Below, piece after piece: positions 1-64,000 of a stretch of 64,000 bases of DNA; the stretch's first letter is position 1, and the number at the start of each line of letters is the position of its first letter. A program made the translations under genes and the position numbers. The notes under the pieces were generated by a model. That model did no database searches, had not been told where the DNA came from, and was given only the letters and a program-made list of their open reading frames with translations. This DNA comes from Escherichia phage C6. The stretch is taken from sequence record MW679410.1, one strand, 5' to 3'.

Positions 1-32
1 ACACTTAATATTGTACATAATATTTCCTTAGA

Positions 33-2243
33 TTAAGCCGCTTCCACGGCTTTCATGAATTTAACGATTTGAGCTACAGAAGCCTCGGTAATGGATGTTC
101 CACGACGATACATGTAGTCCGAAACTAAATGGTAATCAGATTCAAACTGTACAGTCATTTTATCATTGTTGCTTGAAGCATTATTGGTTAACGTATTAAA
201 CGTATTGTTACAAATTCTCTTGGTGATATTCAATTTATCATCAGTGATATATCCATGGAAATTCATATAACGGAATATATCATAGAAATTGCTCAGACGA
301 GTATATGTTTCAGACACCGGCTTATCACTGAAATATTTAGTCATAAAACCAAGCTCAGGGAACTTAGCAATGATTTCAAGATAATACCTTGCACGGGTAT
401 TACTGCCAATATAATCATCAATATCTACAGCATCTAATGCTTCGGCATAAGCTTCTAACGTGGTTTCCATCAAGCATTCGCACTGGCCTAACTTTTTAAT
501 CTTTTTGGCAATCTGAGGGCGAATGATATGGAATTCGGTAGCACCAATCAAATTAGCCATACGGCACATGGTAGTGGTATTGATGTCAAAGATACCATAA
601 GCTTCGTCCATTCCCATGATATCAGAACGGCTGCCAAACAGAACATAACCGGTAATTTCTTCTGCTTCAGCTGCGGTCAAATACATGGTCTCTGTTTGCC
701 AACGCCCATCTTTAATGAACCAACGATAAGCACTTGGTGTTTTAGGACGAGGTTCTGATGAACGGACAGTAACCGGAATCCATGGCTTAACAATTTTATT
801 CAGTTCAGAGACTTTATAAAAATGAATTGTATCACCTTTAAAAAGTTCTTTAACCTTTTCAAGCTGCTGCATTTGCAGCAAAGAATTAGGGTCGACGAAA
901 ATAAGGTCAGTTCCGTATTTAGGAATATTGTGCTCTTTAACAATTTTCTTGGCTGAAGCGCTGTTGTCCATTGCCAGCGCCCAGAGTCCTCGAACTAATG
1001 GCACACGACCCTTTTCATCATCATAAACAACATGGATTTCTTTCTTATTAATGCCTAATAAGCCGCTAAGTCCTGCTACTGAAGAAGTATTACCACTCGG
1101 CTTAATTCGTTTCAAACGCGGGTCCATACAAACTTCATAAACAACGCCTAAATTAAGAAGGTCGTTTTGAAGTGTATAACGCTGGTATAATTTCTCGTAT
1201 GTTAATTTTTCAGTTGTGAACTGTTTAGTAATGCCTCTTTTAGAAAGATAATCACGGGCACTATAACCAAGGTTAGAGAGGTCACGATAAACATGGCGCG
1301 GATTATCAGATTCAACCCATTCCCGTGTATCGTTTTTAAAGACTACCGCATCTAGTGCTTCAATACGGGTTGCAATATTTTCCATTGTACGTTTATCAAG
1401 AGACAGCACTTCACGAGATGGAGCGATATCTAACGAACCCATAGGGAACTTAATATAAACTACATCATGGCGAGTACGCATCCATGTGCCTTTATTATAA
1501 GCTGAATCTAATGGGTAGACGATGCCACCATAAACTGCATAAAGACCTGAACGTTCGAAATCGCCATAACCTGTATCGGTTACCGGGTAGTAGTCTTCGA
1601 ATTCAGGGAAATAATCAACTTCAGCACCGTCAACATCGCCAAGTCCAATGAAAGGCCGCATGATATAACGAACTTCAGTTTCGAACTTACGGAAGTCTTC
1701 TTCGTCCACAGGAACTGTTATTTCGATACCTGTTTTATCACCTGGCTGCATAGGTTCGACGAAAGTAGGTTTAATCTGCGGCCCATCACCGTCCATATAC
1801 GCTACATATCCACGAACTTCGCCATTGTGCCATGAGGTGATATTAAACGTTTCGGTATAACTGAACGGAGATTTTGAACCAAGGCCAAAGCCACCGATAA
1901 AATCGTTAGAAGCTGTTTTGGATGATGCGAAATAAGAGTTATACAAACCCGTTTCGTTTTCATCACCACGAATTTGGAAATCACTCATGCCCGGCCCGAA
2001 ATCACGGCATACGAAACGTGGGTCCAGTTTACCAGGAACCTGTACTTTCCAACGTTCTTTATTACCATTCAGAATATGGGCGTCAATCATATTAGTAATT
2101 AGTTCACGTACTACAGCACGTACTTTATTACTATAAAGGTCTGATGACAGAATTTTAAAGACCTTAGGCGATGCCTGGATAGTAAAGCCTGTGGACTTAG
2201 CACCATTACCAATGATTTGTTCTTTTTCGGTTTCGATAATCAT
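33..2243 (-). CDS. rIIA: rIIA protein (membrane-associated, GHKL-like ATPase N-terminus)
   Basis: 736-aa ORF; length and sequence match my recollection of T4 rIIA; first gene of the T4 map. Confidence 0.9.
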   Translation of the reverse strand: MIIETEKEQIIGNGAKSTGFTIQASPKVFKILSSDLYSNKVRAVVRELITNMIDAHILNGNKERWKVQVPGKLDPRFVCRDFGPGMSDFQIRGDENETGLYNSYFASSKTASNDFIGGFGLGSKSPFSYTETFNITSWHNGEVRGYVAYMDGDGPQIKPTFVEPMQPGDKTGIEITVPVDEEDFRKFETEVRYIMRPFIGLGDVDGAEVDYFPEFEDYYPVTDTGYGDFERSGLYAVYGGIVYPLDSAYNKGTWMRTRHDVVYIKFPMGSLDIAPSREVLSLDKRTMENIATRIEALDAVVFKNDTREWVESDNPRHVYRDLSNLGYSARDYLSKRGITKQFTTEKLTYEKLYQRYTLQNDLLNLGVVYEVCMDPRLKRIKPSGNTSSVAGLSGLLGINKKEIHVVYDDEKGRVPLVRGLWALAMDNSASAKKIVKEHNIPKYGTDLIFVDPNSLLQMQQLEKVKELFKGDTIHFYKVSELNKIVKPWIPVTVRSSEPRPKTPSAYRWFIKDGRWQTETMYLTAAEAEEITGYVLFGSRSDIMGMDEAYGIFDINTTTMCRMANLIGATEFHIIRPQIAKKIKKLGQCECLMETTLEAYAEALDAVDIDDYIGSNTRARYYLEIIAKFPELGFMTKYFSDKPVSETYTRLSNFYDIFRYMNFHGYITDDKLNITKRICNNTFNTLTNNASSNNDKMTVQFESDYHLVSDYMYRRGTSITEASVAQIVKFMKAVEAA

Positions 2244-2250
2244 ATTTTTC

Positions 2251-2454
2251 TCAATTCAGGTTACGTTTAAAAAGGTCTGCCACTTCAAGGAGCTCGTCCT
2301 TAGTAGCGATGTCGTTGAGTATTTTATATCTGATTTCTTTAAAGCGTTCTTTAAAATCCTCAGCCGCATTGATATCAAAAAATCGTTGGATTAACCGGAA
2401 TTCTTTATGGACGGCTTTATCGAACAAATCAATATTCACTTTAAAGTTTGTCAT
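2251..2454 (-). CDS. rIIA.1-like small protein
   Basis: 67-aa ORF immediately upstream of rIIA, same strand; synteny with T4 rIIA.1. Confidence 0.6.
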   Translation of the reverse strand: MTNFKVNIDLFDKAVHKEFRLIQRFFDINAAEDFKERFKEIRYKILNDIATKDELLEVADLFKRNLN

Positions 2455-2791
2455 TTTTAACTACCTCATGTTGAACATATTCTCTGGTAGAACCTAGTTC
2501 AGCCAGAATTCTTCTCATAGAACCCATTGTACTTTTGTGCTCTCTGTGGCGATACATTATCTCTAAAACCTTTTCCTGGACAACAGGAGAGAGCGCCTGG
2601 TTATCTTTAATCTTTAAGGCAATAGATTTTACAGCCTTAAGGTATTCAAGTCCCTTACCGCTTGTAGTCACTACTCCTTCATCTTTACAGTTACGAATAG
2701 CCGTTTCCATAAAGGATAAAGCCAGGTTGTCAGTATTCACTATACTGTTATCTTGCATAATCATATTCTCACCTCTAGATAATCCTATCAC
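2441..2791 (-). CDS. hypothetical protein, 116 aa, possible helix-turn-helix
   Basis: ORF between rIIA.1 and the topoisomerase gene; no equivalent at this position in T4 as I recall; C-terminal segment STMGSMRRILAELGSTREYV is HTH-like. Confidence 0.5.
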   Translation of the reverse strand: MIGLSRGENMIMQDNSIVNTDNLALSFMETAIRNCKDEGVVTTSGKGLEYLKAVKSIALKIKDNQALSPVVQEKVLEIMYRHREHKSTMGSMRRILAELGSTREYVQHEVVKNDKL

Positions 2792-2817
2792 AGTTTTGTT
2801 ATGTTGTAAACCCCGAA

Positions 2818-2835
2818 AAGGGCCTTGCGGCCCTT
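2818..2835 (-). other. RNA stem-loop (GNRA loop)
   Basis: Minus-strand AAGGGCC-GCAA-GGCCCUU between the small ORF and the 116-aa ORF. Confidence 0.4.
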
Positions 2836-2837
2836 AA

Positions 2838-2990
2838 TTATTCAATTTTGTAGACTTGTCCTCGAACTTGATAAAATTCGCCTTCCCAGGTTTCTACCAT
2901 AATGGTCACGTACTCTGCGAACAAAGGTCTCTTCTCAGCCCAGAGATATCCAAATTCACCGGTGGCTAGCGTTATCCAGTACTTTCTCAT
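2838..2990 (-). CDS. small hypothetical protein (50 aa)
   Basis: Hand-translated ORF MRKYWITLATGEF...VYKIE with AGGAG 6 nt upstream of ATG; fills the gap between gene 39 and the 116-aa ORF. Confidence 0.35.
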   Translation of the reverse strand: MRKYWITLATGEFGYLWAEKRPLFAEYVTIMVETWEGEFYQVRGQVYKIE

Positions 2991-3033
2991 AAAGTCTCCT
3001 AATTGTATGGCACTCATGTACCATACATATTTA

Positions 3034-4851
3034 TTACGACATCCAGGCCTTACGGAGTTGAGGGTCGTTTCCTAGGAGCATTTCGAACTGTTCTTTCCAA
3101 TCTTCAGGCAATTGAACTACATCAAATTTAGGGTCTTGAATCATTCGACGGTATTCGGCCTTCTCAAGAGAACCTAGTCCTTTGATATAACGAATAGAAT
3201 GTTTTGGTAGAGAGTCCTTAGCTTTGGTATAACTAGGAACATCATAGAACCATTCCTGTTCTTTACCGACCTGAGCAATAATCACTGGGGTTTTACAGAA
3301 TCGTACTCGGCCTTGTTCAAACAATTCAGGCCATTGACTAAAGAAGGCTAGCAATGATGGATAAATCGAACCAGTACCATCCACATCGGCATCAGTCATG
3401 ATAGCGATATTACGATAGTTAGTTTTCTCTGCAGGTTCACCAATAACCAGTCCAGTGATTGCACAGATATCAAATAGTTCCTTGTTCTTCATGATATCTG
3501 TTGCTGTCATTCCCCAGGTATTCATAACCTTACCACGTAATGGATACCCGCCTTGAAGGTCTTTATTACGAACTTCAATGAAAGGACCCATAGCGGAATC
3601 ACCTTCGGTTAGGAACAGGGTTGTATCAGCATCTTTGCCGTATAAGTTAGCTTTAATATGCTTATGGACCTTGGCTTTAGAAGCTTTCTTAGCGGCTTTA
3701 GTTTCAGCAGCCTTTTCAGCTGCTAATTTACGTGCTAAAGCAGCTTCAACGATAGGCATAATCAACCCTTCGTCTTTAAGAATATACTGTGAGATTTTCT
3801 TTGCATCAATTTGAATATGGTTACGAATTTCACCGAATGGTGACGTCAAACGTTCTTTAGTCTGGGAATCAAAACGCATATTACTCATATCGCGAATGAA
3901 CATCAGCATAGTTAAGCATTCTTTAACTCGTGCCTTACTTACTTCGATGCCTTTATATTTCTTCTTGATGCCTGGCAAGAGATGTTCGCAGATATCATCA
4001 AACACACATTCAACATGATGACCACCATTCTTAGTATGAATGTTATTTACATAAGTCAGTTGACGGAATCCATCTGGAGATGTAGTAAATGCCATTGAGA
4101 CATTATCGGTTTCTTGAATTACTACATCTTTACCAAATTGATTAGCATACTTTTTAAAGTTACCATCTACTTTTTTACCATTAAAAGTAAATTGGATACT
4201 AGGATAAATTACAGCTAGAGTTTTAAGACGATCTAGAGTAATATCCAGATAAATTTGTGACAGGCTATTTTCTTCGAAATGGCTAAAGTCTGGAGTGAAT
4301 ATAACCGAAGTACCCTTACCTTTAGATTTCTTAGTAGACCAACCTTTGTTTTCCATTCCATTAGAACAGTTGACAGTAATCTCATTCTCGCCATCAGAGG
4401 TGATGCCTGTAAACAAAACAGAGAAGATATTAGTTAAACTACTACCGACACCATTCATGCCGCCTGTCTTACGCTCTGCGTCATCTCCAAAGTTACCACC
4501 TGCCTTTGGGATAGTCCATGCAGCTACAGGACCTGGGATTTGTTCACCGTTTTGGTCGATGACCATTGCTTGTGGAATACCACGACCATTATCAGAAACT
4601 GAAACCTGGTTATTCTTAATTTGAACATCAATTTTATTTGCGAATTTAAAATTGGTACGAATAGCTTCATCGACAGAGTTATCAATGATTTCGTCAATTA
4701 ATTTAACCAGTCCAGGAACATAGTTTACCTGTGTAAAATTACCAAACAGGAATCGACCGTGAGCTTCATTAGCACTGGAGCCAATATACATCCCACTACG
4801 TTTTTTGATATGTTCAATGTCGGACAGTACTTTAATTTCATTCTTAATCAT
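3034..4851 (-). CDS. 39: DNA topoisomerase II large subunit, gp39 fused to gp60 region (GyrB-like ATPase plus Toprim)
   Basis: 605-aa ORF; N-terminus is GHKL ATPase; C-terminus carries the IAIMTDADVDGTGSIYPSLL...GLGSLEKAEY segment that in T4 belongs to gp60. Confidence 0.9.
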   Translation of the reverse strand: MIKNEIKVLSDIEHIKKRSGMYIGSSANEAHGRFLFGNFTQVNYVPGLVKLIDEIIDNSVDEAIRTNFKFANKIDVQIKNNQVSVSDNGRGIPQAMVIDQNGEQIPGPVAAWTIPKAGGNFGDDAERKTGGMNGVGSSLTNIFSVLFTGITSDGENEITVNCSNGMENKGWSTKKSKGKGTSVIFTPDFSHFEENSLSQIYLDITLDRLKTLAVIYPSIQFTFNGKKVDGNFKKYANQFGKDVVIQETDNVSMAFTTSPDGFRQLTYVNNIHTKNGGHHVECVFDDICEHLLPGIKKKYKGIEVSKARVKECLTMLMFIRDMSNMRFDSQTKERLTSPFGEIRNHIQIDAKKISQYILKDEGLIMPIVEAALARKLAAEKAAETKAAKKASKAKVHKHIKANLYGKDADTTLFLTEGDSAMGPFIEVRNKDLQGGYPLRGKVMNTWGMTATDIMKNKELFDICAITGLVIGEPAEKTNYRNIAIMTDADVDGTGSIYPSLLAFFSQWPELFEQGRVRFCKTPVIIAQVGKEQEWFYDVPSYTKAKDSLPKHSIRYIKGLGSLEKAEYRRMIQDPKFDVVQLPEDWKEQFEMLLGNDPQLRKAWMS

Positions 4852-4903
4852 GTTATTTCCTCATGTAGTAGGAGAATATTATCCCATTTCACTTAAAGCA
4901 TAA

Positions 4904-4919
4904 AAGGGCCGAAGCCCTT
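4904..4919 (-). other. RNA stem-loop with UUCG tetraloop
   Basis: Minus-strand AAGGGC-UUCG-GCCCUU immediately after the stop of the lipoprotein gene and upstream of gene 39. Confidence 0.45.
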
Positions 4920-5178
4920 AATCAAATCGAATGGTCGACTTTTTAAAGAATAATCCAGAACAAACAGTTCCTTCAACCCTTTTACCTGTTGGACCTACAG
5001 CAATAAAGCCCGTACGTTGGAAGTCATCTTCAGAACAGCCGAATAGGTTGTATCCTGTGATTTGGATTTGTTCGTAGCCATTTGCATCCAATACACGGGT
5101 AGCATTATCGGCATCAGTACAACCAACCAACGAAACTGCTAGTACAATAGCTGCAATAGAACGATTAATATATTTCAT
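4918..5178 (-). CDS. putative lipoprotein (86 aa)
   Basis: Signal peptide with lipobox AVSLVGC near N-terminus. Confidence 0.6.
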   Translation of the reverse strand: MKYINRSIAAIVLAVSLVGCTDADNATRVLDANGYEQIQITGYNLFGCSEDDFQRTGFIAVGPTGKRVEGTVCSGLFFKKSTIRFD

Positions 5179-5184
5179 AATTTC

Positions 5185-5361
5185 TCACTTAGTCAGCAGG
5201 TCGTAAAAACCGCCATTAACATGTTTAGGAGCCGAGACTAACCGAACAGCCAGCCGATGGCAATCAGGGCAAACGTCATTATCTCTTTCAGAGATTTTCT
5301 TGATTTTTTCGTATTCTTTCGAGCAGTCTTCAGATTGGCATTTATAATCATAAAGTGGCAT
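5185..5361 (-). CDS. small zinc-ribbon protein (58 aa)
   Basis: Hand-translated ORF MPLYDYKCQSEDCSKEYEK...CPDCHRLAV; two CxxC pairs; start overlaps stop of upstream gene region; fits gap exactly. Confidence 0.45.
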   Translation of the reverse strand: MPLYDYKCQSEDCSKEYEKIKKISERDNDVCPDCHRLAVRLVSAPKHVNGGFYDLLTK

Positions 5362-5362
5362 A

Positions 5363-5770
5363 TTATTCCTTAAAGTGTGCTTTCAACATCTGGTAAACGG
5401 TCCAGGCTTCAGAATTATTAGAGATAGTGATTTTAGTCAAAGGGAAATCACTCGGTTCGGACGGTTTATCACTATCATCGTAGTCATAATCACGGACTTC
5501 ATCCAATTCTTCGTCGCACTCAACTTCAACCATTTCGGTAAAAAATTTCCTCTCACTAGCGTATATAACCATATCTTTATTATCGCCGTAAACCAGGTCG
5601 AAGTTGGTTACACATCCATTTGAAATTTTAACCGGGGAAAAACCTTCACCTTCAATAATAACATCGGCTACAATATTATTGATACCTCTACGACGGAATT
5701 CAGCTTCTGCCGCATCATCTTTAAAATAGTACCATTTACCTTTTTCAAATTCAGGTTCCTGATTAAACAT
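5363..5770 (-). CDS. hypothetical protein (about 135 aa; goF-position gene)
   Basis: ORF track gives 5363..5863, but the internal ATG at 5770 (MFNQEPEF...) has GGAAGG SD and avoids overlapping the upstream ORF. Confidence 0.55.
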   Translation of the reverse strand: MFNQEPEFEKGKWYYFKDDAAEAEFRRRGINNIVADVIIEGEGFSPVKISNGCVTNFDLVYGDNKDMVIYASERKFFTEMVEVECDEELDEVRDYDYDDSDKPSEPSDFPLTKITISNNSEAWTVYQMLKAHFKE

Positions 5771-5981
5771 TGTAAGTTTCCTTCCAGAAGTCGGTGCCTT
5801 CAGCAGTGATTTCACGGAACACTGCATAGATAGGATTTTTATCGCCTTGATTTTCGTATACATAAACCGACGATAAATGAGAAAACGTATCAGAATGTTC
5901 CTTTTGGACCACGATTAAATCAGGGTTGAACAGAACATCTTCAAATTCTTCACGAGTCGAGTTCATAGTAACTTTAGCCAT
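5763..5981 (-). CDS. hypothetical protein (72 aa; cef-position gene)
   Basis: ORF in T4 cef position by synteny; no motif recognised. Confidence 0.5.
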   Translation of the reverse strand: MAKVTMNSTREEFEDVLFNPDLIVVQKEHSDTFSHLSSVYVYENQGDKNPIYAVFREITAEGTDFWKETYNV

Positions 5982-6055
5982 TTTATTTTCCTCTCATTTG
6001 TTGATAGGGTAATCTTATCACTACCCTACCATATTGTATACTGTTTTTTTAAACT

Positions 6056-6622
6056 TTATGAGCGATGAATATTGGCATACTCAACAATAAAGCTTTCAGG
6101 GACCACCTTAAAGGTTCCAAGGAATACGATGTTATAGAGTTTAACACCTTCTTCAACCCATTGGTCTGTGATATAACCGGACATGCTAGTGGTTTCATAA
6201 GTACCGAAAATTTCGTCATAGTATTCAAACGGCTTAGGGGAAACGAAAAAGACACCTTTACCCAATTCCCATTTAAAATCGACACCCACATGAGACTGGT
6301 CAATAGTTTCAACGTCTTGAGCTACTACGCCACGGATATCATTGCTTTCACATACATACCCATCATGGGATTCAACTTCTTCAACTACAGGAGCGATGTA
6401 CCCAGTGAATTCAGTTGATTCCAAGAATTTAGCACGCACATAAGCGAATTGGGTTTCAGTTTGACCATTTTTAGGAATGATGCGCACTTTTACTTCAGAA
6501 TTTTCTTCACTGACACCTTCTTTAAGTTGGATGCTAACAACTTCAACTAAACGGCCTGCAGCTTTTGAACGAGACTTTTTGGATACACGAACAATACCGC
6601 CGATATCGGAAATAGTAATCAT
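6056..6622 (-). CDS. hypothetical protein, paralog 1 of a tandem pair
   Basis: 188 aa; shares C-terminal block GYITDQWVEEGVKLYNIVFLGTFKVVPESF with the next ORF. Confidence 0.7.
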   Translation of the reverse strand: MITISDIGGIVRVSKKSRSKAAGRLVEVVSIQLKEGVSEENSEVKVRIIPKNGQTETQFAYVRAKFLESTEFTGYIAPVVEEVESHDGYVCESNDIRGVVAQDVETIDQSHVGVDFKWELGKGVFFVSPKPFEYYDEIFGTYETTSMSGYITDQWVEEGVKLYNIVFLGTFKVVPESFIVEYANIHRS

Positions 6623-6664
6623 AATTTTTCTCTCTTAGTTAAAAGTTTATTCTCCATGAGAGCC

Positions 6665-6693
6665 ATTATAACATGGCTCTCGATAAAGTAAAC
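6665..6693 (-). promoter_or_regulatory. T4-type early promoter
   Basis: Minus strand GTTTAC-N17-TATAAT; inverted repeat GAGAGCCAT/ATGGCTCTC spans the -10. Confidence 0.55.
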
Positions 6694-6695
6694 TA

Positions 6696-7244
6696 CTAAT
6701 TCAATACATTAACCACTGCACTACGAGGTACTACGCTAAAATCACCAGCATGTACAACGTTCAGCAGCTCAACACCGTCTTCAACCCACTGGTCTGTTAC
6801 CCATCCACAGATAGGATTATCAAAAGGACGACGGATAGACACAGCAACACACAGCAGGTCAGTAGGGTCTTGTTCTTCAACTTCTTGGAACAGGATGAAC
6901 TCTGCTTCATAAACCAAGATTTTCTCTATTTTGTTATTGTCTAAACGACGACCGTGGATGACGTAAGATTTGGCAAACCAGTCACTTTTGGTAAATTCTT
7001 CAACAATAAATTCGCCTTCGCCAAAAACATCAGTCAGAGTTTTATGGCCGGAAATCAAGGCATTAGTTTTAATTTCAGGTTCAACCAGTTTATAGGTTTT
7101 GCCGATTTTGATAGTCTGAGTAGTCATAGTGGTTTCCTTAATTTCCAGTGGTTTAACAGGGCATACATAAGTGCTTAAAACATCAAAATCAATCAGTTTA
7201 GCTGCCGGATTTGGAGTGTATTTAGGGTTGTAATTAAATTTCAT
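6696..7244 (-). CDS. hypothetical protein, paralog 2 of a tandem pair
   Basis: 182 aa; C-terminal GWVTDQWVEDGVELLNVVHAGDFSVVPRSAV matches paralog 1. Confidence 0.7.
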   Translation of the reverse strand: MKFNYNPKYTPNPAAKLIDFDVLSTYVCPVKPLEIKETTMTTQTIKIGKTYKLVEPEIKTNALISGHKTLTDVFGEGEFIVEEFTKSDWFAKSYVIHGRRLDNNKIEKILVYEAEFILFQEVEEQDPTDLLCVAVSIRRPFDNPICGWVTDQWVEDGVELLNVVHAGDFSVVPRSAVVNVLN

Positions 7245-7750
7245 ATTGTTCTCAATTCAATAAAATCTACGAGTTCAGCATGGGATTTGCGGAACATTAC
7301 TTGGCGGCCACCAATGACAACCTCATCTTCTGGTATTTCGTAAACAGCAAGATAGAATCCTTTAGAAGATAATTCAGCACGCTCTTCACGAGTAAACCAG
7401 CGCATCATATCATACTCGCTGGCAAAGGCAAAATGGTAGAGGTTAACAAACCAACCTGGAATGTAGTTATCTACACCTTTATAATCTTCATGTTCGAATT
7501 TGGTTTTAATTACCATATTAGAATTTTTAACCAACAATTCGTCTTGACTTGGTAGTGGAATATTTTTATTATTGGTATGATGGTGTCTAAAATTAGGTCT
7601 GTCGAAACCTACTTCCAATAACCAACCTTCACTCCATTCGTCAAATGAGCCTCTATACGGGGTTAATTGGCGGCATTGTTGACGAGTGATTGCGATAACA
7701 TCGCTGTTGTCTAGGATACTGAACGATGACTCCACTCGATAAATTTTCAT
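7241..7750 (-). CDS. hypothetical protein (169 aa)
   Basis: ORF preceded by early promoter cassette and GAGGAG SD. Confidence 0.7.
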   Translation of the reverse strand: MKIYRVESSFSILDNSDVIAITRQQCRQLTPYRGSFDEWSEGWLLEVGFDRPNFRHHHTNNKNIPLPSQDELLVKNSNMVIKTKFEHEDYKGVDNYIPGWFVNLYHFAFASEYDMMRWFTREERAELSSKGFYLAVYEIPEDEVVIGGRQVMFRKSHAELVDFIELRTI

Positions 7751-7777
7751 TTTGTTCTCCTCATGTTGATAGGGTAG

Positions 7778-7806
7778 ATAATATCATGTCATGAGGAGAA
7801 GTAAAC
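7778..7806 (-). promoter_or_regulatory. T4-type early promoter cassette
   Basis: Minus strand GTTTAC-N17-TATTAT plus CTATCAAC leader and GAGGAG SD. Confidence 0.6.
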
Positions 7807-7810
7807 ACTT

Positions 7811-8485
7811 TTATCGATTTTTTACACTTAACGGGTCAGGATTCTCAGGGACATCTTCCAGGCCCAAGGCGTATCGTTGGGCATATTTAAGCATCAAGAT
7901 ATCCTTAGCACAGTCATGGATGGAGTCATGAGCAACAAAGCCGTTCAATGTTCCGTTAGGCAGAGGACACATGCTCAATCCACGAGTCAATGAATATGCT
8001 TCAATAGCCGTACGGATGTCACGTTGGTTCCAGAATTTAACCGGTTCTAATTTGCTGGTATCGATTTCATTCTCAGGGACACCTTCAGAACGATAAGCAT
8101 CGCGAATAAGGTCGACTAAGATAGGAAAGTCAAATGACATTCCACGACACCACATCTGTGATTTCCATTGGTCCACTTCGTTTTTACGGCAGTATTCCAG
8201 GAAATTACCAAGGCCGATAGAAGTGCTCACATCAATTTCAGATGGCGCCAGGTTTTTACGTGCTTCAGGCCCTTGCTCTTTCCACCACTGTAACGTGCTT
8301 TTAGAAAACAGTCGTCTATCACGTTGAGAAGCGAGGTCAAATTTAATACGAAGGCCTCGTTGAGTAAGCTCTTCAAACGTTTCTACAACCTCTGGATTAG
8401 GGTCATAAGCAATTACCGCGAGGTCGATAACCGCCGCGTTTTGGGTAGTGGCAAAGGTTTCAAAGTCAATAATTATATCTTTCAT
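7811..8485 (-). CDS. dexA: exonuclease A (DnaQ-like 3'-5' exonuclease)
   Basis: 224 aa; N-terminal IIIDFETF acidic exonuclease motif; position between motB-region genes and dda as in T4. Confidence 0.8.
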   Translation of the reverse strand: MKDIIIDFETFATTQNAAVIDLAVIAYDPNPEVVETFEELTQRGLRIKFDLASQRDRRLFSKSTLQWWKEQGPEARKNLAPSEIDVSTSIGLGNFLEYCRKNEVDQWKSQMWCRGMSFDFPILVDLIRDAYRSEGVPENEIDTSKLEPVKFWNQRDIRTAIEAYSLTRGLSMCPLPNGTLNGFVAHDSIHDCAKDILMLKYAQRYALGLEDVPENPDPLSVKNR

Positions 8486-8772
8486 TTAACGTACCTCATA
8501 AGGTCACGGATTTGGCCGACGGTGTAGTCTTCAATATAAACCGAAGAGATATTGTCGTCCATCAGTTTTTGTACAGCAATAAAATCGTATTCAATCTCTT
8601 TAAGTGAATGCAAGACCTTATGAGCCTTGCCACGGATATTGGTATCGTCTTGGTTGACCTTAATAATATATTCTGTTTCAAATTTCAACTTATAGAATTG
8701 GTCTTTAGTTACTTTAATCATATTTTCCTCAAACGTAATAAGCATCGGTACGAGCACGAGTAATACTAACAT
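8482..8772 (-). CDS. hypothetical protein (96 aa)
   Basis: ORF between dexA and dda. Confidence 0.55.
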   Translation of the reverse strand: MLVLLVLVPMLITFEENMIKVTKDQFYKLKFETEYIIKVNQDDTNIRGKAHKVLHSLKEIEYDFIAVQKLMDDNISSVYIEDYTVGQIRDLMRYVK

Positions 8773-10060
8773 AAGCTAGCTGTGAAGCTAAACTCACATC
8801 AGCCATATGCATACACGGCGTATAGATGAAACTGTTCTGGACTGTGAGGCCCTGCGATTTATGAACGGTGCTCACAGGAAGAGCTCGAACCTTAGTAAAC
8901 ATTCTCTTAGCTTTCCAAAAATCAGCCCACTTAGGTTTCTTACCCGTTCCACGCATGGCTTTGTATTCAGTAGCAACCTTAGCCAAGAAATAATGGAACT
9001 TCTCAACTGAAGCCTCATCGATAACCTTTAAATGCTCTACATAGTACTCGTCGTCTTCATCGATAGATTCTACTTGCAGGTCCCAGTAATTAATCATTTG
9101 TCGAGTGCCTACATCCTTAGCAGACAAGAACAATGAGGTGTGGTTCACATCCAGAATACGAACCATTTGGCCGTTATTAAAAATGGTTTCGGAGAATTTC
9201 TTACCGTCGTATTCAAGTTCCTTCATAAAAGGCTCTTGCATTACCAGGATTTCGCCCTTGATATAAGGTGCATCGGTTTCATAAAGCTTTTTACGAATAA
9301 TGCTATTCAGCTTTTCAACCGATTTATTTGTATAAGCAAACATCCTATTCTCAAACAAGGCATCAGCGTCTTTTACGATGGAAAAATAATTCATCATAAA
9401 ATCTTTTAAAGCAGTTTGAGATTTAAAACCATGGACACCATGTCCTTCGAATACACAATCTCTAAACCAACCGCCATTACGGATTTCAGTAGCCACCTCA
9501 ATGATAGGAGCATTACTACGCATTACTTCAGTCAAATGCAATTGCTTGATTTTTGGATGAGTAAAGAATGGAGACAACTGCGGACTACCATCACTTCCAG
9601 GTTCCACTGGCTGTAGCTGAGCTCTGTCGCCAATCCCTAATACAGTACACCATGGTGGCACGGAAGATTCAATAATCTTAAACAGCTTACCGTCAATCAT
9701 CGAGCCTTCATCAACAACTAGCACATTACATTTGCTCAAGTCAGGAGCTTCGCGTTGTTCAAAGATGTCCTGGTCTTCGTATGTAGTAGGGTTAATCTTT
9801 AGAATTCTGTGGATTGTTGATGCTTCTTGACCTGCGAGTTTCGACAACACCTTTTTGGCCGCATGGGTAGGTGCAGTCAAAATAACTCCGAGTTCACCAT
9901 TCTTGACTAGATGGTCAAGAATAAATTTGGTAAGGGTTGTTTTACCCGTACCAGCAGGGCCGTTCAATGTAATCCATTCGCCCTTACGTCGTTTAATAGC
10001 TTCAATGATTTCTTTAAAAGCCGTCCTCTGGCCGATGTTCAAGTCTTCAAATGTAATCAT
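8729..10060 (-). CDS. dda: Dda DNA helicase (SF1B)
   Basis: 443 aa; Walker A GPAGTGKTT; near-colinear with T4 Dda as I recall it. Confidence 0.9.
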   Translation of the reverse strand: MITFEDLNIGQRTAFKEIIEAIKRRKGEWITLNGPAGTGKTTLTKFILDHLVKNGELGVILTAPTHAAKKVLSKLAGQEASTIHRILKINPTTYEDQDIFEQREAPDLSKCNVLVVDEGSMIDGKLFKIIESSVPPWCTVLGIGDRAQLQPVEPGSDGSPQLSPFFTHPKIKQLHLTEVMRSNAPIIEVATEIRNGGWFRDCVFEGHGVHGFKSQTALKDFMMNYFSIVKDADALFENRMFAYTNKSVEKLNSIIRKKLYETDAPYIKGEILVMQEPFMKELEYDGKKFSETIFNNGQMVRILDVNHTSLFLSAKDVGTRQMINYWDLQVESIDEDDEYYVEHLKVIDEASVEKFHYFLAKVATEYKAMRGTGKKPKWADFWKAKRMFTKVRALPVSTVHKSQGLTVQNSFIYTPCMHMADVSLASQLAYVSITRARTDAYYV

Positions 10061-10356
10061 GCCAATTTTACTCGCTTAACATATAAAGTGTCTAAAACTA
10101 ATTTAAGTTCTCGGGCTCGTTCTTCGGTAGGATATACTGTTTTAGTTTCCCACTTATCAAACCACCATTTTCTAGGTGTGCACACCGTTTCAAGGCGTCC
10201 AAGCCGAAGATATCTTTTTGTTGTCATTTCATAAACGGATAGAGCGGTGTCGGCTCCAATCTTTGTCGAATACAAAGTCACTTCACCGGCATCTTCTAAT
10301 GGAATTTCGTACCCATCTTTGTCCTTGTGAACTAATACGTATGCATAGTACATCAC
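10057..10356 (-). CDS. hypothetical protein (99 aa)
   Basis: ORF; dda.1-position. Confidence 0.55.
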   Translation of the reverse strand: MMYYAYVLVHKDKDGYEIPLEDAGEVTLYSTKIGADTALSVYEMTTKRYLRLGRLETVCTPRKWWFDKWETKTVYPTEERARELKLVLDTLYVKRVKLA

Positions 10357-10357
10357 G

Positions 10358-11092
10358 TTAACCTCTAATCAGTGAAAAAATTGAAGCATTCAGTGGAAGA
10401 CCTTTTTTCAACTTCATTTTGTCAATAAAAGAAAGGTGTTCTAAACGCTCCAGACCTTGGATAATTTTATCATACATATCGTAACGCGTTTCTGCTTCAG
10501 ACAATTTAAACTTGACGCGCCAATCAGGCCCACCAATTAAAGATTTAAGACCCTTTTCCATAGTACCGATTGAAGCGTTAGAACCGTGGATACGGGCCTT
10601 AACCGCGATGACAGAAGGGGTCTTATCAGTAGCTCCTGATTTAATAAGGTCCTTAAGACGTTTTTCACGCTTTTTAAGGCCTTTTTGGGTATCTTTAATA
10701 TTTTTAACGATTTTACGAATTTTGTAATAATTATCAGGGGTAACTTTAAAACTATTAGGCATTTTAGAACTACCTGAAATACGGACCGCTAAACGGGTCT
10801 GGGCGCGCTTCAATTCATCTAGAGACAAATCGGCACGTAAGCTGTTGTACTTAACTTTAACCGGGATTACATTACCTTCGATATAACCAATATCATTATT
10901 AAAACGTTCAAATGAAATCTTATCATTAACTGAATTCTCATCAAAGCGCTCGCCTGAATAAGCACACACTTTTTGTTCAAGAAGTCTACGAACATACTTA
11001 CTAGACAGATTGAAGTCCTTACCACGTTTATAAGCAGAAGCTTTGGTATGTTTGCGGCGGTTGTAAACCTTTAATTCAAATTCAGGGGTCAT
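10358..11092 (-). CDS. srd: hypothetical protein, Srd-position (possible anti-sigma decoy)
   Basis: 244 aa; size and position between dda and the mod genes match T4 srd; identity by synteny only. Confidence 0.45.
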   Translation of the reverse strand: MTPEFELKVYNRRKHTKASAYKRGKDFNLSSKYVRRLLEQKVCAYSGERFDENSVNDKISFERFNNDIGYIEGNVIPVKVKYNSLRADLSLDELKRAQTRLAVRISGSSKMPNSFKVTPDNYYKIRKIVKNIKDTQKGLKKREKRLKDLIKSGATDKTPSVIAVKARIHGSNASIGTMEKGLKSLIGGPDWRVKFKLSEAETRYDMYDKIIQGLERLEHLSFIDKMKLKKGLPLNASIFSLIRG

Positions 11093-11132
11093 GATATTTT
11101 TCTCATCTTACGGACGATTAGTTGATATGTCT

Positions 11133-11161
11133 ATAGTATCAAGTTACTCGATAAAGTAAAC
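11133..11161 (-). promoter_or_regulatory. T4-type early promoter cassette
   Basis: Minus strand GTTTAC-N17-TACTAT upstream of the srd-position gene. Confidence 0.55.
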
Positions 11162-11229
11162 ACTTTTTGCTTTAAATTTTCGACGGTATAATGAATCAAG
11201 GACTTTGCCTTTCAATTAAACCGGGTGGT

Positions 11230-11844
11230 TCAGTAAGAAAGAACGGAAAGATTCCAAATGGTGTAATTATTCCATTTAGGATTTCTCTCAATAGAGTCTA
11301 CGCGCAGCGTAGTTCCCGCAGGGAACATCATCTCATCTTCATCATTGATTAATTGTAAGTTTGCTATACGGGTAGATTCAGGAAATGCGCCTGGGAACTC
11401 TTCAGGGGGAGCAGCACATAACATTTTAAAGATTTCTTCCTGATAATTGTACACAAATGGCGCATCATTAATACAAAAGATATTAAATGTTCCATAGAAG
11501 TTATAAGATGCGAAATTCCTTGCCACGTTGAAGTCTTTAGAGAAGCTCATCACACGGTCGAATTCAATTACCGCACCTACACACATTGTGGACTCTAGAT
11601 ACTTCATAGTCTTTTTAGATATGCCGCGATAGAGCTTATCAGGCACTACAGAAGTCAGGTTCTTACGGATGATTTTGTTCAGAGTTTCCTGGATACAATC
11701 TGGTTTATTTTCCATGCACTGCCAGAGGGTACTCTGTTCTAAATCAGAATACACCTCATCAATTTCTATCTGAGTATTCTCACGGAAATCATCGCATTTG
11801 ACATTGTTGATAAATTCTGCTAATTTATGGCTCGGATATAACAT
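11230..11844 (-). CDS. modB: ADP-ribosyltransferase ModB-like
   Basis: 204 aa; R-S-E ART signature: LYRG, SFS, and EDEMMF glutamate motif. Confidence 0.7.
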   Translation of the reverse strand: MLYPSHKLAEFINNVKCDDFRENTQIEIDEVYSDLEQSTLWQCMENKPDCIQETLNKIIRKNLTSVVPDKLYRGISKKTMKYLESTMCVGAVIEFDRVMSFSKDFNVARNFASYNFYGTFNIFCINDAPFVYNYQEEIFKMLCAAPPEEFPGAFPESTRIANLQLINDEDEMMFPAGTTLRVDSIERNPKWNNYTIWNLSVLSY

Positions 11845-11898
11845 ATTATTCTCCTCAGTTGGTAGAAAGATAGTACCACAAGCTTCCTTGCCTGTAAA

Positions 11899-12468
11899 CT
11901 AAAAATCCAACATTTTTAAATGAATTGTTTTATACTCGATTTCGTACGGGTCTCTTTTGACGGTTTCGATTGCAACAATCTCAAATCGCGATTGGCTGGA
12001 GACCATGAACTCACATTCAGTTTCAACCATATCATAGAGGTCAATACGAGTTTCATCAATTTCAAGGTCGTCTACATTCCCTGCAAGAACAAGGTCGATA
12101 GCATGGTTGTAGTAGTCGAAAATGAACGGTGCATTCCTGAGACTTAAAATGGTTTTGGTTCCGTATTCCCATGCCCCTGCAAACTGACGAGCCTGAGAGT
12201 ATTGTGTACTAAAAGAAGTAACGCGACCAGGAGACCATTGACACCCAACAGAAAGAACTTCAAGTTGCTCAAGTTCTCTGGTGGTAATCCCACGATACAA
12301 CTCTACTGGAACCGCTGAAGTAACATGCTTGCGAACCAGTTTGTCGAGGTCGTAATGGAAGTTAGGGTCCTTTTTAGCATCCAGACATTTCTCTAACAAC
12401 GCTTGTTCAGATTTTGAGAATTTGGAATTGATTCGGTCTTGATAAAGACATTTTTGTTCGATGTTCAT
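11899..12468 (-). CDS. modA: ADP-ribosyltransferase ModA-like
   Basis: 189 aa; LYRG arginine motif, TSFST, ECEF glutamate motif; paralog of adjacent ORF. Confidence 0.7.
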   Translation of the reverse strand: MNIEQKCLYQDRINSKFSKSEQALLEKCLDAKKDPNFHYDLDKLVRKHVTSAVPVELYRGITTRELEQLEVLSVGCQWSPGRVTSFSTQYSQARQFAGAWEYGTKTILSLRNAPFIFDYYNHAIDLVLAGNVDDLEIDETRIDLYDMVETECEFMVSSQSRFEIVAIETVKRDPYEIEYKTIHLKMLDF

Positions 12469-12492
12469 ATGACCTCCAGTGATTTAGAGGTC

Positions 12493-12521
12493 ATTATAAC
12501 ATGAAGGGAGGAGGTGTAAAC
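12493..12521 (-). promoter_or_regulatory. T4-type early promoter
   Basis: Minus strand GTTTAC-N17-TATAAT upstream of the modA-like gene. Confidence 0.55.
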
Positions 12522-12775
12522 TACTTAAACACACCAAGTGGGACGCCAAACACTGCAATGTCAGCAGCCATGCCTAATGAGGATTGGGTATATGAAGTAT
12601 AAGAGCTTTTTGATTCATACGAGCTTTTTGTTTCTGGCTTCTCGGCTTCAATCTTAAGAGCTTTCGCCTGAATATTTTTTTGCTCGATTTCCTTACGAGC
12701 CTGTTTACGGTCGATATCCAACGCCGATGTAGGTATATTAGTCAGCCAATTCATTATTTTACCCAAGGAGCCCAA
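12521..12775 (-). CDS. hypothetical protein (84 aa), C-terminal hydrophobic helix
   Basis: ORF. Confidence 0.5.
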   Translation of the reverse strand: MGSLGKIMNWLTNIPTSALDIDRKQARKEIEQKNIQAKALKIEAEKPETKSSYESKSSYTSYTQSSLGMAADIAVFGVPLGVFK

Positions 12776-12942
12776 GGTGGAGGGTCTAAGTAATAAGAAG
12801 CAAGGTCACTAAGGACCTCTTTAGGCAACTTAAAACCGTGCTTCTGTATAATCATATCAAGTTCGTTGACAAGGTCAACAGGCGGCTCCTGAGTTGTTTC
12901 AGGCTCAGGGTCCGGAATGACAAACATATCAAATAAGTCCAT
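12754..12942 (-). CDS. hypothetical protein (62 aa)
   Basis: ORF. Confidence 0.5.
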   Translation of the reverse strand: MDLFDMFVIPDPEPETTQEPPVDLVNELDMIIQKHGFKLPKEVLSDLASYYLDPPPWAPWVK

Positions 12943-13433
12943 TAGTAACCACCGATAGGACCGTACTCGTACATACGAGCTCGCACCTTAGCATCACGAA
13001 TAGCGTCTTCAGTCATGGTAAAGCGCAATCCAATATCAAAGTGTTTCCAAATCTGACGTTCGACTTCAGTAAGGTCTTCGGTAGCTGAAATCAGATAAGT
13101 ACGACCTTTAAGACGTTCGTTGGACATTCTATCGGTATCTTTATAGAAAATGTCCATTGTTCCTTCAGTATAAGGGTCTGCCGGATAACGATAACCCTTG
13201 ATATGCAATGCTTCAGCCAGGCTAAAAGGACAACCTTCAGCAACATCAACATTTTTGTTATGATAAGCCTTCATCATAACATTTTCAGGAAGCTTAATAT
13301 CTTTTAATCGCGTTTCTAACTGGGTTATAGAATTCGTACCATTATCGACAAGGATAAGACACGCCGTAGCATCATAAGGACGCGTTTGTCCGGCAGAATC
13401 ACGAACAAAGAATTCTAGTTCATAAACTTTCAT
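12942..13433 (-). CDS. hypothetical protein (163 aa)
   Basis: ORF. Confidence 0.65.
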
Positions 13434-13587
13434 TATGATTTCCTCTTCTTAGTTTACCTACTAAAGGACCATCCGGAATTTTATTTTCTTGGATGTATTT
13501 CTCGTTTTCTTCCATCATTTTACTACCAATTTTAAGAAGCAAATCCAGTGCCTCTTTAGCATGTTTTTCAGCCTCTTCAGTAGTCAT
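13420..13587 (-). CDS. small hypothetical protein (55 aa)
   Basis: Hand-translated [20 protein letters not shown]...; ATGA overlap with upstream gene stop and overlaps downstream gene start; fills an otherwise empty 150-nt gap. Confidence 0.4.
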
Positions 13588-13784
13588 GATTTATCCCCAT
13601 AGATGTCACGCATAATTCTAAGAGCTTCGCGTTCTAATTTCTTTTCGCGTTCTTCACGGATACCTTTAAGAATCCATTCTTCGGAGTCACGTTTCATTTC
13701 TGCATTGGCTTGGTCTAACCACCCGTCATCAAGATAATCGCCAGGACGGTCTAGCCAATCTTTAAGCCATGATAAAGGTTTCAT
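13584..13784 (-). CDS. hypothetical protein (66 aa)
   Basis: ORF. Confidence 0.55.
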
Positions 13785-14101
13785 TAATCACACGAGCCGG
13801 ACGATGAGCCACAGCTTCCTGAGTCAGAATAAGACGAATCACCGGTCCATGAACTAACGGCAGCCGCAACCATAATAGGAGTGGTATCAATATGGCTTGT
13901 GCGACGAGCTTCTAGATGTTCTTTAAACTTTTTAGAATTCAAAGGAAGAGCGCCTGGCCCCACATTACCAGCTTTTTCAGGTTGACGGATAACTTCTTCC
14001 ATCATACCGTCGCCCACATAAACATATTCCTTCGGACCTGAGATAGGAACCACCCCTTCGCCGGGTTTGGTCTTGAAAAAATTCTTAAGCCAACGAATCA
14101 T
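13784..14101 (-). CDS. hypothetical protein (105 aa) with Ser/Gly/Cys-rich C-terminal tail
   Basis: ORF; C-terminus GDSSYSDSGSCGSSSGSCD. Confidence 0.55.
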   Translation of the reverse strand: MIRWLKNFFKTKPGEGVVPISGPKEYVYVGDGMMEEVIRQPEKAGNVGPGALPLNSKKFKEHLEARRTSHIDTTPIMVAAAVSSWTGDSSYSDSGSCGSSSGSCD

Positions 14102-14343
14102 AGGAAACCTCGTTTAAATTCAACTTTATCGATATCATCAGTCTCGTGACGGATTTCGGCATTAAATTCGATAGAACCGTCTTCATGCATCATAAATGAA
14201 TGGACAATAACTTCGGTATACCAAGGAGTATAAAAGTACTTTTTCAATACGTGGTTAGCGATAATTTCATCCAAAGTTTTATTAGGTTTAATCCAACGAT
14301 TTAACATAGTGTTCTCCTCTATAAGGTAAGACCATCTTAACAC
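14098..14343 (-). CDS. hypothetical protein (81 aa)
   Basis: ORF. Confidence 0.55.
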   Translation of the reverse strand: MLRWSYLIEENTMLNRWIKPNKTLDEIIANHVLKKYFYTPWYTEVIVHSFMMHEDGSIEFNAEIRHETDDIDKVEFKRGFL

Positions 14344-14377
14344 AACCTTCCTAGAAAGTAAACCCTTAAAACGAAAA

Positions 14378-14397
14378 AAGGAACCCGAAGGTTCCTT
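14378..14397 (-). terminator. stem-loop terminator downstream of soc
   Basis: Minus-strand hairpin AAGGAACC-UUCG-GGUUCCUU followed by a U-run. Confidence 0.65.
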
Positions 14398-14401
14398 ATA
14401 A

Positions 14402-14635
14402 TTAAACTACTGGGGTAGGCGTGAACATTGCTGCGTTCTTGGTCTTCCAGTCAGCAGCATCAGTCACTACGGTTGAGTAGGCCGCAACGGCTGAAGGGAA
14501 AGTCTGATAATGAGAGTCTGCAATACGGTGCTCGTTTGAATAAATCTCAAACGGGACCGAAACCTCAGTACCTTTAACTTCTTTGCCTTCACCGGCTGGA
14601 TGTGTAAAGGTTTTGATATTAACGAAACCACCCAT
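14402..14635 (-). CDS. soc: small outer capsid protein Soc
   Basis: 77 aa; GFVNIKTF...HYQTFPS..AAYSTV matches my recollection of T4 Soc; preceded by late promoter. Confidence 0.8.
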   Translation of the reverse strand: MGGFVNIKTFTHPAGEGKEVKGTEVSVPFEIYSNEHRIADSHYQTFPSAVAAYSTVVTDAADWKTKNAAMFTPTPVV

Positions 14636-14666
14636 AATTAACTCCTTTGTTGTTTAATTACAGGTG

Positions 14667-14674
14667 TATTTATA
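14667..14674 (-). promoter_or_regulatory. T4-type late promoter TATAAATA for soc
   Basis: Exact TATAAATA on the minus strand about 30 nt upstream of the soc ATG. Confidence 0.6.
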
Positions 14675-14676
14675 AC

Positions 14677-15198
14677 TTAATAACCTCGGTCTTGACGAGC
14701 AAAGTTCTCAGCATTTTTCAGGTAATACAACTTAAAGATTTCTTCAGCAGTCAGACCAAGACCTTGGAACATATTCAGAACAAAGTGCAGAATATCAATC
14801 ATCTCGAATTTAATTTCAAGCTGGTCTTCAGGAGAGAGTTCGTCAATACGACGGTTACGGAATTCACCGTGCTGAGCTTTCCAAGGCTTCCAGACGCTAG
14901 ATGCGGCTTTCTCACCATTACTCATGCCACCAAGAGAAGTCAACAGTTCACGGAATTCGTCATCAATATAATCTTTCTGGTTGCGAAGCCAATCGACAAC
15001 TTGACCTGCAGTAGCCAGTTCATCGGGGTTAGAGTTAAATTCAGATTTTTCAGTAGCCAAACGGACCTGTAATGATTTCTGCATATCAAGCATAACCTGC
15101 AGAGGGTCTTTATCTTCGTGAATCAAAGCATTAAAATAAGCTTCCTCAGCTTTATCAACACCAGCAATAAGTTGTGAGCATTCGTTAAAGTGTGCCAT
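14677..15198 (-). CDS. 56: dCTP pyrophosphatase gp56 (MazG-like)
   Basis: 173 aa; position and size match T4 gp56. Confidence 0.8.
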   Translation of the reverse strand: MAHFNECSQLIAGVDKAEEAYFNALIHEDKDPLQVMLDMQKSLQVRLATEKSEFNSNPDELATAGQVVDWLRNQKDYIDDEFRELLTSLGGMSNGEKAASSVWKPWKAQHGEFRNRRIDELSPEDQLEIKFEMIDILHFVLNMFQGLGLTAEEIFKLYYLKNAENFARQDRGY

Positions 15199-15290
15199 TA
15201 TATTTTTTTCCTTTTCAATTCATTAGTAAGTTAGATAATTATAAACTGTTAGATTAAAGCGAATAAATAATAATTTAACAGGAGGATAAC

Positions 15291-15491
15291 ATGGGCAGTA
15301 TTTTTTACCAAATCTGGAAATTGGCCGAAAAGAAAGACAAGAAAATGATGTTAGGTTTTCTTGCGCTAGACGTATTCCTTTGGAATCTTCTAGTAGTCCC
15401 TGTAGCCGCTAGCCAAGGGATAATTTTACCAGCGGTTACAATGGAACACGTGTTAAGCATAATTGGATTCTTTAGCGGAATCCACGCTTAA
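15291..15491 (+). CDS. small membrane protein (66 aa) on the opposite strand
   Basis: Plus-strand ORF with perfect AGGAGG SD 7 nt upstream of ATG; two hydrophobic helices; lies in a 290-nt gap between minus-strand genes 56 and 61. Confidence 0.5.
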   Translation: MGSIFYQIWKLAEKKDKKMMLGFLALDVFLWNLLVVPVAASQGIILPAVTMEHVLSIIGFFSGIHA

Positions 15492-16516
15492 ATTTTGGAA
15501 TATTTCGAAAGTCTCATTTTAGCCATTAGACCTTGGGCTATATTAGCTTTCATATATGCCAGTACATCATTTATATCAGCTTTATCTTTCATAATCATAT
15601 CATTTATATCTTTAGAAGGCCATGGAGCCTTGTCCCAGAATAGAACCCTTTCGCCAGCATCAACTAATCGTTGCATACGCTTAATTGTGTCAGGATGGCG
15701 GGGTTCATTGTCCATCACCCAGGCACGAGTTTCTTTACATGGAACCATAGCCAAGTCCAACGACCCGCCAGTAATTGCTATTGCATTCGGTACGAATAAT
15801 GAATCGATAGGACCTTCCATTACCCACACCAATTGACGTTCATCAACCGTATCCATTCCATATATTTTTGTAGCTTGGTCATGAGCTTTTATTGTAATAT
15901 ACTTTTGTGGAGCATCTTTACGTAAGGCTCGACCCTGAAAACTTTCAATTTGTTTATTCTTATTGAAAATTGGAATAACCAAACGAGGTTCAGGCATTTC
16001 TTTAGAATAGGTCCCTGGATTCACAGAGTTAACTAATGCAGGCCATTCTTTAGTAAACCATAGCCGATTCCATTTATTTTCAGGAATGCAACGCAACGTC
16101 ACATATTTGATAATAGGATGGTCCTTTGGCATTCTATCTAATCGTTCACAGAAATTAAGCTTTTCGATAATAGGCATCTTAGCTTTAATTTTTTCAGATA
16201 TCTCCACCTTAGGTGCAGCTTGTCTCCCGAACGATTGCTCTTTATGTTTCTCAAGAATATATTCACGATATAAATCAGGCTCGTATTCGTATAGATACTT
16301 CTTAATTCCTGCTGAATAATCACAGTTAAAACAGTGCAGCATTACGGAGCCGTCATTAGCAGGATAGGCCCAAAAACGAGCTTTGTTCTCATCTTTTAGG
16401 GAGTCACCGCATACACGACAACGGCAGTTTAATTTAAAATCACTACCGGTTACTTGTCTGAATTTAGGTTGGTAATTCAAGGCACGTACAGCAAATTCTC
16501 TATCGACATATGACAT
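15488..16516 (-). CDS. 61: DNA primase gp61
   Basis: 342 aa; N-terminal Cys4 zinc ribbon (CRCRVCGD...CFNCDY) then Toprim-like region; same length as T4 gp61. Confidence 0.9.
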   Translation of the reverse strand: MSYVDREFAVRALNYQPKFRQVTGSDFKLNCRCRVCGDSLKDENKARFWAYPANDGSVMLHCFNCDYSAGIKKYLYEYEPDLYREYILEKHKEQSFGRQAAPKVEISEKIKAKMPIIEKLNFCERLDRMPKDHPIIKYVTLRCIPENKWNRLWFTKEWPALVNSVNPGTYSKEMPEPRLVIPIFNKNKQIESFQGRALRKDAPQKYITIKAHDQATKIYGMDTVDERQLVWVMEGPIDSLFVPNAIAITGGSLDLAMVPCKETRAWVMDNEPRHPDTIKRMQRLVDAGERVLFWDKAPWPSKDINDMIMKDKADINDVLAYMKANIAQGLMAKMRLSKYSKI

Positions 16517-16554
16517 TATTTTTCCTTGGGCTCTAAATTAATAGAGCCATTATA

Positions 16555-16716
16555 TCATTCGTTTTCGGATTTTTCTTTACGCTTTTTAGATGGGATTTGT
16601 TCAGGCCCTTTGTTGACGACAGCGCCTGAGGTAGTTCCGGAGGCAATAGCAGTAGGATTACCACCTGCATCACCTGCGACCATATCTTCGTTCATAACTT
16701 CTTTAAAAGATTTCAT
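16555..16716 (-). CDS. small hypothetical protein (53 aa)
   Basis: Hand-translated ORF MKSFKEVMNEDMVAGDAGGNPT...; AGGAG SD; TATAAATA-like element just upstream. Confidence 0.4.
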   Translation of the reverse strand: MKSFKEVMNEDMVAGDAGGNPTAIASGTTSGAVVNKGPEQIPSKKRKEKSENE

Positions 16717-16732
16717 AGGCTCCTGGCCTTAT

Positions 16733-16924
16733 TTATATTACGAAAATAGCTTTATCACCATTTGCATCAGTGACTTCATAGGTATCTTCGTGGTAAAGTG
16801 GAATAATCCAAGTCACACCATCACCAGCAATAATATGGATAGCTTCTTGGTCTTTTGATACGATTTCATATTCTTCGAATAACTCGAATACAGAAATCTT
16901 AGAGCCCGTACACATTGCACTCAT
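16733..16924 (-). CDS. hypothetical protein (63 aa)
   Basis: ORF. Confidence 0.5.
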   Translation of the reverse strand: MSAMCTGSKISVFELFEEYEIVSKDQEAIHIIAGDGVTWIIPLYHEDTYEVTDANGDKAIFVI

Positions 16925-17120
16925 ATTGTTCCCTTCTTTTAATCAGTTGGCGATGGGCCTTTTTAAGTTTACGAAGCTGGCGTTTAGTTGGTCGTGCAAC
17001 ATAAGCTTGAGTAGTTACTCGTCCAAAAACACCGTACTTAGGCGAAGGAGAATCGATGAAGACTTCCCATTGACAAGAGTAGCTATACACGGCTTTAGAG
17101 AATTGAGTTAAGACAAACAT
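16899..17120 (-). CDS. small basic protein with PTKRQ motif (73 aa)
   Basis: ORF; shares W-E-[VL]...PTKRQ[IL]R block with ORF 17908..18147. Confidence 0.5.
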   Translation of the reverse strand: MFVLTQFSKAVYSYSCQWEVFIDSPSPKYGVFGRVTTQAYVARPTKRQLRKLKKAHRQLIKRREQYECNVYGL

Positions 17121-17121
17121 A

Positions 17122-17562
17122 TTAACCTCGATTCATAAAAGCATTAAAAATTTGGTCATCAATTGAATAAACCGGGGCTTCCAGAATTTTCAACAGACTA
17201 TTTTTGATGTACTTGCTAGGGATATCCATATTAATGCCGTCATTCAATTCATTGTCCGGGAGGATATCTTTAAATTCAAACCCATCAAACTCAACCTTGT
17301 CAGGAATACCTTCAGCGAAAAAATAAACCAATTGATGTATTGCATTACATGAAAATAATTTAGACTTGACTGCAATAAGTTCTTGCCAATGGTTTAATTC
17401 TCTGTTAAGGAGTTTATGAGCAAATATAATTCTATCATCACTATCAACAAGAAAATAACCTAGGTATTGGTGGTCGTCGCTCCAATACATCCTGTATGCT
17501 TGTGCATTTGGATTTTTACAACGAAGTTTTTTGATAACTAAAGTTCTGTTAATCTTATTCAC
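17122..17562 (-). CDS. hypothetical protein (146 aa)
   Basis: ORF. Confidence 0.65.
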   Translation of the reverse strand: MNKINRTLVIKKLRCKNPNAQAYRMYWSDDHQYLGYFLVDSDDRIIFAHKLLNRELNHWQELIAVKSKLFSCNAIHQLVYFFAEGIPDKVEFDGFEFKDILPDNELNDGINMDIPSKYIKNSLLKILEAPVYSIDDQIFNAFMNRG

Positions 17563-17848
17563 CTGTCACCTCTTTAACGATATTTTTGTTATCGAAATTG
17601 GCATCGCAATACAAAACATAGTTATATTGCATAACACCGCTTGAAGCTAATTGGTCTGACACTTCTTTAGCCATATCAGGGCGGTCGCGTTTAGTGATGT
17701 TCATGATATCAGCATAAATCTGATGTTCAACCGATTCTTGGTCTGCAGTCATAGACCATTCACAAAGGTCTTTATCCAATCCAGCCGTAACTGGAGCGGT
17801 GCCACATGATGCTACTGTAAGGATTGCTGCGATTAATAACTTTTTCAT
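17555..17848 (-). CDS. sp: spackle-like periplasmic protein (superinfection exclusion)
   Basis: Start moved to internal ATG giving MKKLLIAAILTVASCG signal peptide; about 97 aa; position in the 61.x block matches T4 sp. Confidence 0.55.
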   Translation of the reverse strand: MKKLLIAAILTVASCGTAPVTAGLDKDLCEWSMTADQESVEHQIYADIMNITKRDRPDMAKEVSDQLASSGVMQYNYVLYCDANFDNKNIVKEVTGE

Positions 17849-17876
17849 TTTTAACTCCTCGTTAGTTGATAGGTCT

Positions 17877-17906
17877 ATAGTATCACTACCATAGACCGTT
17901 GTAAAC
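17877..17906 (-). promoter_or_regulatory. T4-type early promoter cassette
   Basis: Minus strand GTTTAC, 18-nt spacer, TACTAT, then conserved CTATCAAC leader. Confidence 0.6.
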
Positions 17907-17907
17907 A

Positions 17908-18147
17908 CTATTTCAACGAATCTTCTAAATAAATTTTACGGAATTTACGTTTTGTCTGACGAATCTGACGCTTAGTAGGCTTCACAGGAAATTCGAAGAA
18001 CTCTACGTATTCTTGTTCGTAATCGTTGTGACCGACTGAAAGAACCAGTTCCCAGTTGCTTACAGTACGTTGGATAAACATATTATGCTTACCAAAAGAT
18101 TTGTTCCAAAAAGAACTGGGAGTTGGTTTCATTAATACAATATTCAT
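17908..18147 (-). CDS. small basic protein with PTKRQ motif (79 aa)
   Basis: ORF; paralog of 16899..17120. Confidence 0.55.
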   Translation of the reverse strand: MNIVLMKPTPSSFWNKSFGKHNMFIQRTVSNWELVLSVGHNDYEQEYVEFFEFPVKPTKRQIRQTKRKFRKIYLEDSLK

Positions 18148-18288
18148 TTATTCCTCGCCTTCATGTTTATGAGCAATTTCTTCGAATTCGCTGTCACAGT
18201 CTAAACAGGTTGCGTTATCCCAAGCATCAAATACCGCTTGGTCTTCACAGACTGAACAACCGCATACTACACATTCAAATTCTTCCAT
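18148..18288 (-). CDS. small Cys-rich protein (46 aa)
   Basis: Hand-translated MEEFECVVCGCSVCEDQ...CLDCDSEFEE; fits exactly between flanking ORFs. Confidence 0.4.
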   Translation of the reverse strand: MEEFECVVCGCSVCEDQAVFDAWDNATCLDCDSEFEEIAHKHEGEE

Positions 18289-18492
18289 TTAGATTTCCTC
18301 AATGCGAGCATCATATTCAAAAACTTTATTGTCATCAACAAAGGCTTTCACCAGCGCATTATTCACTTCTGCATACTGCACTGTAACCCATTCAATCATA
18401 TTTTGGTCACTAACATCCAGAACGGTTTCTTTGGTAAACATATTACCATTTTCAAACCAACCAATAAACACTACTTTCTCTAATTTAGGCAT
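18289..18492 (-). CDS. hypothetical protein (67 aa)
   Basis: ORF. Confidence 0.55.
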   Translation of the reverse strand: MPKLEKVVFIGWFENGNMFTKETVLDVSDQNMIEWVTVQYAEVNNALVKAFVDDNKVFEYDARIEEI

Positions 18493-18822
18493 TTAGATTT
18501 CCTCACAGAAGGCCCATTCAGCATGATAAACCGTAGCGCCTTTAGTATCATTTAAACAAACCACATCTACCGGAGCAATTACACGATAAAGTCGAGGTTC
18601 TCCTCCCACTGAACGAGCTGCTCGTCCAGCATAAATCTTAGCCAAACCGATATCTTCAGTAAAGAACACACGATTTAGGTTTTTCTTACGACCGGTTTCA
18701 GACAAAACTCCTGTATCCTCAGGAGGACAAAGCATATTACCGATATTAGCAACACTACAACTTCCGTGGTAATACACTTTATATTCTGCTTTACAATCGA
18801 TGGTTTTCATTTTGTTCTCCAA
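18493..18822 (-). CDS. hypothetical protein (109 aa)
   Basis: ORF preceded by early promoter cassette. Confidence 0.6.
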   Translation of the reverse strand: MENKMKTIDCKAEYKVYYHGSCSVANIGNMLCPPEDTGVLSETGRKKNLNRVFFTEDIGLAKIYAGRAARSVGGEPRLYRVIAPVDVVCLNDTKGATVYHAEWAFCEEI

Positions 18823-18834
18823 GTTGATAGGTCT

Positions 18835-18863
18835 ATAGTATCACGCCTACAGGAGATGTAAAC
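18835..18863 (-). promoter_or_regulatory. T4-type early promoter cassette
   Basis: Minus strand GTTTAC-N17-TACTAT plus CTATCAAC leader. Confidence 0.6.
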
Positions 18864-18877
18864 CCTTAAAAACAAAA

Positions 18878-18895
18878 AAGGAGCCGAGGCTCCTT
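18878..18895 (-). terminator. stem-loop terminator after gene 41
   Basis: Minus-strand hairpin AAGGAGCC-UCGG-CUCCUU followed by UUUUUUGUUUUU. Confidence 0.65.
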
Positions 18896-20333
18896 AAAAT
18901 TTGATAGATGCTGCTAAATCGTCCAAATCACTTCTATTAACACGCGTCTGTCGATTGACCTCGGCTTGACGATTCATCTCACCTGTAGCCTCACGAACAG
19001 TGTTCACTGGGCCTGGGTTGGAATCGTCTTCAACTTCGTACCAACGTTGATTTCCTTTCTTAACACCAATCTTAAATTTGTTGTAGTAGCTCTTATCACC
19101 ATAACGAGATTTAAGCTGCTTAACCATCTGCATACCCATCTGAGCAAACTCTTCTGTCTCGACCACACCTAACATGAAGTCTGCAGTATGTGCAATACCA
19201 AAGGATTCGGCAATATCAGCCATATCGATTTCGGCTGCAACGTTCGCACCACGAGTAGTCTGGGCCGCAGTCCACAACAGTAATTTCTTCTCTACTGCCA
19301 GTCCACGTAGTTCTTCGGCTACCATCTTAATCAATCCGTAACTGTTTTCAGAGAAAACTTTCGTACGAGACGATGCACAGATAGCCAAGTAGTCGACGAT
19401 AACGACCTGTGGGACAAAGTTTTGTTTGAGCTTATATTCGTTTAATAATGCACGGAAGGTATCGGCATTAGCACCACCGGTAGGATACTGTTTAATCTTT
19501 AAACGACCTAAGGTAGCAGTTGAACGCCATTTATCCATCTTAGCTTTATATTCAGGCCAAGAGACATGGCCATCATCGATATCGTCTAGTGATACATCCA
19601 GAAGGTTTGCATCGATACGCTTAGCACATACTTCCTCTGCCATCTCCATGGAGATATAAAGAACATCGTATCCGGATTGAAGGTAATCAGCAGCCAATGA
19701 ACACAGACCAAGAGACTTACCTACGTTTGTTCCTGCCAACAATACGTTTTCAGTACCAAACTCAGCACCACCTTTAGTAATCTTATTCAGAATATTAAGA
19801 CGGAACGGGACCTTACGTGCTTTATCGGAATAACTTTTGAATCGTTCTTCGTAGTCATCCATCCAGTCATGACCTAATTCAGAATCGAAACAAATCGATA
19901 ATGCATCACGCATGATATCTGGAATAGCACCAATACCTGGAAGTTTTCTATTTTGTTGCTCAACCGGAAGGTCGGCATTAGTTTGGATTTCAATGATTTT
20001 TGAAGTTGCATTATACATCGCTGCTTTCTGAACGTATTTCTCCGTCTCTTTAACCAACCATTCTTGGTCTTCAGGTCCAGCATTCAGTGAGCTTAAAAGC
20101 TCTTTAGCTCCTTGATGTTCGACTTCTGAAAGCGTGCTGTTATCTAATGCAATGCTCAATGCGTTCTTAGAAGGCACTGCATTATATTCATTGACGTGTT
20201 TTTTAATTTCTTTGAAAAGGGTCTTTGCAGGACCCTGGTCAAAATAAGAATCATTCATATAAGGCCAGACCTTAGTGAAATAATCACTATTGCCTAGCAG
20301 TTGAGCCAAAATAGTTTCTACCACTTCCACCAC
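18894..20333 (-). CDS. 41: replicative DNA helicase gp41 (DnaB-like)
   Basis: 479 aa; Walker A GTNVGKSLG; RecA-like C-terminal domain. Confidence 0.9.
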   Translation of the reverse strand: MVEVVETILAQLLGNSDYFTKVWPYMNDSYFDQGPAKTLFKEIKKHVNEYNAVPSKNALSIALDNSTLSEVEHQGAKELLSSLNAGPEDQEWLVKETEKYVQKAAMYNATSKIIEIQTNADLPVEQQNRKLPGIGAIPDIMRDALSICFDSELGHDWMDDYEERFKSYSDKARKVPFRLNILNKITKGGAEFGTENVLLAGTNVGKSLGLCSLAADYLQSGYDVLYISMEMAEEVCAKRIDANLLDVSLDDIDDGHVSWPEYKAKMDKWRSTATLGRLKIKQYPTGGANADTFRALLNEYKLKQNFVPQVVIVDYLAICASSRTKVFSENSYGLIKMVAEELRGLAVEKKLLLWTAAQTTRGANVAAEIDMADIAESFGIAHTADFMLGVVETEEFAQMGMQMVKQLKSRYGDKSYYNKFKIGVKKGNQRWYEVEDDSNPGPVNTVREATGEMNRQAEVNRQTRVNRSDLDDLAASIKF

Positions 20334-20647
20334 CTCTTAGATTTAATTTTATCCAGTTCTTCTTGTATTTGCATTGTAACACATTTTTCTACATGAAGCG
20401 CTAGCTCTTCTTTTCGGTCTTCGGAAGGTGTTCCGAAATCAACCGACACTTTTCCATCTTTCTCAATAACAATATTCATCACATAAACGATGTGAGCAGT
20501 GCCATCGGGTAAAGTAAGCATAATTTCCTGCTTAACAGAACCCATTGACTTACGGATTATATCTAATGATTTCTCATAATAACGAGGGTCACTAGGACCC
20601 TCTTCGGCATCTTTAACAAAATTATCTAAATCAGATAAATCAGTCAT
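20318..20647 (-). CDS. 40: gp40-position protein (109 aa)
   Basis: Between 41 and uvsX as in T4; identity by synteny only. Confidence 0.5.
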   Translation of the reverse strand: MTDLSDLDNFVKDAEEGPSDPRYYEKSLDIIRKSMGSVKQEIMLTLPDGTAHIVYVMNIVIEKDGKVSVDFGTPSEDRKEELALHVEKCVTMQIQEELDKIKSKRWWKW

Positions 20648-21821
20648 GGTCGCTCACAAAATTCATGTTTTCTAAATCGCTTTCGATGTCAGCAGCGCTT
20701 TGGGTATTTCCACCTAATTTAACAGCAACGTTCTTAGAGACACGAGAGTTAATAAGGTCGTTCACTGCATCGTCAACTTCTTTAATAGAATTAATTGCAC
20801 CAAGCTTATACTTATTCTCGATTGCTTCACGGAACGGAGCGTGTTTAAACAGCGGTCCCCAGAACTCAACACAATCGGTAGCTTTAGCACGCCATGCTTT
20901 TTCTTCTTGAACCATTTCACCCGTGGTTTCGTCAAGGAATGCACGATTATACCAACCAGCTTTAGGTTTCACTACAAAGCCGATATCAGTAGCCATTTCA
21001 AGCAATCCACTGAACGGGTCGATACCGCCTTCAAAGTTAACGGTGATAGGGAACGTTGACTTCTCTTTAACCGTACGAGATTTCTCAGCCTTCAGTGTGA
21101 AGTCATAACCGGTGAGCTCAGTACCATCTTTAACCTGGCGTTTAGAGATAAAGAATACGGTAGACGCAGAATAAAGAATACCAGTACCACCACCCATAAT
21201 CTCTTTAGGATACATTCCACCAATTTCCATAGCCGTGTGGTTAATTGCTACACAAGGGATATCTTTGATGGTCAGATAAGGTGTTACGATACGGAACAGA
21301 GATTTCAGTGACTTAGCACGAGTCATATCACCTACAACTTTCTCGTTCAAAGCATCTTCGGTTTCTTTCTTAGAAGCAGTGTTACCAATGGAGTCGATAA
21401 AGATAATAACCTTTTCGCCACGAGTAATTTCTTCTAACTGGTTAGTCATATCAACTTTAAGCTGTTCGACTGACTGGATTGGTGTATGAACCACACGTTC
21501 CAAATCAACACCCATCGAACGGAAATAAGATTCTGAAGCACCAAACTCAGAGTCATAGAACAAACAAATTGCGTCTGGATATTTCTTCATATATGCCGCA
21601 ACCATGGTAAGTCCAAACAACGTTTTAAAGTGTTTAGATGGAGCAGCAAAGATTGTCAAACCTGATTGTAAGCCTGCATTCAACGCACCACCTAATGCAA
21701 TATTCAGCATAGGGATACGAGTAGGAACTTCGTCACGACCATTAAACAATTTAGATTTGGTCAGGTCGGCAGTCATTTTAGAAGTAGAAGCTTTAATCAA
21801 ACGGGATTTTAAATCAGACAT
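20640..21821 (-). CDS. uvsX: UvsX recombinase (RecA/Rad51 family)
   Basis: 393 aa; RecA-fold ATPase; T4 UvsX length. Confidence 0.9.
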   Translation of the reverse strand: MSDLKSRLIKASTSKMTADLTKSKLFNGRDEVPTRIPMLNIALGGALNAGLQSGLTIFAAPSKHFKTLFGLTMVAAYMKKYPDAICLFYDSEFGASESYFRSMGVDLERVVHTPIQSVEQLKVDMTNQLEEITRGEKVIIFIDSIGNTASKKETEDALNEKVVGDMTRAKSLKSLFRIVTPYLTIKDIPCVAINHTAMEIGGMYPKEIMGGGTGILYSASTVFFISKRQVKDGTELTGYDFTLKAEKSRTVKEKSTFPITVNFEGGIDPFSGLLEMATDIGFVVKPKAGWYNRAFLDETTGEMVQEEKAWRAKATDCVEFWGPLFKHAPFREAIENKYKLGAINSIKEVDDAVNDLINSRVSKNVAVKLGGNTQSAADIESDLENMNFVSDHD

Positions 21822-21898
21822 TATATTTTTCCATAGGCATCATTATATTTTACTCACGTTTTAAGATAGGGTAATTATATCACTTCATATTTACAGCG

Positions 21899-22792
21899 TT
21901 AAAGGACCACGTCCTCATAACTTGGCATTTCGTGCTCAGAATGGATATGGGCACCGAAATAAATGAATTCAGCTAGACCAGGATGGAATACTAAATCAGG
22001 ATTCTCATGATAAATGATATGGGGTCTTGATTTCAGAATCTGATAATATTCAACCTTACTCGGTTTGAATTTAATAATCTCTACATCAGGGCGATAGTCT
22101 TCACGCTTAAATGAATCATTCGGATCGGTGATGTAAAGACGAGCACCTTCAGCCGCGGCTTGGTCTACAACTCTTTCGAATTGATAACATTTATCTGAGA
22201 TACGGAATGGATGGAAAATACCATCAATTTTAATAGGCGCTAGACCTTCAGAGTAACGCTCAATTACTGCCGGATTAATTACCTTTTGGTCTACAAAAAT
22301 CTTATCAGAGGATGCACCTCGTGACACCAGGACGTCTTTCTGGCATTGATTCAGGACTGTAGTATAAATCGAACGTTCAACTGAAGACACGTCGATATCA
22401 ATGAACTCATCAATATAATAACGAGGAACTTCAGGGTCCATTGTAATGTTAAAGTTGAATTGTACAGTCTGAGCACCATCATAACCTGTGATATCGGTTA
22501 CCAATCCTGAGCAGTCATAGTATTCGATTAACGAATCAACAACGAACTCATTTTCAGACCAAAAATGTTTACGAGTTTCATAAGCATTTTCTTTATACCA
22601 GAGTGGTACAAAATTCAGTTCAGGAAATAATTCAATGCATTCTTTGATATCGCTCGAATTTCTAGGATAAGCCAGATAATCACCTGGGCAAGCACGGTTT
22701 AAATGGAGTTGAAAATTGCCGTCCTTAAGGACGGCATATTCACCTGTTTCGTAACTACGCATACTGAAAATAGGAACGATAAACAAACTCAT
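21899..22792 (-). CDS. hypothetical protein (297 aa) occupying the T4 beta-glucosyltransferase locus; candidate DNA-modifying transferase
   Basis: ORF between uvsX and gene 42, where T4 has beta-gt; no similarity by eye to T4 beta-gt; function inferred from position only. Confidence 0.65.
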   Translation of the reverse strand: MSLFIVPIFSMRSYETGEYAVLKDGNFQLHLNRACPGDYLAYPRNSSDIKECIELFPELNFVPLWYKENAYETRKHFWSENEFVVDSLIEYYDCSGLVTDITGYDGAQTVQFNFNITMDPEVPRYYIDEFIDIDVSSVERSIYTTVLNQCQKDVLVSRGASSDKIFVDQKVINPAVIERYSEGLAPIKIDGIFHPFRISDKCYQFERVVDQAAAEGARLYITDPNDSFKREDYRPDVEIIKFKPSKVEYYQILKSRPHIIYHENPDLVFHPGLAEFIYFGAHIHSEHEMPSYEDVVL

Positions 22793-23487
22793 TTCAGGAA
22801 TCCTCGAACGTAGTCAAAATCACGTTCAAATACGTGTGCACTAACCATAGTATGGGAATACGTGCCCAGACCAACACCACACTGTTCAGCAATAAAGGCC
22901 ATCAGTTTACCCTGCAGATAGAAATCCAGCTGCATAACGATAGCACAGTTCTGTGAACGCATATGAGTGTGTGCATACAGACGTCCATCACGAATATAAT
23001 ATGTTACCGAATCGGTACATGGATATTCTAGGGATTCGTCAGAATCAAGGAGGGCTTGGTCTTGTTCTTGGAGAATTTGGAACACAACTCTTCGCGAGTT
23101 AGGCTTTTCTTTAAGCTCTTTAAGTAAGGCTGGGAGTTGGGCCACAATTCGAGGTCCATAGAAAGTGTTGAAGTTTGCAGGCAATACGTCACTTTTCGGC
23201 TTATCAATGAACTTAGCAACATTAGGATATTCCTTAAATGCTTCGGCGGCATCAGTACCACCAGAAATCATAAATTTCCAGAAAGATTCGGCATAATCAT
23301 AGTTGATACGATTAATGCGGGGATCGGTGAATTTGTAAGTGCTTGCATCCAGAACTTCAACTGAAGCCGAACCAATTTCATAACAACGACCGATACGAGA
23401 ATCAACTGCAAACTGTGGAGCTTCCAGGATTTCTTCGTTCATTTGCTTAAACGCGTTTTCAAAACTAACAGCGGTAATGTGTTTCAT
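22789..23487 (-). CDS. 42: dCMP hydroxymethylase-like enzyme (thymidylate synthase fold)
   Basis: 232 aa; TS-family motifs NSRRVVFQ, catalytic-Cys context YPCTDSV, MRSQN...QLD with Asp at the cytosine-specifying position; diverged from T4 gp42. Confidence 0.75.
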   Translation of the reverse strand: MKHITAVSFENAFKQMNEEILEAPQFAVDSRIGRCYEIGSASVEVLDASTYKFTDPRINRINYDYAESFWKFMISGGTDAAEAFKEYPNVAKFIDKPKSDVLPANFNTFYGPRIVAQLPALLKELKEKPNSRRVVFQILQEQDQALLDSDESLEYPCTDSVTYYIRDGRLYAHTHMRSQNCAIVMQLDFYLQGKLMAFIAEQCGVGLGTYSHTMVSAHVFERDFDYVRGFLK

Positions 23488-24020
23488 TTATTCACCTTAT
23501 TTTCAATATATTCATTCAGACGTTTTAATTCTACCATATCGACGTTAAGCAAGTTATTATGACCGTCATGGTTTAAAACTTTAAAAACATTTTTAAAACA
23601 GTCTTCATATTTCTGGATAGTTAGGTTGAACTCATCTTTGGTCAATTTAATAAGGTCATCTTCGAAGTCTTCATCCAATGGATTACGGGTTAAAATAACC
23701 TCAATAATATTGAATTCAGATTTAAACCCTTTCCAATCTTCCAATTCTACATAAGGGTCCATTTCACCGCGAAGGAATCCAGAGTAAACAATATTACTAG
23801 GATATCCACGGTCTAAGATGTAGACAAAATTAGGGTCTAAAAACTTATATAAGGTTTCGACTAAAGCCTTATCATTATCAGTCCCTATTGAAATGCACTT
23901 ACCATTAATCTTTTTAGGAAAATCAATAAGACGATATTTCTTATCAGACAAAAGTGATTCAATTAAAGTAGACTTCCCGGAATTATCCGGGCCGTCGATA
24001 ACAATGATTTTTGGTTTCAC
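23484..24020 (-). CDS. thymidylate-kinase-like dNMP kinase (P-loop)
   Basis: 178 aa; Walker A GPDNSGKST and DRGY motif resembling the TMK DRY motif. Confidence 0.65.
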   Translation of the reverse strand: MKPKIIVIDGPDNSGKSTLIESLLSDKKYRLIDFPKKINGKCISIGTDNDKALVETLYKFLDPNFVYILDRGYPSNIVYSGFLRGEMDPYVELEDWKGFKSEFNIIEVILTRNPLDEDFEDDLIKLTKDEFNLTIQKYEDCFKNVFKVLNHDGHNNLLNVDMVELKRLNEYIENKVNK

Positions 24021-24415
24021 GGATGATATGCCTTATAGGTTTCAAGAGTTCCTTCACGAACCATTTCTTTAAAGTGGTCAGGACGGATTGCTCGGTCATC
24101 GATGATAAAAGTATAACTCGGCTTATGTGTAAGCAGATTATGATATTTCAATCCAATCTTTTCAAGGTTCTTAACCAATGCAGGAACTACTTCAACCAAG
24201 ATTCGACCAGGTCCACATGAAGTCATGCCACGAGCAGTGAACAGCGTAATCTCATAACCTTCGTCATAAAGCTTATTAATCATGGACACCATTTCGGTGT
24301 CCGGTTTAAAGTTTTCGTAATCACGGTCATGGTTCCAAACCGTGATTGTATTATCGATGTCAAAACATAAATGGGGCTTATTTTCTACTCGATGCGACAT
24401 TAAATTTTCTTCCAT
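24017..24415 (-). CDS. small HAD-superfamily phosphatase
   Basis: 132 aa; motif I DIDNTIT (DxDxT). Confidence 0.65.
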   Translation of the reverse strand: MEENLMSHRVENKPHLCFDIDNTITVWNHDRDYENFKPDTEMVSMINKLYDEGYEITLFTARGMTSCGPGRILVEVVPALVKNLEKIGLKYHNLLTHKPSYTFIIDDRAIRPDHFKEMVREGTLETYKAYHP

Positions 24416-26073
24416 TGTTTGTGGAGTTCAGTAGAACCTGTAGGTTTATATTTTACACCAGTTTCTTGGTCAAGCAAAACCCACTTATCAGGACAACGAG
24501 TGATAATTTGGGCCGTGATAGGGTCACGAACTTCATCGACGAATTCACCTGTAATAAGCTTACGCTTGCGAGGATGCCGCTTCAGCAGCACACTCAGTTG
24601 ATATAAACCATTGTAATAAGCACCCAGAGCTTTCAGAGGGTTATTTTTAAAGTAACCTGCCAATGCCATCCAGATAACAGCAATCCAGAGCTTGTGCTTA
24701 AATGTACACATTGGAATATCATCTAAAGGCATAACCTTTTCAATATCAACGAATACACGAGTTCCGTTACGAGTTAAGCCACCCCATAGAGGGTCAGAGT
24801 TAAATTTGTCATACCCATCGATAGAATAAAGCACCTTAGCTTCATCATAAATCGCAGGGCCTTTAGAACTATTACCAAAATAACCACGTGGGTCGATGAT
24901 TTTAATATCACCTTCGTCCGACAACATAATATTACTGTAGTGCGGGTCACCGTGAATAAGTTGGTACGGTTCTTTATGTTCAGACAGAATTTCTAAGGCG
25001 TGGCGAAGAAGTTTTTCAGGGTCGCCTACCTTAAAGTCATTGACATGGGTAATACCCTGTGGAGCAAAGCCTTCAATCAATCCAGCAATAGAAGCATTAC
25101 GAATAAGGACCTTGTCCAATACTTCTTTCTTAACATCGGAATACCATTGCTCATCGGATGGATTATCGATAGTCCCACCGAATGAACGTAATGCACTAAT
25201 AACCTTATAAACCATGAGGACTTTAGTTTCTTTAGACATGAACCGATAGGCATCTGCCATAGTACGACCAAAGATACGTTCCATTTTAATGAATTCACCT
25301 GGAGCAAAGTCTACAATGCTCGGAACGAATTCAGAATCAATAGAATTATACCAATTGATTTCTTTAGATTGGATTTCTTTACCTAATTCGTTGGTAGGTA
25401 CTTTAATAGCCAGATTCTCAGTGAACTCTAATTTATTAAATTCACGGTTAATTTCGGATTCTTCATGGGCCTTAGCCAGTTTCAGTTTGTCACCGACATC
25501 AACTACAAAGTCTAGCTTACGTTCGGTCAAATGGACCATTGAATCCAGGTTGTCGGCAAGGTCTTCACCATAATTAGAGCGGTTGAAACCTGTCCAATTA
25601 GCCACCTGATACAAACCAACCACACCGCCACCGGTACCAATTTCACGCAGGTACGGTTCTTCAAATGTAAAACGACAGTCAGTCCCGTAGGTATAACAGT
25701 AGTCGTTATCCCACTCAACTTTATGACCCTCAGGAATGATGTCACACCAGTTAAACAGGACATTGTGCCCGATAATATCTTCAGCAATGCAATCAATAGC
25801 ATGAGCTGAACCATTGGCGACATCTACGTTACGAATAGTGAATTTAGGCTTATCACTATTAATCATGTTAATGGATTTAATGTAACCCTTAACGAGGTCA
25901 TTAAATTTGCTGTGAATAACCAGAATAATTTCATCTGATTGATTACTATACAAATCATACAAATGTTTTAATACAGTATGTTGTTTGTAGTTAACCAGTA
26001 CCTTCGGGATTTCGTTAGTAATTGGATACAACCGTGAGCCAAGACCCGCGCCTAAAATAACAACCTTTTTCAT
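24400..26073 (-). CDS. bifunctional sugar-1-phosphate nucleotidyltransferase (N-terminal) and APH/choline-kinase-like sugar kinase (C-terminal)
   Basis: Start moved to MKKVVILGAGLGSRLYPIT (GxGxR NTP-transferase motif; GAGGA SD); C-terminal HGDPHYSNIML...DIKIIDPRG is the catalytic loop of the APH/ChoK/MtnK kinase family. Confidence 0.8.
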   Translation of the reverse strand: MKKVVILGAGLGSRLYPITNEIPKVLVNYKQHTVLKHLYDLYSNQSDEIILVIHSKFNDLVKGYIKSINMINSDKPKFTIRNVDVANGSAHAIDCIAEDIIGHNVLFNWCDIIPEGHKVEWDNDYCYTYGTDCRFTFEEPYLREIGTGGGVVGLYQVANWTGFNRSNYGEDLADNLDSMVHLTERKLDFVVDVGDKLKLAKAHEESEINREFNKLEFTENLAIKVPTNELGKEIQSKEINWYNSIDSEFVPSIVDFAPGEFIKMERIFGRTMADAYRFMSKETKVLMVYKVISALRSFGGTIDNPSDEQWYSDVKKEVLDKVLIRNASIAGLIEGFAPQGITHVNDFKVGDPEKLLRHALEILSEHKEPYQLIHGDPHYSNIMLSDEGDIKIIDPRGYFGNSSKGPAIYDEAKVLYSIDGYDKFNSDPLWGGLTRNGTRVFVDIEKVMPLDDIPMCTFKHKLWIAVIWMALAGYFKNNPLKALGAYYNGLYQLSVLLKRHPRKRKLITGEFVDEVRDPITAQIITRCPDKWVLLDQETGVKYKPTGSTELHKQWKKI

Positions 26074-26133
26074 TATCTGTTCCTCAAGTGAATGTAGGTA
26101 CATTATACACTATTTTTAATAAATTGGTATTGC

Positions 26134-26634
26134 TTAAATCTTATCTTTACCGATTTCAATACACTGTTCTATTGCCGCCGGTACTTTGGTCTTGAGCTTA
26201 TTGATTTGTTTCTTATAATCACGGGCCTTATCAAAGCTTTCGGTTTCGAGCATTTCGTAATAACGAGCCTCATGGATGGAAATCTGTAGATTGATATGAT
26301 TTACGCACATCGCATACAGTTTCTGTTTTTTGTACAAATCGTCTTGACGCTTCATTTCTGCCTGGTGTTTGGCTAGTACCGCTTCACGCTTGGACTCTTG
26401 TTCACGTTGGAATTCAATTTCCCTTTGAGCATATTTTGCACAGTTATTACCGCATTGATTATTAGCTCGGGTATACACAAGTCCAGAACCTGCACGGAAT
26501 TTCATTTCGCCATCGAATTGTTTCTGTTCAGCTGCGATACGAGCTTTACCAACTTCATCAGCCGAAACTGCATCACCATATTGGACCGCGCAACCTGATA
26601 GGAGCATACTCATTGCGATAATTAACTTTTTCAT
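26134..26634 (-). CDS. putative lipoprotein (166 aa)
   Basis: Signal peptide with lipobox LLSGCA; coiled-coil-like remainder. Confidence 0.65.
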   Translation of the reverse strand: MKKLIIAMSMLLSGCAVQYGDAVSADEVGKARIAAEQKQFDGEMKFRAGSGLVYTRANNQCGNNCAKYAQREIEFQREQESKREAVLAKHQAEMKRQDDLYKKQKLYAMCVNHINLQISIHEARYYEMLETESFDKARDYKKQINKLKTKVPAAIEQCIEIGKDKI

Positions 26635-26641
26635 AATATCC

Positions 26642-26779
26642 TCAATTAAAACAGTTATACTTAATTTGTGCTATAAGAATAATCCATCCAATGATGAGTG
26701 TCGGAATCATTGGCGGAATTACCACTGCCCAATAAATGGTAAAGGCAGTCATTATAAGAAATAAAATAATTATTTTCAT
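26642..26779 (-). CDS. small membrane peptide (45 aa)
   Basis: Hand-translated MKIIILFLIMTAFTIYWAVVIPP...; ATGA overlap with imm stop. Confidence 0.4.
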   Translation of the reverse strand: MKIIILFLIMTAFTIYWAVVIPPMIPTLIIGWIILIAQIKYNCFN

Positions 26780-27012
26780 TGCTTAACAATAATGATTTGT
26801 GCGTTTGATTTACGTTCAGCGACGATGGCCCAGATTAAAGCCACTACCCAACCAATCATCGTCCAGCCTAACAGGAGATTAAGGAAGAAAATTCCTACAT
26901 TACTACGAGTGCCTCGCAGAAGAGCCAGAATCCATGGTAAAAAGTAACCGATGAACATAATAACCAGAGAACCGAATCCTAAAACACCAGCACTAACGAT
27001 TAAAGCTTCCAT
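26776..27012 (-). CDS. imm: superinfection immunity membrane protein Imm-like
   Basis: 78 aa; two TM helices; motif LLGWTMIGWVVALIWA; position just upstream of gene 43 as in T4. Confidence 0.65.
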   Translation of the reverse strand: MEALIVSAGVLGFGSLVIMFIGYFLPWILALLRGTRSNVGIFFLNLLLGWTMIGWVVALIWAIVAERKSNAQIIIVKQ

Positions 27013-27042
27013 TGTAATTTCCTCATGTAGTTGATAGGAAGG

Positions 27043-27072
27043 ATACTACCACGTTCCATGTGGTATGTAAAC
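27043..27072 (-). promoter_or_regulatory. T4-type early promoter cassette
   Basis: Minus strand GTTTAC-N18-TAGTAT plus CTATCAAC leader. Confidence 0.55.
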
Positions 27073-27074
27073 AC

Positions 27075-29786
27075 TTAAAAGTCGAACATGTCAAATAATG
27101 TTGCTTTTTTCTCGTAGTCGATTTTAGCGGACTCGGTAAAACCAGTCAGAGGCTTGATAAAGGTCTTTTGGAACAGTACGTTGTAGTCCATCCAACGGAG
27201 GACTTGGTCACGAATCTGAACCGGGAGTTCAATACCTGACGGCCATGCCATACAAGCTTCACCGAATGGGTTGCCTTCTTTAAGTGGCAGAACATACACC
27301 TTTTCACCATCAACGATACGAGGCATAGTCAAATCACCTGCAGAAGCACGCATGTAAGCTAAGCAACCTTTGATGTGGTATGGGCATTTAGAACCAGGGA
27401 ATCCGCCTTCATTATATTTCTCGATGTTGTTAGCACTGGATACTGCTGCAATGCTTACATAGTTTAGTTCGTTAAATTCCTTATTAAACTGTTTGAAATA
27501 TTCTTGCAAAGAAGCCTCGCCTTCCTGAAGCATACGACGGATACATTCCTTCAGAGCTTTCTGAACTGCTTTAGGTGTACTTGATTTCTGAGTTTCAAGG
27601 CCCATGATTTTCAAGTGTGGTTCGGCATAACGAGTACCTTCCATGTCCCAAACGTTCAGTGCATAACGTTTCTTGCCTGTCCAGAATCCGCCAAGACCTT
27701 TAGAACCAAGTGGAGGACCAGCAATAGCTTCTCGGTCCATGAACATCAAATGTTGTTTGTTGTTCATATACTCGCACATCTCACGGAAGCCTGCATCAAT
27801 AGCAGGTTCCATACGTTCGCGTGCAAATTTATCTAAGAAGTCGACCCAATGGTTAGTATCACGGAATTTATCTTCGCCTACTTTATTGATGATTGCATCT
27901 GCCTTAACATAAATGGAGTCAGTATCACCATAGAGCACGAACTTCTGATTTTCAGTCTTACACACGCTATTCAGATATTCGTTAACCTTACGTTCAATCC
28001 ATTGGAGGGCCATTTGACCAAACAGTGTGATTGCAGTTGCGTTCCTGAGGTCGTAGTAACGGAACCATACGTTACCAAGTGCACCATAAAGGGAGTTGAT
28101 AAGTAACTTACGGTTAATCTGAGCCGTGTTACCTGCAACTTCAGTGAGCTCGGCTTTCTTCAACATTTCTCTTAAAGAAGGTGCTGACAGTGTTTTAATC
28201 TTGGCTTTGATTTCGTCAGAGAAGTCAAAACGATAATCTATATCCAGTGGACTATCAACCGAGAGATTAGGATTTTCTAATGCTTCTTTAATTAACTCAC
28301 CATTACGTTGAGCTGCAAGCATGTAACCTTTATGTTCTTTACGTTGTAAGAACACCTTAGTGATTTCTGTCGGAATCACACCTTCACGGTCTTTATAGTA
28401 CATCATGCCGTTAGGAGAGCAACTGTAGGTATCGCTAGGACGCTGAGCAGTTCCGGCAATATATTCATGTATCGGTGCGTTAGCGAATGTCCCTGCGATG
28501 GTCTCTGGGCTTATATTCACTTGTCGAATGATACTCGGATACAGAGATGTAAGGTCGAAACTCATTACATATTTGTATGCGTTAGGAATAGGTTCCTTAA
28601 CGAAAGCGCCAGGATAAGGTTGGACCACGTGTGAACGAGCTTGTGGAATGACCTTGCCTTGTTCTTTAAGGCTATTAAAGATAATAGCGTCCCAAGTCTT
28701 AATTGGACTGAACACCGATTGAATCTGCATCTTAGCATAATAACCCATGTCCAAACTCAGAAGAATGAACTGGCGTTTCATATCAATCTGCACTACACGA
28801 TATACGTCGATAATGTTATAGGAAATATATCGTTGGTGGTTAGTCTCACGTAACTTGGAGATTGGACCATCATATTTCAACTTACCTACTTTCAATTCAT
28901 ATTCAGAAACATAATCCAGGGAATAAGAAGGCTGGTTGGTAAAGCTGAATTTTTTATACAGGTCAATATAATCTAGAACAGAGATACCGAACAAAGTAAT
29001 GATTTCACGAGCACCGTACATGTTCTCGATAACTTTAACACGAGTTTTACGATGTGGGCTTAATCGCTTAGCAGTGTTCTCACCGAACAGATTTTTCAGA
29101 CGGTTATAAACGTATGGTACGTCAAACGACTCAACGTTCCATCCAGTCAAAATCACAGGAGTTTTCTGTTGCCAGAAATTCAGATACTCAAGCATCATTT
29201 CTTCTTCAGAATTAAACGGAAGATAAACGATTTTGTCAATGATTTCTTGTGGAACTTCGTCACCACCTTCGTCTTGGAGTTTCTCAGCGATTTTAATCGA
29301 CCACTCTTCAACAGTACCATAAGGCGAAACTAAAAGGTCGAATACATAGAATTTATCGTCAATCGAGTCGTAGTGGGTAATAGCATCGATAGGGTGTTTA
29401 GCCTGAGCTGGTTCAGGGAATCCATCAGGAGATGTTACCTCGATGTCGAAGTTAGCAATACGAATCTTAGAAGAATCATATTTGATTTCTTTACGATAGG
29501 TATCGGACAAATAGGCTAATTTATAGTCGTCCATACCTAGGGCTTCGAGACCCATATCGTCCATACGTTTCATCCATTGGGATGCATCACGCATAGAATC
29601 GAATTCTTTCTTAACACAACCCTTACCATAGATATCAATGTATTTTACAGCTTGCTCTGGGTTAGCATGCATAAACATTGTAGGCTTGTAAGGAACTTCA
29701 CGACTACGTTCTTTGCCATTTTTATCGATGTAACGTTCGAGAATATTATCACCGATTTGTTCGACTGTCAAATAGAATTCTTGCAT
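27075..29786 (-). CDS. 43: DNA polymerase gp43 (family B)
   Basis: Start set at MQEFYLTVEQ (903 aa); exo and pol motifs (FDIEV, YGDTDS); near-identical in places to RB69 gp43 as I remember it. Confidence 0.95.
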   Translation of the reverse strand: MQEFYLTVEQIGDNILERYIDKNGKERSREVPYKPTMFMHANPEQAVKYIDIYGKGCVKKEFDSMRDASQWMKRMDDMGLEALGMDDYKLAYLSDTYRKEIKYDSSKIRIANFDIEVTSPDGFPEPAQAKHPIDAITHYDSIDDKFYVFDLLVSPYGTVEEWSIKIAEKLQDEGGDEVPQEIIDKIVYLPFNSEEEMMLEYLNFWQQKTPVILTGWNVESFDVPYVYNRLKNLFGENTAKRLSPHRKTRVKVIENMYGAREIITLFGISVLDYIDLYKKFSFTNQPSYSLDYVSEYELKVGKLKYDGPISKLRETNHQRYISYNIIDVYRVVQIDMKRQFILLSLDMGYYAKMQIQSVFSPIKTWDAIIFNSLKEQGKVIPQARSHVVQPYPGAFVKEPIPNAYKYVMSFDLTSLYPSIIRQVNISPETIAGTFANAPIHEYIAGTAQRPSDTYSCSPNGMMYYKDREGVIPTEITKVFLQRKEHKGYMLAAQRNGELIKEALENPNLSVDSPLDIDYRFDFSDEIKAKIKTLSAPSLREMLKKAELTEVAGNTAQINRKLLINSLYGALGNVWFRYYDLRNATAITLFGQMALQWIERKVNEYLNSVCKTENQKFVLYGDTDSIYVKADAIINKVGEDKFRDTNHWVDFLDKFARERMEPAIDAGFREMCEYMNNKQHLMFMDREAIAGPPLGSKGLGGFWTGKKRYALNVWDMEGTRYAEPHLKIMGLETQKSSTPKAVQKALKECIRRMLQEGEASLQEYFKQFNKEFNELNYVSIAAVSSANNIEKYNEGGFPGSKCPYHIKGCLAYMRASAGDLTMPRIVDGEKVYVLPLKEGNPFGEACMAWPSGIELPVQIRDQVLRWMDYNVLFQKTFIKPLTGFTESAKIDYEKKATLFDMFDF

Positions 29787-29845
29787 TTCATTTCCTTTAT
29801 AGACGAGTGATTGTCTTTTGTTTGTTGATGAATCATTATACTCCA

Positions 29846-29865
29846 AAAGGGACCGAAGTCCCTTT
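29846..29865 (-). other. RNA stem-loop with UUCG tetraloop between regA-distal ORF and gene 43
   Basis: Minus-strand AAAGGGAC-UUCG-GUCCCUUU; no strong U-run; terminator or stability/processing element. Confidence 0.4.
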
Positions 29866-29867
29866 GC

Positions 29868-30083
29868 TTAAATTTCTATTGTAAAACGTTTAATGGTTGG
29901 ATTGCCATATTCGTCTTTAGTTCTAATCATAGCCTGGAAGACTTGCTGACCTGGATGTAATAACTTATGGAGGTCCTTTTGAAATTCTATTTGGAGCTCT
30001 TCGGAAAGGTCAAAAACAGTTTGAGTTGGGGAAAGTCCGTATACCTCTTTAAGACGTTCACACATTTCAATTTCAAGAATCAT
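29868..30083 (-). CDS. hypothetical protein (71 aa)
   Basis: ORF track gives 29868..30185, but that overlaps regA; the internal ATG at 30083 gives a non-overlapping gene. Confidence 0.35.
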   Translation of the reverse strand: MILEIEMCERLKEVYGLSPTQTVFDLSEELQIEFQKDLHKLLHPGQQVFQAMIRTKDEYGNPTIKRFTIEI

Positions 30084-30084
30084 A

Positions 30085-30447
30085 TTAATTACCAATGGTG
30101 TACTTAGACAGTAGTTCCCAGTCATTTTTCTGCTTAAAGGAAATGACACGGAAGTTATTGGTGATTTCGAACAGTTCAGATTCATCTACAATATCAATCA
30201 GTCCCCACTCCTTAAGAAGCTGGGCAATCGAATCACGACGTTGGTAGTCTTCACCATCGATATCAACTTGGCGGCCATCCATACGCAACATCTCTTTAAA
30301 GTGGACGATATAATATAGCCCTTGCTTTTGCAGAATGTGGCAAGATTGATATAGTTTCTTTTCTTTATTATTAGCGATACCCATACGAGTTAGGGTCTCT
30401 TTTACTTTCAAGAAGTCTTCAGGTTGTTTCAGAGTAATTTCAATCAT
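30085..30447 (-). CDS. regA: translational repressor RegA
   Basis: 120 aa; MIEITLKQPEDFLKVKETLTRMGIANNK... closely matches T4 RegA. Confidence 0.9.
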   Translation of the reverse strand: MIEITLKQPEDFLKVKETLTRMGIANNKEKKLYQSCHILQKQGLYYIVHFKEMLRMDGRQVDIDGEDYQRRDSIAQLLKEWGLIDIVDESELFEITNNFRVISFKQKNDWELLSKYTIGN

Positions 30448-30453
30448 TTTAAT

Positions 30454-31026
30454 TTACCATTCCAATGCTTTCTTTTTCAAGTCTTTTTGTTCTTTAACAT
30501 TTTTGGTTACGGATTTCAGGAACTCGTCTGTAACCAACCCTTTCATCTTCTTAAGCATTGCCGGAAGATGGCCTTTAATTTTATAAGTCTCGAGATAACG
30601 ATAAGCGTCATCATTATTAATTGAATGGTATTTCATCAATAAACGAGTAATAAAAACTACACTAACTTCATCATCATGGGCCTTAGCCCATTTACCAAAT
30701 CTCTTACCCTTAGGAACCGCATGTAAAAGATAGTTGAAGTGACTTTGGTCATCAAGTTTCAAACAGTTAACCATTGCCGCCTGCATAATGCAATCTACAT
30801 GTTGGCTCAAACTATTATCGAGCCAAAATTGATTGTAGTTTTCCGACTGAGCCAAGTTACGTTGGTTCTTACCATATGTGATATCGTTCATAATGGCGAA
30901 CAATTCGTTTTCAGCCTTTTCTTTAAATGAATCGGCCAAGGCTTGAATAGCAGCATCGTTACGTTGTTTCCAAGCAACTTCATGTTCGTTCAGTTCAACG
31001 TCATCATCAAAAAGACTTATAGCCAT
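30454..31026 (-). CDS. 62: clamp loader small subunit gp62
   Basis: 190 aa; overlaps gene 44 stop; T4 synteny. Confidence 0.8.
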   Translation of the reverse strand: MAISLFDDDVELNEHEVAWKQRNDAAIQALADSFKEKAENELFAIMNDITYGKNQRNLAQSENYNQFWLDNSLSQHVDCIMQAAMVNCLKLDDQSHFNYLLHAVPKGKRFGKWAKAHDDEVSVVFITRLLMKYHSINNDDAYRYLETYKIKGHLPAMLKKMKGLVTDEFLKSVTKNVKEQKDLKKKALEW

Positions 31027-31976
31027 TGGAGCTCCAGAGCAAGTTGGATGAACAGATAAGTCATGTGAATTTCTGGGTTAGCCGCAATACCGTGGTATTG
31101 GTTATTTTCACCGACAATTTCGTACATTCTAACAATGCTTGGTCCAGGCAATTTACCATAGAGTTCGTTAGCCAGTGACATAATAAAGTTGGAATAGTCA
31201 TTGACATGGCGCGGAGCTAATGCACGGAGTTCTTTAAAGTTTTTATCTTTAAGTGCAGCCACTACTTCATCGATAGGCGAATTGGTATTCATTACAATAC
31301 TCAAAATGCCTGTATCGATTTTACCACCAGATGAGTAACGGTCCAGTTGGTTAACTGTTTTACGGAAGTCAGGAAAGTTTTGTTTAACTAAAGCAGCAAT
31401 AACTTTAAGGTCTTCGACTTCGATATTTTCGTTTTTACAGATTGCTACAGCACGATGAATCATTTCTTTCATCATAGATGTTTGGTCGGCCGGAGTGGCT
31501 TCACCAAATTTAATAACACGACAACGGGATTGAAGTGGGCCGATAATACCATCAATATTGTTTGCTGTAATAATTACAGAACAGTTTGAGGAATAGGCTT
31601 CTAAGAACGAACGAAGGTGACGTTGAGCTTCAGCAACACCTGCACGGTCGAATTCGTCGATAACAATTACCTTACGCTTACCTTCGATAGATTTGGAAGA
31701 TGCAAAACGAGTAAGTTCGTTACGAACGAAATCAATACGGCAGTCAGAACCGTTAACAAACAGCATGTCTGAATTTGTATCAGCACACAATGCTTTAGCT
31801 ACGGTAGTTTTGCCCGTGCCTGGTGAAGCAGAGACTAGGATAATGTTAGGGATTAGGCCCTTATTAACAATGGCTTGGAGGGTTTCTTTATCATGAGCAG
31901 GCAGAATACACTCAGATAAAGTACCTGGACGATATTTCTGTTCCCACATGAATTCATTATTATTTACTGTAAGCAT
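31017..31976 (-). CDS. 44: clamp loader large subunit gp44 (AAA+)
   Basis: 319 aa; Walker A SPGTGKTT; same length as T4 gp44. Confidence 0.9.
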   Translation of the reverse strand: MLTVNNNEFMWEQKYRPGTLSECILPAHDKETLQAIVNKGLIPNIILVSASPGTGKTTVAKALCADTNSDMLFVNGSDCRIDFVRNELTRFASSKSIEGKRKVIVIDEFDRAGVAEAQRHLRSFLEAYSSNCSVIITANNIDGIIGPLQSRCRVIKFGEATPADQTSMMKEMIHRAVAICKNENIEVEDLKVIAALVKQNFPDFRKTVNQLDRYSSGGKIDTGILSIVMNTNSPIDEVVAALKDKNFKELRALAPRHVNDYSNFIMSLANELYGKLPGPSIVRMYEIVGENNQYHGIAANPEIHMTYLFIQLALELQWL

Positions 31977-32014
31977 ATTAATTTCCTCAGGTTTGTTTTT
32001 ACATTATACTCCAA

Positions 32015-32031
32015 GGGAGGAGATTCCTCCC
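32015..32031 (-). other. stem-loop between genes 45 and 44
   Basis: GGGAGGAGAUUCCUCCC inverted repeat in the 45-44 intergenic region. Confidence 0.4.
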
Positions 32032-32037
32032 TATGCT

Positions 32038-32736
32038 TTAGAACGAGTGGCTTGAGCCTGCTTCCATAGCCAATACATAAGAAGCTTGTGAACCTTCAAA
32101 CTTGGCTGCGAAACGAGCATCTTGACCTTCACCACGAGCCCATAGCAATACATGGTAATCGGCTGGCATCATTTTCATATTGGTTTTGTTGATAATGAAT
32201 TTGAATTCAGGGCCATCATGGTCTGCAACCACTAAGGAATACAATGGACGCGCCAGGTCCTTATCATCAACTTGTTTGTAACCATTGATTACAATTTTAC
32301 CATTGTCTACAGTGATTGCAAATGTATCAATACTCAGTCCAGAGGACACACGCATCAACTGTTGGTAATCTTCAGCTTTAAGGTCAAAAATAACTTCAGC
32401 CACTGGGAACGGAATAGCTTTGCTTGGGAATGCAATTGTGCTTGGGTCGGCAATAGGCCACTTAATAGTTGAACGTTGGTCTTTAATAATTAAAGTGGTT
32501 TGGTCTTCACTTACCGAAACTTCAGCACTATCGGATACCAATGACAGAATACTTAAGAAGCCGTTCAAATCATAAATTGCGGCTTCGATATCAAAGGTGT
32601 CATTTACAGTAGCTTCACCATAACTTGCACCCGTTACTGAACGAGTTAGAATAGTGTTACCAGGTTTAAGCATGATACCTGGGTTAATACCGGAGAAGTT
32701 TTTCAGAATGTTCAGAGTTTCTTTAGAGAATTTCAT
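32038..32736 (-). CDS. 45: sliding clamp gp45
   Basis: 232 aa; near-colinear with T4 gp45. Confidence 0.9.
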   Translation of the reverse strand: MKFSKETLNILKNFSGINPGIMLKPGNTILTRSVTGASYGEATVNDTFDIEAAIYDLNGFLSILSLVSDSAEVSVSEDQTTLIIKDQRSTIKWPIADPSTIAFPSKAIPFPVAEVIFDLKAEDYQQLMRVSSGLSIDTFAITVDNGKIVINGYKQVDDKDLARPLYSLVVADHDGPEFKFIINKTNMKMMPADYHVLLWARGEGQDARFAAKFEGSQASYVLAMEAGSSHSF

Positions 32737-32761
32737 AATGTTTCCTTATCAAGTCAAATTA

Positions 32762-33217
32762 TTAAGCAATAACGATCATTTGTTTACGAATGGATTCAGG
32801 CAGAGATTCAATATACTCTGGAATCTGGGAAGCAACAATAGCACCAGCTTCAAGCAGTTGTTCGTCAAAATCTACGCAATAATCATCTTCGAGACGTTCA
32901 GAACCATCACGGTCGATAACCAGTTTAGCACCTGCGGCCAGTGAATCATTATAGTGGCGACGCATAATTTCTACCCACTTATCGGATACGTCGTTATCAA
33001 TGATACCGTAGAGCATGAACTTAGTTTCTTGTGGAAGAGACTGCAGACGACGTGCAGAGTCGGTATCAATATTCAGTACCCATGATTTACGGATACGGTT
33101 TTGGTTATGTGGGTTGGAATCGGTACGAATGGTTTTAACTTGGATATCTTTAACAGTAATAGCGTTAGCAAACATAATATTTTCTCTCATTTGGTTGGTA
33201 GATGTATTATAAATCAA
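32762..33217 (-). CDS. rpbA: RNA polymerase-binding protein RpbA-position gene
   Basis: 151-aa ORF (true start may be an internal Met); synteny between 45 and 46. Confidence 0.5.
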   Translation of the reverse strand: MIYNTSTNQMRENIMFANAITVKDIQVKTIRTDSNPHNQNRIRKSWVLNIDTDSARRLQSLPQETKFMLYGIIDNDVSDKWVEIMRRHYNDSLAAGAKLVIDRDGSERLEDDYCVDFDEQLLEAGAIVASQIPEYIESLPESIRKQMIVIA

Positions 33218-33235
33218 TATTTTAAAGCACTTAAT

Positions 33236-33427
33236 TTAATCAAAGTATTCATAAACGAACCAGGCAGGGTTCCTGTTCGACATGATTTTAACATACTCTG
33301 ACTTAAAAGCATTTCGGAGATAATCTTCAGTAACAAGATGTTCGTCACCGGAGAAGTTGTTAACTAAAACATACCGCTTTAGTTCAGGAACGGCCAACAA
33401 ATGCTGGCCTGTTATAAAATCACTCAT
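33236..33427 (-). CDS. hypothetical protein (63 aa; 45.2-position)
   Basis: ORF. Confidence 0.55.
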   Translation of the reverse strand: MSDFITGQHLLAVPELKRYVLVNNFSGDEHLVTEDYLRNAFKSEYVKIMSNRNPAWFVYEYFD

Positions 33428-35106
33428 TCCATCACCGTGAATCGTCCAACTTTCTTCATTTGAAGATGTTGGCCATAAGCTTGTGGGTCATGGTCTCGGT
33501 GAGAGATAATGAACACGTTCGTATCCTCAAGGCTATTCAAGATGGTTGCAATGGTCTTAACGCCTTCAGCGTCAGTAGCACTGTCAAATACCTCATCAAG
33601 AATTAACGTGCTGATATTAACACCTGATACCTTTGAAGCAATATCACGCCATGTAAAAAGTAGTGCGATATCAATACGTGCTTTCTCACCCTGTGAAAAT
33701 GAAGCATAACTAAAGTCTTCACGTCCACGTGATTTAATCGTCTCATTGAACTCTTCGTCCAGTGTAAAGACGTAGTCGGCTTCCATAATCTTCAAATAAG
33801 AATTTATCTGCTTATTAAAGATAGGAATGTATTTCTTAATAATGGAACCTTTAATACCGGTGTCCTTCAACATTTCTGTCAGAATTCCACGATGATATTT
33901 TTCCATTACTAAGGACGATTTGGTAGAGACGATTTTATCAAGCTCTGCTTGAAGCGTGGCAATCTCTTCGGCGTTACTTACGAACTCAGCAGCTGCTTGG
34001 TCGATTAATACTTTAACTTTTTTAGCTTTCTCTACAGCAGTAATGGCTTGTTGCTTATGAGTAGCTATCTGAGATTTAATAGCCAGCGCTTTATTACGTT
34101 GTTCGGTTACTTGGTCCTTAATGAGCTTGAGTTCTTGGTACTGCTCATTAATCTTATCCAAAGATTTTTGAAGCTCAAAGTTCTTATCCTTAATTTTAGT
34201 AAGGATATTTCCATGCTCTTCCAATCCTTGCATACATGTAGGACAACTACCGCCGGTTTCGTATAATTTCACGACCTTAGTAAAGGTTGCCATATCATTC
34301 TTGATTGCAAATCCTTTATTGCTCAGGTCACTCATAGAGTCGCTAGGGTCATCATCGACGATGACATTGAGTAATTCATCAGTCAGTTTTTCTATGTTGC
34401 CCTTCGCAGTCCTGGCTTCTTTAACGAGCTCATCGTACATTGTTTGTAGACGTGCTGCATTTTCACCAGATAATTTACGCTGACGTTCTTCATTGTCATT
34501 ATAAATTTTAATTTGCTGGGTAATAGAATCCTGTTTAACGTCGATTACTTGGATTTGGCTATTGGTCTCACGAATCAAAGATTTGTTCAACTTGTCCATA
34601 TCCGCTAATACAGAAACCTCTAAGAGGTCTTCCACAAGCTTTCGGCGCGCAGGGGTCGACAAACCCATGAAAGGGGTATACCCTGCTGTACCAAGTACGA
34701 CAATCTGTTTGAAACTGGTATATGACATTCCGATAAGCTGTTCAAATTCTGCTTGGAAGTCTTTACTGCTGGCAGATTCATCAAGACGTTCACCGCCACA
34801 AGAGATTTCAAAAATATTGGGTTTTTGCCCGCGCTTGATATAGTATTCTTTGCCATCATATTCCATCCACAGTTCGACCAAAAGGTCTTTCTTATTACTT
34901 GAGTTAATCAACTGCCCTTTCTTAACATCACGAAAAGGCTTACCGAACAGAGCAAATGTAACGGCTTCAAGGAACGTAGATTTCCCAGCGCCATTTTTAC
35001 CGGTGACTAAGGTCTTTTGGACCTTATCAAGTTGGATTGTAATAGATTGCTGACCTACCGACATAATATTTTTATACGTTACTTTCTTTAACTTAAACGT
35101 TTTCAT
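33424..35106 (-). CDS. 46: recombination endonuclease subunit gp46 (Rad50/SbcC-like ATPase)
   Basis: 560 aa; Walker A GKNGAGKST, long coiled coil, C-terminal signature/Walker B; same length as T4 gp46. Confidence 0.9.
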   Translation of the reverse strand: MKTFKLKKVTYKNIMSVGQQSITIQLDKVQKTLVTGKNGAGKSTFLEAVTFALFGKPFRDVKKGQLINSSNKKDLLVELWMEYDGKEYYIKRGQKPNIFEISCGGERLDESASSKDFQAEFEQLIGMSYTSFKQIVVLGTAGYTPFMGLSTPARRKLVEDLLEVSVLADMDKLNKSLIRETNSQIQVIDVKQDSITQQIKIYNDNEERQRKLSGENAARLQTMYDELVKEARTAKGNIEKLTDELLNVIVDDDPSDSMSDLSNKGFAIKNDMATFTKVVKLYETGGSCPTCMQGLEEHGNILTKIKDKNFELQKSLDKINEQYQELKLIKDQVTEQRNKALAIKSQIATHKQQAITAVEKAKKVKVLIDQAAAEFVSNAEEIATLQAELDKIVSTKSSLVMEKYHRGILTEMLKDTGIKGSIIKKYIPIFNKQINSYLKIMEADYVFTLDEEFNETIKSRGREDFSYASFSQGEKARIDIALLFTWRDIASKVSGVNISTLILDEVFDSATDAEGVKTIATILNSLEDTNVFIISHRDHDPQAYGQHLQMKKVGRFTVME

Positions 35107-35327
35107 GTATTGTTCTCACGAATTGTTTGTTCAGCATATTCTAGCATTTCTTCGGAAGAAGCAAACACGTCGTCAAGTTCCATGGCCCATGAAACACCTT
35201 CAGAATATTCAGAAGTGACATACATAGTTCCGGTATACCAAGAACCATCCACGTCCCATTCTACATTACCGAACCAGCCATCGCCAATATGAAAATCATG
35301 TTTATACATTTTCATCATTATAAGCAT
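35103..35327 (-). CDS. hypothetical protein (74 aa)
   Basis: ORF. Confidence 0.55.
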   Translation of the reverse strand: MLIMMKMYKHDFHIGDGWFGNVEWDVDGSWYTGTMYVTSEYSEGVSWAMELDDVFASSEEMLEYAEQTIRENNT

Positions 35328-35565
35328 CCTTGATGCATGATTCAGCCATATGAATTAATGTTTCTGGAGTATCATCTACCATTACATTAAAGCTAAATTC
35401 CACAGCCCAATCAGTAGCAACATAAACTTTAATAAGCTCGTTGGTATCGCGAGTGCTCACGGCTTCAAACCAGAACTTAATTGTATTAGGTTGTCCGTCG
35501 TCATCAATAACGATACAGTCGTGTTCTAGTTCAAGTCCTGATTTTTTGAATTCATCTAAAGTCAT
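35302..35565 (-). CDS. hypothetical protein (87 aa)
   Basis: ORF. Confidence 0.55.
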   Translation of the reverse strand: MTLDEFKKSGLELEHDCIVIDDDGQPNTIKFWFEAVSTRDTNELIKVYVATDWAVEFSFNVMVDDTPETLIHMAESCIKDAYNDENV

Positions 35566-36584
35566 CGTGTAACCTCATTATAAAGTTGTGCAGCCATAGT
35601 CTTAAGGGCTTTAACATCGTCTTCAGTGTGGCCATCAGGAAGGGCATCGATATAATCATACATCATATCCAAGAGGGACTTAACTTCATCTTCCTCTTCA
35701 GAATCATCGATATCAACACTGTTATCTACCTTAGACACGATACGTAAAGAATGGACCACCTTTTCAAGCTCTGATTCGAACTTAGTAAGACCGTCATCAA
35801 TTTTATCGACTATAACACGAACTGCGATATTTGTAAAATCTTTGTAATCGATAGTCGCGTTAGGATAATGAATCTTACGGTGCCAACAGGTTTCATTAAT
35901 GATGAAATCCATCTTATGAGTTTCTGTGTCGAAAATCCAGAATCCGCGAGGGTCGTTCTCGTCACCAGCAGTCAGGGTCCATGGCGTACCAATATACTTA
36001 ACGTTTGCTGCATCAGAAATAGTATGGAAGTGTCCAGACCATACCTGCTTATACTTCTTAAGGAAATCAGGTTCTAAACCATGAGATTTCATTCCTTTAT
36101 AGAAATAGAAACCATTTAATTCCCAGTGACCTATACAGAAATCTGCTGTGGTATTTTTGATATGCTCCATGATATCGGTAGTGTTTTCTTCACACATCCA
36201 TGGAATCAAATCAATTTCGGTGCCATCAAAATTAACCGTAGTAGGTTTCTCAATAACCTTGATATGGTCATATTTACCCAGAACTTCTGAAGCTGCGTTC
36301 GGAGTTAGGGTATTTTTGTAGTGCATATCATGGTTGCCAACGATAGTATACATGGTAATGCCGTTGGCTTTAAGCAAATCGGAGATTTCGCGAGCGAATT
36401 CCATGCACTTGTGGGTAATTGCTTTACGAACGTCAAAGATATCACCGTACTGAATCCAGACAGTAATGCCATTTGCTTTAGAATAATTAATAGCGTCTTG
36501 GATACCTTGACGTTGGATATTTTGTACCCATACATCATCGGCCTTAACTCCAAGGTGCCAGTCACCTGTGTTTAATATTTTCAT
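35562..36584 (-). CDS. 47: recombination nuclease subunit gp47 (Mre11/SbcD-like)
   Basis: Start set at MKILNTGDWHLG (phosphoesterase motif I); metallophosphatase motifs; about 340 aa. Confidence 0.9.
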   Translation of the reverse strand: MKILNTGDWHLGVKADDVWVQNIQRQGIQDAINYSKANGITVWIQYGDIFDVRKAITHKCMEFAREISDLLKANGITMYTIVGNHDMHYKNTLTPNAASEVLGKYDHIKVIEKPTTVNFDGTEIDLIPWMCEENTTDIMEHIKNTTADFCIGHWELNGFYFYKGMKSHGLEPDFLKKYKQVWSGHFHTISDAANVKYIGTPWTLTAGDENDPRGFWIFDTETHKMDFIINETCWHRKIHYPNATIDYKDFTNIAVRVIVDKIDDGLTKFESELEKVVHSLRIVSKVDNSVDIDDSEEEDEVKSLLDMMYDYIDALPDGHTEDDVKALKTMAAQLYNEVTR

Positions 36585-36724
36585 AAGCCAAGCGCCGTTA
36601 TCGCAGTGCAAAATAAAATTATTGAAATGAACCCGTCAGGAGTGGAAAAGAATCCTATCCAACAAGCTCGTGTGAATGTATAGAATGCCATGAATAGCAC
36701 GACATATCCTAAAAATAATTCCAT
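36581..36724 (-). CDS. small membrane protein (47 aa)
   Basis: Hand-translated MELFLGYVVLFMAFYTF...; GAGGAG SD; stop overlaps gene 47 start. Confidence 0.45.
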   Translation of the reverse strand: MELFLGYVVLFMAFYTFTRACWIGFFSTPDGFISIILFCTAITALGL

Positions 36725-36773
36725 ATGTTCTCCTCAGTTTAGACTATTGTACTCCGATATACCTAAAGCAAAA

Positions 36774-36793
36774 AAGGAGCCTAAGCTCCTTTA
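36774..36793 (-). terminator. stem-loop terminator
   Basis: Minus-strand AAAGGAGC-loop-GCUCCUUU followed by U-rich tract. Confidence 0.55.
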
Positions 36794-36954
36794 CCAACTA
36801 ATACACCGTACAGAGGTTCGTGATTAGACCTGAACTTGATAGGCTTATATGTAATAGTACCTTCATTTTCTGCTTTAATACGAGCGGCTTCAAATTTAAG
36901 CAACATCTCATTTTTGTCAGATTTAATCTTATCAAAATCCATCGAATTCGTCAT
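36781..36954 (-). CDS. small hypothetical protein (57 aa)
   Basis: Hand-translated MTNSMDFDKIKSDKNEMLLKFEAAR... Confidence 0.35.
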   Translation of the reverse strand: MTNSMDFDKIKSDKNEMLLKFEAARIKAENEGTITYKPIKFRSNHEPLYGVLVGKGA

Positions 36955-37043
36955 TCATACAACCTCTTAAACTTTTTCATATTCGTCATTCATAAGCTTA
37001 AAAATCAGGGTGTTCGTCTTTCATTAGCCACCTGTCCATGTTA

Positions 37044-37244
37044 TCATCGTTGCCACCATTTCTTAAGTTGGTGTGAATCCACCCAAACCTTGGCTACAGG
37101 CTCAATCTGAAAAATACCATCAGAATATTGACCCATCATTTTGTATTCGGTTTCGGACTGCTTAATACAGATATTACCGTATGAGCGAAGTCTAAAGGCG
37201 GCTCCAATAAGAAGCCGTTTAAAGGGTTTATTTACTAGAGCCAT
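37044..37244 (-). CDS. hypothetical protein (66 aa)
   Basis: ORF. Confidence 0.45.
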   Translation of the reverse strand: MALVNKPFKRLLIGAAFRLRSYGNICIKQSETEYKMMGQYSDGIFQIEPVAKVWVDSHQLKKWWQR

Positions 37245-37539
37245 TGACGATTTCCCAAATTTGTTTGCGGGTAGATTCCCACATCAATTGAACAAGTTCA
37301 TCAGTAACAGGTTGACGGTAAATACCACGTAATTTAATTAAAGCGTACTTATATGCTTCAAAGTTGTTTTCAAGTACAGCGCCTTGGGCATGGAGATTTA
37401 AACGACGGATTTCACGAGCATTCTTCTTAAGAATCTTAGCCGCTTGAGAATTAGCTTCTTTAATATTGTGCTCTTCTAAACGTTGCTGGGCTTCTTCAAT
37501 TTGCTCATCAGTCAATTGAGAAATGTCATGGCTTTGCAT
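37228..37539 (-). CDS. hypothetical protein (103 aa)
   Basis: ORF. Confidence 0.55.
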   Translation of the reverse strand: MQSHDISQLTDEQIEEAQQRLEEHNIKEANSQAAKILKKNAREIRRLNLHAQGAVLENNFEAYKYALIKLRGIYRQPVTDELVQLMWESTRKQIWEIVNGSSK

Positions 37540-37540
37540 A

Positions 37541-37771
37541 TTAATCCTTTGGAGTCAATTCAATAGTGAAGTAGAAATTAGCGTTCTCAACATGATAACG
37601 ATAATCTACGTTATTGTCAGGAGAAGTGAATTCAATATTCCTGACGTTAAGTGGGTCAATATCAATAGGAAGGCCTTTAACATCCCGTAATATCAATTTA
37701 ATAAAATAAGGGAGTGCTTCGAAGTCTTCCATTCCATCTAAAAGTGGAGTGATATTAATCTGATGTTCCAT
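37541..37771 (-). CDS. hypothetical protein (about 76 aa)
   Basis: ORF; start ambiguous, trimmed to limit overlap with gene 55. Confidence 0.45.
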
Positions 37772-38312
37772 ATAAAAAATCCAGTTCGCCAACTTTAGGT
37801 TCGGCACTCTTATCAGACCCTGGTGCTTTAGTTAAAGAGGTTTCATACTGAGTCATTTTGTCGTAGATATCTTGGATAAAGGTTTCATCTGCAATACCTA
37901 CCATGTCGTCATCATTACTGTCATAGACGTTATGGACGAAGTAGCTATATTTCTTTGCCATTTCTTTACGTTCTTTTTTGATACGCTGAACGAAGGCATT
38001 AAAACAAGCCATAGTGATATATGCATGTGGGTTGTCGTATTTTGTTTCGTCGAAGTTGTGAAGACCTTTAATCGAAGCTTCGATTCCGTCAGCAATCATT
38101 TCTTGCTTCCAAGATTGGGTATATCCTGAGAAGTTGAAACGTTTACTTAGTCCTTCAGCAATGAGCATAATAGCCAAGCCAATAACGTCGTTCTGGCGAA
38201 CTATTTTATTAGGATCGGTATTTTCTCTGAGCTCTGTTTTCCATTGGGTAATAGCTTTCAGAAGCTCCTTATTATTTACATAGTTATTTTTAGTCAGTTT
38301 AATTTCGGTCAT
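37755..38312 (-). CDS. 55: late-transcription sigma factor gp55
   Basis: 185 aa; NYVNNKELL...[36 protein letters not shown] matches T4 gp55. Confidence 0.9.
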
Positions 38313-38378
38313 TGTTACCTCAGATAACTCAAATCATAGGTCTATTATATCATAGTATTTGAAGACCCTTTTAAAGCA

Positions 38379-38642
38379 TCAACGGAGTAAGCAATAAGCC
38401 TGAAATACTGTTTCAAGGATTTTTTTGAACTCTTCAAAGGAAGGAGCTCCTTCAAACCCTTGGCTTTGAATGTAAAGACAGAATTGTTGGTAAAGGACCA
38501 AATATTCTGATTGGTTATATTTGGAAATATGAGACTTCCATACTTCGGAAGTCTCTCCACAAATAAACTCAACATTCATATAGCTATCTATTAAGAAAAT
38601 CCCTAGTCCTTCGTAGGCGAGGGTAGTGGATACAGGGGTCAT
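38379..38642 (-). CDS. hypothetical protein (87 aa)
   Basis: ORF. Confidence 0.5.
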   Translation of the reverse strand: MTPVSTTLAYEGLGIFLIDSYMNVEFICGETSEVWKSHISKYNQSEYLVLYQQFCLYIQSQGFEGAPSFEEFKKILETVFQAYCLLR

Positions 38643-38905
38643 TGTAGGAATCGAGCTCCTTCCAGTGCATCATCAAGATTATCAAACTCATCGACGTAAT
38701 CAACACCGCCAACTTCGTCCTTCGCATACAACCAATACTGGTGGAATTCGTATTCAATAATAAAGTGGTCGCCCTCAATCTGGAGAACCCCATCGCCATT
38801 AAATTGAACTGCATAACCGGTAAAGCGGACATCATTCAGGAGTTCTTCTTTCATAGCAATCATTTCCAAGTTTTTATCGTAATTAGAGAGTTTTATTTTA
38901 ATCAT
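38639..38905 (-). CDS. hypothetical acidic protein (88 aa)
   Basis: ORF. Confidence 0.5.
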   Translation of the reverse strand: MIKIKLSNYDKNLEMIAMKEELLNDVRFTGYAVQFNGDGVLQIEGDHFIIEYEFHQYWLYAKDEVGGVDYVDEFDNLDDALEGARFLQ

Positions 38906-39146
38906 TTAAATAATCCTCAAATTCATTTAATGTCATGCCTTCGTCCCAAGCTGTTTTAGGATTAGGCATTTTCATATAAGTGGTCTCAGAGCTTATAGGA
39001 AATATCCTGAAATCACGACGGATTACACTTAGCCTCTTAGCCGCTTTTATAACAGTTTCAATATTATCCATCATGGGTGTACGTTGGAAACCGGCTAAAG
39101 CTTTAAGGACGATTATAACCGATACACCTTCAGGCAAATTACTCAT
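38898..39146 (-). CDS. hypothetical protein (82 aa)
   Basis: ORF. Confidence 0.5.
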   Translation of the reverse strand: MSNLPEGVSVIIVLKALAGFQRTPMMDNIETVIKAAKRLSVIRRDFRIFPISSETTYMKMPNPKTAWDEGMTLNEFEDYLND

Positions 39147-39529
39147 TTTGCCGCCTTAACAATTTTAAGGTCGACGAATTTTTTCTTACGTTGGTTTTTC
39201 ATACGACGGATAGTTTTATCCGAGATTTCACCAGGGGCCCAAGCTTTAGATTCTACACCAAAGGCAGCGACATCGAATTCATCAAGGATATATTGAACCA
39301 GGATTTCACGAATACCGTTCTTACCAATTTTCTGGTCTTTAGAGTGCATGATTGGTAACAGTTCAGCAACCCATTGGTCAAGAACCTGAGGAGTTACAAA
39401 ACCGGTTTTCATCAGTTCGTTTACTTTATCGAAAGCGAAAGAGTTCAGTACGTTTTTAATAGCTTGTGACATAATAATTTCCTCAGTTTTAAAGTTATAA
39501 TCCGTAGGACCATTATACTCTGGTCCCAA
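39143..39529 (-). CDS. hypothetical protein (128 aa)
   Basis: ORF. Confidence 0.55.
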   Translation of the reverse strand: MGPEYNGPTDYNFKTEEIIMSQAIKNVLNSFAFDKVNELMKTGFVTPQVLDQWVAELLPIMHSKDQKIGKNGIREILVQYILDEFDVAAFGVESKAWAPGEISDKTIRRMKNQRKKKFVDLKIVKAAK

Positions 39530-39540
39530 GAGTTTGTAAA

Positions 39541-39789
39541 CTATTTTTGTGCTTTAGCACCTTTCCAACCTTCATACATCATTGCGGCGGAAATTAACAA
39601 AGCACCCGAGCAACTTGAATATTTGTGATTCCAAAACCAGTTTAGAAAAACTTCGTCATCAATACCTTGGGCCATCATATTTTCAAAGAACTGACGACGG
39701 GCTTCAGCAATACGTTGTGATAATTTAGATTCAGGATTCATTTTAAATTTTCCAATTGCCATTTTCATCAATGAATTCAATCCAGTCAT
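39541..39789 (-). CDS. hypothetical protein (start ambiguous, 66-82 aa)
   Basis: ORF. Confidence 0.45.
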   Translation of the reverse strand: MTGLNSLMKMAIGKFKMNPESKLSQRIAEARRQFFENMMAQGIDDEVFLNWFWNHKYSSCSGALLISAAMMYEGWKGAKAQK

Positions 39790-39881
39790 TTACTGACCAC
39801 TTGGTTGTATCGCCTTTTGGAGCCACATTTAAAGTATATAACCCTTGCTTAAAAAGCATTCGTTTGATATTCATATTTTCC

Positions 39882-40175
39882 TCAGCTGTAACGATAACAT
39901 TCGTTTGATTTACGTTTTGCAACTTGATGAGAAGTATTGTAATCAGGTTCATCGTCGTTGTAAACATCTTTTTTCAGCTTTCTCACTTCTTTACGAAGCT
40001 GGCGATTCATTTCATTCTTAACTTCAGAATCAACACCGCGCATACGTTTCCACTTGTCAGAACGGAAGATATTTTCTTCAACCAAATCCTGACTTACGCC
40101 GTCCGGTGCTTTACGACGTCCGGAATAATAAAAATCTTTTACAGACAATTCTTTACGACGGATAGTTTTACCCAT
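39882..40175 (-). CDS. hypothetical basic protein (97 aa)
   Basis: ORF; Lys/Arg-rich. Confidence 0.5.
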   Translation of the reverse strand: MGKTIRRKELSVKDFYYSGRRKAPDGVSQDLVEENIFRSDKWKRMRGVDSEVKNEMNRQLRKEVRKLKKDVYNDDEPDYNTSHQVAKRKSNECYRYS

Positions 40176-40177
40176 AG

Positions 40178-40432
40178 TTACCTCAGCAGTTTGTATCCAA
40201 TAAGATTTTTAATGTATTGGACATCTTTGACATCCAAATCTAACTTAATATCTTTCAGGCGTTCGGCCAGAGTAAGAAATGTTACACGTTTCCAATTCTT
40301 AACAGGACAGCAATAAGTTTTAGGGCCGTTAGCGATTTCAATATTCTTATCAGTGATGGTGATAAAAATCAAACGTTCATCATCAAGATTAAGGGTGGCG
40401 ACATTTTTCATTGAGTGTAATTTCAGGCTCAT
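40178..40432 (-). CDS. hypothetical protein (84 aa)
   Basis: ORF. Confidence 0.5.
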   Translation of the reverse strand: MSLKLHSMKNVATLNLDDERLIFITITDKNIEIANGPKTYCCPVKNWKRVTFLTLAERLKDIKLDLDVKDVQYIKNLIGYKLLR

Positions 40433-40611
40433 GATTTAATTTCCTTTGCTACTGAACAAAATAAAGAACGGTCGCACACCATCAATGGGGCATCAGGGTG
40501 AGTCAAAGGTTGATACCATACATCAAGATTTGTTACCTTTGTTACTTGAACAGGGTAGCCATTTACTGAATAATACTGGTCGACTTTAATTTCTTTATCT
40601 TGGATAGTCAT
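40429..40611 (-). CDS. hypothetical protein (60 aa)
   Basis: ORF preceded by early promoter cassette. Confidence 0.5.
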   Translation of the reverse strand: MTIQDKEIKVDQYYSVNGYPVQVTKVTNLDVWYQPLTHPDAPLMVCDRSLFCSVAKEIKS

Positions 40612-40640
40612 AATGTTCTCCTCATGTGTTGATAGGATAG

Positions 40641-40669
40641 ACTATAACACGTGAGGAGAGGAAGTAAAC
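40641..40669 (-). promoter_or_regulatory. T4-type early promoter cassette
   Basis: Minus strand GTTTAC-N17-TATAGT plus CTATCAAC leader and GAGGAG SD. Confidence 0.6.
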
Positions 40670-40670
40670 A

Positions 40671-40988
40671 CTAATCTTCAATTAAATCTTGGTCATAGCC
40701 AAGTTCAATCAAAAGTGATTTGAAGGCAGGAATATTTTCTATTTTCTTATTATCGACAAAGATGACAGGATAGCGTATCGCTAAGCTCTTGAAGCCTGCA
40801 CGTTTGGCCAATGATACTATAAGAGGCTTGTCATATACTGCGCCTGACGGCGTCTGGTTAATCACAGGATAGAAAGTATGTGGGATAGAAAGGGAATTTA
40901 GGAGCGATAGAACTGCAATGCACCCTGGACAGCGCATGACTGTCTCAGGGATACCGTAAATCTCAATTTTAGTTAACTTTTGGTCCAC
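40671..40988 (-). CDS. glutaredoxin/thioredoxin-fold protein (NrdH-like?)
   Basis: 105 aa; CPGC redox motif after a beta-strand (IEIYGIPETVMRCPGC). Confidence 0.5.
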   Translation of the reverse strand: MDQKLTKIEIYGIPETVMRCPGCIAVLSLLNSLSIPHTFYPVINQTPSGAVYDKPLIVSLAKRAGFKSLAIRYPVIFVDNKKIENIPAFKSLLIELGYDQDLIED

Positions 40989-41265
40989 AGGAAATAACTC
41001 CTTGGTAGTCCCAGGTTTTTAGAACTTCGTCCTCATTAGTTCCATACGGGACGTAAATCTGAATAAGAAAACCAGTGTCATCGAAAGAGAAATAAACAGT
41101 CGGTTTAATACCATGAATCTCTGACAGGGCATAGATGTCCTTGAGGTCTTCTTCCTTACCGACAAAGAATTCCGGGTTCAGGTCACAGTCATGGAAGTAC
41201 CAATCATCACCGAATTTGTCCCATGCGGTCCAATTGGTAGCTACATATTCTTCAAAACGTTTCAT
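40969..41265 (-). CDS. hypothetical protein (98 aa)
   Basis: ORF. Confidence 0.55.
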   Translation of the reverse strand: MKRFEEYVATNWTAWDKFGDDWYFHDCDLNPEFFVGKEEDLKDIYALSEIHGIKPTVYFSFDDTGFLIQIYVPYGTNEDEVLKTWDYQGVISCGPKVN

Positions 41266-41477
41266 TCTTTCACCTTCATCATTTTGGAAATAACACCATG
41301 AACAGACTGGATTCGTTTTTCGAACTCGGACCCTTCAAGACCTTTTTCAGTACTCAGGGCGCCGATAATAACAAACAGTAATCCAAACGGGATGACCAGG
41401 ATTAAAAGGCATACGATAAACAGGGCAAATGTAATATTGGCCAGGATATCAGAAACAGCATTACGAAATTTGTTCAT
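41262..41477 (-). CDS. small membrane protein (about 71 aa)
   Basis: ORF; start probably MNKFRNAV; one TM helix. Confidence 0.5.
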   Translation of the reverse strand: MNKFRNAVSDILANITFALFIVCLLILVIPFGLLFVIIGALSTEKGLEGSEFEKRIQSVHGVISKMMKVKE

Positions 41478-41602
41478 TAAAGAACCCACATGTTAGTTAC
41501 AACAAATAACCATTGAGCAGGATACTCAACACCCATAATACGAACCGCATCGTTAAGAGATTCGGCTAAAGCATAAAATGTGTAGCCATAAAAATTAATC
41601 AT
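41477..41602 (-). CDS. small hypothetical protein (41 aa)
   Basis: Hand-translated MINFYGYTFYALAESLNDAV...; ATGA overlap with gene 49 stop. Confidence 0.35.
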   Translation of the reverse strand: MINFYGYTFYALAESLNDAVRIMGVEYPAQWLFVVTNMWVL

Positions 41603-42072
41603 TTAAGCGATTTCCTCAGTTGTTTTTTGAATGAATCCACCATTTGTTTCTTAGTGGCAGATTCATTATAAGTCATTCCGTGTGAAAGCATTTCAGCAAT
41701 CATTTCTTCCTTACCTAACCTGCTGAACTCTTTGGTTTTATCAGGAACGAAATTAGGATGAATATTGTTTTCAGTATAATCAGCTTTCAGATAGACCAGC
41801 AAATTCTCTAACCATTCGAGGTAGTCAACGTTTTGACCTTTAAGACCAGAACGGTTGAACTTATGCTTCATTTGTCCTTCTGCTGCATTGCACAGGTTAC
41901 ATAGTAAACCACGAACCTTACCGGCTTTTGGCCCGTTTAACTCGTGGTCGTGGTCAAGGTGGTTACTTTGAACATCAGGGTTTAATTCACGTTTACAAAT
42001 CAAACACTTACCACATTGTGCATCATAAAGTTTTTGTTTTTCTTCTTTGTATAATTTGCCGGTCAACAACAT
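41599..42072 (-). CDS. 49: endonuclease VII gp49 (Holliday-junction resolvase)
   Basis: 157 aa; MLLTGKLYKEEKQK...CLIC...HLDHDHELNGPKAGKVRGLLCNLCNAAEG nearly identical to T4 gp49. Confidence 0.9.
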   Translation of the reverse strand: MLLTGKLYKEEKQKLYDAQCGKCLICKRELNPDVQSNHLDHDHELNGPKAGKVRGLLCNLCNAAEGQMKHKFNRSGLKGQNVDYLEWLENLLVYLKADYTENNIHPNFVPDKTKEFSRLGKEEMIAEMLSHGMTYNESATKKQMVDSFKKQLRKSLK

Positions 42073-42201
42073 AATAAACCCTTACCATTATTAGATAAGG
42101 GTATTTATTAATATCCTAATAGTTTAGCAGTGCAACTTAGCACTAACAACAATCCGAATAAAACAACTCCGACCCAAAATACCGTAATAAGGGCATCCAT
42201 A

Positions 42202-42378
42202 TCAGACCCCATAGAACGAACGATGCAAACGTTTAAATTGACGAATCATCTTTTTAGTAGGACGGGTATATAATCCTATACAGGTGGCCATAAACTGGTC
42301 GGTAGGGCTTCCTTTGATAAGAAGTTTCCAGACCTTATCACCATTCAACTTTTCGGTATAGACTAATTTGGTTTTCAT
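42202..42378 (-). CDS. small hypothetical protein (58 aa)
   Basis: Hand-translated MKTKLVYTEKLNGDKVWKLL... Confidence 0.35.
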   Translation of the reverse strand: MKTKLVYTEKLNGDKVWKLLIKGSPTDQFMATCIGLYTRPTKKMIRQFKRLHRSFYGV

Positions 42379-42551
42379 CAGAACGCCTTATCAGCAAAGC
42401 GAAGTTGAGCTTCAAGCCAATGGATATAGTCGGCTGCAGCTTTAATCAAATCGGATTCTAGGTCAGGTAAAGAACCCGAATCCGACAACTCGTAAAGCGA
42501 ATGTTCAATCAGACGGCCTTTGTGAAGGCCAATTTCAATTTTGGTACTCAT
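42378..42551 (-). CDS. small hypothetical protein (57 aa)
   Basis: Hand-translated MSTKIEIGLHKGRLIEHSLYEL...; TGATG overlap with next ORF. Confidence 0.35.
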   Translation of the reverse strand: MSTKIEIGLHKGRLIEHSLYELSDSGSLPDLESDLIKAAADYIHWLEAQLRFADKAF

Positions 42552-42667
42552 ATCCAAACTCCATATCGATTAAATCATTGTTTGAAGGTTCATTATACTC
42601 TATTTCGGAATCGTTGTAAACCGGTTCCTCTGGCTCGGTAGTTTCCCACCGAGCGACATACCATGGC

Positions 42668-42976
42668 TTAACGGTCACACCACCAACTCGATACTTCAAA
42701 ATCAGGTTCACCGTCTTCCCAATACCAAGGGCCAATTGGGTGCCAATCGCCATGTTCATCTTCTTCAAATTCTTCAGATTCAAGCCCAACGTATTGCCAT
42801 TGGACTTCATAAGCAGTGCCACCAATTACAACGGTGTTCTCACCATACGGGTGAGCTACAACAAAGTCAATACCTTCTGCTTTAGCCAACCAAACCATAT
42901 ATTCGTATAGCTTATATTCCAGGTCATCTTCGGTGCCATCACCTAGAAAAATGGTTTGTTCGTTTAATTCAATCAT
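42668..42976 (-). CDS. hypothetical acidic Trp-rich protein (102 aa)
   Basis: ORF; a second acidic ORF (42535..42825) overlaps it in another frame. Confidence 0.5.
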   Translation of the reverse strand: MIELNEQTIFLGDGTEDDLEYKLYEYMVWLAKAEGIDFVVAHPYGENTVVIGGTAYEVQWQYVGLESEEFEEDEHGDWHPIGPWYWEDGEPDFEVSSWWCDR

Positions 42977-43149
42977 AATTCCACCATAAATTCAAATAGC
43001 TGGTCACGTACACAAGTATCAGTCCAACCCCATTCGGTGGCTTCTTCTTTTAACCAATCCGGGAGATTTGCCAATACGGTTTCTTTACTAGGCGCAGGAG
43101 TATCAAACTCTCTTGCGCAGGTTCCATAAGCTATATCAAATTCAGTCAT
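42973..43149 (-). CDS. hypothetical protein (58 aa)
   Basis: ORF; start taken at MTEFDIAYG. Confidence 0.45.
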   Translation of the reverse strand: MTEFDIAYGTCAREFDTPAPSKETVLANLPDWLKEEATEWGWTDTCVRDQLFEFMVEL

Positions 43150-43313
43150 TTGAAGTTCCAGAATGAAGCACCAACCAGAAATAAAGGCCAACAAATCATA
43201 GACGTCAGCCACCAACAAAAGTCACCTGCACCGAAATCATCTAATTTAGCTAGGGTCTTAGCATAACCAATACCGATGATAAGATACAAAATACCCAACA
43301 ATAATTCAATCAT
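43146..43313 (-). CDS. small membrane protein (55 aa)
   Basis: Hand-translated MIELLLGILYLIIGIGYAK...; ATGA overlaps at both ends. Confidence 0.4.
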   Translation of the reverse strand: MIELLLGILYLIIGIGYAKTLAKLDDFGAGDFCWWLTSMICWPLFLVGASFWNFK

Positions 43314-43573
43314 TTGAAATACGCTCGCAGTTGGTCAAAGCCACCAATAGAAGTTCCGTCTGGAGCAAATACCTGAGGCATAGTCAAACCCACCTGAGAT
43401 TCGCGACCAAGAGCAGCCAAGAGTTCAGCAATCTTCTCGTCATCAAATACACCTTTTTCCGGCATTACGTTAATGAATTCGTAAGGTTGTTTCTTAACAT
43501 CAAGCAGACGTTTGGCATTATCACAGAAAACACAACGGTGAATATTTGAATCGTAACCATAAACTTTAAACAT
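43310..43573 (-). CDS. nrdC: thioredoxin NrdC
   Basis: 87 aa; MFKVYGYDSNIHRCVFCDNAKRLL... closely matches T4 NrdC. Confidence 0.85.
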   Translation of the reverse strand: MFKVYGYDSNIHRCVFCDNAKRLLDVKKQPYEFINVMPEKGVFDDEKIAELLAALGRESQVGLTMPQVFAPDGTSIGGFDQLRAYFK

Positions 43574-43574
43574 T

Positions 43575-43811
43575 TTAAATTCCTAATATTTGTTTGAATG
43601 CTTCAGAACGGTCAAGTTCTGTTCCATATTTTTCCATGTGCTCATATTTTAAATCATACACATCAGATAGTATATTATTATACGAGCGAGTTAAAGCAGA
43701 TTTTAAAACTGAATAACTATCCGGGAATTTACCATGCTCTTTATAATAAGCTAGAGTAAGTTCGCGGACTGCCTTATCGGCAGCCTCTACATATTCTTTA
43801 CGCTTTGCCAT
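43575..43811 (-). CDS. hypothetical protein (about 78 aa)
   Basis: ORF; start taken at MAKRKEYVE. Confidence 0.5.
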
Positions 43812-44139
43812 TTTCGTCTCGCTCAAATTTATGTTTACAATGGCGACATTTGTAACGAAGATTACTAGTCTGCCAATGGACCAATTGAACCTGTTCTGTG
43901 CCGCACTTAGGACAGTTAGGAACATTCTTAGAAGCTTGTTCTCGTCGTGCGACCATAGCCATTACAGCGTCCCAATTAACGACATCACCATAATCATCAC
44001 AGCCATGAATTTTACCAACCAATTCAGCTTCAACATCCGCGGCTTTAATAAATTTTAAAAGACCTTTATTAAGTCCCGCTGCGGGGGCCCATTCTGGAAA
44101 TGCAGTTTCTGCAATATCTTCAGCTAAACGTTGTTTCAT
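43798..44139 (-). CDS. zinc-ribbon protein (113 aa)
   Basis: C-terminal CPKCG...CRHCKH. Confidence 0.55.
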
Positions 44140-45146
44140 TTCAGCAGCTCCAGAGCCTGTTCAAGACGGTCTAAACGATTGGTAGACTCTTCCCAAAGTT
44201 TCTTGGCAGCGGTATATTGCCCGGTCAGTTTTTTGTTGATAGCCAGGGCATCTTTATACGCTTTTTCTAAGGCAACGATTTCCGGTAACTTGGATTTAGT
44301 AATTGGTGTAGGGGCCATGATAGGGCTGTTCAAGTCGTTAATCAAGTCTTCTAATGTAGCAGGCTCTTTATCAGTATTCACAATTTCCTCACATTTTTCT
44401 TGGTAAATTTCAGCGTCAGTTTTTGGAACAGGGCATTTGATTTCGCGAACTGTTACTAAAGCTTCATATCCTTTCCAGCCTAAGTGGTGTTTGATTTCTT
44501 GAATCTCATATTTCTCTACTGTATCCATCAAAGCTAAAGCCTGTTCTACCATATTCAGGGTATTGTAGGAAATATCTTGGTATTTCGAAACTTCAACTTC
44601 ATCTTTAGGTTTCCAACTAGGCGACCAAATAATAGAAATAAGTACCTTCCCTTTATAGTTGTTTGTTTTAATCATGCCATTAGCCATAGGGTGGATAGTA
44701 CGGCAATCACCCTTTACAAAGGTTTTGGTTGCTGCTTTTAGAATTAATGCAGAGTTAGCCTTAAATTCGCCAGCCCAACGTTGTGGAAATAGGCCCTTAG
44801 GGTCGGTACCTTTAATTTTGACATACCCTTTTAAAACATCACCAAACCATTGGTAGCTAACAACGTGGCTAGAACCTGGATATTTCTCTTTGCCAAACTC
44901 TGAAAGGATGTCCTTATTGACCAGACGCGAAAGCAGTCGAGAACTTTTAAATGTATCTACGATATCAGTAATAAACAAACGACCCGCAATCTTTTCGATT
45001 TCATCTTTGAAACAACCAGATAGTGCTCCATCAATTTGGTCTACCCATTTATTGATATTAGAAACTATTACCACATATGGGGTTAATGGAGGGGTGTTGG
45101 CAGTGATATACGTAGTAAAGGCATTAATGTATTCAGTACGAGTCAT
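44136..45146 (-). CDS. hypothetical protein (336 aa), C-terminal coiled coil
   Basis: ORF. Confidence 0.7.
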   Translation of the reverse strand: MTRTEYINAFTTYITANTPPLTPYVVIVSNINKWVDQIDGALSGCFKDEIEKIAGRLFITDIVDTFKSSRLLSRLVNKDILSEFGKEKYPGSSHVVSYQWFGDVLKGYVKIKGTDPKGLFPQRWAGEFKANSALILKAATKTFVKGDCRTIHPMANGMIKTNNYKGKVLISIIWSPSWKPKDEVEVSKYQDISYNTLNMVEQALALMDTVEKYEIQEIKHHLGWKGYEALVTVREIKCPVPKTDAEIYQEKCEEIVNTDKEPATLEDLINDLNSPIMAPTPITKSKLPEIVALEKAYKDALAINKKLTGQYTAAKKLWEESTNRLDRLEQALELLK

Positions 45147-45172
45147 GATATTCTCCTCAAGTTGATAGAAAG

Positions 45173-45202
45173 ATTATACTCCATCCATCCTTGGATGTAA
45201 AC
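45173..45202 (-). promoter_or_regulatory. T4-type early promoter cassette
   Basis: Minus strand GTTTAC-N18-TATAAT plus CTATCAAC leader and GAGGAG SD. Confidence 0.6.
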
Positions 45203-45203
45203 A

Positions 45204-46109
45204 TTATTTTAGAGCTAATACTGCCGCGCGGAGCTTGTCACGCTGGAGTTCCATGTTCTTGATGCGAATCAATACGTCTTGGATACTCTTTTTCTCATCT
45301 TCGATCTGACCGTTTAAACGGTGGATTGATTCCTGGATGTAGTCCTCATGATACTTCTCGATAGGTTTCATCGTAGGGTTAGTAACCACCATAGAATTAT
45401 CAGGTGCAATTTTCCAATGATATGGTTTGGAATTGAATGGACTCGGCACAGCCGTGGTTTTGAATTTGTCATAGGCTGCATACTGGCCTACACTGTCACA
45501 TGATACTGTAGAAGTAGAGATAGAGATACGTCGTTCCATTTGTGGTTCCTTTTGTTGGGATTGATAAGGGGCATAAGACAAAAGGTATTCGCGAGTTAGT
45601 TTAATATTAAAATAAACTGCATCAGCCCGACCAGAACAATCAGCGTATTCATCGGTTGTAACTTTATATGATTCCACAGCCTTAATACGAGTCATTGCTT
45701 CTCTGAATAAGGTTTCAAATGCTTCACGAAGGGCTTTATTACCTTTTGAGGTAGGACGGAAACGAACTTGAATACCGTCTGCCAAAATATTAATGACCAG
45801 GTTACGAGCCGTAAAATTAATATTCTTGATATTAACAGGAACCGTAGAAATGCGCCCTGCTGTAGCCAAGAGGTCTTTGATATTAGCTCGCAATGTTGCA
45901 CCGAACAGGTGGGCCGGGCAACGGCAATAATCGTTCAAAGAAGAGATATAAGTTCCTTTACGGCCTACGCCATAAGTATAATTACCATTACAAATATGGC
46001 CAAAGTCAGCTAGGCGGTCAATAGCGATACGACGTGTGGTATCAAAATCATATCGGGAATATTCTTTACGTGTTTTAATGTTCATATTAAAGTCCAAATA
46101 ATTTTTCAT
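45204..46109 (-). CDS. hypothetical protein (301 aa)
   Basis: ORF. Confidence 0.7.
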   Translation of the reverse strand: MKNYLDFNMNIKTRKEYSRYDFDTTRRIAIDRLADFGHICNGNYTYGVGRKGTYISSLNDYCRCPAHLFGATLRANIKDLLATAGRISTVPVNIKNINFTARNLVINILADGIQVRFRPTSKGNKALREAFETLFREAMTRIKAVESYKVTTDEYADCSGRADAVYFNIKLTREYLLSYAPYQSQQKEPQMERRISISTSTVSCDSVGQYAAYDKFKTTAVPSPFNSKPYHWKIAPDNSMVVTNPTMKPIEKYHEDYIQESIHRLNGQIEDEKKSIQDVLIRIKNMELQRDKLRAAVLALK

Positions 46110-46290
46110 AGAATTTAGCGATTGGCCAGGTTATAATAAAAACTATCCCAAACATAACAAGAACTGGCCAGATAAAGGTGGCAAACACTGCTTCACCACC
46201 TGAGTTAATTTCCATATGATTACGACCAATAAGGACAGTAATGAATCCTATCACAAGGTATCCAAAAATAAAACTGATAATTATAGCCAT
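46087..46290 (-). CDS. small membrane protein (67 aa)
   Basis: Two TM helices. Confidence 0.5.
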   Translation of the reverse strand: MAIIISFIFGYLVIGFITVLIGRNHMEINSGGEAVFATFIWPVLVMFGIVFIITWPIAKFYEKLFGL

Positions 46291-46291
46291 A

Positions 46292-47137
46292 TTAATCCTT
46301 AAGAAGATTTAGGATATCGATATATTTTTGACGTTCAGCCTTAGCTTTAGCATTCAGACCAGAGAGTCGGAAAATCTCATCATCTTGTTGTTGGATTGTA
46401 ACATTCAAGCAAGTAAGCAAATTGCTAAAATACTCGATTTGAGATTGATGCTTCTCATTGCTGCGCACTGGCACAGGTTCCATTTTAGGAGCTTGTTCTG
46501 AATGACTTTTAACTTCATTACCTGGCTTAACAAGTTTAATACGCCAGCCTGTACTGGTATTAACATTATCGAAGGTAAGAATACCGCTACGTTCGAGTTC
46601 GGACAAAGCCAATCGAAGATGGAATTTCCAGTTGTCATATTGACAACCACTAAAAGTTGAAGTAAGATACTCGTTTTCGTTACCCGGTTGGTTGACAATA
46701 TTAAAGATAATCCAATCGCCTGAACCATTAGTCTTAAATGGCATTTGCTTATCTTTACCTAAAGCCAGACGAGCACCCAGTGCTAGTAAACGACGTTGGT
46801 TAGTACGAAGGTCTTTAACAACTTCATCAAATGACATCGCCGGGATTAAACGACCATAGAGGTCGTAGCCTTTGTTATAATTTCTAAGAATAATTCTGGC
46901 GTTAGCACGAGTCAACATACCGGCCCTGTGAAGAGATTTCATGACTCGGTCTTCTAACGTAAACAAACCTTTAGTCTTGTCAAAGATTTTAGTGAATTCA
47001 TCTACAGAAATACAAACTTCAAACTTTTCCCACATCATGGCCAAAACCTTTTCAACCACTTCTTTATTCAGTGGAATACGACCAAATTTAATAACCTTTT
47101 TAACTTCAGAACGAATTTGATTAATTGCCTGTGACAT
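46292..47137 (-). CDS. hypothetical protein (281 aa)
   Basis: ORF. Confidence 0.7.
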   Translation of the reverse strand: MSQAINQIRSEVKKVIKFGRIPLNKEVVEKVLAMMWEKFEVCISVDEFTKIFDKTKGLFTLEDRVMKSLHRAGMLTRANARIILRNYNKGYDLYGRLIPAMSFDEVVKDLRTNQRRLLALGARLALGKDKQMPFKTNGSGDWIIFNIVNQPGNENEYLTSTFSGCQYDNWKFHLRLALSELERSGILTFDNVNTSTGWRIKLVKPGNEVKSHSEQAPKMEPVPVRSNEKHQSQIEYFSNLLTCLNVTIQQQDDEIFRLSGLNAKAKAERQKYIDILNLLKD

Positions 47138-47200
47138 AATAATTTCCTCAGTAAGTAATTAAGAACCTAGAACCATTATACCATCCTTGGTATAAAGCGT

Positions 47201-47725
47201 TTATGCGAGAACCGTCTTTAAACGCTCTTCAAATTTCTGAAGCAGAGCTTGGCGTTCAGCTCGTTGTGATTTGTACTGCTCGATACGACCTGAAGTGAGG
47301 GCGTACTGTTCATTTACTGATTCCCGCATGAATTCAGGAATCTCTTTACAAGCTTTGATTTCGTCAAACTTATCAATAACCGCTTGTTCCTCGGCAATCA
47401 GATTATCGAAATAAGCGATATCAGATTTAACGTTTGCCAGGTCGGATTCGGTAGGCATTAAACGTTTGTTACGTTCAGCTTGATAAGCTTGATTGTTTTC
47501 ACGACTCCAGTAAAGAATACGTTTTTTGTTGGTGTTTTTATAGAGCTCTACAATACCAACTGAATCGATGATAGCAATCCAGTTCCAACGGCTTTTGTAA
47601 ATCTCTCCTCCGGCAACGGTAATCTCATTACCACAAGCAACGTCGTTAAAGAACTTGCTTTGTTTTTCAGATTTGAAATTACCATTATTAAAATTAATCA
47701 GTGAAAAAATATCTTTAGCGTTCAT
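47201..47725 (-). CDS. hypothetical protein (174 aa)
   Basis: ORF preceded by early promoter cassette. Confidence 0.65.
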   Translation of the reverse strand: MNAKDIFSLINFNNGNFKSEKQSKFFNDVACGNEITVAGGEIYKSRWNWIAIIDSVGIVELYKNTNKKRILYWSRENNQAYQAERNKRLMPTESDLANVKSDIAYFDNLIAEEQAVIDKFDEIKACKEIPEFMRESVNEQYALTSGRIEQYKSQRAERQALLQKFEERLKTVLA

Positions 47726-47751
47726 GATAACCTCCAGTAGTTGATAGGTCT

Positions 47752-47780
47752 ATAGTATCATTTCTGCCGGAGATGTAAAC
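47752..47780 (-). promoter_or_regulatory. T4-type early promoter cassette
   Basis: Minus strand GTTTAC-N17-TACTAT plus CTATCAAC leader. Confidence 0.6.
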
Positions 47781-47782
47781 AA

Positions 47783-48124
47783 CTAATAGAAACTTTTTTC
47801 ACCGGCTTGTCCACTAAACCAAGCGGACTGGGTGTTCTCTTTCCGTCGGTGTTCAATACGAATGCGATATTCATTCCTGATGGCGCAGAGTTCACCTCGG
47901 AAGTCGCCTGCCAACTGTACCTGCTTGCGGTCTAGATTTATTAAGGCTTGGGTCTTCGCTGCCAAGAGCAGTCTCCTGTAGTCTCCTTCTTCACAATCAG
48001 TTTTATAAACTTTATTAGTATATCCGTCGATAAGTTCTTTATCATAGTCCTCGACAGATTGTTTCATAGCTTTGGAAAAAGTCTGACCTGCATTAAAAAG
48101 ATTGTAAATAAATTGTTCGAACAT
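47783..48124 (-). CDS. hypothetical protein (113 aa)
   Basis: ORF. Confidence 0.55.
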   Translation of the reverse strand: MFEQFIYNLFNAGQTFSKAMKQSVEDYDKELIDGYTNKVYKTDCEEGDYRRLLLAAKTQALINLDRKQVQLAGDFRGELCAIRNEYRIRIEHRRKENTQSAWFSGQAGEKSFY

Positions 48125-48134
48125 AATTTCACCT

Positions 48135-49115
48135 TTATTTCAGAAGGGTAACTTCAGCGATTTCGTTCCAGTCATTTTTATCGGTGGCAATGAAGTCCGC
48201 CAGATAAAGAGCTGTACGTAATGATACGTTACGAAGACGAGATACATTAGCCTTCATCCATGCTAAAGCTTGATAAGTCTCAGCATCAGTCAGACCTCGA
48301 TTTTGCATCATATCAGTGGACAGGATAACGTCTTCAACACGAACCATAATCTCTTCGTTAGAGTGAACTCCGAGGTCTAAGTAAACTGAACGAGATACTA
48401 AAGCCTGGAGGTGTGGAGCAAGTTTAGTTCCACGCTCTAATTCACGGTCGATATCAACGTTGGTGATGAACACGATGGTGCCTTCGTATTCGAATTCTTT
48501 ATCGATGTTTTTGTCATCGAGATAAGAACTTGAAGTGCTCCAGCACACCTTACGTTTTTCACCGGTATCCAATGCTGCTTTTAACAGGTTCAGGATATCC
48601 ATATCAGAGAATACATCAACATCATCGATAAGAAGAACACTATTAGGGCCGCGGTTATTCCAAAGCTGCTCGTAAAGACCGATTCCACTAATCTTTCCGT
48701 TGATTGATTTATATTCGATAGTTTCATTTTCGTGGGCATTCTGTAATGCTTTATCCAAAGAATACGTTTTACCAATACCTGCGGCACCAGAGATGATAAG
48801 GGAACGAATTTTACCATCGATGATTCCGTTAGTCATCATGTTCATTACTTTAAAACGTTTGTTGATGCGATGTTTCATTTCTTCAGAGGATTCAGTAACA
48901 ACTGCAGGAGCTTCAGCACCTTCCATTTCAACGTCACATTTGAACACCCATACACCACGTTCAACACCATCAATCTGTACGAATACCTTGCCATCACCGA
49001 GGTGAGCTTCGGATTCATGAATTTTATTAGGGAACCAGGTTTTACCTGAACTCATGAACGTACCAGAGATTTCATTACCGCGATAGATACCTTTGTTGAT
49101 TTTGATAGTTAACAT
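48135..49115 (-). CDS. AAA-type P-loop ATPase
   Basis: Start set at MLTIKINKG with GGAG SD; Walker A GAAGIGKT; Walker B-like LLIDDVD. Confidence 0.7.
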   Translation of the reverse strand: MLTIKINKGIYRGNEISGTFMSSGKTWFPNKIHESEAHLGDGKVFVQIDGVERGVWVFKCDVEMEGAEAPAVVTESSEEMKHRINKRFKVMNMMTNGIIDGKIRSLIISGAAGIGKTYSLDKALQNAHENETIEYKSINGKISGIGLYEQLWNNRGPNSVLLIDDVDVFSDMDILNLLKAALDTGEKRKVCWSTSSSYLDDKNIDKEFEYEGTIVFITNVDIDRELERGTKLAPHLQALVSRSVYLDLGVHSNEEIMVRVEDVILSTDMMQNRGLTDAETYQALAWMKANVSRLRNVSLRTALYLADFIATDKNDWNEIAEVTLLK

Positions 49116-49152
49116 TATATTCTCCATTTCACTCAGTAGATTTGATAGGTCC

Positions 49153-49181
49153 ATAATAACATGCTCTACGAGGTTGTAAAC
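49153..49181 (-). promoter_or_regulatory. T4-type early promoter cassette
   Basis: Minus strand GTTTAC-N17-TATTAT; divergent from the plus-strand late promoter. Confidence 0.55.
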
Positions 49182-49187
49182 TACTTT

Positions 49188-49195
49188 TATAAATA
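49188..49195 (+). promoter_or_regulatory. T4-type late promoter TATAAATA
   Basis: Exact TATAAATA on the plus strand 22 nt upstream of the ATG at 49218, followed by AAGGAG SD. Confidence 0.6.
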
Positions 49196-49217
49196 TTTTA
49201 TTTAAAGGAGAAGGTTT

Positions 49218-49973
49218 ATGATTATATCAGCAAAAACCATCGATGAATTGAACGAGAAGGTCCAGTTAGCATTAGACGATAACTGGCATCTTTTTGGTTC
49301 AACGGTAGTCCTTCCTAATACTGTAACTGATAACAGCGAACGATTCTTTCAAACGATGTCAAAATCAGTTACCCAGATTCCAGGACCTCCTGGACAAAAA
49401 GGTGATAAAGGTGACCCCGGAAATCCTGGCGACCCGGGAGTTCAAGGTGAACCAGGAAAGTCTTCATACCAATTATGGATTGATGAAGGTAATAGTGGAA
49501 CAGTAGATGATTTTTTGACTGCAATAGCAGGAAAGAGAAGAAAATCAGAAGTGTTTTGGAGTGGTATAAACGTTCTATTAACTAATGGTGCGACTTCAAA
49601 CATAATTAGTATTTTAAAGGGGATTCCGCCGACAGCAGGGACTCTATCTCCGTTTTTTAGAACTGCTGATGATAAGATGTGGCCATATAACCAAGACAGA
49701 AGCCTAATGTTTAAACTCAACCTTATTGGTAATTTTACAGGAGTCTCGCAAGCTCGAAGTATAACATTAAATTTCGTTGGAACCAACGGAAACACCTATA
49801 CACAGAACCGTCCAGAAAATGCTACAGATATTTTGTCTTTTACGACGTTCTTTAGCATTGATAAAGATGGGGCAATGGCAACCAATGGTACAGCTATAAC
49901 TGTTACGCCAAATGGCGGCAACTTTACAATAACCTCTGCATTGTTAGTAGCTGAACAAACAGTGACTTCATAA
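49218..49973 (+). CDS. collagen-repeat protein (251 aa), probable late/virion-associated
   Basis: Plus-strand ORF; nine Gly-X-Y triplets (GPPGQKGDKGDPGNPGDPGVQGEPGKS); Asn/Thr/Gly-rich beta-type C-terminal domain; own late promoter and terminator. Confidence 0.75.
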   Translation: MIISAKTIDELNEKVQLALDDNWHLFGSTVVLPNTVTDNSERFFQTMSKSVTQIPGPPGQKGDKGDPGNPGDPGVQGEPGKSSYQLWIDEGNSGTVDDFLTAIAGKRRKSEVFWSGINVLLTNGATSNIISILKGIPPTAGTLSPFFRTADDKMWPYNQDRSLMFKLNLIGNFTGVSQARSITLNFVGTNGNTYTQNRPENATDILSFTTFFSIDKDGAMATNGTAITVTPNGGNFTITSALLVAEQTVTS

Positions 49974-49980
49974 ACAAAAA

Positions 49981-49998
49981 AAGGGCCATATGGCCCTT
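49981..49998. terminator. bidirectional stem-loop terminator
   Basis: AAGGGCC-AUAU-GGCCCUU palindrome; U-run on the minus-strand side, A-run on the plus side; sits between convergent genes. Confidence 0.6.
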
Positions 49999-50236
49999 AG
50001 ATTGCACTCCAAAAATTATGGAATCTTATAGTATTGATAGCCCAGTTAACAAACCTGCGAGTTTGTTTGGGAGTTGGTTTACATACATATTTGACATTGA
50101 CTCGGCGTCCGGTTTCTTTACAGACGGCTTCAAGATACCAACGTCGAGTTTTATGAGGTCTTCCATACGATAGAAAGACGTTAATTTCTTCTTTAGCGGT
50201 AATAAGCGTTGTGGTTGTCAAGGTACACCTCTTCAA
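49997..50236 (-). CDS. hypothetical basic protein (79 aa)
   Basis: ORF. Confidence 0.5.
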   Translation of the reverse strand: MKRCTLTTTTLITAKEEINVFLSYGRPHKTRRWYLEAVCKETGRRVNVKYVCKPTPKQTRRFVNWAINTIRFHNFWSAI

Positions 50237-51203
50237 CGAACTTGTCCCAGAACTTCATATCTACCTTATCAGGCATACCATTCTTAGCGGCCCAGATAGC
50301 ATTAGTTTCGACTTCATCAACGATAGCTTCAAGTTCGGCCTGTACATCTTTAAAAGCATGAAGCCCTTGTTTGATTTCAAGGATAAACGGTGCTGTACGT
50401 AAAGGATATTGGAGGTCGCCTGTTTGATAGATTTCCTTCAACTGATAACCAGCACGATAAGCGTGGCTCAGAGCTTTCCAGTCAATACCTTCATTAGCTT
50501 CAGCTTTACGAGCACGTTCACCGTATTCCGCATCGAGCTTATTCAGAGATTGCTTGAGCTCGATTAATGACAGAGTGGTTTGGTATTTACGTCCGAGAAC
50601 AGTATAGAACGTTTGAGGTCCGGTTTTCTCATGGTTATGGAATACCCATTCACAGAACTCATTTTCAGGGAGTCGATGTTTGATATCTTCTACCTTAGTG
50701 CGACGTTGCTTAGTCGAACCGTCTTCTTGATAATCGACCCACTGTTCAGGAATCTGGTTAACAATAGCCAGTACACCACGCAGAGCAGCCAGTCGAGAAC
50801 CCTTAACGCCATATTTAGAAGCTTGCTTACGGACGTACCCTAAATAGGCTTTCATGTTGGTTGTATAGAACAGAGAACGGTTGCCTTGGATAAATTTCCA
50901 TACATCAGGTAAATCAGATTTAACCACCATTTCAGGTGGAGTGTGAATCATATCCAGAGCAACGGTTTCGCCTTCAGCCGCTAGTTTAAAGAAATATTTC
51001 AGACTGTAAAGCTCGTGGTCAACATCATCTTTAGTGTTTTTGGAAGCGGTGTTATTCGTATTCAGGTTGGTATGGTTCATAGCCGTACCTAACAGAATAT
51101 CACGCGGATGTGGAACAAAGATTTCTTTAAAATCGACATCAGATTCCGGAGTACTTGTTCCGTAAAGATGGCTACCGAAGTAGCCTTTCATAACTGTTCT
51201 CAT
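50193..51203 (-). CDS. polymerase-beta-superfamily nucleotidyltransferase (336 aa)
   Basis: N-terminal GSHLYGTSTPESDVDF matches the G[SG]x(9-13)DxD minimal NTase motif. Confidence 0.65.
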   Translation of the reverse strand: MRTVMKGYFGSHLYGTSTPESDVDFKEIFVPHPRDILLGTAMNHTNLNTNNTASKNTKDDVDHELYSLKYFFKLAAEGETVALDMIHTPPEMVVKSDLPDVWKFIQGNRSLFYTTNMKAYLGYVRKQASKYGVKGSRLAALRGVLAIVNQIPEQWVDYQEDGSTKQRRTKVEDIKHRLPENEFCEWVFHNHEKTGPQTFYTVLGRKYQTTLSLIELKQSLNKLDAEYGERARKAEANEGIDWKALSHAYRAGYQLKEIYQTGDLQYPLRTAPFILEIKQGLHAFKDVQAELEAIVDEVETNAIWAAKNGMPDKVDMKFWDKFVEEVYLDNHNAYYR

Positions 51204-51652
51204 TCTTTGTCCTCGAAGTGGATTACCGGACAGACCTTAGATTTACGAGCTTTGATATATTGAATAACGATATTTTCTTTAATTTCCTTTCCTTCACGTT
51301 TAGCTTTAATTAGTTGCCATTCCTTTTCTTCTTTACGTAAATCATACCAGGCCCATAAACTCATTATACAATACACAATACCAACGGCTACCGCTAGAAT
51401 AAGAGCCAGTGTAACCAGTCCTAAAATAAAACCCAAACCCAAACCAACAGGAGTACTCAATACAAAGAACTGCTCCAATATACCGGCACCTGCAACAGTT
51501 AAGCCGAAAATAGTACTACCTGCAAGCACAGAACACATAAAGAACACCCAAACCATTTTCCAGAAGTATGCGCATAATGAGCGCGGACGTGAATAACTGG
51601 CATAAAAACGGTCATGTAGTTTAACGTGCCAAGAGTTTGTATTGATAATCAT
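51200..51652 (-). CDS. membrane protein (150 aa)
   Basis: Three predicted TM helices; stop overlaps NTase start. Confidence 0.6.
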   Translation of the reverse strand: MIINTNSWHVKLHDRFYASYSRPRSLCAYFWKMVWVFFMCSVLAGSTIFGLTVAGAGILEQFFVLSTPVGLGLGFILGLVTLALILAVAVGIVYCIMSLWAWYDLRKEEKEWQLIKAKREGKEIKENIVIQYIKARKSKVCPVIHFEDKE

Positions 51653-51662
51653 AATATTTTCC

Positions 51663-52223
51663 TTAAGAGTTCATAGTTGGGATAACAGAGTTCAGATAAG
51701 AGACTAAAACTTTTAGCTCGTCCTTAGTAAATACCACTTCATTTTCACCGTCGTGTCTTTGGGTCAAGGATAGCAAATCACGACCCTGATGTTGATACAC
51801 GGTTAATTCAGTATCGTAATCCAGTTCTTCTTCATCACCTTCAAAGGTTTCACTAGAACGAATCACAGCATCTTGGCCTGGGACTTTCCATTCAACTTCT
51901 GGATGGCATTCTTCCTGGAACAGTTTAAAAATACATTTAAAGAAATTAGCAGAATCACTAATGCTTAGACATTCCCCATCCGTTTCCAAATTAAACCCGT
52001 TGTCATGGTTATAAATCTGGGCCCACATATCATCGTTAATATTAAATACACCTCTAAAACTACCCTTAAGATATTCATGTTTGTCCAAAACCTTTAAATC
52101 GTAAAGTGGTTTGATATCTTGGATAGTCAGTACGATTTTATCGTCTTCTTGTGAAAGCACAATTGCATTATCAACTACTTCAGCGGTCAGGTCACCAAAC
52201 AGCCCAGATGTTTCAATAATCAT
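51663..52223 (-). CDS. hypothetical acidic protein (186 aa)
   Basis: ORF. Confidence 0.65.
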   Translation of the reverse strand: MIIETSGLFGDLTAEVVDNAIVLSQEDDKIVLTIQDIKPLYDLKVLDKHEYLKGSFRGVFNINDDMWAQIYNHDNGFNLETDGECLSISDSANFFKCIFKLFQEECHPEVEWKVPGQDAVIRSSETFEGDEEELDYDTELTVYQHQGRDLLSLTQRHDGENEVVFTKDELKVLVSYLNSVIPTMNS

Positions 52224-52233
52224 TTTCTGTTCC

Positions 52234-52416
52234 TCATTTCACATTTTGTTTAATAAAATTTAACAACTCTTTAAGAGCTTCATCTTCTTCTTTAGAAAGC
52301 CTGCTGCATTCACTAGCTGGGTAATCATTGCAAAACGCAGTTTCAAATCTAGCAACTGTACCTGCATAGGCCTCGATAAGCTCTTCAAGCTTTAAATGCT
52401 TTTCTTCGGTTTTCAT
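52234..52416 (-). CDS. hypothetical protein (60 aa)
   Basis: ORF. Confidence 0.45.
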   Translation of the reverse strand: MKTEEKHLKLEELIEAYAGTVARFETAFCNDYPASECSRLSKEEDEALKELLNFIKQNVK

Positions 52417-52419
52417 AAA

Positions 52420-52692
52420 TCACCGGTTATGTTTTAAAATACTATAAAGCTCTTCGACCTGGCTCGCATTCAGACAAATCATATCATTTTCTTGTTGGAG
52501 CGTAATTCCACCTTTTTCTTCCCAATCTTTAACAAAGATGTCATCGTCAGATTCTTCAACATCTGCCAAGAGGACAATAATACCATCTTCAGAATTACCA
52601 CTCGGATCATATAACATTACAGTTTCCTCGCTAACCATGAAAAGAATAAACCAATTAAAACGGGCCCTACAACCATTGTTAACCAAGCCCAA
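52420..52692 (-). CDS. hypothetical protein (90 aa)
   Basis: ORF. Confidence 0.5.
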   Translation of the reverse strand: MGLVNNGCRARFNWFILFMVSEETVMLYDPSGNSEDGIIVLLADVEESDDDIFVKDWEEKGGITLQQENDMICLNASQVEELYSILKHNR

Positions 52693-52737
52693 GGTTCAAG
52701 ATAGTAAATCATCTTCATGCTCCTGTGCCATCGGCCA

Positions 52738-52920
52738 TTATGCTTTCAACTCATTAAGATACTCAACCAAGGCCGCTTTAGAGTTAGCCAAATCTCGTTT
52801 ACACTGCTCTATTCCGGAATATGAATAGCCTTCGCAATGTTCTACTGCAATATCATAAGAATCCCGTTCAATAGCAGTGGCTAGTTTAAGGATTTGTTCA
52901 ATCTGTTCAGTAGTTAACAT
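52738..52920 (-). CDS. hypothetical protein (60 aa)
   Basis: ORF. Confidence 0.45.
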   Translation of the reverse strand: MLTTEQIEQILKLATAIERDSYDIAVEHCEGYSYSGIEQCKRDLANSKAALVEYLNELKA

Positions 52921-52924
52921 AATA

Positions 52925-53161
52925 TCACCAGTATTTGTTGATGGTAGAAATTAATTCTTGGACCTGGGCTGTATTCAGTTTACACCCACAACCCTTTAAT
53001 GTGTCTTTAAGGAGCCACGGTTCCTTGAGCTCGTCCTTTTCCAGACGAATTCTGTATCCTCGATAATCGGCAAAGATACTTCGGTCGTCGAATATCTTAA
53101 TCTCAAGGATACGACCGTTGATTTCATATTCTAATGAAACCGTAGTACTTGCAAGTTTCAT
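52925..53161 (-). CDS. hypothetical protein (78 aa)
   Basis: ORF preceded by early promoter cassette. Confidence 0.5.
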   Translation of the reverse strand: MKLASTTVSLEYEINGRILEIKIFDDRSIFADYRGYRIRLEKDELKEPWLLKDTLKGCGCKLNTAQVQELISTINKYW

Positions 53162-53188
53162 ACTGTTTTCCTCATTAGTTGATAGGTC

Positions 53189-53217
53189 TATAGTATCATG
53201 TTCCTAGAGGATGTAAA
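53189..53217 (-). promoter_or_regulatory. T4-type early promoter cassette
   Basis: Minus strand GTTTAC-N17-TACTAT plus CTATCAAC leader. Confidence 0.6.
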
Positions 53218-53232
53218 CACTAAAAATGAAAA

Positions 53233-53256
53233 AAGGTCCCACCGAAGTGAGACCTT
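53233..53256 (-). terminator. stem-loop terminator
   Basis: Minus-strand AAGGUC...UUCG...GACCUU hairpin followed by UUUUUUCAUUUUU. Confidence 0.6.
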
Positions 53257-53259
53257 TGA

Positions 53260-53643
53260 TTATTCTAACGTCAGCAAATACTTAGTCTGGTAAAAGACGC
53301 CAGTGATATCGTCCAAAGTCGACTGGATGGCCTTAGGAAGGGTGTCATAGATTTTATCAGATGCTTTAAGAAGCTCGTCAAGAAAATCTACCGGGTCCTT
53401 AGGCAAGTCTGAAGCAGACGGTAATGATGCTTTATATTCTTTGCCACTGAATCCAAGATATTGCTCACTAAATTGGTCCAGAGGTCCTTGAACTTCTACA
53501 TAATAGAAGTCATACGCTTTGTGTCTTGCATAGCTTTTGGTTTCTAAATGGGCTGACTTAAAATAGGCTAAAGAAACCAGTAGCCAACCAATATAAGAAT
53601 CCACTTCAGACCCTCGACCGGGTACGAAATCATTGAACTTCAT
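53260..53643 (-). CDS. hypothetical protein (127 aa)
   Basis: ORF. Confidence 0.55.
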   Translation of the reverse strand: MKFNDFVPGRGSEVDSYIGWLLVSLAYFKSAHLETKSYARHKAYDFYYVEVQGPLDQFSEQYLGFSGKEYKASLPSASDLPKDPVDFLDELLKASDKIYDTLPKAIQSTLDDITGVFYQTKYLLTLE

Positions 53644-53923
53644 CTTCCACCTTCATTAGTTTTACATAACGCTCTCCGATGGCGCGACCTTCAATTGAGC
53701 ATGCTTCTATAGTCCGACAACTTGAATTCTTCCAGGAAGCCGTAACATAGGCCCAATAGTCTTCGGAGGCCTTTACGCTAGGTCTACTCATTTGCGCATA
53801 AACAGGCATCGCACTACTAGCAAACGCGTCCATCAATTTATCATTGGTATCATTTGCTAGTGAAACTGAAGGGCCTAAACATCCCGCCATAAGGATACAA
53901 GCCGCTGTACGGAAAATATCCAT
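53630..53923 (-). CDS. rI: RI-like lysis-inhibition antiholin (signal-anchored periplasmic protein)
   Basis: 97 aa, N-terminal signal/anchor; same length as T4 RI and in the same position two genes upstream of tk. Confidence 0.5.
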   Translation of the reverse strand: MDIFRTAACILMAGCLGPSVSLANDTNDKLMDAFASSAMPVYAQMSRPSVKASEDYWAYVTASWKNSSCRTIEACSIEGRAIGERYVKLMKVEDEVQ

Positions 53924-54015
53924 ACAAATGTCCTTTGTTGTTTTATACTATTTGCCTTTCGGCCTTAACCGATAGCGATTACCAAAAGCTAAAGCTCTAC
54001 GGTTAGTATTATTAT

Positions 54016-54294
54016 TTATAGCTTTTTAAGCTTACGACAATAAGAATAGAACACGTCGTTAAAATTATATTCAACCCAATTCCTCTGTATAGGCGAGGTA
54101 ATGGAAAGCATATAATGCGCTTTAATTAAATCCATCCCATTTTTATTAGGACACTCTTTATTATTAGCATTATACGTCGCTGCTACAACCTCTATCTCTC
54201 TTTTGTAAGCCACACCATCCATGATAGGCAAAAGAACAATATAAGAAATAGCCACAGCGAACGCTAGAATTAAAATCTTTGAATTTAGGTCCAT
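54016..54294 (-). CDS. membrane protein (92 aa)
   Basis: N-terminal TM helix. Confidence 0.5.
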   Translation of the reverse strand: MDLNSKILILAFAVAISYIVLLPIMDGVAYKREIEVVAATYNANNKECPNKNGMDLIKAHYMLSITSPIQRNWVEYNFNDVFYSYCRKLKKL

Positions 54295-54301
54295 AGTACC
54301 C

Positions 54302-54874
54302 TCAACTCGTTATTTCTATCCAGTGCTTCCTGCACAATGACACGTAAGAATCGTTGCCACCTATAGAAACTTGGGCTCCGTCCTTAATTGCGATACCATC
54401 TTGGATACGAGCCGTCATAGTAGCTTTACGGCCGCAATGGCACACACCTTTGTACTCAACGAGTTTATCTGCTGTAGCGAGTAATTCAGCAGAGCCAGGA
54501 AACAGTTTACCCTGAAAATCAGTTCTTAGTCCATAGCACATAACCGGAACATTATAATTGTCTACTATCTTTGCCAGTTGTTTTATCTGTACAGGTTCTA
54601 AGAATTGCGCTTCATCCACAAACACACAGTGGATATCTTTTTGAGATTCAGCCCAACGATAGAACTCGTATAGGTCCATATTCGGAGTCACTGCATTAGC
54701 CTCTTGGCTAATCCCTATACGAGACGAAATGCTATGGCTTGATTCTCTATTGTCTATCGCAGGCTTTAAAAGAAGTACGCCCATACCACGTTCTTTGTAG
54801 TTATGAGCGGCTGTTAGCAATGAAGCAGTCTTTCCAGAATTCATTGCAGCATAGTGAAAATAAAGTTGGGCCAT
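54302..54874 (-). CDS. tk: thymidine kinase
   Basis: 190 aa; Walker A MNSGKTASLL; C-terminal zinc cluster CHCGRKA...CRKH. Confidence 0.9.
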   Translation of the reverse strand: MAQLYFHYAAMNSGKTASLLTAAHNYKERGMGVLLLKPAIDNRESSHSISSRIGISQEANAVTPNMDLYEFYRWAESQKDIHCVFVDEAQFLEPVQIKQLAKIVDNYNVPVMCYGLRTDFQGKLFPGSAELLATADKLVEYKGVCHCGRKATMTARIQDGIAIKDGAQVSIGGNDSYVSLCRKHWIEITS

Positions 54875-54883
54875 ATTACCTTC

Positions 54884-55090
54884 TTAAAGACTATTTACAT
54901 AAGCTATTAATTCATTTTCTTTCTCATCAAATCGATTGGCAAATTCTTCCTGATGTTCGGGAGATAGCGGGCCGTATTCATCATAAAAGGCGTTTGCTTC
55001 TGTATGCTCGTCCAAAAGCTCATGGATAAGCTCAAACAATTTATCTTTCTGTTCTTTACTCAGACTCATAACCATTGCACCTTTAAGCAA
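54884..55090 (-). CDS. hypothetical acidic protein (68 aa)
   Basis: ORF. Confidence 0.5.
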   Translation of the reverse strand: MLKGAMVMSLSKEQKDKLFELIHELLDEHTEANAFYDEYGPLSPEHQEEFANRFDEKENELIAYVNSL

Positions 55091-55278
55091 TATTCTTCTA
55101 CATGCTGTTTACGTTTATTTTTATCTATAAAAGTATATTCAACATATTCACCGATATACCATTTATCGGTGTTGTGTTGACTTTTTATAGGGCATTTAGT
55201 TACTCGGGTTTCGGTCCAGTGTCGAATAATTTCCGCTTTGTTTTTAGGGTCAAACGGATGCGGGTAATGGGCTTTCAT
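55066..55278 (-). CDS. hypothetical protein (70 aa)
   Basis: ORF. Confidence 0.5.
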   Translation of the reverse strand: MKAHYPHPFDPKNKAEIIRHWTETRVTKCPIKSQHNTDKWYIGEYVEYTFIDKNKRKQHVEEYCLKVQWL

Positions 55279-55717
55279 AATCTACCACCACTAAATTAAT
55301 ATCAGGAGTAAACAAATTAATCAATTGATAAACCTTGTCCCAATCACCACCAGCAATACCACAACCAATGCGAGGAATATAAATTCTTGGTTTAAACAAA
55401 AGACCTTTTGCGGTACGGTTTAATTCTATCATACAGTTTACTAAAGCACCATAATCAAGATTAGGGCCTGGTTCATATTGGGTATATAAATTATAGCAAA
55501 TTTGGCCGTTATTACCTGTGGCTTGAGTAAACGTGCCAAGTTTTTCCAAATTGCCTAAATAAGTGGTTTTATCGATAGCGAGAATAGGTGGATAAGCCTT
55601 AGCCAATTGTCCGGCTACACCTGAACCCATTGTGTGGAAACAGTTACACCCGTGTGCAACATTATTACCTTGAAGAAATAGGGCGACGATATCGCCCTTA
55701 ATATAATCAATAATCAT
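55250..55717 (-). CDS. macro-domain protein (ADP-ribose binding/hydrolase)
   Basis: 155 aa; GNNVAHGCNCFHTMGSGVAGQL resembles the N-A-A-N...G-G-G-V macro motif; second glycine-rich loop IGCGIAGG. Confidence 0.6.
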   Translation of the reverse strand: MIIDYIKGDIVALFLQGNNVAHGCNCFHTMGSGVAGQLAKAYPPILAIDKTTYLGNLEKLGTFTQATGNNGQICYNLYTQYEPGPNLDYGALVNCMIELNRTAKGLLFKPRIYIPRIGCGIAGGDWDKVYQLINLFTPDINLVVVDYESPLPASV

Positions 55718-56070
55718 TTAGAGTTTAATCCTCGATTGTAAGAATCAACGAGTCTGTCTACCATAGACGCGCACATTTCTTTGTACTTTTTATCAGATGG
55801 AATACATTCAGTAACGTTTAGACGTTGCTCGTATCTTTTAGAAAGAGTTTTCTCTTTCATTCTGCGATGCTCTACGTCGTTCTGTCCATCTTTAAAAGCA
55901 GCTGTGATTTTTGAACTGAATTCGATAACGCATTCAGTATTACTTGGATGACAATAATCTTTTGCTGTACGGGTAGCATACTCAACAATTGAATTATTGC
56001 TATCATCAACTTGTGACGCTAATACTCCCGGAGCGATCAACATAAGCGCTATAGTCATCTGTTTAATCAT
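55714..56070 (-). CDS. secreted protein (118 aa; vs-position)
   Basis: N-terminal signal peptide MIKQMTIALMLIAPGVLAS. Confidence 0.5.
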   Translation of the reverse strand: MIKQMTIALMLIAPGVLASQVDDSNNSIVEYATRTAKDYCHPSNTECVIEFSSKITAAFKDGQNDVEHRRMKEKTLSKRYEQRLNVTECIPSDKKYKEMCASMVDRLVDSYNRGLNSK

Positions 56071-56610
56071 TTAATATACCGCCTCAAACATCTTTTTAGA
56101 TTTTAGGTAATTGGCCTTTTCTAGAACTTCAGAAGCATATTTACTGCCTGCTTTGACGTTCCAGCCCGCATTATAAGAAGCAATCGCTTTTCTCAGGTCA
56201 CCTTTGTGAACATCAATCCAATAAGACAGTTCAATGTAGGCCCAAGAGGCACTGTTCTGTCGTTTTTGGACCATACGAATTATTTCTTTGTCAGACATCT
56301 TCCAACCTACCTGTTGAACACGACTTCTTAACGTAGGCAAGTAATTTTGGAACATGCCATAAGCATGGTGCTTATCTTTATTTAAACCTTGATTAATTCC
56401 GGCGGATGATTCCTGCCATAGTAATCCGGCCATGATATATCCTAATCCTTTTTGATTAGGGTTTTCTTTGAACTTTCCCGACTTTTGGTATTGTTCACCG
56501 AAAGCATACGCATAATGTAAATTATCGAGTTGTTCATTACTGAAAGTAGGCTCTACGCTATGGGCAGACATACTAACTGTCAATAGTAAAGTGGCTAATA
56601 CTTTTTTCAT
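56071..56610 (-). CDS. secreted lytic-transglycosylase-like protein
   Basis: 179 aa; signal peptide; SLT-like catalytic segment LWQESS...HAYGMFQ. Confidence 0.5.
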   Translation of the reverse strand: MKKVLATLLLTVSMSAHSVEPTFSNEQLDNLHYAYAFGEQYQKSGKFKENPNQKGLGYIMAGLLWQESSAGINQGLNKDKHHAYGMFQNYLPTLRSRVQQVGWKMSDKEIIRMVQKRQNSASWAYIELSYWIDVHKGDLRKAIASYNAGWNVKAGSKYASEVLEKANYLKSKKMFEAVY

Positions 56611-56622
56611 GAGACCTCATTA

Positions 56623-57081
56623 TTAAAGATAGATTACTTTAGTGCTTGTTTTACCTTCTAAACGTTTAGAGTTAACAAATGCCATACGGCATTTAAGGGA
56701 ATATCCTTTATCAGGATGTTTACGGTCTACTGTCATACCTAGCCATAAGGTTTTATCGGTAATTTCGAGACGCAATGGACGATACACTTTACCAGGGACA
56801 ATTTCAGATTCTACATCAGGCAGAGGTTCCTGGATTAAGAATTCATGGATTTCTTTAACATGGTTATGGAGTTGCTTGAATAAAGCAAAAACGTATTTTT
56901 CGTCGATTTCACGTTGGATAGCACGGTCCAACAAATGATTAGAGTACTTAATAAAGAAGGCTGGGACTCCGCTCTTAATGGCGGCTTTTTTGATGGACGC
57001 ATTCAGTTCACGGAATTCGGTTTCGAACTGACGACGTAATTTGTTGCGGCGGATGAATACTTCTGAATTAATTTCTGACAT
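56623..57081 (-). CDS. regB: endoribonuclease RegB
   Basis: 152 aa; EVFIRRNKLRRQFE...HLLDRAIQREIDE matches T4 RegB. Confidence 0.8.
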   Translation of the reverse strand: MSEINSEVFIRRNKLRRQFETEFRELNASIKKAAIKSGVPAFFIKYSNHLLDRAIQREIDEKYVFALFKQLHNHVKEIHEFLIQEPLPDVESEIVPGKVYRPLRLEITDKTLWLGMTVDRKHPDKGYSLKCRMAFVNSKRLEGKTSTKVIYL

Positions 57082-57109
57082 TTTGTAATCTCCTGTAGTT
57101 GATAGGTTT

Positions 57110-57138
57110 ATAGTATCATGTCTACAGGAGATGTAAAC
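57110..57138 (-). promoter_or_regulatory. T4-type early promoter cassette
   Basis: Minus strand GTTTAC-N17-TACTAT plus CTATCAAC leader. Confidence 0.6.
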
Positions 57139-57142
57139 TGCT

Positions 57143-57394
57143 TTATTCTTGGAATGGGGTAAGTTTTCCAGCAGCTGAACAAATTTCTACCAGTACAGGG
57201 TAAAACTCTTTCACTTGTTCAAGGCGTTGGGCGGCATACTGTACTTCGCCTTCTTCGAGACAAGCCAATTGGTCGTCAAGCAAGTATTTGTGGTAACCAG
57301 TACAGGCTTCACCGACGATACGCTGGAAATCTTGTAAACTTTCAATTTTCATCAGTATTTTTCCTCGGGTTGGAAAACGGAACGGCACGCCCAC
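57143..57394 (-). CDS. hypothetical protein (83 aa)
   Basis: ORF. Confidence 0.5.
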   Translation of the reverse strand: MGVPFRFPTRGKILMKIESLQDFQRIVGEACTGYHKYLLDDQLACLEEGEVQYAAQRLEQVKEFYPVLVEICSAAGKLTPFQE

Positions 57395-57630
57395 ATGCTT
57401 GCTTCTTTCAAGCGTTCGATTGCTGTACGAATCTGGGCTAGGCGTTCATGGGTGAGGTTAAATTCTTCATCACTCATTTTATCAACACCCGAGCATGTAA
57501 AGGCTTCAACATATTCTTCTTCCAAGGCTTTAAAGATTAACCCCAATCGAACTTCAGCATCTTTAATCGCATTCACTTTACTGATTTTGTCGTCGGTATG
57601 CGGTTTGTAACCCTTGATATCTTCAATCAT
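57352..57630 (-). CDS. hypothetical protein (92 aa)
   Basis: ORF. Confidence 0.5.
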   Translation of the reverse strand: MIEDIKGYKPHTDDKISKVNAIKDAEVRLGLIFKALEEEYVEAFTCSGVDKMSDEEFNLTHERLAQIRTAIERLKEASMWACRSVFQPEEKY

Positions 57631-57845
57631 TTCACTTCCTCATCAGATGCAGTATCATATTCTACCAAACGAAGCCCATCATATCCACCACTAACAGAGA
57701 TATATGTGCTCGGATAAACGGTTTCTTTACCATTCCATTGTCCACCATCCCAGCATTCCAAAAAGCCTTGTTCGCCCTGTTCGTGGAACCAGTCAACAAA
57801 CATCTTCAGAGCTTCATCAGAGCCTTCAATTGTCAATTTAGACAT
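57627..57845 (-). CDS. hypothetical protein (72 aa)
   Basis: ORF. Confidence 0.5.
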   Translation of the reverse strand: MSKLTIEGSDEALKMFVDWFHEQGEQGFLECWDGGQWNGKETVYPSTYISVSGGYDGLRLVEYDTASDEEVK

Positions 57846-58182
57846 ATTTCTTCCAGTCAGAAATCATATGAATCTCTTGGTCATAAGTTAAGAGACTGCG
57901 AGTAATAATACCCTTACAAGGCCCTGAGATGAACTCGAGAGTGAAGTAAGGAACCTGTTTCATTAATCGGATACTTGGGGCATGACATCTAAAACGAGAG
58001 CCCTTAAAGGGCCCTGTCATGAACACGTATTCTAGTGGGTAAAAATAAGCATATTCAAAATTCGCGGTAAGGTCCTCTCTTCGAACCTTACGTGAGAAAT
58101 AACAGAACTCAAAAAGTTCTTCATCAGTCATCATTGCATTCCTATCACAAAGAACAGAGGCAAAGGTTTGTCGCCTTGGCAC
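57838..58182 (-). CDS. hypothetical protein (start ambiguous, about 98-114 aa)
   Basis: ORF. Confidence 0.5.
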   Translation of the reverse strand: MPRRQTFASVLCDRNAMMTDEELFEFCYFSRKVRREDLTANFEYAYFYPLEYVFMTGPFKGSRFRCHAPSIRLMKQVPYFTLEFISGPCKGIITRSLLTYDQEIHMISDWKKYV

Positions 58183-58658
58183 ATAAATTTATTAATCATT
58201 ACCTGATAAGCTTCATAGAACTTATCCATTGCCGGAAGGCGCATCGGCTCTTCGATAATAATCAATAATCGAGTAACAGATAGTCCACGATACTTATGGA
58301 AATGGTCTTCATCAAGGAAACTGCGCACAGTATCATAGACAATAAAACCAGGACCTTCGACTTGGAGATGTGGTTGTGCCTTAGAAACCTGTTTTATTAC
58401 ATTACAAATTTCCCGCGAGCGATGCGAAGAACTTGACATAACAATCACATCATTACCTTTGGAAACCCAATCAGCTGCGAACTGAGCAAGGGCACTTGTT
58501 TTACCTGTTTGGCGTCCGCCATCAAGTCGAAGAGTACCAAACTCTTGCATTCTTGAAGCAGGTTCGTACCAGGTATATTGGTCTGAGTCTAAACGTTCAA
58601 TGGCGCGTTCAGCGAAGGCGTGCATTAAGGTTAGATAAATGGGAGTTAAAAATTTCAT
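58131..58658 (-). CDS. small P-loop NTPase (175 aa)
   Basis: Walker A GGRQTGKTSA; Walker B-like IIIEEP. Confidence 0.6.
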   Translation of the reverse strand: MKFLTPIYLTLMHAFAERAIERLDSDQYTWYEPASRMQEFGTLRLDGGRQTGKTSALAQFAADWVSKGNDVIVMSSSSHRSREICNVIKQVSKAQPHLQVEGPGFIVYDTVRSFLDEDHFHKYRGLSVTRLLIIIEEPMRLPAMDKFYEAYQVMINKFMCQGDKPLPLFFVIGMQ

Positions 58659-58819
58659 AGTAGTCTCTTAGTGGTGGGGCCATTCCTTGGCACATTAAGT
58701 CATCCATGTATCCGTATGTAAACCCTTTACCGCACTTGGGCTCGACCTTATTACAGGTAGGGAAAGGCCCATCACTCAGAGGACACGACGTTCATGAGGA
58801 GAGGGTCGGCTTGCCTTTA

Positions 58820-59119
58820 TTAGAAAGAACCAGAACCTTTAATTGTGTTCTGACGACCTTTATTTTCTAATTCAGAGTGGTCGATTTCATATGCTTGTGC
58901 TACGCCAAAGGCCTTTTTAACTTTAGCTAAAGAACCTTTAGATGTAACAATATTAAAAGTATTACCTTTGGTAAAATCAACCAAATCCACTTGTACACCC
59001 TGTTTACCGAGGCTTGCTACAATAGCATCAACATATTCTTGGTCTAAATTGCCTTGAACTCCAATTTGAAATGCTTTAGGAGCTTTGGCTTCTGTAATAA
59101 ATTCTTGATAAGTTTTCAT
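58820..59119 (-). CDS. internal protein (IPII-like) with capsid-targeting sequence
   Basis: 99 aa; N-terminus MKTYQEFITEA is the T4 internal-protein CTS. Confidence 0.7.
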   Translation of the reverse strand: MKTYQEFITEAKAPKAFQIGVQGNLDQEYVDAIVASLGKQGVQVDLVDFTKGNTFNIVTSKGSLAKVKKAFGVAQAYEIDHSELENKGRQNTIKGSGSF

Positions 59120-59162
59120 TGTTATTCCTTAAGTTGATAGAAGTATTCTATCACGGATTTAA

Positions 59163-59579
59163 TTAAGCGTAAATAGCCTTGCCATAATGTTTGTACCAGG
59201 TAGGACGCTGTGCAATTTTTTCGTCCAAACGGGCCTGAGATATAGCAATAGAAGCTTCGTGTGGAGTATAGTCACCACGGAATTCCTGAGGAATATCACT
59301 AATGTCCTGGACCGTAGTATCCTTGATATTAAAACCACGTTTTAAACATTCCGCTATAAGCTCGATTTGACGTTTACGTAAAAATTCAAGCTTATCATAA
59401 AAGAAAGTAACATGGCCGGTACCAAGGATAAAAGTAGAGCTAATTTTAAAATCACGAACACGTTTACCATTAGCAACATGCTTACGAACTGCACCGAAAA
59501 CACGTGGTAATTCGCGATATTCAGCCATTAAGTGTTGGTCGGCCAATTCAGATACTAAGGTAAGGTTAATACGAGTCAT
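59163..59579 (-). CDS. denV: endonuclease V (pyrimidine-dimer DNA glycosylase)
   Basis: Start set at [34 protein letters not shown], which matches T4 DenV. Confidence 0.85.
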
Positions 59580-59639
59580 TTTAGTGTTCTCCATGTTTGT
59601 GTGAGAACACTATATCACAGCTATTGTAAAAGTAAACTG

Positions 59640-59942
59640 TTATTTACCTTTAATTGCTTTAGCTGCTTCGGTAGCCGCTTGCTGAAGGTCATCCATAGAC
59701 ATACCAAACTTAGAAGCAAAGTTATCAATTTTCTTTTCGACAGAATTCAAAGGCTTGGCCTGTTTACCTTCATTAGCGCCCGGGAGAGCGAGAATACGCT
59801 CTTTCTCAATATAAAGGCTTACAAGTTTCTTACGGTCTTTATCTGGCAAATCATGAAATGAATGGGCCTTTTTATTTACGGCGGCTTCTAATTTACCTGC
59901 AGTTACGCGGGCTTCAGTGATAAATTCTTGATAGGTTTTCAT
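59640..59942 (-). CDS. internal protein with capsid-targeting sequence
   Basis: 100 aa; N-terminus MKTYQEFITEA. Confidence 0.7.
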   Translation of the reverse strand: MKTYQEFITEARVTAGKLEAAVNKKAHSFHDLPDKDRKKLVSLYIEKERILALPGANEGKQAKPLNSVEKKIDNFASKFGMSMDDLQQAATEAAKAIKGK

Positions 59943-59983
59943 ATGTTTCCTTTAAAGGTAAATAGGTCTAAGTATTCGCTTTA

Positions 59984-60580
59984 TTAATTACCACGGGCCG
60001 CATTAGCAACGGCGTAAGCGTACTGGATATTAGCGTCTTTAAACGTACCTTTAGAGGTATCTAGTTCTGCCTTAAAGCCAGCTTTAGTCATAACATCAGC
60101 GAATTCTTTACGGAAAGCCATTGTATCAAGACCTTTCCATGTTGATTTGTGCTTGGCAAATTCAAGACCAGCGAAGTTGACAGCCTTAGCCAATTTATTA
60201 TCAATAGCCCATTTACCTGCTTTAGGTACAAATACCGGGCCTTTCTGTTTAGAGAACAGTTTTAAATTCCAGCGACGAAGGTCACCGTCGGCTTTAATAA
60301 AAGCTGCGTCCAAGTTACTAGCAACAACATCTTGGATATGGCCAAATTTAAGTCCATCAGCTTCAATATTTAGGTCGTTACGCCAGCGAAGTCCTTCCCA
60401 GGCGAAAGCTTTAAAGTCGGAAGCCTTTGTAGCTAAATACCGTTCAATAGGAGCTGTTTTAGCGTCAAAACCGTTTCCTGGGTTGTCAACGCCGTTTCCT
60501 CGGTAAGTCCACTCATCTTTATTAATGCCTTGGACCTTTCCTACAGAAGCTTCGGCGATAAATTCTTTATACGTTTTCAT
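59984..60580 (-). CDS. internal protein (IPIII-like) with capsid-targeting sequence
   Basis: 198 aa; N-terminus MKTYKEFIAEA; close to T4 IPIII length. Confidence 0.7.
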   Translation of the reverse strand: MKTYKEFIAEASVGKVQGINKDEWTYRGNGVDNPGNGFDAKTAPIERYLATKASDFKAFAWEGLRWRNDLNIEADGLKFGHIQDVVASNLDAAFIKADGDLRRWNLKLFSKQKGPVFVPKAGKWAIDNKLAKAVNFAGLEFAKHKSTWKGLDTMAFRKEFADVMTKAGFKAELDTSKGTFKDANIQYAYAVANAARGN

Positions 60581-60633
60581 ACGGGTTCCTTAAAGGTAAA
60601 TATTTTAATTGGTATGTTCAAGTAACTGTAGAT

Positions 60634-60662
60634 ATACTATCACAATTCTAGGAGATGTAAAC
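60634..60662 (-). promoter_or_regulatory. T4-type early promoter
   Basis: Minus strand GTTTAC-N17-TAGTAT upstream of an internal-protein gene. Confidence 0.5.
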
Positions 60663-61061
60663 TTATTTGTAGGTTTTCATCCAATTCTTGAACAAAGCCG
60701 CGACGTCTTTCTCTTTAACGTTCAGTTTAACGTCCAACATTTTACCACCCGCTGCTCTCGTTTGGCGAATCTTAGCAGTACCGGTTTCACCATTCCACTC
60801 AACATAATACTGTCCAGTGTTCATTGCAATACCGTCACCGTAGTCTTCATTTTTAGAAGTGGTGAAGGCCAGCTTCATAGTCTTAGAGACGCGAGCCTGC
60901 ATGCCTGTCTGCAGAGCGTTACGAACTCGAATAACCTGAGGAGTGGCCTGGGTCAGGTTCTCATTCAGTTCTTCAGTGAACTCTTCAGATTCAAACATAT
61001 CCAAAAGTTCTTTAGATGCAGGAATTACATTCTCTGCGATAAATTCATTATAAGTTTTCAT
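60663..61061 (-). CDS. internal protein with capsid-targeting sequence
   Basis: 132 aa; N-terminus [11 protein letters not shown]. Confidence 0.7.
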
Positions 61062-61542
61062 ATGCTTTCCAAGTACCTGTTTTAAATGTAGAAATCACGC
61101 GCTTAGCACGATTAGGAGTTTGTCTATACCAACGAGATTGGGCCAGGTTAACTGCCGCATCGTCCCAACGTTTCTGTTGGAGCATACGTAAAGAGTTAGT
61201 GAACCCGGCTACACCTGCTTCACCCATCTGGAAGACCATGTTAATTAAAGCACAACGACGAACTTCGTCCAGCACATCATAAACAGGTTTCAATTTAGGA
61301 TTACGCAGAATAGCTCTACGAGCATTTTCAACCGATCGGTTAAAGAGTTGCTCAGCTTCAGCCATAGTAATACGGCCATTACAAACCCGGCCCATAAGCT
61401 TATCAAGTTCAGCGCGAGCAACATCTTTAGATGGGTTCTTGGTAACCAACTGACCAATCCCAATAGTCCAATAACCTTCGGTGTCTTTATAAAGATTTAA
61501 ATCAAGACCTTCGTCTTGACGTAACATATCAAAAATATCCAT
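61048..61542 (-). CDS. e: lysozyme (endolysin, T4 e family)
   Basis: 164 aa; [32 protein letters not shown]... matches T4 lysozyme. Confidence 0.9.
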
Positions 61543-61572
61543 AATACCTCCTGAGTATAGGAGGTATTTATA

Positions 61573-62022
61573 TCAAAAGAGCGAATCTAAAACCTTAAAC
61601 ATCGACGGGCCCATGACATATTCCCATTGTGGACGTTTAATCAAAGCGAATGCATCGAATTCAGGAATCGTGCGACCGTCAGGGAATGTATGGTAAGCTG
61701 TACATTTGCAATCCTTGAACTGCTCGTGTTCCACAGGCACAGTATATAAGAACAGGTGTAGATTCTTATTGCTTGAATATTTGAACTCACCTAGGTCTTT
61801 CAGGAACGCAGGGTCGTATGCTGTGAATCCAATCTCTTCTTCGGTTTCACGCATCGCCGCTTGAATAGGCTCTTCGCCTGGTTCTACATGACCTTTAGGG
61901 ATGTCCCATTTATGACGCATATTCTCTGGATTACGAGAGCCTGTTACACGGCCCATGACCAGTTCTTTATCAACGGTCATGAATAAAATACCTGCCGATA
62001 ATTCTTTCGCTTTCTTACTCAT
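61573..62022 (-). CDS. nudE: Nudix hydrolase NudE
   Basis: Nudix box GHVEPGEEPIQAAMRETEEEIGF; start placed at an internal Met to avoid overlap with the upstream ORF. Confidence 0.75.
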   Translation of the reverse strand: MSKKAKELSAGILFMTVDKELVMGRVTGSRNPENMRHKWDIPKGHVEPGEEPIQAAMRETEEEIGFTAYDPAFLKDLGEFKYSSNKNLHLFLYTVPVEHEQFKDCKCTAYHTFPDGRTIPEFDAFALIKRPQWEYVMGPSMFKVLDSLF

Positions 62023-62260
62023 CGTCTCGTTCCCATGATTGTTTAAAAATATCTCGTATAATAATTTCAACACACGTTTCTGTTGACGGACTTTCACTAT
62101 CAGATATTTGGACCATATAATCAGAAATAGGTCGGAACATATCCAAGTCGCTTTCTAAATCTTCTTTGATTTTCTCTTCTGATGTTCCGGTGTCATAGGA
62201 ATACAGATAAGAATCACATGACTCGGATTTAATATAAATTGCAATACTCATTTGCGGCAT
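62015..62260 (-). CDS. hypothetical acidic protein (81 aa)
   Basis: ORF. Confidence 0.5.
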   Translation of the reverse strand: MPQMSIAIYIKSESCDSYLYSYDTGTSEEKIKEDLESDLDMFRPISDYMVQISDSESPSTETCVEIIIRDIFKQSWERDDE

Positions 62261-62835
62261 TCCTCAATAAAGGAGTTCAATGTATTTTTCTTGGTGTTAT
62301 CATCATATACCTTTTTAACTTTAGAAATACGAAAAGGTACTTCGATAACCGAGGTCCATAAAAATGATGCAATAAGACCCGAGATAGCTGCAGACATCGC
62401 TGAAGCAAATACACAAATAGGCAGGTCATTATCTGTTGTCAGGAAAAACCAAAGGAGTGGAAAAAATAATATTCCCATCCAAACATAGAACCTAGAACTC
62501 ACTAATTTGTCATATTCGTCACTCCATGCACGAAAGCCGTATTTTTTGCTATAACAAATCAATGGGTCAGGTGTCTGTTCTTTGAGCGGTTCTGGTTGCC
62601 AACCGTTTACAATATAGCCCATTTTATATTCCTCAATTAAAAGCCGTTTCATTTCAGCAGTACAACCTGACCAATCTATCGTACTAGCTGGAATTCCTTC
62701 ATCACCATCATCAATATTTCGCCAGGACTTTTTAATAATCATATGCTCACCACTTGGGATAATAATTCCGGCATTTTCCGACCGACGGATGAAGTTTGTA
62801 TCAATGCCCATACACCCGGGTTCATAAAGGGCCAT
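62248..62835 (-). CDS. membrane protein (195 aa)
   Basis: Two TM helices in the C-terminal half. Confidence 0.6.
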   Translation of the reverse strand: MALYEPGCMGIDTNFIRRSENAGIIIPSGEHMIIKKSWRNIDDGDEGIPASTIDWSGCTAEMKRLLIEEYKMGYIVNGWQPEPLKEQTPDPLICYSKKYGFRAWSDEYDKLVSSRFYVWMGILFFPLLWFFLTTDNDLPICVFASAMSAAISGLIASFLWTSVIEVPFRISKVKKVYDDNTKKNTLNSFIEECRK

Positions 62836-63524
62836 TACCAGCCCTCCATAGGGAATTCCAGATATACTTGAGCATTAACACGGATTTCATTAGTAATCTT
62901 TTTAACACGGTCGGTATTACGAGACACACGACCAAACCAGCGCCAACCGTTACTTACTGCACGAGAACCCGTATGCCATGTCTGCCAATCAAACTGGAGC
63001 AACGTGCGGTCAGGAGCATCCCACTTGGTTAATTCATTAGACTCAATTTTTTCCAGAACTTCTTTATGCCACTGACGATAGATAAGTTCGCCTTCAGGAA
63101 TCTGGCTAAATTGCGCAGTTCCGGTTGCAAAATGGGTAGGACACACATCAGCGTTAACAAGACCAAGAATATGTTCAGAATGGTAACGAGGATTATCATA
63201 ATCAGGCTGCCCTGCGGTAATAAAGTGTTGACCGACCGGAATATCCGGGCGTGGTACATCATCATGGTGGAAGCCTGGAATTGCAGGGTACCAGCCGGGC
63301 ATTAACATGTGTACACGGGAATCAAATACAATATCAGGGCCACATTGCCAATCTTCAGGCAGGTTTTCAATAAAGCTACGAGTAATAGGACCGCCGTGTT
63401 TATGAGCAAAATAAGCATCGCAATTAAAGAACATAGGCTCATTTTTAATCATATCATTACTGATATCTTGAGCAAAATTACCTACTATAGAAGCTTTAGA
63501 ATTAAAAGTTTTTGGGCCATTCAT
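62835..63524 (-). CDS. hypothetical protein (229 aa)
   Basis: ORF; His/Asp-rich segment PGFHHDDVP. Confidence 0.65.
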   Translation of the reverse strand: MNGPKTFNSKASIVGNFAQDISNDMIKNEPMFFNCDAYFAHKHGGPITRSFIENLPEDWQCGPDIVFDSRVHMLMPGWYPAIPGFHHDDVPRPDIPVGQHFITAGQPDYDNPRYHSEHILGLVNADVCPTHFATGTAQFSQIPEGELIYRQWHKEVLEKIESNELTKWDAPDRTLLQFDWQTWHTGSRAVSNGWRWFGRVSRNTDRVKKITNEIRVNAQVYLEFPMEGW

Positions 63525-63538
63525 AATATTTTCCTCAC

Positions 63539-63751
63539 TTACTTTTTGTTGAAAAAGTACATTTTACCTTTAGGGGATAAGGATACACGAAGTGCGTTAC
63601 CAATACCAACTGAACATTTAACCAGGTCAGCAGATTTCAATTCACCAAATGCTTGACGAAGGTCACCGTCACGAGTGTTAACCATCAGGCATTTAGCACC
63701 AGCTGCACGAACTTCGTTTAACATGTTGATTGCTTGGTTAGAAAGTTTCAT
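63539..63751 (-). CDS. hypothetical protein (about 70 aa)
   Basis: Start set at MKLSNQAINML, downstream of the promoter cassette that lies inside the longer ORF-track call. Confidence 0.55.
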   Translation of the reverse strand: MKLSNQAINMLNEVRAAGAKCLMVNTRDGDLRQAFGELKSADLVKCSVGIGNALRVSLSPKGKMYFFNKK

Positions 63752-63788
63752 TTTATTCTCCGTTTCACTCTGTTGTTTTGATAGGTCT

Positions 63789-63817
63789 ATAGTATCATGC
63801 CTATAGACCTTGTAAAC
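63789..63817 (-). promoter_or_regulatory. T4-type early promoter cassette
   Basis: Minus strand GTTTAC-N17-TACTAT with flanking inverted repeat AGGTCTATAG/CTATAGACCT. Confidence 0.6.
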
Positions 63818-63826
63818 AATTTTATG

Positions 63827-64000
63827 CAATTATTTTTCGAAAGGACGAATTAAATGATGATTATCTTGGAAACGCTTGATGTAGTCGTTTTCACCTAAAG
63901 TCTTGTACATATTAACCACAGCTTGGTAGTTTTCCCAGGCATACTCGCGGAACCAACCTGAAGTGATTGAGGTACACACTTTCTCAAGGGCCATATAGAA
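63827..64000 (-). CDS. partial CDS (C-terminal part; start lies beyond the window)
   Basis: Open minus-strand frame running to the window edge, ending ...HHLIRPFEK stop. Confidence 0.4.

What the first reader, a model, noticed from the sequence alone, without database searches (positions are those of the whole stretch)
55250..55717. Macro-domain protein in a genome that also encodes ADP-ribosyltransferases
The 155-aa ORF has a glycine-rich loop pattern (NNVAHG...GSGVAGQL and IGCGIAGG) typical of macro domains, which bind or hydrolyse ADP-ribose derivatives. The same window encodes ModA/ModB-like ADP-ribosyltransferases at 11230-12468. A phage macro domain could reverse host or phage ADP-ribosylation, or degrade ADP-ribose-based defence signals or DNA ADP-ribosylation by toxins.
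Basis: partly seen in the sequence, partly recalled or inferred. Interest (0 to 1): 0.5.

Follow-up and report, generated by a model that had tools for sequence, protein, structure and literature searches.

The report
T4 Tk.4/AdfM-type phage macrodomain gene
This is the well-conserved tk.4 gene of a T4-like coliphage, a small macrodomain enzyme whose T4 counterpart was recently shown to protect the phage from the DarTG2 DNA-ADP-ribosylating defence, so the finding is real but already explained.

Summary

The window is a Dhakavirus (IME08/JS98-like T4 relative). The gene is tk.4, sitting between vs and tk.3 exactly as in T4, and is 53% identical to T4 Tk.4.

A 2025 preprint showed that knocking out T4 tk.4 sensitises T4 to DarTG2, and renamed the gene adfM. 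The most likely function is therefore removal of ADP-ribose that DarT2 puts on thymidines of phage single-stranded DNA.

One nuance: the protein is not a DarG member. It is a single domain with no darT neighbour, and it has an invariant Gln80 where DarG and TARG1 have their catalytic Lys. That is the same substitution seen in Streptomyces SCO6735, a proven Lys-independent thymidine-ADP-ribose hydrolase.

The ModA/ModB-like genes at 11230-12468 are real, but a functional link to them is unlikely. They are arginine-specific enzymes, and the macrodomain family occurs in far more phage groups than they do.

Verdict: correct observation, essentially correct interpretation, already known, low interest.

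The parts
55250..55717 (-). tk.4 / adfM-type coding sequence: a 155-aa single-domain macrodomain protein
55729..55733 (-). GAGGA Shine-Dalgarno, 11 nt upstream of the ATG and lying inside the 3' end of vs
   Evidence: Read directly. T4 has an annotated ribosome-binding site at the same spacing.
55714..55717 (-). ATGA overlap of the vs stop codon (TGA) with the tk.4 start codon (ATG), indicating translational coupling
55643..55645 (-). Codon for Asn25. It is invariant and equivalent to SCO6735 Asn27 and DarG Asn22, within the HGCNC motif at residues 22-26.
   Evidence: Alignments. SCO6735 N27S loses almost all activity. In PhiKZ AdfM, mutating a conserved asparagine in the catalytic site reduces activity (construct named N23A).
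55604..55627 (-). First glycine-rich loop, GSGVAGQL (residues 31-38), following strand 2
   Evidence: G31 and G33 are conserved in every macrodomain aligned.
55478..55480 (-). Codon for Gln80, within NLYTQ. It occupies the position of the catalytic Lys80 of DarG, Lys84 of TARG1 and Gln85 of SCO6735.
   Evidence: Alignments. Invariant in 65 phage homologues and in 76 bacterial homologues. SCO6735 Q85A is inactive.
55346..55369 (-). Second glycine-rich (diphosphate-binding) loop, IGCGIAGG (residues 117-124). Ala122 sits at the position of TARG1 Asp125.
55250..55278 (-). 29-nt overlap between the tk.4 3' end and the start of tk.3 (DUF7202, ORF 55066-55278)
   Evidence: IME08 has the same arrangement.

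Best explanation
The gene is the Dhakavirus orthologue of T4 tk.4 (adfM). It encodes a stand-alone macrodomain ADP-ribosyl glycohydrolase of the TARG1/DarG/SCO6735 ('ALC1-like') class. Its position, translationally coupled to vs within the minus-strand tk-vs-regB gene run, suggests co-expression with those genes.

The proposed mechanism is as follows. The host toxin DarT2 ADP-ribosylates thymidines in single-stranded phage DNA. The phage enzyme binds the ADP-ribose in the cleft formed by Asn25, the GSG loop and the GCGIAGG loop, and hydrolyses the thymine-ribose bond. This restores replicable DNA and cancels DarTG2 abortive defence. Because Gln80 replaces the catalytic lysine of DarG and TARG1, the chemistry is inferred to be the lysine-independent, water-mediated mechanism proposed for SCO6735. 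In that mechanism Gln positions the distal ribose and Asn locks the Gln in place.

Shown here: the ORF, the macro fold, orthology with T4 tk.4, and the active-site residues. Shown elsewhere: the T4 tk.4 knock-out phenotype and the SCO6735 enzymology. Inferred: that this protein is catalytically active, that its substrate is thymidine-linked ADP-ribose, and that it protects this particular phage.
For: - Orthology: 53% identity over the full length to T4 Tk.4, and the same vs|tk.4|tk.3 synteny in IME08, RB32 and T4.
- Function of the orthologue: in a T4 transposon screen on a DarTG2 host, tk.4 was the single significant hit, and a clean tk.4 knock-out became DarTG2-sensitive (bioRxiv 10.1101/2025.11.20.689424). 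T4 lacking adfA and adfN stays DarTG2-resistant, which predicted such a factor (PMC11825919).
- Active site: Gln80 and Asn25 align with SCO6735 Gln85 and Asn27. SCO6735 lacks the Lys, cleaves DarT-made thymidine-ADPr on DNA and rescues DarT toxicity; Q85A is inactive and N27S nearly so (PMC9411070).
- Conservation: H22, G23, N25, D49, N76, Y78, Q80, G118, G120 and W126 are invariant, and synonymous changes outnumber non-synonymous ones 13 to 3 against IME08.
- Defence-library hit: the only PADLOC match is DarG (E 5.8e-6).
Against: - No enzymology exists for any Tk.4-family protein. The T4 evidence is genetic, comes from a preprint, and was obtained under special conditions (M9 glucose, 30 C).
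- This protein is only 53% identical to T4 Tk.4 and differs from it in the diphosphate loop (GCGIAGGDW against GAGIGKGNW).
- It lacks the DarG/TARG1 catalytic lysine.
- It also lacks the extended, Lys-bearing 'mobile loop' that the SCO6735 authors linked to DNA activity.
- Close stand-alone homologues are common in bacteria with no conserved DarT neighbour, so the ancestral substrate of the family need not be a DarT product.
Confidence: 0.72

Rival explanations
1. The protein processes small-molecule ADP-ribose derivatives. It would act as an ADP-ribose-1''-phosphate phosphatase, an O-acetyl-ADP-ribose deacetylase, or a degrader of ADP-ribose-derived immune signals such as those of Thoeris or other TIR systems. 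This is what the database labels 'phosphatase' and 'O-acetyl-ADP-ribose deacetylase' imply.
For: - RefSeq and PHROG label the family 'phosphatase', and JGI labels homologues 'O-acetyl-ADP-ribose deacetylase'.
- Stand-alone bacterial homologues have no toxin partner.
Against: - The labels are transferred by homology and were never tested.
- Only the N-terminal part of Poa1p aligns by sequence. Poa1p has Ser rather than Gln at position 80 and carries a roughly 20-residue insertion before the second glycine-rich loop.
- In T4 the only condition reported to make tk.4 important is DarTG2.
Confidence: 0.1
2. The protein is a broad eraser of base-linked ADP-ribose on nucleic acids. DarT2-modified DNA would be only one of its substrates, alongside uracil-ADPr on RNA or the products of other DNA- or RNA-targeting ADP-ribosyltransferase toxins.
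For: SCO6735, the closest characterised enzyme with the same Gln active site, also removes uracil-linked ADPr from RNA efficiently (PMC13036486) and acts on protein substrates as well. The family is very widespread in phages of many hosts and in bacteria. That breadth is hard to tie to a single defence system.
Against: No bacterial uracil-ADPr RNA toxin that acts on T-even phages is documented in the papers read here. The T4 screen reported a phenotype only with DarTG2 among the systems tested.
Confidence: 0.1
3. The protein reverses or tunes the phage's own Alt/ModA/ModB ADP-ribosylation or RNAylation of host proteins. This is the link suggested by the finding's title.
For: ModA- and ModB-like genes are present in the same window.
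Against: - T4 Alt and ModA modify arginine residues (PMC8120803).
- Arginine-ADPr is removed by DraG/ARH enzymes, while MacroD/TARG1-type macrodomains cleave Asp/Glu esters, OAADPr and nucleic-acid adducts.
- The macrodomain family is found in 2,735 phage records across many genera, against 1,063 mostly enterobacterial T4-like records for Mod-like genes, so most carriers have no detectable Mod homologue.
- The genes lie 43 kb apart in the window.
Confidence: 0.04
4. The protein protects without catalysis. It would bind ADP-ribosylated DNA, NAD-derived ligands or DarT2 itself, acting as a sponge or inhibitor. This is considered because the canonical catalytic lysine is missing.
For: Lys80 of DarG and Lys84 plus Asp125 of TARG1 are replaced by Gln80 and Ala122. 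Other anti-DarT factors, AdfA and AdfB, act by binding the toxin.
Against: SCO6735 has the same Gln and is a fast hydrolase. The whole set of ribose- and phosphate-contacting residues is invariant across more than 140 homologues. The protein has no counterpart of the DarG C-terminal DarT-binding domain, being a 155-aa single domain.
Confidence: 0.04

Closest known systems
Bacteriophage T4 Tk.4 = AdfM (anti-DarT factor Macrodomain; bioRxiv 10.1101/2025.11.20.689424)
   Same: Both are 155 aa and 53% identical over the full length. Both sit between vs and tk.3. They share the HGCNC, KLG, NLYTQ and G-x-G-I-x-x-G-x-W motifs and belong to the same PHROG.
   Different: 47% of residues differ, including the diphosphate loop (GCGIAGGDW here, GAGIGKGNW in T4). 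T4 has a 3-residue insertion after residue 63. The anti-DarTG2 phenotype has been shown only for T4.
Streptomyces coelicolor SCO6735 and Bacteroides BT1257 (PDB 5E3B, 2FG1/2AFC)
   Same: BT1257 is the best sequence and structure match in the PDB. Gln occupies the catalytic-Lys position, the Asn is conserved, and the GCGLAGG-x-W loop is shared. Both are stand-alone single-domain proteins. SCO6735 is a proven thymidine-ADPr DNA hydrolase.
   Different: Identity is only 26-28%. The loop after the Gln is 5-6 residues shorter here and lacks the two lysines linked to DNA activity. The phage family has HGCNC, D49 and Y78 signatures that SCO6735 lacks. SCO6735 is a cellular protein, described as DNA damage-inducible and linked to antibiotic production, not a viral counter-defence.
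DarG antitoxin macrodomain of DarTG2 (M. tuberculosis 5M3I, T. aquaticus 5M31/5M3E)
   Different: DarG has the catalytic Lys80 (FPTK); this protein has Gln. DarG is about 330-340 aa (model lengths 329 and 338) with a second, DarT2-interacting domain, and is encoded next to darT. This protein is 155 aa and sits among phage early genes. It scores 20 bits against the NCBIfam DarG cut-off of 250.
PhiKZ gp104, also named AdfM (Cell Rep 2026, PMC13309987)
   Same: A phage-encoded stand-alone macrodomain that counters DarTG2. It was shown in vitro to remove DarT2-made ADP-ribose from DNA.
   Different: A different subfamily: 20% identity, Lys-type FPTK active site as in DarG, and import into the phage nucleus. 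The shared name is a nomenclature coincidence.
Human TARG1/OARD1 (PDB 4J5R, 2LGR)
   Different: The TARG1 catalytic dyad Lys84/Asp125 corresponds to Gln80/Ala122 here.
Yeast Poa1p, ADP-ribose 1''-phosphate phosphatase (PDB 6LFQ)
   Different: Poa1p has Ser at the Gln80 position, a roughly 20-residue insertion before the second glycine-rich loop, and a different second loop (INSGIFGVPW). Only its N-terminal half aligns by sequence.

Membership tests
Macro domain superfamily (Pfam PF01661) | Profile match above the curated gathering score | tested here: met
   32.6 bits against a cut-off of 22, E 8.6e-8, covering profile positions 2-117 of 118.
Macro domain superfamily (Pfam PF01661) | Three-layer alpha/beta/alpha fold with a central mixed sheet | tested here: met
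Macro domain superfamily (Pfam PF01661) | ADP-ribose-binding elements: a conserved Asn after strand 1, a G-x-G loop after strand 2, and a second Gly-rich diphosphate loop | tested here: met
   N25, G31-S-G33 and G118-C-G-I-A-G-G124 align with the equivalent residues of DarG, TARG1 and SCO6735.
Macro domain superfamily (Pfam PF01661) | Binding or hydrolysis of ADP-ribose | not testable with these tools
   Requires biochemistry.
T4 Tk.4 / AdfM orthologous group | Full-length sequence similarity to T4 Tk.4 | tested here: met
   53% identity, 72% positives, 155 of 155 aa, E 2e-62. PHROG 335 at E 7e-67.
T4 Tk.4 / AdfM orthologous group | Conserved position between vs and tk.3 in the tk-vs-regB early region | tested here: met
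   Window ORF order tk, tk.2, tk.3, tk.4, vs, vs.1, regB, matching RB32 and T4.
T4 Tk.4 / AdfM orthologous group | Needed for growth on a DarTG2-expressing host | not testable with these tools
   Shown only for T4.
DarG antitoxin (DarTG2) | Catalytic lysine (Lys80) in the FPTK motif | tested here: not met
   Gln80 (NLYTQ) aligns with Lys80 of M. tuberculosis and T. aquaticus DarG.
DarG antitoxin (DarTG2) | Two-domain protein of about 330-340 aa with a second, DarT2-interacting domain | tested here: not met
   155 aa, one domain. Matches only positions 3-142 of 329 in the PADLOC model and 3-138 of 338 in the NCBIfam model.
DarG antitoxin (DarTG2) | Encoded in an operon with darT | tested here: not met
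   The flanking genes are vs and tk.3.
DarG antitoxin (DarTG2) | NCBIfam equivalog score above the cut-off | tested here: not met
   20.2 bits against 250.
SCO6735/BT1257 subclass of ALC1-like macrodomains | Gln in place of the catalytic Lys, held by the conserved Asn | tested here: met
   Q80 and N25 align with Gln85 and Asn27. Both are invariant in the family.
SCO6735/BT1257 subclass of ALC1-like macrodomains | Extended 'mobile loop', about 5 residues longer than in DarG/TARG1 and carrying Lys89 and Lys94 | tested here: not met
   The loop after Q80 has the DarG/TARG1 length and no lysines (QYEPGPNLDY).
SCO6735/BT1257 subclass of ALC1-like macrodomains | Hydrolysis of thymidine-linked ADP-ribose on single-stranded DNA | not testable with these tools
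   Shown for SCO6735; requires biochemistry here.
PhiKZ gp104-type AdfM | DarG-like Lys-type macrodomain closely related to gp104 | tested here: not met
   20% identity, pairwise E 0.005. gp104 has FPTK.
Poa1p-type ADP-ribose-1''-phosphate phosphatase | Full-length similarity to Poa1p including its active-site region | tested here: inconclusive

The most novel reading that the evidence does not exclude
The Tk.4-type 'AdfM' proteins of T-even phages may not be captured DarG antitoxins. They would instead belong to a separate, very large lineage of stand-alone Gln-type macrodomains, defined by the HGCNC ... D ... KLG ... NLYTQ ... GCGIAGGDW signature and shared with many bacteria. This lineage would work by a lysine-independent mechanism and could erase several kinds of base-linked ADP-ribose, including T-ADPr on DNA and U-ADPr on RNA. 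That would make these proteins broad-spectrum counter-defence enzymes rather than DarTG2-specific ones.
Probability: 0.3. Interest if true: 0.4.

Novelty: already known. Interest (0 to 1): 0.15.

Why it matters
The finding matters little as a discovery. The gene is annotated as tk.4, 'phosphatase' or 'macro domain protein' in near-identical phages, and the function of its T4 orthologue was assigned in 2025.

It is useful as annotation. It marks this Dhakavirus as probably resistant to DarTG2, which is relevant when choosing therapeutic phages against E. coli strains that carry DarTG.

It also flags two small points for specialists:
- The T-even AdfM has a Gln where DarG has its catalytic Lys, so its chemistry should resemble SCO6735 rather than DarG.
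- The name AdfM is now attached to two different macrodomain subfamilies.

Tried and rejected
1. Functional coupling to ModA/ModB: rejected on linkage chemistry and on phyletic distribution.
2. Filing the protein as a DarG: rejected. It has no catalytic Lys, no second domain and no darT neighbour, and it scores 20 against a cut-off of 250 bits.
3. A search for a conserved partner, such as DarT, next to bacterial homologues. ORFs within 2.5 kb of 76 loci were clustered by BLAST. No cluster was present in more than 10 loci, and the three largest (10 loci each) look like spurious ORFs in GC-rich DNA. ORF calling was crude and no profile search of neighbours was run, so this is a weak negative.
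4. A promoter scan of 54000-58000 gave 12 sigma-70-like sites against 11.3 expected, which is uninformative.
5. A search for a solved structure of the family found none. The best PDB sequence hit is BT1257 at E 5e-9.
6. A literature search on Poa1p catalytic residues found nothing usable in the held library.
7. Two paper look-ups and one paper search failed on term-format rules and were repeated or dropped.
8. The capped 1.84-billion-protein representative search was not run, because family size was already clear.

Full report
**Observation.** The window holds an ATG-initiated ORF of 155 aa at 55250..55717 on the minus strand. The start codon overlaps the stop codon of the upstream gene (ATGA), and a GAGGA lies 11 nt upstream. 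The last 29 nt overlap the start of the next gene. No competing ORF longer than 32 aa lies on the opposite strand inside the gene.

**Identity of the window and the gene.** A 3.2-kb stretch around the ORF is 97.5-98.6% identical to Escherichia phages AnYang, IME08, Bp7 and their relatives. These are Dhakavirus members of the Tevenvirinae. In IME08 the ORF is annotated tk.4, with product 'phosphatase', in the order tk, tk.2, tk.3, tk.4, vs, vs.1, regB. RB32 and the original T4 sequence entry have the same vs|tk.4|tk.3 arrangement and a 155-aa product. The window protein is 53% identical to T4 Tk.4 over its whole length. Against IME08 the gene shows 13 synonymous and 3 non-synonymous codon differences. 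By tblastn the family is present in 2,735 phage records, including phages of Pseudomonas, Vibrio, Acinetobacter, Aeromonas, Campylobacter and Salmonella.

**Fold.**
- Pfam Macro (PF01661) is matched above its gathering score: 32.6 against 22 bits, covering almost the whole model.
- PHROG 335 is matched at E 7e-67.
- An AlphaFold2 model built on 65 homologues has mean pLDDT 94.5 and pTM 0.89.
- Sequence and profile searches of the PDB give the same neighbours.

The protein therefore belongs to the TARG1/DarG/SCO6735 ('ALC1-like') class. No member of its own family has a solved structure.

**What is already published.** A November 2025 preprint screened a T4 transposon library on E. coli expressing DarTG2. 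The single significant hit was tk.4. A clean tk.4 knock-out was sensitised to DarTG2, and the authors renamed the gene adfM (anti-DarT factor Macrodomain). They proposed enzymatic removal of ADP-ribose from DNA but presented no enzymology. Earlier work had shown that T4 lacking both adfA and adfN (gene 30.3, a NADAR enzyme against DarTG1) remains resistant to DarTG2. That result predicted a further factor. DarT2 ADP-ribosylates thymidine in single-stranded DNA, and its antitoxin DarG2 carries a macrodomain that reverses this.

**Active site.** I recovered the exact PDB sequences of DarG from two species, BT1257, SCO6735, TARG1 and Poa1p from printed alignments. I took PhiKZ gp104 from the paper's methods section. 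All were aligned with the window protein and T4 Tk.4.
- The window's NLYTQ aligns with NFPTK of DarG, YLITK of TARG1, MFPTK of PhiKZ gp104, NMIGQ of SCO6735 and BT1257, and CLFTS of Poa1p.
- Gln80 therefore sits where DarG has Lys80 and TARG1 has Lys84. Ala122 sits where TARG1 has Asp125.
- Gln80, Asn25, His22, Gly23, Asp49, Asn76, Tyr78, Gly118, Gly120 and Trp126 are invariant in 65 phage homologues.
- Asp49, Asn76, Tyr78 and Gln80 are also invariant, and Lys59 is nearly so (74 of 76), in 76 bacterial homologues. None of these columns was part of the search pattern.

The precedent for this active site is SCO6735. It lacks both TARG1 catalytic residues, yet it cleaves DarT-made thymidine-ADPr on DNA and rescues DarT toxicity. 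Its Q85A mutant is inactive and its N27S mutant nearly so, and a water-mediated, backbone-assisted mechanism was proposed. One difference remains: the loop after the Gln is 5-6 residues shorter here than in SCO6735 and BT1257, and it lacks the lysines those authors linked to DNA activity.

**Relation to DarG and to the other 'AdfM'.** The protein fails every DarG membership feature tested. It has no catalytic Lys. It is a single domain of 155 aa, against models of 329 and 338 positions. It has no darT neighbour. It scores 20 bits against an NCBIfam cut-off of 250. It therefore works like a DarG macrodomain without being one. A 2026 Cell Reports paper independently gave the name AdfM to PhiKZ gp104, which was shown in vitro to remove DarT2-made ADP-ribose. 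That protein is Lys-type and only 20% identical to the window protein. The two 'AdfM' proteins belong to different subfamilies.

**Bacterial relatives.** A scan of one genome per species found at least 480 stretches encoding relatives at up to about 43% identity. They occur in Rhodobacteraceae, Verrucomicrobia, Planctomycetota, Desulfobacterales and other groups. In the 76 loci I could parse, most are stand-alone proteins of 146-190 aa. Clustering of neighbouring ORFs found no partner shared by more than 10 loci. This gives no support for a DarT-linked origin, but it is a weak negative.

**The ADP-ribosyltransferase link.** The ORFs at 11230-11844 and 11899-12468 are genuine ModA- and ModB-like genes. 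They match PHROG 832 at E 2e-44 and 1e-37, correspond to the IME08 genes annotated modA and modB, and show the R / S-x-S / E-x-E pattern on direct reading. Three things argue against a functional link:
- T4 Alt and ModA are arginine-specific.
- Arginine-ADPr is reversed by DraG/ARH enzymes, whereas MacroD/TARG1-type macrodomains act on Asp/Glu esters, OAADPr and nucleic-acid adducts.
- Mod-like genes occur in 1,063 phage records, mostly from enterobacterial hosts, against 2,735 taxonomically much broader records for the macrodomain.

I therefore treat the co-occurrence as true but incidental.

**Rival functions.** The 'phosphatase' and 'O-acetyl-ADP-ribose deacetylase' labels are homology transfers. 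Poa1p shares the fold and the H-x-C-N-C motif but differs at position 80 and in the second loop. A broader nucleic-acid eraser role is possible, because SCO6735 also removes uracil-linked ADPr from RNA. A non-catalytic role is unlikely given the SCO6735 precedent and the invariant pocket residues.

**Verdict.** The gene is the tk.4/adfM orthologue of a Dhakavirus. It most likely removes DarT2-made ADP-ribose from thymidines of phage DNA by a lysine-independent, SCO6735-like mechanism (confidence 0.72 for the whole chain; above 0.95 for 'macrodomain'). This is already known biology, so interest is low. The only modestly new points are the Gln-type active site of the T-even AdfM lineage and its separateness from DarG and from PhiKZ AdfM.

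Noticed in passing
window 55250-55717 compared with PhiKZ gp104 (sequence from PMC13309987): Two independent papers use the name AdfM for different macrodomain subfamilies. T4 Tk.4 is Gln-type (NLYTQ). PhiKZ gp104 is Lys-type (FPTK, DarG-like). The window protein is only 20% identical to gp104.
   Followed up: yes
window 61573-62097 (-): A Nudix hydrolase ORF (Pfam NUDIX, E 1e-14) lies just beyond the e lysozyme gene, in the position of nudE in IME08. From my own knowledge, T4 NudE hydrolyses ADP-ribose among other substrates, so it could dispose of the macrodomain's product.
   Followed up: partly
window 59640-59942, 59984-60580, 60663-61061 (-): Three consecutive ORFs begin with MKTY[QKN]EFI[TA]E. 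From my own knowledge this is the capsid-targeting leader of T4 internal proteins. The window differs from IME08 here: IME08 annotates two such genes in this stretch, an internal head protein (orf107) and ipII, separated by denV, so the internal-protein cassette is variable.
   Followed up: no
window 55714-56070 (-): The vs gene (valyl-tRNA synthetase modifier) is translationally coupled to tk.4 through an ATGA overlap. The same preprint that assigned tk.4 reports T4 vs as the strongest depleted gene in minimal medium.
   Followed up: no
window 55680-55698 (-): An 8-bp GC-rich hairpin (AGGGCGATATCGTCGCCCT) followed by a T-rich tail lies inside the 5' end of the tk.4 coding sequence and was flagged by the terminator scan. 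It may be chance or a regulatory or RNA-stability element.
   Followed up: no
loci L006-L085 (bacterial genomes): Stand-alone homologues of about 150 aa (32-43% identity) carrying the same invariant D49, N76, Y78 and Q80 are common in Rhodobacteraceae, Verrucomicrobia, Planctomycetota, Desulfobacterales and other groups. No conserved neighbouring gene was found. Their cellular role is unknown.
   Followed up: partly
locus L005 7716-9072 (IME08 region between genes 61.1 and sp, equivalent to roughly window 16.9-18.3 kb): No gene in this interval is labelled 61.2 (from my own knowledge, the T4 gene name for adfA, the anti-DarT1 factor). Only three short hypothetical ORFs are annotated there. This phage group may lack adfA, as some Tevenvirinae do.
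   Followed up: no
window 56071-56610 (-): The vs.1 ORF gives only a sub-threshold match to the SLT lytic transglycosylase domain (E 0.0099, 15.9 bits against a cut-off of 21.3) and has an N-terminal signal-like segment.
   Followed up: no

Follow-up and report, generated by a model that had tools for sequence, protein, structure and literature searches.

Organization of the e-denV locus

Escherichia phage C6 (sequence record MW679410.1) was analysed over a window of 64,000 nucleotides, in which four open reading frames of 99, 100, 198 and 132 aa lie on the minus strand at the coordinates given in the initial annotation. With their neighbours they form the order e, 132-aa internal-protein (IP) gene, ipIII, ipII, denV, Ip7-type IP gene, vs.8. 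The upstream boundary of the array is e (61048..61542, minus strand), which encodes a T4-type lysozyme of 164 aa (Pfam Phage_lysozyme, E 2.2e-12) and is 75% identical to T4 e. It is followed by the gene for a 132-aa leader-bearing protein, a candidate new internal protein (60663..61061, minus strand; phrog_15461, 'unknown function'), by the orthologues of ipIII (59984..60580, minus strand; 198 aa; leader MKTYKEFIAE; phrog_5341, E 7e-115) and ipII (59640..59942, minus strand; 100 aa; leader MKTYQEFITE; phrog_7857, E 6.3e-54), and, beyond denV, by the gene for an Ip7-family internal protein of 99 aa (58820..59119, minus strand; leader MKTYQEFITE; phrog_2667 'internal head protein', E 2.7e-43).

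The denV gene (59163..59579, minus strand) encodes endonuclease V, a pyrimidine-dimer glycosylase of 138 aa (Pfam Pyr_excise, E 1.1e-14; phrog_1183, E 4.8e-63) with 97% amino acid identity to T4 DenV; it lies inside the array, between the 100-aa and 99-aa genes, and is not an internal protein. Its start is likely at 59579 (MTRINL, as in T4) rather than at the first ATG of the reading frame at 59594, which is unused in the annotations of relatives, where denV is 417 nt long. In T4 the corresponding order is e, ipIII, ipII, denV, vs.8 with no other leader-bearing gene, and the array thus has one extra IP gene on each side, as initially proposed.

The top DNA matches to the locus are Dhakaviruses (96-97%), and JS98, the type Dhakavirus, is 92% identical at the e-denV locus. 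These matches, the clear orthology to T4 IPII, IPIII, DenV and e, and the agreeing PHROG assignments identify the locus. Our reading, to which we assign a probability of about 0.8, is that the e-denV IP locus of a Dhakavirus (a T4-type phage of the JS98 kind) is seen here with four cassettes, each cassette joining a common leader to an unrelated cargo with a putative anti-defence role, and the locus evolves by cassettes.

The T4-late-promoter motif TATAAATA has a single exact match between 58500 and 61700, which precedes e at 61565..61572 on the minus strand and is the probable source of late transcripts that run into the array. At the e-denV locus of T4 the exact TATAAATA is likewise found only upstream of e, and a late promoter before each IP gene was rejected on account of this sole occurrence. 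Sigma-70 / T4-early-like promoter matches, each with TG and on the minus strand, are present upstream of ipIII (60634..60661; TTTACA-16-TAGTAT), upstream of denV (59609..59636; TTTACT-16-TATAGT) and upstream of the 99-aa gene, where the match overlaps the 3' end of denV (59145..59173; TTTACG-17-TAGAAT). The e-ipIII spacer of T4 has an equal GTTTAC...TGTGATAGTAT element; the number of promoter-like sites, eight found against 7.2 expected, is not above chance. The GC-rich spacer of 161 nt that lies 3' of the 99-aa gene was searched for RNA elements, with no Rfam match and a fold z-score of -1.1.

A common leader on four unrelated proteins

All four reading frames open with MKTY[QKN]EFI[TA]E, and in each at least eight of the ten residues match MKTYQEFIAE. 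The first ~30 nt of the genes, which the initial annotation had described as nearly identical, agree at 24-27 of 30 positions in every pairwise comparison, falling to 6-12 of 30 at nt 31-60 and again at nt 61-90, which is chance level. The coding repeat lies on the minus strand at 59090..59119 (99-aa gene), 59913..59942 (ipII), 60551..60580 (ipIII) and 61032..61061 (132-aa gene), as found by pattern, repeat and identity analyses, and the repeat search returned a 54-nt, four-copy family made up of the leader plus the ribosome-binding region. Beyond the leader the proteins have nothing in common: full-length pairwise BLASTP alignments end at residues 10-24, and the mature bodies, which had been called unrelated, show no significant match (none at all in four of the six pairs, and E = 0.91 and 4.8 in the remaining two). 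The identification of the leader with the capsid-targeting sequence of T4 is borne out in that all four proteins match it and two of its carriers are orthologues of IPII and IPIII.

The alternative that the four starts resemble one another by chance, or that the extra reading frames are decaying pseudogenes, draws on the shortness of the motif and on nothing else, and is effectively refuted. Searched with up to two mismatches, the pattern ATGAAAACNTAYNNNGARTTYAT matches exactly the four gene starts in the 64-kb window against an expectation of 0.01, and none of 100 shuffled controls reached four matches; a six-frame search of the window for MKT[YF].[ED]F returned no further reading frame. Moreover, the frames are intact, occur in several phage genera and are under purifying selection (dN/dS 0.03 for the 132-aa gene vs JS98, and 0.08 for the 99-aa gene vs VR5), as is expected of real, constrained genes. 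Gene conversion was considered as the cause of the DNA identity and set aside as unneeded, since conservation of the residues together with AT-rich codon choice presumably suffices: the invariant leader codons AAA, TAT, GAA and TTT are AT-rich synonymous choices, and the codon for Thr3 varies freely (ACT, ACC, ACG).

The T4 gp21 protease site is defined as (L/I)-x-E with cutting after the Glu, and a predicted site of this kind ends the leader in all four proteins, residues 8-10 of which are I-T-E, I-T-E, I-A-E and I-A-E. By analogy with T4, the leader would direct the protein to the scaffolding core of the prohead; gp21, the prohead protease, would then cut after Glu10 of I-[TA]-E, and the basic mature protein, present in many copies, would stay with the packaged DNA and be injected along with it. 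JS98 encodes gp67, gp68, the protease gp21 and gp22; genes 21, 22, 67 and 68 lie outside the 64-kb window. Our literature search found no virion proteomics of Dhakavirus internal proteins; packaging and cleavage are thus predictions from the leader, most markedly so for the 132-aa protein.

The four cargos and their putative targets

The 100-aa protein is 94% identical to T4 IPII over residues 1-86 and the 198-aa protein is 86% identical to T4 IPIII; together with the synteny between e and denV, this makes their genes the orthologues of ipII and ipIII in T4. The predicted mature forms are of 90 aa (pI 9.7) and 188 aa (pI 9.6) respectively, and ipIII contains a 21-nt internal duplication (60464-60504) that accounts for seven residues of IPIII. 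PDB sequence searches with IPII and IPIII found nothing. IPI had been put forward as the one characterised internal protein; its role stands, but it is not the only example. T4 Ip2 and Ip3 are also specific inhibitors, Ip2 of GmrSD of ECOR21, alias BrxU (PMC12373910), and Ip3 of the two-gene GmrS1/GmrSD2 system of ECOR17 (PMC12373910, PMC9391042), the strain on which IPIII is required (PMC9391042), and the leader-bearing Bas37_0260 confers McrBC resistance on its phage (bioRxiv 10.1101/2025.11.20.689424). Because Ip2 and Ip3 of T4 each block one GmrSD type IV subtype, the ipII and ipIII products of this phage most probably have the same role, by analogy with their T4 orthologues.

The 99-aa protein is, by sequence, a member of the named Ip7 family. 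With tblastn it matches features named Ip7 in VR7, VR25, CC31 and RB32, its identity being 95-97% to the VR7 and VR25 proteins so named and 48-51% to RB32 Ip7, and its relatives are found in 283 phage records, several of them named Ip7. The predicted mature form is of 89 aa with a pI of 9.0. An AF2 model (pLDDT 74.8) has a beta-alpha-beta-beta-alpha-beta fold, for which the sole Foldseek match in BFVD is another Ip7 ('Ip7 protein, phage MX01', E 2e-10). When ip4-10, ip7 included, were assayed against 15 GmrSD groups, no reproducible inhibition was seen (Silas et al., PMC12373910, Supplementary Fig. 9), which leaves an anti-GmrSD role of Ip7 unproven.

This last result would also fit a mainly structural role, in which the Ip7-type and 132-aa proteins would fill the scaffolding core as basic material that neutralises DNA charge or helps packaging and ejection, with no specific host target, and in which their diversity reflects weak constraint rather than an arms race. 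The mature forms are indeed basic (pI 8.1-9.7, 10-17% lysine), in T4 internal proteins lysine residues make contacts with the phosphates of DNA (PMC3012670), and the structures in the PDB that match the Ip7 model share with it only a ferredoxin/ACT-like fold of a generic kind, which singles out no relative (best E 7.5e-3, TM 0.4-0.5). We nonetheless consider this explanation unlikely, since dN/dS values of 0.03-0.08 point to a sequence-specific constraint that simple filler would not need, all three T4 internal proteins and Bas37_0260 have specific anti-restriction roles (PMC12373910; bioRxiv 10.1101/2025.11.20.689424), and patchy presence and absence in close relatives fits host-specific accessory functions.

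The 132-aa protein belongs to a small, conserved and strongly constrained leader-bearing family that the resources checked do not label as an internal protein. Relatives occur in 49 phage records, and all 40 of those listed are annotated 'hypothetical protein'; there is no Pfam or NCBIfam match, phrog_15461 carries no internal-protein label, and an exhaustive profile search of the family recovered only seven representatives and no annotated relative. All eleven aligned members keep M1 K2 T3 Y4 E6 F7 I8 E10, and a leader-like N-terminus is present in every full-length member examined, across several genera and with or without overlap with e, including the remote members of Cronus (MKTYKEFLAE), Serratia 4S (MKSYNQFLDE) and P0040 (MKSFDQYIME). 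The AF2 model (pLDDT 53) is too poor for use or for a structure search. At the other end of the gene, 60663-60680 (...NWMKTYK*, ATGAAAACCTACAAATAA) is scored by the repeat search as a fifth leader copy at 81%, and a recombination scar was considered there but found no support: the remote homologues end in GWMKTHAK, GWLKK, SWLK and AFMKGK, which marks the W-[ML]-K core as an ancestral part of the protein and leaves at most the TYK tail ambiguous.

The first 14 nt of this gene lie within the 3' end of e, with the ATG inside the stretch TAT GAA AAC TTA TAA that closes e (...KAYENL*); the first slot of the array is in this way joined to the lysozyme gene, whose final codons hold the start of the first IP gene. 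An arrangement of this kind could mean that the 132-aa protein is not packaged at all and that its leader-like start is a by-product of translational coupling to e, the protein having a late intracellular role, for example in lysis control. Besides the overlap, the position of the only exact late promoter nearby, upstream of e, would agree with such a role, as would the predicted disorder of the N-terminal 36 residues and the fact that no database checked calls the protein internal. However, the JS98 copy sits in another slot, between ipIII and denV and away from e, and its leader is intact; the Cronus copy has its leader without any e overlap; in a relative of 194 aa the domain follows another leader-bearing cargo; and IME08 uses the e-overlapping start for ipII, a member of a proven internal-protein family. 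An unpackaged product is accordingly very improbable, and we regard the 132-aa protein as a candidate internal protein.

The four proteins probably serve to disarm defences acting on incoming DNA, the Ip7-type and 132-aa proteins being putative further subtype-specific inhibitors. That these diverse cargos are candidate anti-defence effectors holds, and it is the view already published (PMC3012670, PMC12373910). Pfam, NCBIfam and PADLOC searches for a function of the array proteins returned nothing significant. The phage has an RB69-type cytosine-modification cluster and not T4-type glucosylation (cf. PMC13326640), so the targets of the T4 internal proteins may not carry over, and by sequence its DNA probably carries arabinosylated cytosine. 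We tentatively raise the possibility that members of the 132-aa family, and perhaps also Ip7 in its Dhakavirus allele, are injected to inhibit defences not so far matched to any inhibitor encoded by a phage. Such defences could be type IV nucleases or DNA glycosylases that recognise DNA with arabinosylated 5-hydroxycytosine, the modification inferred for Dhakaviruses and Marfaviruses; the GmrSD variants that T4 Ip1-3 counter are instead specific for glucosyl-hmC. In that case the 132-aa and Ip7 cargos could be used as baits, in wild E. coli and Klebsiella, for modification-dependent defences that are new.

Cassette turnover and relation to known systems

The locus varies strongly among relatives, as had been anticipated, with nine architectures in eleven annotated phages. 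Among 32 T4-like loci the surroundings of denV hold 17 unrelated cargo families, and one family may occur before denV in some loci and after it in others; the nearest relative has another two IP genes ~11 kb beyond e. Recent movement is suggested for ipII and ipIII, whose dS vs T4 and Marfa is 0.18-0.30, low beside the values for e (1.45) and denV (0.62) vs T4, which points to a recent spread of these cassettes between Escherichia and Klebsiella phage genera.

The initial annotation proposed that the shared 5' segment would allow cassette exchange, and some rearrangement breakpoints do fall inside the leader. IME08 has a chimeric leader in which ATGAAAACTTATAATGAATTTATC of the 132-aa gene is joined to ACTGAAGCC... 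of ipII, its homology breaking at 59950 and 61038 by deletion or crossover, with ends at the ipII leader and the 132-aa leader. In WG01 a cargo has been swapped at 59090, nt 30 of the 99-aa gene and the exact end of that copy of the leader repeat. The breakpoints of an ipII deletion in QL01 lie outside the leader, which is therefore not the sole recombination substrate. On the reading preferred here the array changes by gain, loss and reshuffling of cassettes, at least some of these events occurring by recombination within the 24-30-nt leader repeat.

Variable anti-restriction IP arrays are a well-known kind of locus, and of the four proteins only that of 132 aa is still unnamed in databases. 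The T-even internal-protein family (the Ip4-Ip13 series) is reportedly traced to Repoila 1994; IP genes are not a topic of the Petrov 2010 review. With the general principle established and the targets of Ip1-3 known, this locus adds little, but what it adds is usable: a constrained leader-bearing 132-aa family with no internal-protein label in the resources checked, sequence-level evidence of the leader as a recombination site, including a chimeric leader, and a first slot whose start is merged with the stop codon of the lysozyme gene. Internal proteins act at DNA entry and help to decide which wild strains a T4-like phage infects, and hence bear on the choice of therapeutic phages; since their phage has a non-T4 cytosine modification, Ip7 and the 132-aa protein are reasonable probes for defences against that modification.

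The closest known counterpart is the ipII-ipIII locus of T4, which agrees in position, strand, neighbours and the 10-residue leader ending I-[TA]-E, and has an early-type promoter element before both ipIII and denV, while e alone is preceded by a late promoter. It differs in that ipII here has no promoter of its own and follows a 41-nt spacer (115 nt in T4), that IPIII here has the 7-residue internal duplication, and that the RB69-type cytosine-modification cluster replaces T4's glucosyltransferase gene. The Ip7 proteins of RB32, RB15, K3, VR7 and CC31, part of the Ip4-Ip13 series of T-even phages, share PHROG family 2667 and the leader with the 99-aa protein. In RB32, however, Ip7 is at the other IP locus (tRNA.4 to 57B), adjoining Ip9 and Ip5, and in VR5 its gene is upstream of denV, whereas here it is downstream.

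T4 IPI*, an inhibitor of GmrSD (CT596), resembles the array proteins as a small basic protein with leader, protease processing and co-injection with DNA, but has no sequence similarity to them beyond the leader, and the ipI locus lies outside the window. Bas37_0260, an uncharacterised leader-bearing cargo that proved to act against type IV restriction, offers a model for what the 132-aa and Ip7-type proteins may be, although it is at a different locus, that of ipI. More broadly, unrelated small inhibitor genes swapped at a fixed position between conserved anchor genes are also the mark of anti-CRISPR/anti-defence hotspots, a comparison that Silas et al. themselves draw for IP loci (PMC12373910). 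Unlike in those hotspots, each cassette here has a common coding leader that would serve as packaging signal and, in some events, as recombination site.

Four leader-bearing genes flanking denV

Four open reading frames of 99, 100, 198 and 132 aa that share a leader, the N-terminal capsid-targeting sequence of the T4 internal proteins (IPs), are present exactly where the initial annotation placed them, all on the minus strand. The 99-aa gene (58820-59119) and the 100-aa gene (59640-59942) both begin MKTYQEFITE, the 198-aa gene (59984-60580) begins MKTYKEFIAE, and the 132-aa gene (60663-61061) has a leader-type start and overlaps the lysozyme gene e (61048-61542, minus strand) by 14 nt. Gene denV has the 100-aa gene on one side and the 99-aa gene on the other, and its true start is probably 59579, as in T4 and as annotated in the relatives. 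A degenerate leader DNA pattern, allowing up to two mismatches, matches the 64-kb window only at the four gene starts (0.01 matches expected), and a six-frame protein-motif scan of the window found no fifth leader. The near-identity reported for the first ~30 nt holds, with 24-27 of nucleotides 1-30 identical between the four genes and 6-12 of the 30 directly after, and a repeat search recovers a 54-nt family of four copies that takes in the leader and the ribosome-binding region. The mature bodies, or cargos, are unrelated, as had been claimed: no BLASTP match is significant in any of the six pairs, four giving no hit and two giving E = 0.91 and 4.8. Because the T4 order at this locus is e, ipIII, ipII, denV, vs.8, the window is also correctly described as having an extra IP gene on each side of denV.

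At the DNA level the locus shares 96-97% identity with the Dhakavirus genomes UGJNEcP3, AnYang and MX01 and 92% with JS98, the type phage. Compared with T4, protein identity is 94% between the 100-aa protein and IPII (residues 1-86), 86% between the 198-aa protein and IPIII, 97% for DenV and 75% for the e product. IPIII has 198 residues versus 193 in T4 and 189 in VR5, the extra length being accounted for by a 21-nt tandem duplication at 60464-60504 (plus strand GTCAAAACCGTTTCCTGGGT / GTCAACGCCGTTTCCTCGGT) encoding GNGVDNP-GNGFDAK. The 99-aa protein is assigned to phrog_2667, 'internal head protein' (E 2.7e-43), and relatives of it carry the name Ip7 in RB32, VR7, VR25 and CC31; the assignment for the 132-aa protein is phrog_15461, 'unknown function'. 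UGJNEcP3, the nearest relative, has two further annotated IP genes (its coordinates 11362-11857) ~11 kb past e and outside the window, an ipI-equivalent locus adjoining 57B/rnlA-side genes, and MX01 encodes a second Ip7 paralogue, 102 aa long and sharing 50% identity with the 99-aa protein; a total of six or more internal proteins is therefore probable for the Dhakavirus lineage of the window.

The 132-aa family as putative internal proteins

Relatives of the 132-aa protein occur in 49 phage records and are called 'hypothetical protein' in 40 of 40 among the matches listed. The family is small (17 clusters in a word-indexed search, seven representatives in an exhaustive profile search), and the leader is present in each full-length member examined, with M1, K2, T3, Y4, E6, F7, I8 and E10 retained in all eleven aligned sequences. 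Remote members begin MKTYKEFLAE (Erwinia phage Cronus), MKSYNQFLDE (Serratia phage 4S) and MKSFDQYIME (P0040, a metagenomic protein of 194 aa). P0040 looks like a natural two-cargo fusion of adjacent cassettes in which the second leader has been lost: behind its leader comes a segment that opens with residues resembling those of family 7, another leader-bearing cargo family of our locus survey, and behind that segment the C-terminal domain conserved in the 132-aa family. In JS98 the gene lies between ipIII and denV, away from e, and keeps its leader. The dN/dS value against JS98 is 0.03, and in the comparison with Klebsiella phage Marfa the synonymous sites have reached saturation and the proteins are 90% identical. 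The 132-aa gene is thus a conserved coding gene with the leader as its sole constant partner, the signature expected of an internal protein, and we regard its product as putatively packaged.

The protein ends NWMKTYK*, encoded by ATGAAAACCTACAAATAA at 60663-60680, an 81% match that would make a fifth copy of the leader repeat. We considered this as a recombination scar at the 3' end of the gene; however, remote homologues retain W-[ML]-K, and the end is mostly ancestral protein sequence, the TYK tail aside.

Cassette variability and exchange

The IP repertoire varies among relatives, with nine architectures at the locus among eleven annotated phages. Writing 132 for the 132-aa-family gene and II and III for ipII and ipIII, the order is e, 132, III, II, denV, Ip7 in the window and UGJNEcP3; e, III, 132, denV, Ip7 in JS98; e, II, denV, Ip7 in IME08; e, III, Ip7, denV in VR5; e, 132, III, denV, Ip7 in QL01; e, 132, III, denV, then IPs of 119 and 85 aa in WG01; e, 132, II, denV, III, Ip7-like in Marfa; e, a short 132-type gene, denV in Cronus and Serratia phage 4S; and e, III, II, denV in T4. 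A survey of DenV-anchored loci, 31 T4-like ones from IMG/VR and the window itself, making 32, yielded 71 leader-bearing reading frames in 17 unrelated cargo families, one to four per locus, so that four is the maximum seen. All share the strand of denV, and one and the same cargo family may lie on either side of that gene.

Beyond the array, vs.8 (58131-58658) is mosaic among Dhakaviruses: the window allele aligns with those of QL01, WG01 and VR5, is not alignable with those of JS98 and IME08, whose DNA homology to the window begins only at 58612, and has an N-terminus resembling that of the Cronus homologue. The relatively GC-rich 161-nt spacer between vs.8 and the 99-aa gene (58659-58819) corresponds by homology to what is annotated in T4 as the N-terminal coding part of vs.8. 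PVIRSSPSAV can be read in frame within it, but stop codons interrupt the spacer in the window, which reflects either an over-extended T4 vs.8 start or a decayed vs.8 extension. The spacer has no Rfam match, and its fold z-score of -1.1 gives no sign of an RNA element.

Wherever an IP gene abuts e (the window, UGJNEcP3, IME08, QL01, WG01 and Marfa), e ends KAYENL*, coded TAT GAA AAC (T/C)TA TAA, and this 3' end contains the IP gene's ATGAAAAC(T/C)TATAA. At 61048-61061 of the window the YENL* codons (TAT GAA AAC TTA TAA) take in the ATG of the 132-aa gene and its opening codons. The overlap forces leader codon 5 to be AAN, limiting the residue to Asn or Lys, and first-slot genes therefore begin MKTYN or MKTYK whatever their cargo. 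In T4 and VR5, where a promoter-bearing spacer follows e, the gene ends DAYKNL* (TAT AAA AAT CTA TAA), which matches the overlapping 3' end at 12 of 15 nt; the natural e terminus could thus supply the microhomology to the leader for an e/IP fusion.

The proposal that the shared 5' segment permits cassette exchange is supported by breakpoints in two phages. The first gene of IME08 joins ATGAAAACTTATAATGAATTTATC, the 132-aa gene version, to ACTGAAGCCCGC, the ipII version, and homology to the window stops at 59950 and picks up again at 61038; in WG01 the Ip7 cargo is swapped, with the 5' breakpoint at 59090, exactly nucleotide 30 of the gene. The loss of ipII in QL01, however, has both breakpoints in spacers, and these junctions point to the leader in some rearrangements rather than in every event. 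The GenBank record of RB32 describes Ip9 and Ip7 as 'flanked by 43 bp direct repeat'. For ipII and ipIII, dS is 0.18-0.30 against both T4 and Marfa, far below the T4 values for e (1.45) and denV (0.62), which suggests recent spread of these cassettes between genera.

Expression and probable anti-defence function

Between 58500 and 61700 an exact late-promoter motif, TATAAATA, is found only upstream of e (61565-61572), as at this locus in T4. Matches to T4-early-like sigma-70 promoters with an extended -10 lie ahead of ipIII, denV and the 99-aa gene, and T4 spacers carry the same element; ipII has lost its own, its spacer being 41 nt long as compared with 115 nt in T4. Between the genes of the array no convincing terminator was found, the two terminator-like matches both being within e, and late read-through from the e promoter would be the likely source of protein for packaging.

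T4 infection of ECOR17 requires IPIII, which is active without its leader from inside the cell (Srikant et al. 2022, PMC9391042). Ip1, Ip2 and Ip3 inhibit, respectively, GmrSD of CT596, GmrSD of ECOR21 (BrxU) and the two-gene GmrS1/GmrSD2 system of ECOR17, with no cross-protection among the three pairings; the same study described the two Ip loci as a hotspot and saw no reproducible activity of ip4-10, including ip7, against 15 GmrSD groups (Silas et al. 2025, PMC12373910). Deletion of the leader-bearing Bas37_0260 renders its phage sensitive to McrBC (2025 preprint, bioRxiv 10.1101/2025.11.20.689424). Because of these results, the earlier suggestion that IPs are anti-defence effectors is now the textbook account, and ipII and ipIII of the window are orthologous to characterised inhibitors. 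That interpretation is supported, but IPI is not the sole characterised example, given Ip2, Ip3 and Bas37_0260.

No specific function for the 132-aa and Ip7-type cargos could be derived from structure or sequence searches: Pfam, NCBIfam, PADLOC and PDB gave nothing significant, the predicted structure of the 132-aa protein is not reliable (pLDDT 53), and the Ip7 model (pLDDT 74.8) has a beta-alpha-beta-beta-alpha-beta fold with generic matches only. The observation of the array is confirmed along with this support for its interpretation, and both concern a well-known system; what is new is a single leader-bearing family, unnamed and under strong constraint, and a sequence-level record of array reshuffling.

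The window phage differs from T4 in its DNA-modification genes. At 21899-26634 (minus strand) an RB69-type cluster encodes a thymidylate-synthase homologue (22789-23487, minus), a 567-aa nucleotidyltransferase/kinase fusion (24400-26103, minus), an AAA-like kinase-sized reading frame and a small one that RefSeq names phosphoheptose isomerase in JS98. This cluster has been assigned to the synthesis of arabinosylated 5-hydroxycytosine and is reported to be conserved in Dhakaviruses and Marfaviruses (2026 NAR paper, PMC13326640). The IPs of this phage may therefore face other defences than those studied with T4, which has the beta-glucosyltransferase (beta-gt) and gene 42 region where the window phage has the RB69-type cluster instead.
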